A DNA stretch of 64,000 bases from Antechinus flavipes. Its lineage: Eukaryota. The DNA is taken from assembly GCF_016432865.1 (NCBI RefSeq), contig NC_067398.1:652860001-652924000 (forward strand). Direction: 5' to 3'. The stretch's first letter is position 1. Each line of letters starts with the position of its first letter. The position numbers were made by a program, and so were the translations under genes. This document shows, piece after piece, positions 1 to 64,000 of this stretch. The notes beneath the pieces are model-generated. The model searched no databases. It was not told the origin of the DNA and saw only the letters and a program-made list of their open reading frames with translations.

Positions 1-594
1 TAAACATTCAGGAGGAATACTATAACAATTCTAAAGGGCATATAACCTAATTGTCGATCCAAATTGAAGAAGAGGGATGAAATCTTTCCCTCACCTCCCC
101 ATTTTAAACTTTAAATAGAAAACAATACCCTCCCACTTTGGTTCTCCGATTTTGTTACTTAATGCCTCCAGGAGCACTAAGACTAGTTCAAAGTTATACA
201 GTTAGCAGTTTGTGTCAAAAACACCTAGTTGGGTAAAACAACATTTATGAATGACTCAAAAGGTAAAATGAAAAGGCGTGGCTGAGTTTTGATCTTACTG
301 CTGAAGGGAGTATCCACATGGATGAAACCAGGGATCCACTGAAGAATTGAAGGGAACTGTTACATGCTAACATACTTTGATATTTGGGGGAAATACGTTA
401 TTTGTCCCTTCCATTCTTCCTTCTGTGTAGATTCTCGTTCTTGTTTTCCCATAAATCCATCACACGGTACCTACCCAATGACACTCGGTAAAAGGGACGG
501 ATAAGGAATGTTGGCACTGAGGGTCGTAGGTCCGTGTTCAACATGTTGTCCTGCTGGAGGACATCTCGGGTTCTGTATCCAGAGCTCTTAAGCC

Positions 595-710
595 ATTTAT
601 TAAGGCGCATTTATTAAGTGCCTATTATATACCAGACACCACGTTAAGTGATGGGAATACAAAGAAAGGCAAGAGGCAGTTCCCCGACTCCAAGAGAGCT
701 CACGTTAGGA
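595..710 (-). mobile_element. L2 LINE 3' end fragment (old)
   Basis: Matches the typical L2 tail pattern (atttattaagtgcctattat...ccagacac...gggaatacaaag...ccccgactccaagagagctcac); boundaries approximate. Confidence 0.45.
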
Positions 711-1103
711 AGCATTTATTTATTAAGCACCTCCGAGGATGTTCTAGGCAGACTTTCTCGTGCTTTGCTAACTCTCCTTTAGGGTAAAGAGGGGGAGAGG
801 ACACTCGTGGTGTTGGATTTCCCACCTGGGCGCCGGGGGAAATAAAGTTTGGGAAAACTCATTACTCGTCCACCTTCCACCTCCGAGAGCAGTGGTGAAC
901 CCAGCCCGGAGCTCTGCTCCTACTCAATTCATTCCGGACTTCATCCCCACCGGCAGTCGCAGGACCAGAGACGTATAACTAGGCTCCTAGGCTCCGGACT
1001 TTCCCCCTCCCCCACCTCGGCCGGACCCTTTCCGACCTCCGCGCCCCACGTTCCCCCCTCCCCCACCCATTCCCTCCACGCAGCCCCTCCCCTTCTCCCG
1101 TAC

Positions 1104-1366
1104 CGGGCCTGCGCTTCGTCCAGGCTCTGATCGGTGATGGCCATGATCTGCTGCAGGATGTCGCCCGTGTCCTGGTGCGGGCCGGGTCCCGGAGCGGGTG
1201 GTGGGGCCCCCGGCGGTGGCGGGAGGCGGTGCGGGGCCGCGGGCTCCAGCTCCTCGGCGTCGGGTGGCGGCAGGGGCAGGGGCGGGATCCCGGAGAGCGC
1301 CCCCACGGGGTGCGTGGCTGCAGCCGCCGCCGCCGCCGCCGCCAGCAGCCGGGACGGGTCGTCCAT
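1104..1366 (-). CDS. PBX4: PBX4 (TALE homeobox) coding exon 1; the rest of the gene lies left of the window
   Basis: ORF MDDPSRLL(A)9...QDTGDILQQIMAITDQSLDEAQAR is the start of the PBC-A domain. IMAITD is the PBX4-type variant (PBX1/3 have IMTITD). Phase-2 donor CG|GTACGG at 1104/1103. Position next to LPAR2 agrees with recalled human synteny. Confidence 0.9.
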
Positions 1367-1640
1367 GGCCCGGAGGTGCTGAGGGAGGGGGCGCCCGCGG
1401 GGCCTCCGGCGGCGTAGTCGGGGACCAACAGCCCCGCGCCTCGCGACCGCCTCGCGCGCTCCGACAGGCCCCGCCGCGGGGGCGCGCGCATGGCCCCGCC
1501 CCCAGCCGGCCGCTTTCCGCCCCCGCGGCGCGCGCCAGCGCGAGTCCGCCCCCCGGCCACGCCCCTCGCCGCAGGGAGGCCGCTGGCTCCATTACCAGGG
1601 CAACAGCCTCCTGCCCCCGCCCTCCTCTAGGAGGGTCCAA
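1130..1640. promoter_or_regulatory. CpG island over PBX4 exon 1 and promoter
   Basis: Very GC- and CpG-rich, with GC boxes (ggccccgccc about 1492-1501, ccgccccc). Confidence 0.75.
1316..1342 (-). repeat. (GCG)6-GCT-GCA-GCC repeat encoding a 9-Ala tract in PBX4
   Basis: Read directly from the sequence. Confidence 0.95.
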
Positions 1641-3004
1641 GCCTCGGCTTCTGCGCTGCCCGCCCCACGTCCCACCCTCAGATATCCCTACCCGGCCCCT
1701 CACAGGCGAAACCACATTTTGAGGCTGGAGGAGGCTGAGCCCCAAATTGATCCTGGGATGGAGGAGGCTGAATCCTAATCTGAGGCAGGGTTGGGGGAAA
1801 TAAACTCCCAATCTGGGGCTAGACTAGAATTGGGGGCTGAGCCTCCAACTGACGCTGGGCTGGGGAAGGCTGAACTCGGTCCTAATGGGAGGCTCGGTTA
1901 AGGGATACTGAGCCCCCAACGTGTGCTAAACTAGAAGAGGCTGAGCCCCAAACCCAAGTTGGGATAGAGCTGGCTGTCCCTTGGGGCAAACTGAGGTTCC
2001 TTCCAGGGATGACTCCAGGGACTCAGAGGTGGCGCCATGGGAAGGGCTTGTTGGCTGTTCTACTGGGAAGGAGTCCCAGGGCTCTTGGAGGAGCTTATCA
2101 TTTCTGTCCCTAGAGAAGCATCCAGGAGAGTCTGGCCTCAAATGGCTGTGAAGCAAAGGACAGTGGGCTTGCATCCACTCCCCCTTCCCTACCTCCTCCC
2201 TAAGCACCCTCCCTTCTCAGACTATCACAGAGAGTGATTGCTCTTAAACAAAGCAAGATGGAGAATCTTTCTCTTTGCTGGGCTGAGTGCCCATCGCTGA
2301 GTGCTTTGAAGGGTCACACCCTTTGGAAACTGGAGGCCCCTGGTTTCCAAGGGGACCAATAAGATAAAAGGATATAACCCTTAATTGTGGATTAGGAGAC
2401 AGACCACCCACAGGAAAAGAAGGGAGATTGGATTGGGGGCAGGGCAGTCCCATATCTAATGAAGGGCCAGAAATACTTTCGTTTTGGTCAATTCAGGGAA
2501 GGCTTCAGTCAGTGGAGGAGGAGGGTAGGGAAAGCAGATTCCCAGCTCTGGTCTATGGGGAGGGGTTAGAAAAGAACAGGCAGAACTTCAATCACCTATT
2601 TTCCCCACAGAATCAGATCCAATCAGATTATGAATCCATGGTCCTTATTAATTAATCCTTTGATCTAGGCAGCACATCCACAGTGTCCAAACCAAGAATT
2701 GAAAGGAACCCTATCCCAGCCTTCAAGTGTTTGTAAAATTGTCACATAACAGCATCTCTCTTCTCCCCATGAGGTGGGGAGGAAGGGGAGGGCTTCAGAC
2801 AACTCTAGGATTACATCAAGGCAAGCAATGGGAAATACTGGCCCTGATCTTGAGTCTATAAGCCACAGTAGTCAGTTTCATCAAATTCGAAGGGGTTAAG
2901 TCTCAGCTTGCCTTAGAAGCAGTTTGCTATTCATTACCCCAGTTCACAGCAGTCATTTCTCATCACAGTCACAGTTATCCGTCCTGTCCCATTGGTGTAG
3001 ACAG

Positions 3005-4483
3005 CTAAAGGGAGGAATCAACCAAGGGGTGGCCGCTGTCAGGGAGACTGACCCTCATTCCAGGTTTTGGCCCATTTCGGGGCATGTGACGGGAAGAGCT
3101 CCTCAAGCAGCCACAGAGTAGGCGACGGAAGGTGCTGCGCATCTCAGCATCCCGGCACGAATACACAACAGGGTTGACCAGGGAGTTCGCCTCAGCCAAA
3201 AGCAGGAAGTACTTCTCCACAGCTAACACGTCGCATGACTCACAGCCCAGCCCATCTAGAAGCAATACCACTTGGCCAGGTGTCCAGCAGACCACAAATG
3301 CCCCTAGGGACAAAGAGCAGAGTAGTTAATGGTTGTCAGTGTGGGCTCAGTCAAGATGTTGCTCATTCTGAAGGATTTGGTCACTTGGGGTAGCTTGGTT
3401 ATTTATAGAGTACCAATCACTCGAGAGGGGTTTCATTGAAACCAGTCACTTTCAGGAGAAAGGGGAAATCAATCATAACTGCCACATGGTCAATCACTGT
3501 CAGAGAAGAAGGTAGGTCACTAGAAGTGTGAGGGGCAGTCCAACTCTTAAAGGAGGACATTGTCATAGTTAGCAGTGGCTCAATCAGAAGGGAGTTGGGA
3601 GGGTGACTCTAATGAGTTGGAGAGGGAAGATTACTTTTGGGGGGAAGGGCAGTCAGTGGTAAGTGGTGAGGGAGTGGATAAATGGGCCAGTCAGTGGGAG
3701 GGAGCTAGTTACTGAAAGGGAGGAGGTCCATGTCGTAGACAAAGTTCCCTCACCCAGAATAATGACCACTGTCTTGACTAGAGCAATTGTGGTCTCACGG
3801 TAGCGCGGGTGGAAGCCAGCGTGTTGTGACATGCGATTCATGCGCCTTCGAACATAGAGGAAGATGCGTGCATAGACAGCTGCCATAAGCAGGAAGGCCA
3901 GCAGGTTGCCAAGGGCCCAGGCAGTCAGGAAGGTGCGGCTGTAGAGCGGGGCCAGGCGGGCACAGTGGTCCAGGTTACACAAGCAGTTCCAGTAGGAGGG
4001 CAAAAGTGCCAGGCCCAGTGCAACTACCCAACTGCCAGCCATGAGCAACAGCACACGGCCCCGGGGTAAGAGGCTCAGTGGCTGCACTGCCATGACACTG
4101 CGGTGCCGCTCTACCGCAATGGCCAGTAGGTTGACAACAGAAGCACTGAGGCTAGCATCCAGCAGGCCCTGCCGCAAAAACCAGACCTTCACTGAGAGCT
4201 GGGCGGTGCGAGGACCTGTGTGCAGCATGAGGAACAGGTAGGCCAATCCTGCAAACAGATCGGCCGCAGCCAAGTTTCCTAGCAGATAATAAATGGGTAG
4301 GTGTAGCCGCCGGTTGGAAACGATGGCCACAATGACTAGCAGGTTAGTCAGCAGAACCACTACGCTGACTGTAAGCCCCAGGACCACCATTACCACATCC
4401 CTGGGCTGCCAGTGCAGACTCAGATGCTTTCCACTGTGGTTGTAGAAGAAGCTCACAGATTCATTATCATAACAGTGATCCAT
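3005..4483 (-). CDS. LPAR2: Lysophosphatidic acid receptor 2 (EDG4), 342 aa; coding exons 3754-4483 and 3005-3303
   Basis: 7TM GPCR MDHCYDNESVSFFYNHSGK...GNLAAAD...WFLRQGLLD...AVERH...CWTPGQ...NPVVY, ending in the PDZ-type motif DSSL. Acceptor CAG| before 4498; phase-1 intron 3304-3753 in TM6, as in EDG-family LPA receptors; spliced CDS 1029 nt, in frame. Confidence 0.95.
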
Positions 4484-4859
4484 GACTGCAGTCAAAGCCT
4501 GAGGACATAAGAAGCTAGTGGTCAGTAAAGACAGAGGGACGAGGGTCGTCACTGGGAGGACTAAGAGGCTTAAAGTGTGGAGACATGGGAGAGGCAGAGG
4601 TCAGTCGGTGAGATGACAGGAGACAGAGGGGTTGGCTATTGAAAGGAGAGAGATGAAGGGCAGTTAGGGTGATCAATGTCAGAGGGAGACCAGTCAATGA
4701 AAAAGTCTGAGGAAATAGCGGTTGACTCAGTGAAAATTCATGGAAGAGGCAGCAGTGGTCACGAGACACAGGATAGGAGGTTGGATAACCAGAGAAGGGA
4801 AAAATGAGTGGGAGACAAAGGTGAGGGACAGTAAGGGTAAGCAATTAAAGAAATCATGT

Positions 4860-5006
4860 GGTATTTAACATGTATTAGACTACCTGCCATCTAGGGGAAG
4901 AAATAGGGGTAAAGAGGGAAAAACAAAATTTTACAAGGGTCAATGTTGAAAAATCACCCGTGCATATGTTTTGTAAATAAAAGCTTTAATTAAAAAAAAA
5001 AAAAAA
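4860..5006 (+). mobile_element. L1 3'-terminal fragment with poly(A) tail
   Basis: Motif aacatgtattagactacctgccatctagggga...gttgaaaa...aataaaaagctttaattaaaaa(A)n; related copies at about 20900-21085, 46130-46420 and 63900-64000. Confidence 0.7.
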
Positions 5007-5272
5007 GAAATGATGTGGGAACACATAGAATGTGATAGTGTTTAAAAAGGAAAAGATCAGTTAGTGATCACTTCTATGAGAAAAGACCACTACCACTCAA
5101 GATCAGCTTAAGTACCTTTGCATTTAGAAGGCAACCAATCAAGTCCTGATTCAGTACTTACTATGTGCCAGGCACTGAAATCATTTCTGGGATTAAACAA
5201 AGGCAAAACAGTCCCAGTAGTCAACATAAATATATAATGAAGATAACACATAAAATAGGGCATATGCAAGTT

Positions 5273-5532
5273 GGAGGCAGTTAGTGGTTCAGTGGATAAG
5301 AGTCCTGGGCACACCAGAAGATCTGAGTTCAAATGAAGTCAGAAGATCTGGTTTCAGATACTTATTAGTTGTATGACACAGGCAAATCACGTAACCTGTT
5401 TGCCTTAATCCACTGGAGAAGGAAATAGCAAACCATTCTAGTATCTTTGCCAAGAAAACCCCCACAGACAGCACTGGTATGCTGCGGTTCACAAAGTCAC
5501 AAAGAATTGGGCACGACTGAATGACTAAACAA
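5273..5532 (+). mobile_element. MAR1-like CORE-SINE with RTE-derived tail
   Basis: tRNA-like head (ggaggcagttagtggttcagtggataag...gagttcaaat), core, then ccactggagaaggaaatagcaaaccattctagtatctttgccaagaaaacc...cacgactgaatgactaaacaa. Confidence 0.7.
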
Positions 5533-5539
5533 TATGTAA

Positions 5540-6345
5540 GTTAAACATAAGAGAACCTTAGAAGAGATGAGAGAAAGCATTCGACGCATGGGGGACATCA
5601 AGCACAAATACAGAGATAAGAAAAGGAGTTTGTGTAGGTTGACAAATAGGCTGAGATCCAGAGAGAAAGTGTGAAGATTGGAAAAGTAGGAAGGGGGCTA
5701 GGTTGTAAAGGGCCTTAATTGGGAAACAAAAGACTGGCGATACAAGGGAGCAGTTAAGAATTTTGAGTGTGTATGAGAGTGAAAATCACTCATATTTGTG
5801 TGAAACATGGATTGGAATGGGGAGAAACTTGAAGCAGAAAGACCAACCAATAGCACTGAGAGGTAATGAGGGCCTGCATCATGATGCTGCTGGCTGCAAG
5901 CAGGAGAGAAAAGGGGACATTTACAAGGGATTTAGTAAAAGAGGAAATGGTAGGATTTGGTGACAGAATGGATAATTAGAATGAGAGGATTCCAGAGTGA
6001 AATTAAGATTGGGAGTGTGACTTGGATGATAGAAAATTGAAAAGAGTAGGGGGTAGGGGTAGAGGTGGTGCTATTCTGGACATATTTGAGTTTGAGAATC
6101 CAATTAGATATATCAATAAAAAGTTGGCTGGATATAAGAACAAAGCTCAAAATAAAAACCAAGACTGGATATATTAAATTTAGGAAACATTTTCATAGAA
6201 CTGAACCCAGGAGAGCTAGTGAGATCATCAAAGGAAAGTGTATACAGAAAAAACAAAGCCCAAGGCAGAGCCAAAGAGTACACCTACAGCAAAGATTCAG
6301 CAAAAGAGAAGGAACAGTCATAAGGAGAATCTTGAGTAATGTCAT
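5540..6345 (-). mobile_element. Degenerate L2 LINE fragment
   Basis: Purine-rich old L2-like sequence (gggccttaattgg...gagtttgagaatcc...gagatcatcaaagga); approximate boundaries. Confidence 0.45.
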
Positions 6346-7089
6346 GAAAACTGAAAGAAGTTTCCAAAAGGAGGTGACTGGCCTCTGCTGGGAACAAGGA
6401 GATATGGAGAGGAGGCAAGCGGGAAGGGAGGGGCGGGGTGGGGGAGAGGGAAGCAGACATCTCCAGCTGCTGCCTTAGAATGAGGGAGATAATAGAAGCT
6501 CTCATACACATACACATAGAGAATGGGGGCCTCCCCAAAGACCCCCAGGAGCAATAAGCAGTTGGGCCTGAAACAACAGGAACCCCCTTCATCAAAAAAG
6601 GGCTGATGGCAGCTCTGGTACTGGGGGGAAGGGGGGGTCTATCTCTAGGCAAAAGTCTTGTTAGGCTAGGTTTTTTGCTACCCCCAAGATCCCGCGTCAC
6701 ACACAAAACACAAACACACACACACATACTGTCTCTCTCTCTCTCTCTCTGGTCAGCAGGCAGCTTTAGCCCCGTAACAATCAACGGCTTCACCCCCTTT
6801 CCCAACACTAAAAACTCCGTGGGCTCCCGTTCTCTCCTCTCCCATTTAGCACCTAGCAAACATCCCAAGCCTTTTCAGAAACTCAGCTCCCGCCTAACAG
6901 CCCCAAACGAGGTGCCCGCCTCCTAACCCCTAACTTTTCCCACACTCCTCCATTCCTCCATCCCCCTCCTCCAACTCTTCGCAGTCATCTGGACCTTCCT
7001 CCCACCAGCTCCATCGGCCAGGATGCCAAAGAGGGCCCCCCACCACCGCCCCTTCCCGTTCAAATCCAGCTTGCAAGGAAAGCTCCAAT

Positions 7090-7530
7090 TCCTAGGAGCA
7101 GAGTCCCGGCTCAGGACCGGGCGGCCTCGGCGCTCTCTCCCCAGACCCGCCCCTCACAAAGCCCTTCCGGCCCTCTCTCCCATCCCGGGCCCGCCACTGA
7201 GCCCCCTCCCCACCCAATCAAGTCGCCTACAACACTCTCTCTCGTCCCGGGCCCGTCGCGGGGCCCAATTCACCAAGCCCCCCACCCACAACCCCCCCAC
7301 CTCAGCTACTGGGCCCCCCCCCGGTCGCCCGGAACCCCCTCCACCCCAGAGCCAGAGACCTGAGACCACCTGGAGCCGGTTTCTCCGCGTGCGGCCCTAT
7401 GGGCGGGGCCAGGGCGAGCGGGCGGGACTGAAAGCAGGAGGCGGGTCCCAGAGATTTCTACAGAATCTCGGCCCTGCCCAACTTCTCGGGTCCTGGCCCT
7501 GGCCCGAGCCCGAGGCAAGTATGATTGCCT
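7090..7530 (-). promoter_or_regulatory. Putative LPAR2 promoter / non-coding first exon (CpG-rich)
   Basis: CpG-rich patch with GC boxes (gggcggggc about 7400, gggcggga about 7420) about 2.6 kb upstream of the first LPAR2 coding exon; exon limits could not be fixed. Confidence 0.55.
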
Positions 7531-7566
7531 ACCTGTGGAAGAGCTCCTAGACGGCCTCTTTTATAC

Positions 7567-7572
7567 TTTATT
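7567..7572 (-). terminator. Likely GMIP polyadenylation signal (AATAAA)
   Basis: tttatt on + strand, about 530 nt downstream of the GMIP stop codon. Confidence 0.6.
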
Positions 7573-8098
7573 TTTATGTAGAAAGGAAGCAGTTGGTGGG
7601 CAAGGTGCATTTCCTTTTTTTTTGTCTTTGTAACCGTAAGCAAGTTACTGTTACACTAAGAAACTTAAAAATGCTTGTTGAATTAAGGGTGGAGAAATTT
7701 GCTCCACAGCTTCCCTCTGAGGTAGGGCTGGGGTGGAGAGGGTGTTTCCTCTTAGTCTGGCACCTCAGGTGCCCCCTTCTCCCTTTGTCTTGCCTCACTT
7801 CACCACCCTCACCTCCCTCACCAGCCTCAGAGGGGCTCTGGACTTCATCCCTTGTCCAGGACTATTAGGGAAGGCAGTCTGTGCCTTCCTGGGTTCCTGA
7901 TTAGATGATCACCTCTGCCCCATATATAACCCAAGTCAGACAGCCAGAAACAAGGAAGGCAGGAAAATTTATTGACTGCTAGTGACAGCAATGGTCAGTG
8001 AGAGCAAGGAGAATATGGTCACTCCCTCTGCTCTGAGTGACCAGAAAATGACCTGTGTTGATCCTGAGGCTTCCAGGATGGAGGGAGGAAGGAATATG

Positions 8099-11000
8099 TC
8101 ATAAATGGTCCTCAACCTCTTCAAACTGGGGCTGGAGCTCAGGTTGGGATGGACATTGAGGCTGGAGCTCAGGCTGAGACTGGGATTGCGATTGGGACTG
8201 ATAAGGCAGGGGGTGAGATTGAGGCTCTGGCTCAGGGCAGCATTCTGGTATCTGGCTATCCGGGACCTCCTCTCTCTGGAGTTTAGAGAGAAGTCTGGCT
8301 GTTTCCTGGGTAATCTCAAAGTGCTTTGGCAGTTTGGCTCGGCGAAAGGGACTGCTTTCTGGGGAGGCGCTGGCCCAAGACCCCTGCCCCCGAAGGCTTC
8401 CATGTCGGTCCTTGATAGGAGTTTCTTCACAGAGTGTAGAGGCCACCAGGGCCAGACTGGACAACTGGTGAATGACTGGCCTGATGACCCCTGCCCGGGG
8501 ATATTTCACAGGCTGGCGACTAAAGTGGCCTCGGGACTGTGTACCTAGTGGAGTTTCCTCACGAACTTGATTGGAATCTACAGAGGAAAGGGGACTGATT
8601 AGTTCTAGGCTCCCTAAATCTTCTTCCAAAATTATCCCTATATACCCATTCCTCAGGGAATTATTCCCTGGAATATTTGTACCTTTAGGCCCCCACAATT
8701 ATCCCTAATTCTAATACCCTCAGTTCTATAGGCACCTAGTAGCTCAAGTAGATAGAGTCATGGATCTGGATCAGGAATTATTCAGTTATGTCAGACTGGA
8801 TTAGATTAGTGACTCTGTGAACCATACTACCCATGGGGTTTTCTTGGTAAAAATTCTGGAGTGGTTTGCCATCTCCTTCAGTGGATTAAGGCAAACAAGA
8901 ACATAAATGACATACCTAGAGTCACATGGCTAGTTAAATGTCTAAGGCTGGATTTGAATTCAGGTTTTCCTGAATTCGGGCCCCTGAGCATCTAACTGCC
9001 TCTGGAGTCAGGAATATAATATGTAAGAGATAACTGAAACTTACTACCTATTTTTTTTGTTTGTTTGCTTTTTCCTGAGACAGTTGGGGTTAAATGACTT
9101 GTCCAGAATCACACAGATAGGAAGTGTTAAGTGTCTGAGACCACATTTGAACTCAGATCCTCCTGACTCAGGGCTGGTGCTCTATCCAATGCGCCACCTA
9201 GCTGCCCCTACTTATTTATTTTGAAGAAGTCACTTAACCTCTCTCTGTATCAATCTCTTCATCTGCAAAATGGGGATATCTATCTCCCAGAGTTGTTATA
9301 AAAATAAAATCTCTCTCAAATGTTTTGCAAATTTATGTAAATGCTAGCTATTATTATTACTTGGCAATAATTAAATCCATCGAGGGCAACTATGCCAAAC
9401 CTCCCAGGGATGCTCAAGATATCAGTACTCTCAACCTTAGTTACCTCCCAAAGTAATCCCCAAATCTTTGACACAGAGCCAGATCCACCTAAGAATTCCA
9501 CGACTCAAAGTTCAAAATACTCCCAACCCTCTTTTAACTACTACACTCACCTTCTCCTCCCTCTTCTGAGGAGTTCCCAATGACCCACTCAACGAGGTCA
9601 CCTTTGGATGGTGATGTCTGTGAAGAGAAGCATCAGTGTGACCCAAGAGATCCCTATCTGATTACACCTCGAGACTGAATCCAGAATAGAACTACAGGGC
9701 AACCCAAACTGAAATTAGAGACCAAAGGTGCTGACCTGGTGAGTCAGAAGATTTAGCCCAAAACATAGATCCAGAGATTTTAGTCCCAAAAGTCAAACCT
9801 AAGAACAAAAGCATCTATACACTGGAACAGAAATAGAGAAATCCTGAGAGTTTTCCTGAGGGACTCATAGAGTCTTACCTTGGCCACAGACACACATGGA
9901 TGGATTCCTACTCAGTGAATCTGGCCCAGGACAGACTCCAACACACTGTTAGAATCAAGAGTATTCAGGACCTCTCACAAATCTCACTCTTTCCCTACTC
10001 CTTGGAAATCCTTTGGGAGTTTCTTGAAAAGCCAAATAATTTCTCCCCTTAGCAGAATTTATACAAAATCTTAACCATTTTTGGAGCAAATTGCACTGAT
10101 AATATAAAACAATCCTTCAGGTCTGTTGAAATTTGGGTAAATTCATGCTTTCATTATCCATCATATTTCTAGGAAATACCACTCCCCATTTCCTGTGCAA
10201 CTCTTTTTAGAAAGTCATTTCTTCTAATATTATATGATTCCCCTATCCTCTCTAACACTGCAGCCTCTATAGCCACTGTATAGACACAGTCACCACCCCT
10301 CACCCTGGACTGTTAGCATATTACTTTTCTTCCCTGTTACCCCACTGTTCCCGTTCCCCTCCCCCATTACCCTTAAACTGTTTCACCATTTCCCTTGACT
10401 CAACCCAGGCTCTCTGGCAGTGTACAGGACTTCCAGAGAAGTGTGGTAGAGGGGACTGGAGCCTGACTAGAAATGGACCCTACCTCATCAGATGATGCTT
10501 GGACCCCTGAAGCCTCAGTTTCCTCTTCAGCAGAGGTCTGTGTGACAGGCTCCAGAGTTCCAGAGTCAGATATTTCTGCAGTGGTCGGAGGGAGTTCTTC
10601 CATGCCAAAGACATGCTCATAGTGGACGATGAGGAACTCAATCATCTGGGCCTGGTATCCTGAATCCAGGAGGCAGGCCACTGGGCTGGTGCTGATTCCA
10701 CCCTGGTCTTTTGGTGGCCGCAGCAGTGTTGGCCCAAACACAATGCCCAAATTGTTGGCCGACATCTTATTTTCCTCAAACCTAGAGGCTACCCTGGAGG
10801 AAGACCCGAGTTCAGAGGTTGCTATCTAGCGACCTCTGCTTAGCCCCTGACCTTAGCACTAGACCCAAGCCTACCTGAACAGATGCGCCACTAGGTGCCG
10901 GAGAGTATTGTAGTTAGAGTCAGGCAACTCTCTCAAAAGAGTTCTCAGGGCACTGACAGCTTCAATCACAGGGTCAGTATTGGGGATGGAGTCAAGATTG

Positions 11001-14000
11001 AGTTCAGGTTCAGAGCTCCTTGGGGCATCTAATGATACCCCTGGTTGCAGGGTCTTAGCCAGAGAGATGAAGGCACCATAGAGTTGGGAGGGGATGAGAG
11101 GATCTGTGAGCTGGAAGAAAAGTGTGTTCTGGCTTTGCCCCCAGAAGAGATTTTGATTTGCTGTTTCACCTTCCTATCCCTCATGGACTCCCATCTTCCC
11201 TACCTGACTTCCATGCCGTAAGTCTCCCAAATCTAGTTCCCAAACGTAGCCCCCCACCAACCCTTCCCATATGGCTTGAGCCCCACCTCCTTAAGGAAGT
11301 GCTTGAGTACTCCAGTGACATCGTGGGGAGAGTTACCCGACAACTCCACTAAGGACCAGCCATTTTCAAAGGCCTGACAGAGCCTCTCCACTCGAACCCT
11401 GGATCCACTGATGCGGTAAATACCCTGAAGAATGAAGTTTGAAGTCATGAAACCAAGAGATCACTTGGTCCATTAGAAGATACTCAGAAGTCAAGGGTCA
11501 GAGAGTTGTCTCAGGGAGCAAGGTCTGCCTAGGGGTCTCCAGAAATGAAGGCCTGAAACAGAGCTGTGCTTCCCTCCCCCTATAACTAGAACATACTCCC
11601 TCCCCAATTCGTCCTCAACAAGATCACCAGTTTCTTTTAAATTTTTTTACTCAAGTGCTGATCTCCTTAATTGCTAATCCACAACCACCATCCCCCCCAA
11701 TTAATATACATTTTAGTTTTTTAATGTACATGTTGGTTTCTCAAATGCTGGGATTGTCATTTTGATCATTGCATCCCCCTACAATACTCTAACACACAGT
11801 AGGCACTTAAGTGCTTATTAAACAGAAGTGACTTGGAACCTGTACGCCGAGGGCACGGTGCTCAATTTCAGCAGTGCATTTGATGACCAAGAAGGGCACC
11901 TCCTCTGGGAAGTCCCGGGGCAGCTGGAGAAAGTCAACCCCAAAGAGCTGAGTTCGGGCTGGGAGCTTCCTGTGGCCACACGAGATCAGTAGGGACTGCA
12001 GGCAACGCTTGTGGCAAGCCAGAGAGCACTGGAGGAGCATAAAGGTTTAAAGAGTCACCAGGAATCATGGAGAGGCTGAGCGCCAACAAGATGCAAAGGG
12101 TGAGAGAGAAGCCAGGGTCACGATACCTCCTCACACTCGATCCCGCTGACCATGAAGGTCTCACACTCACGGCACTTGGCTGGGCCTCGAAGCTTCCGGA
12201 AACGGTGGGTTTGGGCTGCACTGGACAGTGGCAACTTCTTAAAGGGGCAAACTGCCTCATTGTCCACTCCATCTCCAAGCTCTGCAGGATCATTAGGGAA
12301 GGGATATCCAGGTTGGGATCACCTATGGCCCCTAATTCCCCTCTTTTTGGAATTTAGAGTCTGGGGCTCATTTACGGGGGAAAGTCATGGTGATGAGAGA
12401 GAAGCTCTCACTTTTCCAAACCTATGGGGAGGGCTTAAAGGATGACGTCCAACTTTAAAGCCTCACCAGGGCTGGATGTAGGAGAATCCAGGGACCGAGT
12501 CTCACTGCTTCCACCTACACTGTCCACATCGCTCCCCAGAGAGATGCCCAGGCTCCCTAGGTAGAGAGGAAGGCAGGTTGTGGGTAGAGATCTTTCTTAC
12601 CTCCCTCCCATCTCTGCTCCAAAAGAATTTCCCCACTCCTTCCCTCACCCTCACCATGGTCCCCAGGATCCTCCCAGAGATTGAGCTCTGATAAGGATTC
12701 GTTGGACTGTAAGGATTGCTGGGATGGCATCTTCTTTCGAGCATCCAGAGGCGAGCTGAAGGAAGTGAGTCTGAGAGTCTCCTCCTGACCCAGTATTAAC
12801 CCACCAGGTACAGCCCAAGCCCTCAGGATTGACCCACAGACTCACTCCCTACCCGTGTGCTGAGGTCACAAACTCCTGGAAGGAGAAATCTGGTGGGGCT
12901 GGAGGAGGTGGCTCTGGCCACATCGTCTGTACAAACTCAAGGTACCGCTGCCCAGGCTCAAAGGGCACACAGCATTCGCTAAGTGCTGAGAAACCCTGAG
13001 GTCCTCGCTGAGCCAGATCCCCTCGGAGGCTGAAGAGGTACAAGGACACCTGGAGAAGCACAGAGATCCCTCACAGGTGCTCTGAAACCGAGAAATTCTC
13101 CCTCTTCCGTGTTCTCAGACTTTCAGAGGCCGCCCAATGCTCGCCAAGGCAACAGATCTCACCCAGCCCCATCCCAACACTCACTTTCTTGAGCTCCACA
13201 TCCCCCCGGAGCAACATCTTCCGGACCCGGGACACAATCTTCTGTTTCGTAGCCTCCAGATCCCGCTGTCGGAGGTTGGCCTCCCGGACGCAGGCCTGAT
13301 AGTGAACTTCAGCTTCCTGCGCCTGGGGGACCGAGGGACGGAGAGTGAGAGGAGACGGAGCCATGGCGGGAGGCCGCACTGAGCAAGAGCAGGGCCGGGC
13401 CCCTACCTTGGCCTGGGCCTCCTCCCGTGAACGGCGCCGACGCTCTTGCTGCTTGCTGGGGACCTCGGGAAGGCCCAAGACGCGCGCCTGGGCGTCCTCG
13501 CTCCTCTGGAGGTACTGGAGCCGAGCTCGCCGCAAGGTCAACACCGCTTCATTCTGGGGTCGGAGGTCAGGGTCAGCCATGGCAGGGATGAGCAGCAACC
13601 TCCCTCCCCTCTGGCTCCCCCCTCACCATTCTCTTCTGTTCACGAACCCACTGGGCCTTCATCTCTTTCCGCCTCTTCTCTATTTCGTTCCTCTGAGCCA
13701 CCAGGGGCTGTAGTGACAGAGAACAGGGCTGAGGGGAGCTTCTTTGAGGAAGACCCCTAGCTCTCGGCCCGACTCTTTCCAGGAGGAGTCGGTGGGTTTG
13801 GGGGCACCTGGGAAGGCCCACATCCACACAAACACACAGACCTGGTAATAATTATGCTTCTGCTGGGCCAGCAGCTGCAGCGTCAGGTCTCCCAGGGTGA
13901 AGTCCTGCTCGAGGAAGAGGCCGTAGATGTCTCGGAGCGGTCCTGGAGGATGCTGGGGAAGGGGCAGAGGGCAAGAGAGAAAGCTAGAGCTGACAGACTG

Positions 14001-15663
14001 ATAAAGCTGCATGTGACCTCAGAGACCGCCGAAGTCAAGTGGCCTCCAGGGTCACGGGAGACCGGCCTGAGAGCCACAATCCAATGCCGCTTTCCTGATC
14101 CCTAGGCCTGTGCTCTCTCCTTTGAAGGCAGAGAGACTGGGGGAGGGGAGAGGGGGGTACAGGGCTGAGAGAGAGGGGAATGACTGCCTAGGATGAAAGG
14201 GACATACCTGCTGCTGGAGGGATGCCTTTGCTGCCTCAGCAAGTTTCATGATGTTTTTGGAAAATTCCAGCTCTGGACAGGGAAAAATAAAAGGAAGTCT
14301 GAGGTTAAGGGCTCTGACCAGGAGTAGCCGATTCTAAAGGGTCAGAGGGGGAAGCTGAGAAGGCCAAGGTTAAAACCCTGGGGTCCAGAAGTTAGAGATA
14401 GTGTCCAGAGGCAGAGTGGAGACAAAGGGTGGGGCCAGAGGTGAAGGGCAGGAATCACCATAGCTGGCTCTCTTCTCAGTCCAGTTTAGGATCTCTTTTA
14501 TGTGTCTGCTCCACATTTTGGCATAATCCAGGGCAGCCTCCACGCCTCCTTCACTGCGTACAAGCCGGGTGTCCAGTTCCTCCCCTTAGGACAGAGGGTG
14601 GATTGAAGAGACCAGTCCAATCTGTCCTTAACCTGACCCCAGCCTCCAGCCCTTGACCCCAGCCTCTACCTGTGAGGAGGATGGGATCTCCAGGGGGGGA
14701 GCTGCTCCAGCTTTGGGTCTCATTAGTCTAGGAGAAAAGCTCAGTGTTTGGCCGGTGGTCAATGACTCTTCGAATCCTACCCTAGGATCTCGGTAGGAAT
14801 TCTTGGAACTGCCACCATCCTTCCCTCTCCCTTTCCTCTTACCTCTACTCTTGGCTCAGAGTCTTGCAGAGGTTCTGGGTCTCCAACCAACATTTCCACA
14901 GCCCTGGAGGTGGGAATAGGGGTGGAGGTAGGTTAGGGTCCTCGTGGCTGAATGGGGGGGGGGGGGGATCATAGCGGGTTTGGGGGATTTAGAGGGTCAA
15001 TCTGGGGTCGAGGTTTATTTTTCACCCTCCGGTCCTTCCTCTCATACCCCCAGACTCACGCATTTCCCAAAGAAATCTCCAGGTTGTCCAGGCTCCTGAA
15101 GATATCACTGTAACGATTTCTGTTCTCAGTACCCCGAGTCTGGGGGAGACCTGGGGGTGGGGGTAGGCGTGTAAAAGGGGTTGTCGCCTACTAGTTAGTT
15201 GTAGACACCCCAACTTCGCTTGCCTCTTGCACATGGCCCACCTGGAAGCAGGTGTTCCTGAACCTGAAGGAAGTTCAATGCCAGGAAGGCTCAGACCCCG
15301 GCCTCCGTCTGCCTTCCGGATTGAGTTTCTAATGGGATTTAGAGCTCCAGAACTCCCAGAGGCGCAGACACTCACACGTGTGTGGACACCGGGGCACAGG
15401 TGTGCACTTACACATGCACACACACACACACAGAGAGACATACCTGTGCCCAACACACACAAGGGTGCTCGGTGAAAGCCGCCGGGCCCTTCCCCCACCC
15501 TATTCCAGAGTCAGCAGAAGCAGAAGCAGCCACTTCCCCCACCTAAGCAACCGGATGGGGGAGGGCCGGGGCCGAGGGTGAGGAGGGGGCAGTTGTGGGG
15601 AAAGGAGGAGAGGGCAACTTGAAACCTCATGCCCCCCCTCATACCGAGCTGGGCTCCTTCCAT
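8099..15663 (-). CDS. GMIP: GEM-interacting protein (F-BAR / C1 / RhoGAP), short isoform, 952 aa, 20 coding exons: 15645-15663, 15060-15150, 14843-14903, 14670-14727, 14459-14584, 14208-14272, 13842-13952, 13627-13707, 13407-13553, 13185-13322, 12853-13049, 12655-12755, 12467-12556, 12127-12281, 11840-12028, 11287-11424, 10875-11110, 10484-10793, 9551-9617, 8099-8577
   Basis: All introns GT-AG and phase-compatible; total 2859 nt (953 codons). Motifs RYSDIFRSLDNLEISLGN, GGVEAALDYAK (F-BAR), HRFRKLRGPAKCREC...CHKRC (C1), GIYRISG (arginine finger), MSANNLGIVFGPTLLRP, GTQSRGHFSRQPVKYPR, C-terminus EDHL. First exon GCCATGG, MEGAQLG (19 nt), parallels human MDAAEPG. Confidence 0.92.
8770..9005 (-). 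mobile_element. MAR1-like SINE
   Basis: Reverse-complement match to the element at 5273-5532 (gggttttcttggtaaaaattctggagtggtttgccatctccttcagtgg). Confidence 0.6.
9053..9208 (-). mobile_element. WSINE1-like tRNA-derived SINE
   Basis: Reverse complement of ggggcagctaggtggcgcattggatagagcacc...gagttcaaatgtggtctcagacacttaacacttcct...(A)n. Confidence 0.8.
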
Positions 15664-15870
15664 GGCTCCAGGTGCAGGCCCAGAGGGCTGCTTGGTGGAG
15701 GTGACCGGACGCAGCCAAGTTAGGGGCCAATCTCTCCCCTCCCCCGCCCCCCAGGCTTCCTGCTTCCGCGTGGGGACCCGCCTTCCCTCCACAGGGCGGG
15801 GACACGCCCGGCGGGAAGTTCACGGTGCCCCCAGTTTCTCGCTCCCGCCCCCATGTGCCGGTTCAAGGCG
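15664..15870 (-). promoter_or_regulatory. Putative promoter of the short GMIP isoform
   Basis: GC boxes and ETS-like GGAA cores (tgcttccgc about 15761, gggaagtt about 15814) immediately upstream of the MEGAQLG exon. Confidence 0.5.
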
Positions 15871-16077
15871 AACAGGTCAGAGTCTGGGAATCTCTGCTGG
15901 CAGGCCGGCATCGCCAGCCCAGGTCACCATCGAGGCTCGGAGCCCGGACGGGGCCCCGGGACCTGGCTGCTCCCCACAGCCAGACACACTCACACCGGCT
16001 CCAGGGCTTTCCCAAGCGGCGCTGGCCCCGCCCCCGGAGCCCAGGCCCCGCCCCCACCCGAGTCCCCGCCCCCTCAC

Positions 16078-16517
16078 CTTGCACTGCGCGGACTAACGCG
16101 GCCGCAGCCCCCCGGACGCAAGGTCCCGCCAGCCCCGGGAACCGGGCCTGGAGCTCGGCCACTGCCTGAAGCAGGTCACCAAGGTGAGTTTCTAGCGGGT
16201 CAGGCCCGGCGCCGCCTGCGGAGGAGACGGTGTGAGGGTCCGGCTCGGCGGGCACGACTCCCTCCCCCCGGCTGCTGGCCGCTCCGCGCCCCCCACTCAC
16301 AGCCCTCCCGGTACAGCGCCCGAAAGTTGAGGAATTTCCCGTTGATGTGGCGTAGGTGCGCCGAGACCCGGCGGAGCTGGCCTGGCGAGTCCCAGCCCGG
16401 GTCAAGGCCGGCCATCCGGCGCGCAGTCGCCTCCACGGGGCCCAGGCATCGGGCTTGCGCGGGGGGCTCCCCGCCGGCCCCAGGCCGGCTCCTAGCTTGC
16501 TGGTATTTGTGGCCCAT
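16078..16517 (-). CDS. GMIP: Putative alternative upstream GMIP coding exons A (16301-16517, 5' limit uncertain) and B (16078-16215), ARHGAP29/45-like N-terminal helical domain
   Basis: Exon A ends ...HLRHINGKFLNFRALYREG-T|GTGAGT (phase 1); 85-nt intron; TCTCCTCCGCAG| exon B C-GAGPDPLETHLGDLLQAVAELQARFPGLAGPCVRGAAAALVRAVQ-G|GTGAGG (phase 1), in frame with GMIP exon 2. Confidence 0.7.
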
Positions 16518-17240
16518 GGGCTGCCCTTGGCCCCGGCCGGCTCCGGGCCTCCCGAGAGCTCCGGAGGTCCGGGAGCCCAGTGATGCCGCTCCTGGGTAGC
16601 TTTCCCGGGGGCTGCCCCAGCCAGGTCATGTTCAGGTGGCCGGGCCACATTCCAGATCCTGGCTGCCAAGCTAAGTGTTAACCCCTCCCTGGCTGGGAGC
16701 TCGCCAAGCAGGGGAGGAACCTCATAAAGGGAAGGGGAGGCACTACTCCCGGGGCTTGAAATCTGGGCCAGGGAGTCGCAAGGCCCCGGCTGAAGCCCAC
16801 TCATCTGGTTCTGTTCCTGCCACACCGTGACATCACCAGCCATTAGCAGGTGGAGGGAGAAGTTGTGACACGGGGAGAAGGATCTAGATCATTTTTTGTT
16901 GGCTCCAGAGTCTTAAGGGGAAAAGAAAAAACCTCTTGCCATTAAAAAAAAAAAAGTTAAGGGGAGAGTTAACGCAGGCCGAATGGGTTCAGCAGCAGCT
17001 CGGGAGGTACCAGCTAGACCAGTTGTTTGGAATGGACAGAGGGTGGGACTCTGGGTGAGGAAGGAAGCCTTACAGAAACCAGCCAAGCAGGCTGAGGTAG
17101 CTTCACTTGTCTGCACTGTCTGCCCTTCCCCCCTTCCCAAATCCAGGAACTCCTCTCCAAAAAGAGTTCTGAAATCTCTCATCCCATCATAACAACAGAC
17201 AGCTGAGTCTCATGTTAATTTTAAAATACGCTGATGCCGC

Positions 17241-17246
17241 TTTATT
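17241..17246 (-). terminator. Likely ATP13A1 polyadenylation signal (AATAAA)
   Basis: tttatt on + strand, about 200 nt downstream of the ATP13A1 stop codon. Confidence 0.65.
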
Positions 17247-17447
17247 TACCAAAGGGGGAGGGAATAGAGCAGGGGGCCACAGTACAAAAGGTTCCCACTT
17301 AAGTCTGTCCTAGAACATCACTTAGAACGTTGATGGGCAGGGGGTGGTCACTGCTCCTCCCTATAGTCTGGGCTCATCCAGGCCCCCATCCTGGGGTGAC
17401 ATGGTCGCCTGTCCATGGTCCTGGGAAGGAGGGCCTTAGGTTCAGGC

Positions 17448-34438
<16,991 letters not shown>

Positions 34439-34598
34439 CTTCCTCAGCTCGGCACTCGCTTCCGGGGACAGGCGCCGGCTCACTTCCGGTATCCCCCTTC
34501 CGCGACTTCTGCACGCCGCCATCACCAGCCGACCGGAAGGGGAGGAACCCTGGGCCTTTCCAGGCACCTCGAGCACCCGTGGCGGCGGCGGCGACGAG
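34439..34598. promoter_or_regulatory. Bidirectional CpG-island promoter ATP13A1 / CHCHD5
   Basis: Start codons only 160 nt apart on opposite strands. ETS/GABP-type CCGGAAG motifs at 34459-34465, 34482-34489 and 34533-34539; YY1-type AAGATGGCG over the ATP13A1 ATG. Confidence 0.8.
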
Positions 34599-35353
34599 AT
34601 GTAAGTAGCGAGAGCTCAGGCTGACTGCCCGAGCCGTGGAGCCCACCGGGGCCCTCCCTTCTCTCTTTTCCTTTTCCTCCACTTAGGGAGACCAAGGCGC
34701 TCGTCCTCTCTGGGCCTCGAGGAACCATCCCGGGCCTTGTCTTCCCCTAGTCCCACGCCCCAGCCCCGCCTTCTGGGCGGTACCCTGCCCTACAGGCGGA
34801 GCTGCCTCCACTTCTCCGACTTCCCTCCTGCAGGCAGGCGGCCCTGGAGGTGACTGCGCGCTACTGCGGCCGGGAGCTGGAGCAATATGGCCAATGCGTG
34901 GCTTCCAAGCCGCAGTCGTGGCAGCGGGACTGCTACCACCTCAAGATGAGCATCGCGCAGTGCACCTCCTCCCAGTGAGTGAGGGCAGCGGGGAGGGAAG
35001 CAGGGCCAGGGGCCAGGGCCTGACTTGTAACTTCTCTCCCTTCTCCCGCCCTCTGTCCAGCCCTATCATTCGTCAGATCCGTCAGGACTGTGCTGAGCCT
35101 TTTGAAGCCTTTGAGCTGTGTCTCCGCCAGAATGAAGCTGCCGTGGGCAACTGCGCCGAGCACGTGCGGCGATTCCTGCTGTGTGCCGAACAGGTGCAGC
35201 AGCCTGCCGAGGTGGGCAGCTGGGGTCTCCGAGAGGGTTGGGTCAGAGGTCCGGGCTCCACCAACGAGCTTCGAGATAGCTCTTGGGAGGGAAGGACGAA
35301 TAAGTGACTGGTGTCGTTTTCCTCCACAGCCAAAACCTCTCCAGGCGCATTGA
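34599..35353 (+). CDS. CHCHD5: CHCHD5 (mitochondrial intermembrane-space CX9C protein), 105 aa; exons 34599-34600 (AT|), 34834-34974, 35061-35211, 35330-35353
   Basis: Spliced product [105 protein letters not shown] has four CX9C motifs; total 318 nt. Confidence 0.93.
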
Positions 35354-35484
35354 GCACTTTTTGGGGGCCATGAAAGTATTGAGCATACGTGAACGTGGGA
35401 TTTTCTCTGGAGAACCTATGGACAGTGCTTGGCTGATGATGACTGACCGGAAGTCAGTGCTGAGCCCCTGCGCCCCAGAATCCA

Positions 35485-35490
35485 AATAAA
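35485..35490 (+). terminator. CHCHD5 polyadenylation signal AATAAA
   Basis: About 130 nt after the stop codon, followed by GT/T-rich sequence. Confidence 0.7.
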
Positions 35491-36387
35491 AGATTTGTAT
35501 CGAGCTCTGGGTTCAAAAACTTGTCCTCTACCTTGGCCTCAGAGCCAAGTGAACTTCTTTAGGGTAATTGCATAAGAAAAAACTGGCTTTGTTTTTTAAT
35601 TTATGAATTGTTTTCTTTGGAAAAGCTAAATGGAAATATTATTCACCTGGAGAATTACTGGACCTGTAACTTCATGAATCAAAGGACACTTAGATCTAGA
35701 GTGTGAGATGTCAGGATAACTTCTGAATAACAGCCTCATGTTCCTAATATTGGAAATTGAGCTAGATCCGGAATATCCTTCTGCTTTTCCTCTTCTGTTC
35801 CTTCCTCTAATAGAGTAAAGTAAAATGAGATAACTAAAGCAAAGTTCAGATTTTGGATTTGGATTTGAGTTAGAATTGTTCATTCCCAGCTCTGCTACTT
35901 ACTAATGTAGCAGAAACAAAGTGGAGATTTCTAACTATTCAATAACTACATTTCATACCATAGGACTCAGTATGAGATTGGGAATCAGTATCTAAATTAA
36001 AATTCATTCTAGGATAGGGAAAAAGAATAAAGGCAAATTTAGATCTGGAAAACTTAAAAGGCTAGTCTGACTGGTTTTGCAGACTAAAGTCTATGGAGAT
36101 TAATCTGTTTCATAGAATTTGAGTTGGATCTTAGCAGCCATATTTTGTAACCCATAAACTGAGAATCACCACTTATACCCAGCAGATGGTCATAGTATTT
36201 ATTTATTGAGGCTGTACTGGGAAGAGAAACCCAGTTTCTCTCTAGGCAACCCATTTTACTTGTGGCTGTAATTGTTAGGCCTAAGATCATGCAAGTAATT
36301 TAAATGGAAGACTTCAAATTTGCATCCAAATCTGCTGTTTCCAAATTTCATTATATCATACCACAATCACTTCTTTTTTAGCTCCCC

Positions 36388-36509
36388 AATACTTCTAGTC
36401 ATTCCCATCACTTCCACAAATAACTTTATTCCCTCTATTCTGCCATGAATACTTCTAGTCATTCCCATCACTTCCACAAATAACTTTATTCCCTCTATTC
36501 TGCCATGAA
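36388..36509. repeat. Perfect 60-bp tandem duplication (2 copies)
   Basis: aatacttctagtcattcccatcacttccacaaataactttattccctctattctgccatg repeated exactly. Confidence 0.95.
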
Positions 36510-37209
36510 AACTGTCTTCACCCTACTTTCCTGCCTAAATCTTAACACTTCCTCTCCTTCAGAAAGTCCTAAATTCATCCAATTCTGCTTGATGTCATTT
36601 GCCCCTTTTCCCTGCCTGTGAACAGTTACCCTCAATTTCCCAATTGTAGATGAGCCTCGAGGTAAATCTTGGGCATTTCTATAAGTGAAGAGGGGCTAGT
36701 TAGAAGAAAACTGGTACTAGAATTGTCCACGGATTTTAACATTTTTATTCACAATCTGAAAAAGGATACACACAAAGAAATGTTCTAATAGGCATATGGC
36801 ACTTGATCATCTTCCCAGTGAGGCTCTCAAGGAGGCTCTTTGGAGAATCTCAGTGCTGGTCTTAGAAGGTTTAGGGAAATCCTTAGGATAACAAACCTGT
36901 AGAGTCACTGAAGGAAGTTAGAGACAGCTTTTTATAGAAGAGAAATATTGTAGGGCATGAGACACCCGACTTTTAGCCCCAAGTCTATTAACTTGCTGTG
37001 TAACCTTAGGCAAGTCTAATTCTTTCAGAATTAATTCCAAGTCCCCTTCCATTTGTGATGGTCTGATAGGGATTTCTTTGTTACCAATCCAACCAAGTCA
37101 ATCACATCCATAACCTAACCCCTAGCTGCTTATCAGAATATGGGCTTTCAGGGTCTCAAGACAGAAAAATATAGTCTTAGCAAAGAGATAAAAGCAGACT
37201 CCCCCACTA

Positions 37210-37500
37210 CACTACCCCCCTCCCCACCCAAAATTTGTTTATTTTAACACACATTGCTCTATGAATCACATTGAGAGAGGAATCACATTGAGAGATAAAT
37301 CACATTCAGAGCAGGAGGGAAAAACCATGGGAGAGATTAAAAAAAAGAAATGAACATAGCATGTATTGATTTACGTTCAGTCTCCTCAGTTCTCCCTCTG
37401 GATGCAGATGGCATTTTCTGTCCAAAATCTATTGGGAATGCTTTGAATCGCTAAACCACTGAGAAGAATAAAGTCTTTCATAGTCGATTATCGTCCCTCC
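37210..37500 (-). mobile_element. L1 3' UTR fragment containing a short (AATCACATTGAGAG)-like repeat
   Basis: Marsupial-type L1 3' UTR motifs (atgcagatggcattttctgtccaaaatctattggga...ccactgagaagaataaagtc). Confidence 0.5.
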
Positions 37501-39838
37501 CCCAAAATTTGGCCACAGTATGTGAGAAAAGTCATAAGAATTACAATACTGTTACCTGGGGGCAAACCTTGTTTCAGCTTTTGGCTTCCAGTTTCCTGCT
37601 CTCTGAAACGGGACCAAAGTCCTAATTTAGAGAATTTTTTAAAAAGTTAATTCAAACTGGAAAGCCTTGGAACAAGAGTAGAGAAAGCAGAACAGTCCTA
37701 CCAACTATAACACTTATTACTCACCCCTTCTCTCCATATATTTTTGAGGGGTGGGGATGATTTTCTATAGGATTCCTCAATAATTCACATCTTCAAAACA
37801 ATTTAGTGTCTAAGTCCATGATTGCTACTCAAACCTTACAACTCCCCACCTTACATCCCATTTTAAATGTAAAAGTAGTCTTCCAAGTTTATTATTCCAG
37901 TGTAAGGAAGAGGCTAATCAACAAGCCACCTTCTGTCCCTCTCCAAACTTCACTCCAAGACAGTGAACTGCTCAAATTCCTATTTCTCCCAGTTTTGTTT
38001 CTTGTCTTTCAGGTAGACAGAAACACAGGAAGGAGTATAGGAATTCTATTTTCAAATTCATTATGACTTCACTCCTAATATCCATTGACATCTCCCTCTG
38101 GCCCCATCTTCAGATTCTGAAGGGCCCTCCCCAGGGAGGAATAGCTACTCCATCTTCTGCCAGGCACCTCTATCCTTTGAGGGGATTCTTCAGTTAAGAC
38201 TAAGGAGCTCCCTATACAGACATGTTGGACTTTTCTGTCACCCTCTTACTCTGTAGGATTAAAGTGATCAAATTGCTAGCAATAGATTTTACAATCTCTT
38301 GTCCCTCCCTGTCCTACCCCCTTCTCCATCAGTCAACAAGTCAGGGAAGTCAGTTTGCTACCTATTATAAAGTTAAGGTAATTTCAGGATCTCTTCCAGT
38401 TCTGACGACAATGACAATCTACTTATACATGTTATATTTTTATACAGAAAGTAAACTCCTTGAGAGCAGGGTCTCACTTGGATTTGAATCACTATCATTT
38501 TCTTCTATTTCTAGTGCTGGCACGTAATATACATTTAATAAATGATTGTTGGTAGACAGATCAAAGAACTCTTTCAGAGATTCTAACCTAACTGGTAGCT
38601 CAGGAAAAAACTCCCTCTGGCCCCCAAAACAGATCCAGCCTACCTCACTTACTTAAAACAAAGCTCAGGATACTGAGAATACCAGTCTAGGGTCAAAGAA
38701 ACAAAAACTCAATTGGTGAATAATCCAGGGTTTGGGAGGCATGAAGCATTTGTGTATAAAGAGCTGAGCCAAAGATCTAGTCATTTTGAAAGAATGTGTC
38801 CCAAAGCCTTGGTTACAATATTACACAACTAAGCACTGGAAATATAAAGACAGACCCATTCAACAAGAAGCACATATTCGAATGCAGAAAGGTACTTTGA
38901 TAAGGAAAGTTACAGAGATAATAAAAGGGAACATAGAGAAATAGGTAGACACTCCTAAAAACTACAGCAGGGGTAATTTTATGGTTTCAGAAGGGAAATA
39001 CCTGGGGTAGGTATCCTAGAAAAGATGGTCACAAGAGAGGGAGAGGGAAAGAGTTGTATAGTGAAACAAGGTTATCTCCTGCCTAAAATTATAAGCCAGG
39101 TGAGGCAACTATTTATCATGGCAGCAAGCCCAAGGATAAACATTTCAGAAATGAAAGGGTAAAAGTTTTTAGGGCATTGTTTTCCAATTCAAATGGCTAA
39201 GGAATAGAGGGTGAAGTAGAGCATGTACCCTCCCCCCCCCCCCCCAGACCCTAAGAAGAATTCTGGAACTTTTTGCCCATGTTCATGGTTGAGCTGCTTT
39301 GCTCAAGGCCAAACCAAGGAGTGAGAATAGGATGGCCAAGAAGGGCACAGCAACTAACCCCAATCAGGAAACTAGAAAAGATCCTAAATATCAGCTCTAC
39401 TGCAACACTTTCATTCCACCCTAGGTTGGAAATCTTGAATGCTATTATCAAAAATTCAGATTCATTCTTGGGCAATGCTTGACCATAAATGCCTGCTGCC
39501 CTCTATACCAAGGATACCTGCTTGGCAGAAAGGACGAGAGTAGAAGTAAAGAGGAAGGATAGGGGGATATTCTGAGAAGCTTCACAAGCCTCAACCCTTT
39601 ATGAACCCCGTAAGTATATATGTTTGAAGATCCTGGAACTCAAAATTTCTGTTTTTAGAGGATTTAGAACTAGAAGGGACTTAAGTCATTTTTTCAAATC
39701 TTACAGATTAAGTAAATTTGGTGCAGAGAAGGGGAAACAGCTTTTCCAAACTCACCTAGCAAAAGAGTCCCTTGATTCCACTACCTCAAGAGTCTGAGTA
39801 GACTCTGAATACTTCTGATGTAAAGATGTGAGGGGCTA

Positions 39839-41095
39839 CTAGGCTAGGCTTTCCAATCCCTCACCTTCCAGGGGATGTGGTTCTACAGTGAGCACACAGT
39901 GGGTCAGGCCTTCCTTAAGGACTGCCTCCTCCTTTGACTCCAATCGCAAGCCCTGAAGGCTGAGGGTTTTGAGATTAGGCATTGAGACACAGAAAGTGAG
40001 GATGTCCTTGACTGAGAGGTCCTCTAGGGTACAAGGTGGTCCCATGAGGCCCAGGAGCTCTAAGGTCTTTATGCCCTTTATATGACCCAGCCCTTGGGCT
40101 GTGAGCCCAGTCACAGTCACCCTCAGCTCCTTAAGTCTGGGCATGTTTTTTCCTACAATCTGCAGGGTCAAATCAGAAGGCACAGAGCACCCACACAGCT
40201 CAAGACGCTGGAGGTGGCTAAGGCCAGGCAAACCATTAAGAAACCCCTGGTAGGTCACCCTGTAGGTGACCCTCAGCACTAGGGAGCACAGCGTCCCGAA
40301 GTGGGACAGGGACAGCAGCTGCGCGTCCGAGAAGGCTGGGACCCGGTCCAGCACCAAGTGCTCGAGGTGGGGCACACTGCTGGGGTCATCCCCTGAGGAA
40401 AACCAGGTCTGGGGGAGCTCACACCACTGCAGATCCAGGTAGCGAAGAGTCGTCGGCAGGCAGGAGAAGGGGATTTTTCGGAGATCCTCTTCTATGAGGC
40501 TGAGGTACGCCAGGTTCGAACAGCGCTTCCCCAGCGCCTGCAGCAGGGCGGGGGTCAGCAGCGCGCCCCGAGGCCCGGAAAGCAGGCGGCCTCGCATCTT
40601 GAACGACTTCACCCCGGGGCCGAAGTACTGCCGCATCAGCTGCCACAGCACGTTGGGCTCGACCTGGGGGGGAAGGGGGGGGATGGCCGAGCCCGGTCCC
40701 AACCATCCCCAACAAAAGCCCCGCTTCCCACCAGCCCCAGGCCTGCGAGGGTCCCCTTCCCAGGGATGGAAGAACCCCAACACCAGGTCTTACCACGTAA
40801 GGACTCAGATCCACGCATTTCCAGAGAGTCTTGTCCAGAACCAGCCTCTGCCAGCGCTTACACACCCTAGGGAGAAGCGTAGGCCGAGGAAGTCAGGGCC
40901 AGCCCCGCCGGACATCCCCCCCCTCCCCAGTCCCAGCTCCCCGCCCGGAGAACTCAAAAGAGAAAAGAGGAGGCATCGCTGGGGGAGTCGGGGCCGGGCA
41001 TAGCGGTACCTAGAGCTCCGGATTCGGTCCCGGAGAGGCACAAACGACAGAATTTCCACAAGAAGACAGTCCGGCAGCTCCGAAGCCGTCGCCAT
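39839..41095 (-). CDS. FBXL12: F-box and leucine-rich repeat protein 12, 327 aa; exons 41010-41095, 40794-40866, 39839-40663
   Basis: F-box MATASELPDCLLVEILSFVPLRDRIRSSRVCKRWQRLVLDKTLWKCVDL, then LRRs (LGKRCSNL, LPTTLRYLDL, LVLDRVPAFSD, TYRVT); 984 nt in frame; head-to-head with UBL5 as recalled for human. Confidence 0.92.
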
Positions 41096-41200
41096 CGCAA
41101 CCCAAGTCCAACTTCCGCTTCCGCTTTCCAGTGGCCGTAAAGTGTGGGCGGTGTTGTCGTGCGAAGTGAGGAAGGGGCTGTGTCGTCTGGAGGCGAAAGG
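41096..41200. promoter_or_regulatory. Bidirectional promoter FBXL12 / UBL5-A
   Basis: Tandem CTTCCG (ETS/GABP-like) at about 41111-41125; probable non-coding UBL5 exon 1 with donor AAGG|GTGAGA near 41200. Confidence 0.65.
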
Positions 41201-41476
41201 GTGAGAATCTGCCTGATTAAGGGCCAGGGCGTTCAAAAATCACAGCCAGGGGCAAAGGCTGAGTGGGGAGGCGGAGGGGTAGTGACTCACAGCCGAGGAC
41301 CCAGGAGGTCGGCGAAATCCGGGGTGAGCACCTGGGACGGGGGCCGAGTGAGGTTACCGGGGTGTTTGAGGCCTCAAGCAGCAGCAGGACGGGGGTGAGA
41401 ATCGTCAACGAATGGGGTGAAGAGAAGGAAGGGACCCGTCCTGTGACTGATCAGATCCTTTGTCATCCCCAGAGCC

Positions 41477-42159
41477 ATGATCGAGGTTGTGTGTAACGAC
41501 CGACTGGGCAAGAAGGTCCGTGTGAAGTGCAAGTATCCTATTGGTGGGAAGATCGGGGCGGGGGAGAAGGGGTGGGGGGAAGAGGGTGGCGAGGGGGCGT
41601 TGGCGTCTCTGGTCGGCTTTCTCCTGCTTCCCCTTAACGGATGCCCAGCACAGATGACACGATAGGAGACCTGAAGAAACTGATTGCGGCGCAGACAGGC
41701 ACCCGCTGGAACAAGATCGTCCTGAAGAAATGGTGAGTGTGGGCAGTCTCGGGGTCAGGTCTGGGGGGTCTGAATTCGGGACCCAGATGGAGGTGCGATG
41801 GCCCTGACGTTGCTAATCTTCTTTCCATCCCAGGTACACAATCTTCAAGGACCACGTTTCCCTGGGTGACTGTATCCTTTATGCGATATCTCCCAAGAAA
41901 CTTAGGGAACTTGGGGATTATCAGGGAACGTTTTTTCCTATTTAGGGATAGAGAGGGAACCTTTTTTTTCTTTGCCTTTCCCCCCACCCCCATCAGCTGA
42001 GGACCAGAAAAGACTTAACCCTTTGGGAGTATTATAGCTTCCACTTTAGGCAGTGGGGGAGAAGTCTAGGAGGTTAAGAAGACAACTGTTCAGATTCCAT
42101 GACTCATACTGTCAGATGAGATCCACGATGGAATGAACTTGGAGCTTTATTATCAGTAG
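41477..42159 (+). CDS. UBL5: Ubiquitin-like protein 5 (Hub1), copy A, 73 aa; exons 41477-41532, 41649-41732, 41834-41871, 42116-42159
   Basis: Spliced product [73 protein letters not shown], identical to recalled human UBL5; AATAAA at 42217-42222. Confidence 0.96.
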
Positions 42160-42796
42160 GAGCAGCGGGCCTGCTAATTCTGCAAACTCCCCTCCCCCCA
42201 TTTTTAAAATCTCACTAATAAAAGTAATTTAAATGTTGATGCTGCTTCATTGTTTTTGTGCTGTGACTAGAAATGAGATACTTGTTAGAAACCAAGTTTT
42301 AATGAGGGACACCTGGTCAGGCAGTAGACAAAAAGAGGAACTACACAGTTGATTTATGATACCCTTAAAAGGTGAGGATAGAGGTAAGGAGAGGGGATAT
42401 TTTTAACTAAATCTAACTAATAATGCCATAAAAATGGAAAGAGAGATTTGTTCTAAATTGTCACTGGCTGCAATAGTTCAGGTAAGCACAACCTCTCCTA
42501 TTGACCCACACTTCCTTAAAATGTTAAATAGGATCAAAATTAATGGAAGGGAACCAGAGTGCCTGCTACGTAGAGTAGGGAGGGACACCAGCAGAACAAG
42601 GGTCCCAGCACTGACTTTTCAGGAGGAGAAGACATCAAGGTCAAAACAAAAGGGAAAAAATTCCCCCTCACCCCCTTCAGGAAAAACAAGAACAAGGTCC
42701 TGGCTTATTTCTTACCTCTTCAGCCACTGAAGACTGGATGGAAAGAGTGTGGTGGTAGGCAGAACAGTCTCTACCCTTGATTTCCAAACCAAGACA

Positions 42797-42900
42797 CTAA
42801 TATTCTTTTGGAAGGACGATGTGAATCCCTGAGTCTGTGAAAGCTAGGCCGCTTCCATCAGAGCAAAGAAAACCCCAACAAGTCAAAATGATTTGTGCAC
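42797..42900 (-). pseudogene. PIN1: Decayed duplicate of the PIN1 terminal exon (3' UTR homology extends to about 42290)
   Basis: Minus strand reads ...TTCACAGACTCAGGGATTCACATCGTCCTT ([10 protein letters not shown]), aligning to 52678-52787; the 5' half is scrambled and the acceptor pyrimidine tract is lost. Confidence 0.8.
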
Positions 42901-43229
42901 CTGATTTGGTAGATCAAGGAATATGGAAAACTGAGGTCATACAATGACTAGGAGAGAAGTCAGGTAAAGTCCTGAGCCAAAATACAAAGTTTAAGAGAAA
43001 GGAAAAATAGTATGGAATGAGGGAAGACTGAACTCTTAGAAGTACCCTGGCATTTTAGGCAGGGGAATGATGGGTAGTGTTGGCACTAAGTTGGCAACAA
43101 TGAGCATTAAATCTTGCTCAATGCTAGGGATGCAAAAGCAAAAAACAAACAAAAAAAAACCTTGCTTTTTGATGGAATAGGAAAAAAAAATAAGTTGCTA
43201 CACAAAAGATAGGAATACAGGATTCTGAG

Positions 43230-43960
43230 AAGTCAAGGCATTAATAATTGAAGCAACTGAAAGATGCGTCCTGTGGTAGGGAGGACTTCAGGCCTGGGAA
43301 ACACCTTATAAAAAGGAAAAGAGGAGATGGGCTGTAGTGCTGGAAGAACCACAAGTCAACCGGTGGTGTTAGAATGTACATGGAGCAGTTTGATGTATCC
43401 AAAGTCTGGGAAAATAGGAAGGTGCCTAACAATGGAACTTATAATTCATCCCTGGTGGTAACAGAATCACTGGACTTCACTAAGCAGGGCAGGTAAAATG
43501 GTCAGAGCCACAGTTTAGAAAAGATTAGAATGAAAAGAGATTGGAGTCAAATCATTTAAGAGGCTACTGAAATGGTTCAGGTGAGAGGTCATCGGGGCTT
43601 GGACTAGGGTGGCAATTGTGTGAGTGAAAGAAAGGGAACTGTGAGATTGTTATGAAGGTAAGAACAAGATTCATCAAGAGTGGATATGTGAGAATCTAGG
43701 ATGACATCCAGGTGAGGGAAAATGGTAGATACCTTTGACAGTAATAGAAATCAAAAAGGGTTGAGTTTGGGTTCCCTTTTAGATATGTTTGAGAAAGCTA
43801 CAATATGTGCAGGTTGAGATATTCAAAATTAGTGATTACAGCTATAAAAACTGATAAATCATCTGCATAAAGGTGATCAACACATGGAAGCTGCTGAGAT
43901 TATCTGGTGAGATAATCTAGAGGAAGAAAAGGGCCCCAGACAGATACTTGTAGGACCCCC
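43230..43960 (-). mobile_element. Degenerate L2 fragment
   Basis: L2-like blocks (ggactagggtggcaattgtg, gaatctaggatgacatccagg); approximate boundaries. Confidence 0.45.
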
Positions 43961-45779
43961 ACAATTAGCAGATATGAGAGATATTACTAGATCCAGCCAC
44001 TATTAACCACAACAACCAGAAACCAGTGAGAATACCTATCCATATTTGTTCCTCCCTCCATAAATGCCCCATCTATCTGCCAGAGTTTATGGGCCTTGTC
44101 ACAGCAGGCAGATGGGAATTCTGGCCTGGGTTGGCAGTGTCATTAAGGAACCTTTGTGGAAAGGGGACAGAAGAAGGAATGGCTCCAGGAACTAGCAAGG
44201 TCTTTTTGAAGGCATATCTTGGTAATGAACTCACCTCCCTGGACTCTTCAACACCTGCTGGGTCATTCATTATTCCCACTTCCTCTGATTTCCCACTGCC
44301 AAGATCAACAGGACATCTTTTCCCATAATTTCAAAGGCCCTATCTAGTTCTATCCCTAAACCTGGCCTAATACCACCACCGCCACCCAGCTGTCTTCCAT
44401 CCCAAGCCCAGTACTTTCTATTTACAAAGCAAGGGAAATAGTCGGGGCCAGTGATTCTCAAATTTTTTGGTAACAGTATACTTTTATACTTTTAAATTTA
44501 CTGAGGTCTTTCCCCCAGCCCCAAGAGCTTTTATTTATGTGGGTTGTATCTAGCATATTTACCACATAAGAAATGGAAACATCTTAGTATTATAAATTAG
44601 TCATTTAGTATTGGCCTCTCGAACTCCCTGAAAGGCCTACCTAGGAATGTGCCTTTAGATTCCTCTAAGTGAGAGGGATATGAAAGTCTCTGGTTCTATG
44701 TTTCTAAAAAAGACAAAGTTGTTCCTCCAAGACAAATGGATAGACCCCACCAAGGAAAGTGACTCGAGAAGCTCCTGACCTGATCTTGTGCCTTTTTTTC
44801 CGGTAGAGGACAGTCTAGCCCAAGGAACTGTGGACTCCTCACAGGCTCACCTATGGTATGGAAAAGAAACCTGGATCCCTGAGCTCTTTATGTCTTAGGA
44901 AACAGAAAATAAATAGATAAATACCTAGTGGCTATTAGGCACCAACTAGATAACCTGGCCTAAAAGGGGCAAAGAAATATGTAGGGTGGAGCAGGTGTGG
45001 AAAATTAAGCGCTAAATTAAGCCCTTCCTCTCCCAACCTAATTAAGATGTTTACATAGACTCTGACTATTCAGACAATTATCTTTTCCTCTTTGGAACTT
45101 TTTTTGGACTTTAGTTTTCTATCTGTGTGGACTGGAACAAAATTCTATGCCTGAGGTCTCTTTACTTTTTTTTTTAGACTTGTTTTTCATGGGAAAGCCT
45201 TGAGATAAGAGCAGAAGAAAGGACAATGGGATAATTATGGACTTATAAGCTCTCTGGATACTTGACTAGGGTATATCTGGTCCTCTTGGATGACCTTGCT
45301 CCTGTTCCCAAAGAGATACATTAAAAAGTGAAAGTAACTCTAAGAACAGTCCCAGTGTATCATCCTATGTCACTACCCCCAAATGCCACAGATCCAGAAG
45401 GCATTCAGACATTCAGATTGTTCTTTCTCCCAATCTCATCTCCTATCTGTCTTTCAGGCATCCATTAACCCTGAAAGGGATGGAGGGTTGTCTCTCAGCT
45501 TATAACTGCTGCTCCCATACATATCTACTCTTGACCCCTCCAACTTCAAGCTCTGGGGAGCCTGTTGAGTCCTATATTTGGGAGAATAAGCTATTTTATA
45601 TTTATCTTCCATCTTTTGAAGGGTATTTCTGGTATGAATAGAGGAGCCTCCTATTGCACTATATAGATACTCTTGAGGCCCTGCATAATAATCCACCACC
45701 TTCTATGCCTATCTTATATTTGATTAGCTATTGTTGCCTCTAAAAAGGGAGACATTTTTTCTTTGCATTCCAGTATCTA

Positions 45780-46420
45780 GCACAATATCTGACACATAAG
45801 TAATAATGATAGCTGATATTTACATAGCACTTTAAGGTTTACAAAATGCTTCATAATTATTGTATCATTAGACCCTCATAATAACACCAGGAGGTAAGTG
45901 CTATAATTAGTCCCATTTTACAGATGAGGAAGGTGAAGCAGGTAGAGGTGAACTGTCCAGGGTCACCCAATAAGTGTTGGAGGTAGCATATGAATTGAAA
46001 TTTTCCTGATTGCATTTGAATACAGGTTTTCCCAACTCTATTGCCAGCTTAGCTGCCTAATAGACAATAAAAACTTTTAAAACTGACTGCTTCATTGAGA
46101 TTGCCTCACTTAAAACATTTCCTACAATTACAACATAGTATTTTCACCTTTTTTATTGTTTGCTTGCTTTTTTTCCCTTGTTGATCTGATTTTTCTTATG
46201 CAGCATGATAATATGGATATATATATATGCATATGTATATATATATATATGTATATATATATATAAGAATTGCATATATTTAATATATATTGGATCACTT
46301 GCTGTCTAGGGAAGGGGGTGGGGAGAAGGGAGGAAAAAAAATTTGGAACACAAGGTTTTACAAGGATGAAGGTTGAAAACTATCTTTGTATATATTTTGA
46401 AAATAAAAAAACTATTATTT
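45780..46420. mobile_element. MIR fragment (about 45780-46070), then an L1 3' end containing a (TA)n microsatellite (about 46219-46265)
   Basis: MIR core (cccattttacagatgaggaag...gtccagggtcac) followed by the recurrent L1 3'-end motif. Confidence 0.6.
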
Positions 46421-47183
46421 AAAAATTGTTTCCCAAGGATTCTCCTTCTCTAGTTTGCCTATTCAACCAACAAGCAGTTATTGACTAGTAGGTATTTTAA
46501 AAAACCCATCAGATCCAACAATCCTAAGCTATTGACCTATATTTCTTTTTCCCTTCTTTGCTGCCTACACTAGTTATGTCCATTTTTGTAATTTACCCTT
46601 AAGGCTAATTACCCAAATGAAATTGTTTTCTCCAAAGTTATCAATACCAATGATCAAATCTGATGGTCTTTTCTCAGCCTATATCCTTTTTTACTGCATC
46701 TGACATTGCTGTCTATGCTTCCCTCCTGAGTTTCCATGATATTGCCCTTTCCTGGTTCTCTTTCTGTCTCCTCTGCTGATTTATCATGCCTAACTAAGAA
46801 TATTCCTTTAAAACCATCTTGGACTCTCTTATTGTTACATAAGACGATCCCAAATAATTATTAAGAGGAAAAAGGCAATACTTGATAGTTATTCTGTTCA
46901 ATCCTAAAAGTTTTCAAGTTTCAAAAAATTTACAATCAATGAAATTACAACATTTTTGGTTGACTCTTAGAGAAGTATAATCAATTCACCTATTTATGTA
47001 TATACACTTATGGTAAATTATAATTTATTTCCTGTTTTATTAAAAAGAGATGTAGGAAGGTTTACTCATTAGAGCCAATGAGTTTAATTATTTCTGTAGA
47101 TAAACTGAACATAAATAATCCAACTCCAGTCACTTCCCTGAGCTCCATATTACCAGCTACCTCTAGAACATTCTAAATTAGAT

Positions 47184-47186
47184 GTC

Positions 47187-47217
<31 letters not shown>

Positions 47218-47342
47218 AAGCTGAAGCAATTGAGGTTAAAGTGATTTTCCTAGCATCACACAGCTAGGAAGTGTTAAGTGTCTGAGGCCAAATTTGAACT
47301 CAGGTCTTCCTGACTTCAGGGCTGGTGCTCTATCTACTGGGC
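47184..47342 (-). mobile_element. WSINE1-like SINE
   Basis: Same family as 9053-9208, with a (TTTTC)n/T tail on the + strand. Confidence 0.75.
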
Positions 47343-48899
47343 ACTTACTTAGCAACCCCTTAAACTAAAAGTTGTAGAAGGTTAAAAGCAGATGTCATTA
47401 TCTTTTCCCAAAGTTCAACCCTTATCCAAACTTCCTATTTCTAAGGATATCACAGTTTTCATCTCTGAGATAAACTCAAGATTATTTGAGACTCCCCATT
47501 CTCCCTCAACTCATATATGTAATTGCCAAAACTTGCCATTTCTACATCTACCATATTTCTAGAATCTTATTTCCTCTCTTTCCAAATAGCTACTGCCTTA
47601 CTTCAGGATCACAGCCTCCCAAATCATCTCCCTGCTTCATCTCTCCCTACTCCAGTACATCTACCCCAGACTATCCAAAGTAATTTTCCTTGATCCCAAA
47701 TCTGATTAATAAATTCCAGTGCCTCCCTATTTACTCTAAATCAAATTATTTTGTGGTGCTTTTAAAGTCCTTCACAACCTGGCTTTAACCTATCTTTCAA
47801 GCCATCTTGTACATCACTTCTGCACTCTGAAGTCCAGTCAAACTGGTCTTCCCTGGTTCTTATTTGATCTTTCTTCTGTCTTTGCATTGCCTAATCATAA
47901 ACTTCCCCTCTATAGAATAATACTCAAGCACCATCTTCTACATGAAGTCTTTTTTGATTCCAGCAACTGCTATTGTCTTTCTTCCCTTTGAATTTACCAA
48001 CTTAATATTTTTATTTTTTTTCTATACACATTTGTTGTCTTCTTTTTTAGAATGTAATTTCCTTAAGATTAGGGATTGTTTCATTCGTTATTGAATTCTC
48101 AACCCACAGAATATTAATGGAGCTTTGAAATTTGCAATGCCTTTACATATATCATCATTATTCTCACATCTTACTCCCCATCCATGAATAATTAGTAGTT
48201 TCCTTGAAGTTCCTTGCACAGCCCACGCTCCATCTCTCAATTCCATGCAAATCCCCATAGTTAAAATTCTCTTCTCTTCATCTACAGCTCTTGGCTTCCT
48301 TGCCATACCAGCAAAAATCCCACTATCTGTAAGAAATATTTCTTATTTCCCTTAATGTTAGTAATTCCAGTAATTCTCTCTCAAGTGTTTTTATTTATCC
48401 TGTACATATTAGGTTTAGGTTTGTACACAGTTTTTTGCATGCTGTTTTCCTATCAGAATGTAATTCCTTTGAAGCAGAGACCTTTTTTTAACTTTGTAAC
48501 TTAACAAAATTTTTATTTGTATTTTATTAACAAAATAAAATTTTAATTACATGGTTGACTTAAATTTATTTAATAATTGTTAATTAATTTGCTATGGCAA
48601 ATCTGGACATTAAAGAAAGTAGAACAAATCAGCAGTTGAAAGTACACTGAAAATTTGCTCAACAAGTAGGTCAAATATCCAGAGAGAAGCCAAACCATAA
48701 CCCTAAATGTCCACTTGGAGCTAAAGGATGAAAAGGTAGGAGAATTTCAATGAGGTAAAGATTTAAGGCAGGCCTATTTCATCCTTTTTGCCCCAAGGTA
48801 CAAATATTAAAGAGCCCTAGAACCCAGTCAGATATCTGATCAAGAAAATGGGATTTACAGCTGGAAGGGACCTTCTTACTTTAAAGACAAACATCTCAA

Positions 48900-50010
48900 G
48901 TTTTGAGAAGGAAACTTGAGATCACAGAGTCATCCTGGAGTGATAGAACATGAGGGGAAAGCAGAAGTGGAAAAAATCCACCAATCACCACCTCAGAGAT
49001 CCTATGTAGAAAACACATAGGAATATTATTGCCAAAGTTTGAAACCTCCAGTTGAAAGAGAAAATTTTCAAGAAACAAGGAAAAAACAATTCAAATATGC
49101 TGGAGCTACAATTAGAATTATTGGTAGCAGCAGCTACAATAAAAGACCACAGGTCCTGGAATCATATCTACTGACAATCAAAAGAACTAGGCCTGTGGCC
49201 AAAAATATCATATCCAGCAAAATGATCTATAATTCTGAATGAGAAAAAATGGACATTCAACAAATTTGTAGATTTTCAGGATTTTCTATCAACCAAACCA
49301 GAACTTAACAGAAAATTTAATATATAAGAGCCAGTACAAAAGATCAATTTTAAGAAACTTAACATGGACAGACTGTTTAAATATGGACAAATTATTTGTT
49401 CTCCCTCACATCAGGAATGGGTTCAATAGGTAACATTGCATATATACCATGAAGAATATAGCACCCTCCAAAATCTATAAAGAAGTAAGGGGGGAGAGAT
49501 GGATGGATGGGGAAGCAAAGGGTGAGGGAAGAAAACAAGGGAGGGATCCTTAGGTGAGGGGTGGTTAAGTAATAGCAAGGCAAATTATGGAGCAGAACTT
49601 AATTATAGAAGTATCAAGAATAAGAAAAATGTTGTGTATGTGGGGTGGGTGTGGGTGTGAATGTATATATATCTACATATGTATACATAAATATATCTTC
49701 TTAAATGTAACTTGCTTGGGGTGGTTGGGGGATGAAAGGGGGAGAAAAAAAGAAAACATAAGATGAGCCACAGAGAACCAAAGAACAGTTTTCAAGAAAG
49801 TAAAGAAAAAATGGTCATTCATGAATATAATTTCTTCTATTAATATATATTATTTTCTTGATCGGGTAATTTGCTATATATTCTGAATCCTCCCTGATGT
49901 TCTGCTGGGTATAGGGAAATGTTCTCTTTTGTTTTACTTTGTTTTGTATTTCTTTTTTTCGTACTGTTTTTTCAAATTAAAAAAAAGATATAAATTTAAA
50001 ATAAATAAGA
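48900..50010 (+). mobile_element. Internally deleted L1 (ORF1 C-terminal remnant joined to 3' UTR / A-rich tail)
   Basis: Broken frames give KTHRNIIAK, ETRKKQFKYAGATIRII, KELGLWPKISYPAK and ILNEKKWTFN, typical of L1 ORF1p; then 3' UTR and an A-rich end. Confidence 0.75.
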
Positions 50011-50055
50011 ATTACAGAGTCAGGATTTGAGTCCTTGACCCCAGACTCCAAATCG

Positions 50056-50698
50056 AGAATCCACTACCTCAAGGGTCTGAGTGGGCCCTGAACACTTGGG
50101 GATGCTAGCTGGGGGGTGGGGGCGGGGGGGGGGATGCTAGCTGGGGGGTGGGAGCGGGGGGGGGGGGGGGGGGGGGGGGGGGGGCGGGCGCTCCCCCGAT
50201 CACACGGTAGTCCAGGCCCTTCCTAAGGATTGCCTCCTCCACGGACCCCAGGCCCACGCCTTTGAAGGCTGAGGACTCCGAGGTTAGGCATCAGGAGACA
50301 GAAAGGGGTTCCGTGGCTGAGAGCGCCTCGGGATGTCTCGCCTGGTCAGCCCCCGGGCACCGAGCTCCCTTAGTCTAGGTAGAACGCCACGCACGGCTTG
50401 CAGGGCCCCAAACGCAGGCACAGAGCACGCTGGAGGTGGCTGAGGCCAGGTACCCTGTAGACGACCCTCAGCCCCAGGGAGCACAGCGCCCCGTGCCGGG
50501 TCAGGGCCCGCAGCTGCAAGGCCGAGAAGGCCCGGACCCGGTATAGTATCAGGTGCTCGAGGTGGGCCAGAATGAAGGTACCATTTCCCCGGGGAAAACC
50601 AAGCGGGGTGGGGGGTGGGGGGTGGCTCTCACACTCCTATGACTCCATCTTTAGTAAGTCGCACTAAAGGCCTACCCAAACTCCGAAATCGTCGCCAT
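50056..50698 (-). pseudogene. FBXL12: FBXL12 duplicate pseudogene (unprocessed, heavily deleted)
   Basis: Keeps the ATG context (MATISEFG-stop at 50698). The rest of exon 1, exon 2 and the first third of exon 3 are missing. The remainder aligns to 39774-40410 with deletions and frameshifts (CSVP, LPRLREL, MPNLGVLSLQ). Confidence 0.88.
50100..50188 (+). repeat. G-rich tract: duplicated gatgctagctgggggg unit plus a long poly(G) run
   Basis: Read directly from the sequence. Confidence 0.85.
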
Positions 50699-50830
50699 CG
50701 CAACCCAGGCAACTGCTTCCGCTTCCGGCGGCCGTAAAGCGCTGACAAGCGGTGTCGTGCTGCGGGCGCAGGGAGACAGGAGATACTGCGGCTAAGGCCT
50801 GGGGCGTCTGGAGTGAGGGTCAGGAACTGG
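50699..50830. promoter_or_regulatory. Duplicated bidirectional promoter (FBXL12 pseudogene / UBL5-B)
   Basis: Tandem CTTCCGCTTCCGG and GGCCGTAAAG conserved with 41096-41140; CpG-rich. Confidence 0.6.
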
Positions 50831-51109
50831 GGCGGGGGAACCGCGCGTGTCTAGAGTGAGAACCTGGGATTGTCAAGTCCCCAAGCTCAGTGATGGGCAG
50901 GCCGGGGGTGTCCGGGGAGAGGGCCAGGGGCTGCCTCGGGAAGCCGGGGCTAAGGCTGCCGGGGGGGTCGCTGGTGTTCTGGGTACCGGCACTGCCTGGG
51001 AAGGTGGAATGACTAGATTTGGCAGCCAAAGTTGGCCAGGAGGCCGCGGGGGGCTTGGAGGAAAGGACCCAACCTCAGACTGATCAGATCCTTTGTCATC
51101 CCCAGAGCC

Positions 51110-51784
51110 ATGATCGAGGTTGTGTGTAACGACCGGCTGGGCAAGAAGGTCCGTGTGAAGTGCAAGTATCCTATTGGTGGGAGGCGGGATGGGGATGGGC
51201 TCGGCTGCTCCGCTTTCTTTTTGCCTTAACTAACGCCCCAGCACCGACGACTCCATAGGAGACCTGAAGAAACTGATTGCGGCGCAGACGGGCACCCGTT
51301 GGAACAAGATTGTACTGAAGAAATGGTGAGTGCGGGATCCCCGAGTGGGCAGCGGCGGGTTCAGGGGCCGTGCTGCACCGTGATCCCCATCTCTGGTAAA
51401 AGGCTGATGATGGGGCTGCCCTAGCCTGGATAAGCTAATCTCAAGCTTCCTGAGAGAGGGGACCCGTTCGCAGAACCAGCCTTCTCTCTATCCCAGGTAC
51501 ACAATCTTCAAGGATCACGTGACCCTGGGGGACTGTATCCTTTGACAATTCTTGAGGGACTCCTAGCTTTCAAGGTAGTCCCTGTGCAGCTCCAACCCCC
51601 ACTCCCCAAGCCCGAAGAACATAAAGAGCTTAATTCTAGGTGGGGATTAGGGGAAGAGTCTGGCCTCTGCTGGGGCGGGGAGGAGTGTGTTGGGGAGGCC
51701 AACGGTCCTGCTGTTCAGATTCTCTGACTTAGACTCTCAGATGAGATCCACGATGGAATGAACCTGGAACTTTATTACCAGTAG
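51110..51784 (+). CDS. UBL5: Ubiquitin-like protein 5 (Hub1), copy B, 73 aa (T23S and S57T relative to copy A); exons 51110-51165, 51242-51325, 51497-51534, 51741-51784
   Basis: Intact 222-nt spliced ORF, all splice sites conserved, AATAAA at 51836-51841. Confidence 0.93.
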
Positions 51785-52677
51785 GGACACACCCCATCAC
51801 CAAAATCTGCACTTTTCTTCCCTTTTTAAAAGCTTAATAAACTAACTTTGATGCTGGAGTTGTTCTGTTTTGGTCTTGTTTTTGGTCTTTGGTTATTGTG
51901 AGGCTGGAGTGGAGAGGAAGTAATGAGACACAGTAGAATCTTGTTTACAAGGTTTAATAGGGGACATCTGGACAGCCAGGGAATAAGAACAAGAACTATA
52001 CAACTGCCTTGCATTGGCCTTAAAGCTGAGGATTTTGATTTTTCTTTAACTAAACAAAGCAATGCAGCAGAAACAGCAATTTAGTCTCCCTCCAAGATGC
52101 TCTGGCTGCAATTGGAGTTCAGATAACCCAGGCCCTTTCCTCCTCCCAGCTGAGGTCCCCACGAATTTTTCAAGTGTTTTCCTTCCAGCTACTGACCCAT
52201 AATTCTTTAAAATGCAGAAGGCAGGATCAGATTGAATGGAAGCCCAAGTGGCTGTTAGGTAGAGCTGGGTGGGGGCCATTGTTGGCCAGAGTGGAGTGAT
52301 TTGACTGGGGCCCTCAGGCAGTGGGGGGCAGGAGAGTGAGGAGGCTTAGACCAGGGCTCATCCTCACCCCATCACTGCCTCTGAGAGTCTGGGGACAATA
52401 AATATTGTATATTTTCAGTTGGGCCAGGGACACCCAACAACACTAGGGGTTCCAGCACTGACCTTTCAGAGGGAGGAACCATCAAGACTGAAACAAAATG
52501 GAAAAGATGCCCCCAAACAGGAAGTGAAGGGTTCCCCCACCCTGATCTACCCCCCACCCCATGCCTTGGGGCCACCTCAGCTCTTAGAGGCAGCTGTAGA
52601 CTGGATGGAGAGAGTCTGGGGGCAGGTAGAACAGAGGTCAGTCTTCCTCTGCCCTTGATCCCCAACCCAAGGCACTC

Positions 52678-54602
<1,925 letters not shown>

Positions 54603-55299
54603 CTGTGGACATAGAAAGCAAATTAGCCAAGAACAACAACCCAAAAAAAAAAAAAAAAAAAAAAAAAGGAGCAAGAATGTAGCAAGTGGGGGCAGGGTAA
54701 AGCATGCTTTGACACAAGAGAAGGCTAACTGACAACAGATGTTCTTTAAGGGAGGAGGTTTTGGGGAGGAAGATTTTTTTGAAAAATAATAGTTGCTCTG
54801 GAGGTCCAGATATGGCCAGCTGATGGATGGGAAAACAGGGCTGGATAAGAAGTGAGTCCAGTTCCTCCAAGTTTCTGGTAGAGGAGAATGGATATTAAAT
54901 AAGTCAAATGAACAGTATCTAGAAAGGGAGATAAAAAAGGAGGGAGGTCAGGAGGCTTGGGCATAGTTCCAACTCTGTCACTAACTTACTGTGTGACCTT
55001 GAGGAATTCTAATTATATAATTATATAATGAAAAAGAGTTAGACTATCCAATCCTCTCATTTTATAAAGATAATTATAATAGCTAACATTTATATAATGC
55101 TGTTTGGCAATGCAGTCAAATTCAAAGGAACAGACTCTTAAAGCCACATATTGACTGAGAAAACCACAGATTAACATTATTTGTGTTGAAGTGTATTTTT
55201 ATTTTGTTAAACATTCTTCAATTATATTTTCATCCGGTTTGGGTCTCACTTGGGGAATTCTGTGGGCTGCATCAAGTTGAAACCTTTCTGTTTTGGAAT

Positions 55300-55510
55300 T
55301 TACAAAATGCTTTTACATATATTATCTCATTTGATCCTCACAGCAACTCTGCATGGTAGGTGCAATTATTATCCTCATTTTACAGATGAGGAAACTGAAG
55401 TTGAAAGTCATCAAACTAACTAGCCCAGGGTCACAAAGCTAGAAGTATTTGAGGTAAGATTTGAACTTAGTTCCAAGAACAGTACTCTATCCACTATGAA
55501 ACCTAGCTGT
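55300..55510 (-). mobile_element. MIR SINE
   Basis: MIR core: cctcattttacagatgaggaaactgaag...cccagggtcacaaagctag...atttgaactta. Confidence 0.7.
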
Positions 55511-58289
55511 CTATTAAAGGGAACTAGCAGAGAGTTAGTAATTTTCAAGGTCACACAGCCATTAGGCAATTGGGAGACCTAATTTCACTGAGGCTTGATC
55601 TAGTAGAATATATGTTCCCTGAGGGCAGGAACTATTTATGTATCTCCAGGACCACAGTATCTTGCACATACTGAGGGCTTAATATATATTTGCTGAATTG
55701 ATTGATAAGTCTTTTCATCTGTAAAATTAAGGTAAAAGACTATCCCGATGGGTCCCTGGGAGGCCAAAACAATACTTGAAATCTTTGTAAAGTACAAAAC
55801 TCCATGAGGACATCTCTTAAAACTAATACTGCCCCTCAGGGTGCTTTCTTTCCATTGCCTTGGCAAGAAGTTCTTAGCTATATTCAATGTAAAGAATGTA
55901 TCAGTCTCACACTACGAGTAGACTAGAAGACTCAAGAGTCCTGTTTCTCAGTTTGTTCACATTGCCCACTCCCTCCCTTCACCTCCATCTCTAGTAATGA
56001 AAATTACCATTCCTAGTAATGATATTCTGAATTTATCCATTGAACCTGACCCCTCTGGGAAGATAAGGAAGGTGGGCCAGCAAAGAAGATTAATGGAGAG
56101 AATGGGAAATTATGGCTTGGGAAGAGGAATGGGGCACAAGTGCGTCAGGATACAGTGGTGATAGTGCTGTTGACCATTCATGTGAATCACACTTCCAAGG
56201 AAGCATCTCAGTCTAGTTTGAAACAGGCAGAAGGAGAGGAGAGGCAACTCTATACTTTGCTGTTTGGTGGGACATATCTAAGTACCTCCTTGTCAGAGAT
56301 GCCTTTCCTGAAGGCAAAAAGAACTGACCAATTAGATTTTCTTCTAAAATGTAAATAAACATCTGAGACACATTAAGACTCACATATATTCATCCCTGTG
56401 TCCTACAACAGAGAAGATTTGTGGGGAAGAATATTGATTTAAAACAAAAAGCTGAGCTTATTAGAAGCCACAACAAGGGAAGGGACAAGACAGCTCAGAT
56501 GCAGCTCCATTTTAATGCCAATCAATACCAGCTAACTTGGGGAGTCAGTCGTTTTTAGCTCCCAGTGCAGGGGATATGTATCTCCATATCTCCAAAACTT
56601 TTACTGACAGGCCTCACATCTGCATCATCTCAAAGTTACTCCTTCAAAATCAGTTCCATTCCAAGGTAGGATATCTCTGTCTGAACTTGGTGATAATTCT
56701 TTTAACTTGGAAAATAAAAATAAAAACACATAGAAATAAGAGATCAGCTTAAAAACTGAATAAAAACAGTTCATTTTGATTCTAGTCTTTCCTTTATATG
56801 GCTCCCATTTTAATTCAACAACACATAGTCTTCTCTTGAAAAGTAAAAGTATTTCTTAGGAGATATGTCTCTTTGGGAAAGCTCTGAGATTATTTTTCCC
56901 TCTAGTTTATAAATCACTTCCTTCAAGATCCTTAATTAGAGTTGACTTCTAGATGGTTTGGATATTGCCAGGGTGCCAGGAATACATATTTTTAATTCTG
57001 GCAGGTGATAGTTAAAGTCAGGGCAATCAACTTCCTGTACTTTCTCAGACCCCAAAGAAGGTCTCTACCACTGCCACACCTTAATGCCTTACCCTAGAGA
57101 GTAAGATAATTTCAGGTTAATCCCACTTCTTTTTGGAGACTCATCCACCCAATGTACCAACAGATAAATCTCCTCAAATGACTCCACCAATGTGAACTAT
57201 AGCACCTCCTGGGAAGAGAAGGGTAGCAGAAATCTTTACCAGATGGATTGTAGCTTAATGCCTGGGACTGGGCAATACCATACTCTGGTATTACACTGTG
57301 AAAGCTCATCCTATGAACAGCAATAAAATTAATGCAAAGGGGATAAGGCTGTCTTTAGAGTAGAAGATAGAAATGAAACTACTGCCAGAGAGGAAGGGGA
57401 GATTTGGAGACCCTCAAATCCTTTAGAGTCTCTAAACCAGGCAAATCTGTTCAATCCCCAGAACCAAGAAAATACATATCCCTGCACCCACAAGGAGAGG
57501 GCACTGGCAGTGGATTCTTAGACAACTCTATTAATAAAAAGCAGTCTCAAACCAGGACATGAATCACCAATGGCTTTTGTCCAGAACATCACAGTTGGGA
57601 GGTCAAAGAAAGAACCAAGGAAAATGGTAGCATCAATTTTCCAGGCCTAGGCTATTCCCCTTGAGAAAGGAGGAGAGGGATAAATGAATAATATCAAGAG
57701 TCAATGGGATCTCTAAACCCAAGTTTAATCAAGGCACACCAGTTGTATAGGAAAGAGGACAAATCCAGAAACCAATTAGGACGGAATGATATGCATAACT
57801 AACATTCTTCAGGGCTTTAAATTTTTTCCATTATCAACATCTCTAGGACAACTAAATGAGATCAAAGTATAGGTATTATCTCTAATTCCTAAATAAGGGG
57901 ACTAAGGAGTAGAGACATTCAGTGATTTGTTCAAGTTACGCATCTAAGTTGAACCACAATTAAAACTCAGTTCTCCTGATTCTGAACACAGGGTTCTGAA
58001 TCTACAATTCTTTTAGGACCCTTTCTGGGAGATCTAAACTAAACCACAGGAATTCCACAACCTTCTTAAGGGGACCTAATCTCATAGCCCAAGTCCCAAT
58101 GTTATTGGGTCTCTTCTATTTGGGAGAAGTCAAGGGGAAGGACCTTAAAGTGATCCAAAGGGCTGATAGAACTAGTCATAGGTGGGACACACCAATAGAA
58201 AAGAAAGAGATTGGCTCTTATCTCCAAGACAGACAGGGCTATAAAGCTAGCTTCCTAGGTTAGGAGTTAGCATTTAATCTGGGAAGTGA

Positions 58290-58770
58290 CTTTGCCGTGG
58301 TCTGATCTTGCCGAGTACTGTGTTCAGTTCTGGATACCATACTTTAGGAAAGACAGACAAGCTGCAACAGGTCCAGAACAGGGTAGCCAGGATCAAAAGA
58401 ATTCTAGATAACATGCTATATCAGGACCACTGGAAGGAATTAGAATAAAGTAAGCTGGAGGAAAGAAGAGTTAGAAAGGACCTGAAAGAGGTCTTCACGA
58501 ATCTGAAAATCTATTAAGTGGAAGAGAAGTTGGATTACCTGGCTCCAATGGAAAGAACTAGGGGCAACATGTGAAAGTTGTAGAGGCAAATTTAGGCTCC
58601 ATGTAATTAGAAACTTCCAAACAATCAGAACTGTCCCAAAATATAATGGACCTAATTGAGAGGAAGTAGGTTCCTCCATCAATGGAGGTTTTCAAGTAAA
58701 GGTTGGATGACCTCTTATGGGAAGACTGTAAAAAGGATTGGCTCAGATGGTCCCTGAAGACCCTCTTTAA
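58290..58770 (+). mobile_element. CR1/L3 LINE 3' fragment
   Basis: gagtactgtgttcagttctggataccatactttaggaaagac...gaggttttcaagtaaaggttggatgac, typical of the L3 3' end. Confidence 0.65.
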
Positions 58771-59899
58771 AACCTGTATAACCCAATCAAATTGGCCTGC
58801 CTGCTCCTCATAATCTGCCTTCCACTTCTGCATTCTTGCCTATGCTCTGGCTAACCACTATACCTAGAAAGTGCTCCCTCTTTATCTTGACCACTTAGAA
58901 TCCATAGGCTCAAGGATCAGTTCAAGCACTACATTCTACATGCTTTTATAGTTGAATTTTGTTTTTAAAAAATTAACAAGCATGTGTTTTTTTCTACTTT
59001 TCACCTACCTCCTTCTCCCACCCAGTAAGAAAGAAAAAAAATACAACTTTTGTAATAAGAATGCATAGTAAAATAAATTTCTACACTGGCCATATCCAAA
59101 AATATATGTCTCATTCTGTCTGTAGTTAATCTCTTTTACATGAAACTTTTCTGGATCCCCAAGTTGCTAGTATTCTCCCTAAGTCACTTTGTATCCATTT
59201 TGTATAAATGAAATGTTTATGTTGTTTCTCAAAACGTACATAAACTTTGAGAAGACAGGGATTGTTTCAATTGTTGGTTTTGTAGCCCTAATATCAAGTA
59301 TTCTCCACAAAGTAGATGATTAATAAATGCCTTTTGATTAATTAATTGGGATCTTCCAGATGGGAAGAACTAACACTTGTATTTAGCTACAGAATTAAAG
59401 AGGATGAATTATAGACCATGGATTTATCATTTTCATGTAATTTTTATTTTTGAACAATTGCACATATTCCATGCCTGAGACTTTTGTCATATGTCCTCAT
59501 AGTTCTAACAGGAAGTTTTTGATCCTACTTCCAATGGGAAGTGGTGCCTGGGGCTCCACTCTGGAGATACCTCCTGCAACACGACATTTTCTTATTCTTT
59601 AGAGAACACAATGTTCCCGCACTGGTGCTATAGCCCCTCATGTCTCTGCAGAAGGAAAAGAGTTGAACTACAAAATGTTCAGCCCTGGAAGATAGCAAGA
59701 AAATGACACTAAACTAGAAGACAGCTAAGACATAGCTTTGCGCATTTTCAGCCAGAGGTCTTTGGACAAATATGTTTGCTCATCTATAGAATTAGGAAAA
59801 TGTCACTTGTAAGATGGAAGCCTCTGTATGAAAGCACATGTCACTCCAACATGTCACAGAGCACCTTAGGCCTCTGTAACCTAGAAGTTTCTCCTTTAA

Positions 59900-62800
59900 A
59901 CATCTCTGCTTGCTCAAGATTTTCCTTCCCTCAAGGATAACCCAGCTATTCAGCAGCTGAGTCACCACCATTTTGTCTCCCTAATCTAGGTCATCCAGAG
60001 ACAGTGTCCAATTTATGGGCTTCATCTCCTCTATACTCTCATTCCTCTCCAGTCTACCCTAATCTCTCTTCTAATTCCAATAACCTTTCCTTCCCTACTG
60101 CCCTTACAGTATTAGTTCTTTTGTCTAACTCCTCTTCATCTTTTAACTCTTCCCCTTATATTGTTCTCTCTTTTTACGTTAATTAAAGTCTGGTTTTGTG
60201 CTGAGAACTACAAATCACTGGCTGATCTTTCCAATCTTGACCACTCTTGTTCCCTCTCACTCATTCCCCTACCTCATTGGGTTTGGAGCTTGTCAGTTTA
60301 CTCCTTGTTCCCCGATGCCACTTCCAGACCCCTTTTCTCTCTCAAGTACCTTTCCTCATAACTACTTAATACCTATTTGCTGAATTGTTCTGAGATTGGA
60401 CTAGATATTCTCTAAGGATTCTTCCACATCTAACATGAACTTATTCCAAGAACTGGCCAAGTCAGTCAATCAACAAGTATTTATTAAGTGTCTACTATGA
60501 ACTCAAGAAGTATTCAAAACATCCAAATTCACAATCCTTCCCTCTTCCTGCCTTACATGCCTGCTCTTTGATATCCTCATTCACTCCCAAAATTTCTACT
60601 ATCATCTCAAGTCAGTGGAGAGCCAAATATTTCTTTGTAGCTTTAACTAATCTCCTGTATTCCAGGCCCTCATTTCCAGCTGTGTGCTACATGTTTCTAT
60701 TTAGATGACCCCAAGCATTTTAAATTCACTATGTCTGAAACCAGATTCATTGGCTTCCTTCTTCCTGACTACTTTTTCTTCCAAAGCCACTCAGGCTTGA
60801 AACATTTCTTTTACTTTCTCTTGACCCTATAAATATACAGTCATTAATTCAGTGCCTAGAGTGGATGGGATGATGATAACTGAGAAAAGAGAGAAAGCAA
60901 AACATCTTCTAGTTTTTCTTTTCCAATGTTCTTTGGCTCTACTACACTTCACTCACAATCATAGACCTCATCATCGCTTGGAATTGCTTTTCTTCTAAGA
61001 TTCTGAAACTTCATTCTCTGCAGAGAACTTCTGTTATCCCTCAATTTATCTTCCTCCCTTTGTTCTCATCTTGACTTCCAGTGCCGAGTCAAATCTCTTT
61101 TTTCTCTCTCAGTCCTCTGGCATTGATATGTAGAATGGATTGGAGGGGAAAAGAACTAGAAGTAGGGAAGTAGGGAAATACGTTATTTCATTTGCCTCCC
61201 CATGCATACTGGACCCCACAGTCAGTCACTGCAACAATGTGCCCACCCACTAGTCCTACAATCCTTTCCCTGCCTTGTCCATCCACCATACCTGCTTTGT
61301 TGATTCTCAATCCTGGATAAACCCCACCATCCTCCTCTGCTCTTCCAGGGCTGCAATGTGCTGCTAAAGCAAGCCACAAATTATGCCAAGCATACCATAA
61401 ATTCAGCTCAATGCCCCTAGGCAATCCTTTTATTTCTAGTTTATTAACTCTTTATCATACTCACCTTACTGACTGTTCCAAATCTCTTTGATTATTAAGC
61501 TTCCATCTTAAATTTTGACTCTTACCTTTATCTTTTTACCAAAAATACTATAGTAACACAGCTGGATGCCCTTCAATTCTCTACCTCGCAACTTCTCCAT
61601 CTTCACCCATCTTCTCCTCCTTCCTTACCAACTGAGAGGATAAAGGAGCCCTTCTTCAATCAATTCAAATTCACAAACATTTATAAGCTGTCTACAAAGC
61701 ATTGTTACATGATGGGGATGTGAATATAAAAATGGTAACATAACAAGGTGGTACTTACTAGGGTGGAACAAGTGTGACATACATGTTCACAAATGGTCAT
61801 AATCAAAGGTGGGATGTGATGGGAGCAAAAGAGAGGTCAAGTGTTCCAGGGAAATTGAAGGTGAGGAAAAAAAATTTCAGTTGGGGGTACTGGGGAAGAT
61901 TCTATGGAGAGTGAGAAGAATTCAGACAGATAAGATGAGGCGTCTATCCTAGGCAAAGGGAATGCCCCATAAAAATACATGGAGTTGGGAAATATGTGGA
62001 GATTGGAAAAGCAAATTAAGAGTTCAGTTTAGCAGGAATGTGGAATATATGAAAGGGAGTATTGTGAAATTAATCTGAAAAGGTAGAAAGGGATCAGAAA
62101 AATTAGGGAACACTTTAAGAATTTGCATGATGTCCTCCTAACAAATGTTAATGCTATGTCCTTGGTCCTATTTCCTCCCATTTCTACCAGAACCTCATTC
62201 CATCAATCATTAGCTCTCTTTCTTTCATTTTTAGTCATTTCCTCCCCACTTCCTTTTTCCACATTCATGTGTTCAAAAGTCTCCTCTATTACAATATAAT
62301 GTTCCCTCTGCCCTGATATCCCAGTGAAGGAATTGTACTCACCATTATTCAACAAATATTCCTTAGGGACTTACTATGTTTAAAGCACTGTGCTAGGCAA
62401 CCTACAAAGTTTACTTAAGTAACAGTGCCTGCCCTCTTAGAACTTATAGCCACTAGGAGACATACATATAGCCATAAAAATACTATTACATAAGGATTGG
62501 AAAGGACCTGAGGAGTTGATGTCATTGTTAAGTAGAGATATAGTAGAAACTAGCATTCTATATTTTTCTTATCACCCAAAGTTCTAAGAAAGGCCATCTA
62601 CAATAATCACCTTCACTTCCTATCTTCTCAGTCACCTGCTTAGACCTTGTTACCTGGCTCCAACCTCATCGTTTGATTGAAACTGCTCCCTCCAAAGCTC
62701 ATAGTTTTTTCTTCATCTTTATCCTGCCTTTTGTAGCCTTTAACATTGTTGATTACCCTTTTTTCCAGGTTTTTTTTTGGGGGGATACTATCCTCTCCTG

Positions 62801-64000
62801 CTTCTTCTATCTATTTGAACTCCTTTCTCAAACTCCCTTGCTGGATCTTTATCCACATCACACCTGCTAACTATGGGTATTCCATAGGCCTCTATTCTTG
62901 GACATTTTCTCTTTTTCTTTATAGTGTTTCACTTGGTGATCTCATCAACTTCCATAGATTCAATTATCATATTACACTAAGGATTCTCAAATTTAGTGAT
63001 ATTACCCTAAGTTCTCTGCTGACCTCCAACTCTCTCATCTTCAACTGCCTATTAGAATTAGAATTAGTAGATGTCCTATAGACATCAAAATTAAACTTTT
63101 ATCTTTTCAAAGTTCTCTAGTACTGTTGAGGACATGATTCTCCCAGTCACTCAGGTTTGCCATCTAGTTGTTATCCTAGACTTCTCACTTTCTCTAACTT
63201 CCCATATCCAATCTGTTGCCAAGCCTATGGAGATGACCTTCATAACTATTTTTGCATGTGCCTCCTTCTGTATAGATCCTCATCACCTTATGTCTGAACT
63301 ACAGAAATAATCTGTTGGTTGATATGCTTGCCTCAAGACTCTACTTGTCCATCCTCCACTCAACTCCCAGAAATCTTAAAATGTAGTCTGACCATGTCAT
63401 ATCTTCCCATCCCTCAATAAATTATAGTGTCTCCCTATCACCACCATATAAAATCCTGTTGGTGTTCAACGCCCTTCATAATCTACAGTCTCTCCCCCAC
63501 AATCCTCCAGTTTTCTGATACCTTTACACTTCCTACATGTTCTTCACTCCAATGACACTAGCCTCCCTGTTGTCCCTTACATAAGACACTCCATGAATTA
63601 AAAACATTGTTGAATAATATTTTCCCCAATTATATATAAAGACAATTTCTAACATTCTTTTTTTTTTTTTAGTTCCAAATTTTCTCCCTCCCTGTTTCAC
63701 CACCCCTCTCCCTGAGATGGTAAGCAATTCGATATAGGTTATACATGGGAAATCATGCAAAACATATTTCTATATTAGCTGTTATGAAAAAAGACACAGA
63801 CATCCTCCCAATCCCCCTCCTTCCCATACATACACAAATGAAAAATAGGATGCTTTGATCTGCATTAAAACTCCATCAGTTCGTTTGGACATGTATACTT
63901 ATATTGTATTTAATTTATACTTTAACATATTTAACATGTATTGGTCAACCTGCCATCTAGGGGAGGGGGTGGGAGGAAGGAGGGGAAAAATTGGAACAAA
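59900..64000. mobile_element. Mosaic of old L2/MIR fragments and L1 3' ends in the PIN1 intron
   Basis: L2-like pyrimidine-rich blocks and L1 3' ends (about 63580-64000); individual boundaries not resolved. Confidence 0.45.

Follow-up and report, generated by a model that had tools for sequence, protein, structure and literature searches.

The RhoGAP proteins ARHGAP29 (PARG1) and ARHGAP45 (HMHA1) are paralogues, not orthologues, of GMIP. Their domain order is that of the long GMIP form considered here, namely an N-terminal domain followed by the F-BAR/FCH, C1 and RhoGAP domains. We know of no alternative short start in either of them. In Pfam, the N-terminal domain is represented by PF24235 (RHG29_45_N), a model of 108 positions with a gathering score of 27.7 bits. 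The N-terminal region of ARHGAP45, taken as a whole, has been reported to act in auto-inhibition (PMC3781157). GMIP has been studied in human and mouse in a form with only one of the four helices of the domain that it has in common with ARHGAP29 and ARHGAP45. A literature search found no paper on this domain or on a long GMIP isoform. The evolutionary point made below may therefore be unpublished, even though public databases do contain the isoforms themselves and the Pfam family.

Two exons upstream of the short GMIP start

The DNA analysed here is a 64,000-nt stretch of the Antechinus flavipes genome (hereafter the window). Genes of its minus strand follow each other, in the order of transcription, as ATP13A1, GMIP, LPAR2 and PBX4, of which only the start is included. 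This synteny (PBX4-LPAR2-GMIP-ATP13A1), combined with the FCH-C1-RhoGAP architecture of the product, establishes orthology, and the gene is GMIP of Antechinus flavipes. Its annotation was taken from locus CM028217.1 of GCA_016432865.2, where the first coding exon of LPAR2 is identical to that of the window (244/244). The GMIP product on record has 952 aa and matches PF22699, PF00130 and PF00620, without PF24235.

A first-pass annotation of the window had proposed two further coding exons, here called A and B, upstream of the short first exon of GMIP. Read on the minus strand, both indeed have canonical splice sites, with GTGAGT and GTGAGG donors and pyrimidine-rich acceptors (Table 1). They also form, as proposed, a single frame with exon 2: all three junctions are in phase 1 and the spliced A+B+2 sequence is open. 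Exon A, which contains a further in-frame ATG at 16415, ends in ...YREG plus one base at 16301. Its residues 1–44 are of low complexity and unconserved, and residues ~45–72 (16385-16302) correspond to helix 1 of the domain and to positions 7–33 of the family HMM described below. The lengths put forward for the two products were correct as well, since 952 aa is the recorded length of the short form and replacement of its first exon by A+B adds 112 residues, which gives 1064 aa. Our hand-built exon chain yielded 956 and 1068 aa instead of 952 and 1064 aa, one junction being 12 nt off the recorded model. This discrepancy, which leaves the finding unaffected, would be explained by tandem acceptors at the last exon with a spacing of 12 nt.

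Table 1. Features of the GMIP locus and its neighbours, with positions numbered from the first nucleotide of the window.
Feature	Position	Strand	Remarks
ATP13A1 coding end	near 17440	(-)	AATAAA at 17246
Exon A, first coding exon of long GMIP	16301..16517	(-)	ATG at 16517; ends in phase 1, then GTGAGT
Intron A-B, 85 nt	16216..16300	(-)	GTGAGT ... ctcctccgcag
Exon B, 138 nt, phase 1 on both sides	16078..16215	(-)	ctcctccgcag before, GTGAGG after; helices 2 and 3
CpG island	15800..16600	(.)	GC 0.69-0.76; CpG observed/expected 0.67-0.88
First coding exon of the short isoform (MEGAQL + split Gly)	15645..15663	(-)	inside the intron between exons B and 2
Exon 2, common to both isoforms	15060..15150	(-)	cccccag acceptor; ...RYSDIFRSLDNLEISLGN; start of helix 4
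Exon 3, common to both isoforms	14843..14903	(-)	end of helix 4
LPAR2	4483-3005	(-)

The CpG island spans exons A and B and the stretch upstream of the short first exon, and it is likely to be the seat of both transcription starts. Such a region could also generate, by chance alone, open frames and splice-like motifs within a promoter or a 5' UTR. Exon B lies inside a stretch of 326 codons without a stop, where the local GC content is ~0.74. Because of this stretch and of the GC-rich island, the open frame is in itself weak evidence. Moreover, Pfam scans with exon A, exon B and the 326-aa open stretch taken singly gave no match, these pieces being too short for the 108-position model. A comparison of exon B within the 326-aa stretch with protein fragments of 179–570 aa (a range that leaves out full-length proteins) gave none up to E 10. 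The case for A and B thus rests not on the open frame but on homology, which exceeds chance, as the following comparisons indicate.

Full-length relatives were gathered by a library-wide search with one RhoGAP exon of the window. In blastp, spliced A+B+2 matched isoform X3 of gecko GMIP (P0008, 1052 aa) along 105 residues, with 46.7% identity. The alignment begins at Antechinus residue 45 and runs unbroken across the exon joins. GMIP proteins of a stingray and a teleost also matched A+B+2, more weakly than that of the gecko. When P0008 was compared with the whole window by tblastn, exon B was found at 16216-16076 with exact borders.

We then scored the exons with a family HMM (~125 positions) built from 42 complete N-terminal domains of long GMIP, ARHGAP29, ARHGAP45 and invertebrate relatives. 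A full-length match was obtained: spliced A+B+2+3 scored 90.2 bits over positions 8–122, compared with 49.1 bits for the short form. A+B alone scored 31.4 bits, the best of 2000 shuffled A+B sequences reaching 5.7. In an unbiased scan of the 2706 open segments of the window in six frames, exon 2 ranked first (E 5e-9), the segment containing exon B second (E 0.0066) and that containing exon A fourth (E 0.3); these hits are collinear and all lie on the GMIP strand. With hhalign, exon B aligned to the family alignment with a probability of 91% (E 9.4e-7) and exon A with a probability of 63% (E 7e-5).

Gene structure provided a further comparison. In the black-headed gull (L005; P0166, isoform X1), the first coding exon stops at the equivalent residue, likewise in phase 1. 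Its successor, of 138 nt and with both boundaries in phase 1, shares the ...V(K/Q)-G|L junction and is followed by the counterpart of Antechinus exon 2. The short first exon of the gull (MGDPEPS plus a split Gly) is found at L005 7784, inside the intron between the equivalents of exons B and 2. Introns A-B and B-2 are much more compact in Antechinus (85 nt and 927 nt) than in the gull (1.3 kb and 9.8 kb). The GMIP gene of Gekko spans 118 kb.

A chance origin of exons A and B, for which the base composition, the long stop-free stretch and the blank Pfam scans might be invoked, is contradicted by the margin over the shuffled sequences, by the contiguous gecko match across exons A, B and 2, by the three collinear hits and by exon borders, phases and a 138-nt length identical to those of the gull gene; we regard it as effectively refuted. 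It is highly probable that a long GMIP of ~1064 aa, the orthologue of the long isoforms of birds, squamates, rays and other marsupials, genuinely begins with A and B as its first two coding exons. We infer that Antechinus transcribes and splices both of them and that two promoters exist.

Relation to the ARHGAP29/ARHGAP45 N-terminal domain

PF24235 scores above threshold in long GMIP of the gecko (P0008, 32.3 bits) and of a stingray (P0019, 36.5 bits), at residues ~55–160. The matching region directly precedes a GMIP-like FCH domain, and the corresponding region of Antechinus occupies the same position. Among 50 sauropsid GMIP clusters, precomputed PF24235 matches were present on long isoforms only. 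A search with the gecko N-terminal domain returned sauropsids only; the absence of marsupials from this result is not evidence, because, by a count of shared words, a marsupial long form would lie at the edge of the candidate selection.

The AlphaFold2 model of the gecko domain consists of four helices (mean pLDDT 79.8, pTM 0.73). Its best matches in the AlphaFold DB were the N-termini of ARHGAP29 (TM 0.71–0.79) and ARHGAP45 (TM 0.67–0.73). The resemblance to these N-termini anticipated in the first-pass annotation is recovered with the family profile and, for the gecko orthologue, by predicted structure. When the gecko helices are transferred to Antechinus by alignment, exon A accounts for helix 1, exon B for helices 2 and 3, and exons 2 and 3 for helix 4. 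The match of short GMIP forms, primate ones included, is confined to the final third of the profile (HMM positions ~86–122), in agreement with the earlier suggestion that human-type GMIP begins within the domain. These data support the view that A and B encode the N-terminal two thirds of an ARHGAP29/45-type domain, which are absent from short GMIP.

The assignment to the ARHGAP29/45 type, also made initially, holds by way of the family HMM and the long GMIP orthologues. Direct similarity to the two paralogues is weak, an HMM built from paralogues only giving 22 bits and leaving exon A of Antechinus unrecognised. Both the missing PF24235 records of several marsupial products and the thinness of the direct alignment are explained by this score of just 22 bits. 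The link to ARHGAP29 and ARHGAP45 is secure only through the long GMIP orthologues. The alignment with the paralogues given in the first-pass annotation can be retained in part: the HMM consensus agrees with it over exon B, but as a direct alignment it is thin. A Cys at the exon junction had been included in it. This position is occupied by Gly in the gull and is also different in the gecko; the Cys is thus not conserved, and we dropped it as a marker.

Long and short GMIP forms in marsupials and eutherians

Product lengths, taken as the longest on record for each species, were read from the gene tables beside LPAR2. The longest GMIP product of Antechinus has 952 aa. Longer products are recorded for the Tasmanian devil (1066 and 1117 aa in two assemblies), the fat-tailed dunnart (1066 aa), the opossum (1172 aa), the koala (1024 aa) and the tammar wallaby (1077 aa); that of a eutherian, the tenrec Echinops, has 965 aa. 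A PF24235 match, a faint one, is on record for the wallaby. None is on record for Antechinus, devil, dunnart, opossum or Echinops, and the koala product has no Pfam hits of any kind on record. Devil, dunnart and Antechinus agree in the lengths of the fourteen 3' exons of GMIP, apart from 3 extra nt in one dunnart exon, which places the ~114 additional residues of the devil and dunnart products at the 5' end. This number is consistent with the gain of 112 residues through A+B.

Thus, the annotation of this genome lacks the long isoform, which is very probably present in those of its relatives. It had been called hidden, which is apt for this genome, where a 952-aa product alone is annotated, but not for the other marsupials with longer products on record. 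For Antechinus, the matter is mainly one of missing annotation, as the long isoform is already annotated in other vertebrates. The incomplete gene model should be amended so that an isoform of ~1064 aa is listed in addition to the one of 952 aa.

The recorded product of 952 aa could also mean that A and B are relics, which coded in the marsupial ancestor, are now silent in Antechinus, and look intact since their silencing was recent. That these exons can be lost at all is shown by the eutherians (see below). On the other hand, the reading frame is undamaged, as are the two donor sites and the acceptor, exon B has kept its size of 138 nt, and the products of two close relatives, devil and dunnart, carry their extra ~114 residues at the 5' end. 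In addition, nothing recognisable is left in two eutherians without the exons, so that decay must be fast on such a time scale. A relic status of A and B is hence improbable, and we retain the reading of two genuine coding exons.

In two eutherian loci, of Peromyscus (L006) and the pig-tailed macaque (L008), the stretch between the last ATP13A1 exon and GMIP exon 2 is covered completely. No trace of exon A or B was found there by an HMM scan, by tblastn or by blastn. A 25-nt element located just downstream of the short first exon of Antechinus is preserved, being identical in the macaque and 96% identical in the rodent. Short first exons of 7–8 codons ending in a split Gly are found in birds, turtles, squamates, primates and a stingray. 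The two-start architecture is old, because such exons recur from stingray to primates. For GMIP, the annotations of birds, squamates, a stingray and a teleost include long isoforms with the domain. This distribution, from stingray and teleost to squamates and birds, confirms that the domain is ancestral to GMIP, as had been surmised from the Antechinus DNA.

These observations can be assembled into a broader scenario, which we hold to be evenly poised between right and wrong. GMIP would have had two 5' ends since early jawed vertebrates, one yielding the complete FAT-like bundle of four helices and the other a lone orphan helix, and eutherians would have deleted the two exons of the long form. 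Human and mouse GMIP would then be naturally truncated, derived proteins, and marsupials the sole therians to keep the switch. If so, eutherian GMIP would be short of one regulatory layer, provided that the bundle serves auto-inhibition or partner binding, and among therian mammals only marsupials would still allow the switch to be studied.

A proposed choice of 5' ends and its comparison with known systems

The positions of the two starts suggest how such a switch could operate. A transcript starting upstream of exon A would encode a protein with a complete four-helix bundle just ahead of the F-BAR/FCH domain. A start at the internal MEGAQLG exon would yield the 952-aa protein, which would keep helix 4 only and could not form the bundle. 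As all the junctions involved are in phase 1, either 5' end would join exon 2 in frame, so that the choice of the transcription start would decide whether the bundle is present. In marsupials, birds, reptiles and rays, both versions of the protein are possible through alternative first exons.

Two variants of this model were considered together. The long form could be constitutive, or the main product, in marsupials, with a minor or tissue-restricted short start and no true switch; alternatively, translation could begin at the ATG at 16415. Several marsupial annotations do give the long product as the longest one, and the conserved part of exon A lies beyond both ATGs, from residue 45 onward. 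The short first exon has nevertheless been kept from stingray to primates, which argues for a function, and the adjacent 25-nt element has been kept in macaque and rodent. We give these variants very little weight, less than the relic explanation, and favour a long and a short GMIP produced from alternative first exons.

As to the role of the bundle, up-down four-helix bundles of similar size are known in FAT-type domains (FAK/Pyk2 FAT, the PBD of GIT1 and the C-terminal domain of p130Cas). After the two paralogues, they are the structures that come nearest to the gecko model, with TM values of ~0.5–0.6. These matches have E > 0.05 and no sequence relation, and the likeness is one of generic fold only. 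Our best guess, prompted by the FAT-like bundles and by the auto-inhibitory N-terminal region of ARHGAP45, is that the GMIP bundle may be a regulatory or partner-binding module. One may speculate that it could bind LD-type helices.

Of the GMIP genes themselves, the long forms of sauropsids and cartilaginous fish come closest to the arrangement proposed for Antechinus. They belong to the same gene and have the N-terminal domain ahead of FCH; in the gull, the exon phases, the 138-nt exon and the location of the short first exon also agree. Compared with the long forms of gull, gecko and stingray, the Antechinus version has diverged further, contains more Ala, Gly and Pro, is GC-rich and, in this genome, is unannotated. 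Eutherian GMIP (the human type of ~970 aa, including langur P0002, macaque, Peromyscus and Echinops, the last with 965 aa) shares with Antechinus the synteny, the type of short first exon and the sequence from exon 2 onward. It differs, in macaque and rodent, by having no recognisable exon A or B, with helix 4 alone left of the domain that ARHGAP29 and ARHGAP45 have in common.

A conserved element beside the short first exon of GMIP

In the locus comparison, the 25-nt element of the GMIP intron (GGGGAAGTGGCTGCTTCTGCTTCTG) showed 100% identity to the macaque locus and 96% identity to that of Peromyscus, and it was found at the equivalent position in both. Its sequence includes an ETS/PU.1-type core, GGAAGTG, as would fit a promoter-proximal element in a blood-cell gene. 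Near the 3' end of ATP13A1, the 37-nt stretch that surrounds the poly(A) signal probably represents a conserved element for 3'-end processing.

Sequence features in and near GMIP
Feature	Position	Strand	Description
Two candidate acceptors, last GMIP exon	8565-8577	minus	…ctctgtag| and …aatcaag|, 12 nt apart, both in phase
(TG)n microsatellite	15420-15445	minus	intron between GMIP short first exon and exon 2
25-nt element GGGGAAGTGGCTGCTTCTGCTTCTG	15515-15539	minus	GMIP intron, just 3' of short first exon
37-nt stretch around ATP13A1 poly(A) signal	17219-17255		89% identity to macaque

Lengths of GMIP products

The exon chain, our hand-built model of the gene, exceeds the 952 aa on record by 4 residues, and the pair of acceptors of the last exon may be the source of this excess. 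In the gene tables, the products of opossum (1172 aa), of one devil annotation (1117 aa) and of koala (1024 aa) do not match the short form plus the 112 residues that exons A and B, the upstream coding exons of the long isoform, add. Additional alternative exons, located upstream or internally, may exist.

Exon B as a cassette

All junctions are in phase 1, so exon B is able to serve as a cassette. Two annotated isoforms, owl X2 (P0173) and snake X3 (P0170), leave out this 138-nt exon in frame, the exon-A equivalent being spliced directly to the exon-2 equivalent. Exon B could be skipped in Antechinus as it is in these owl and snake isoforms.
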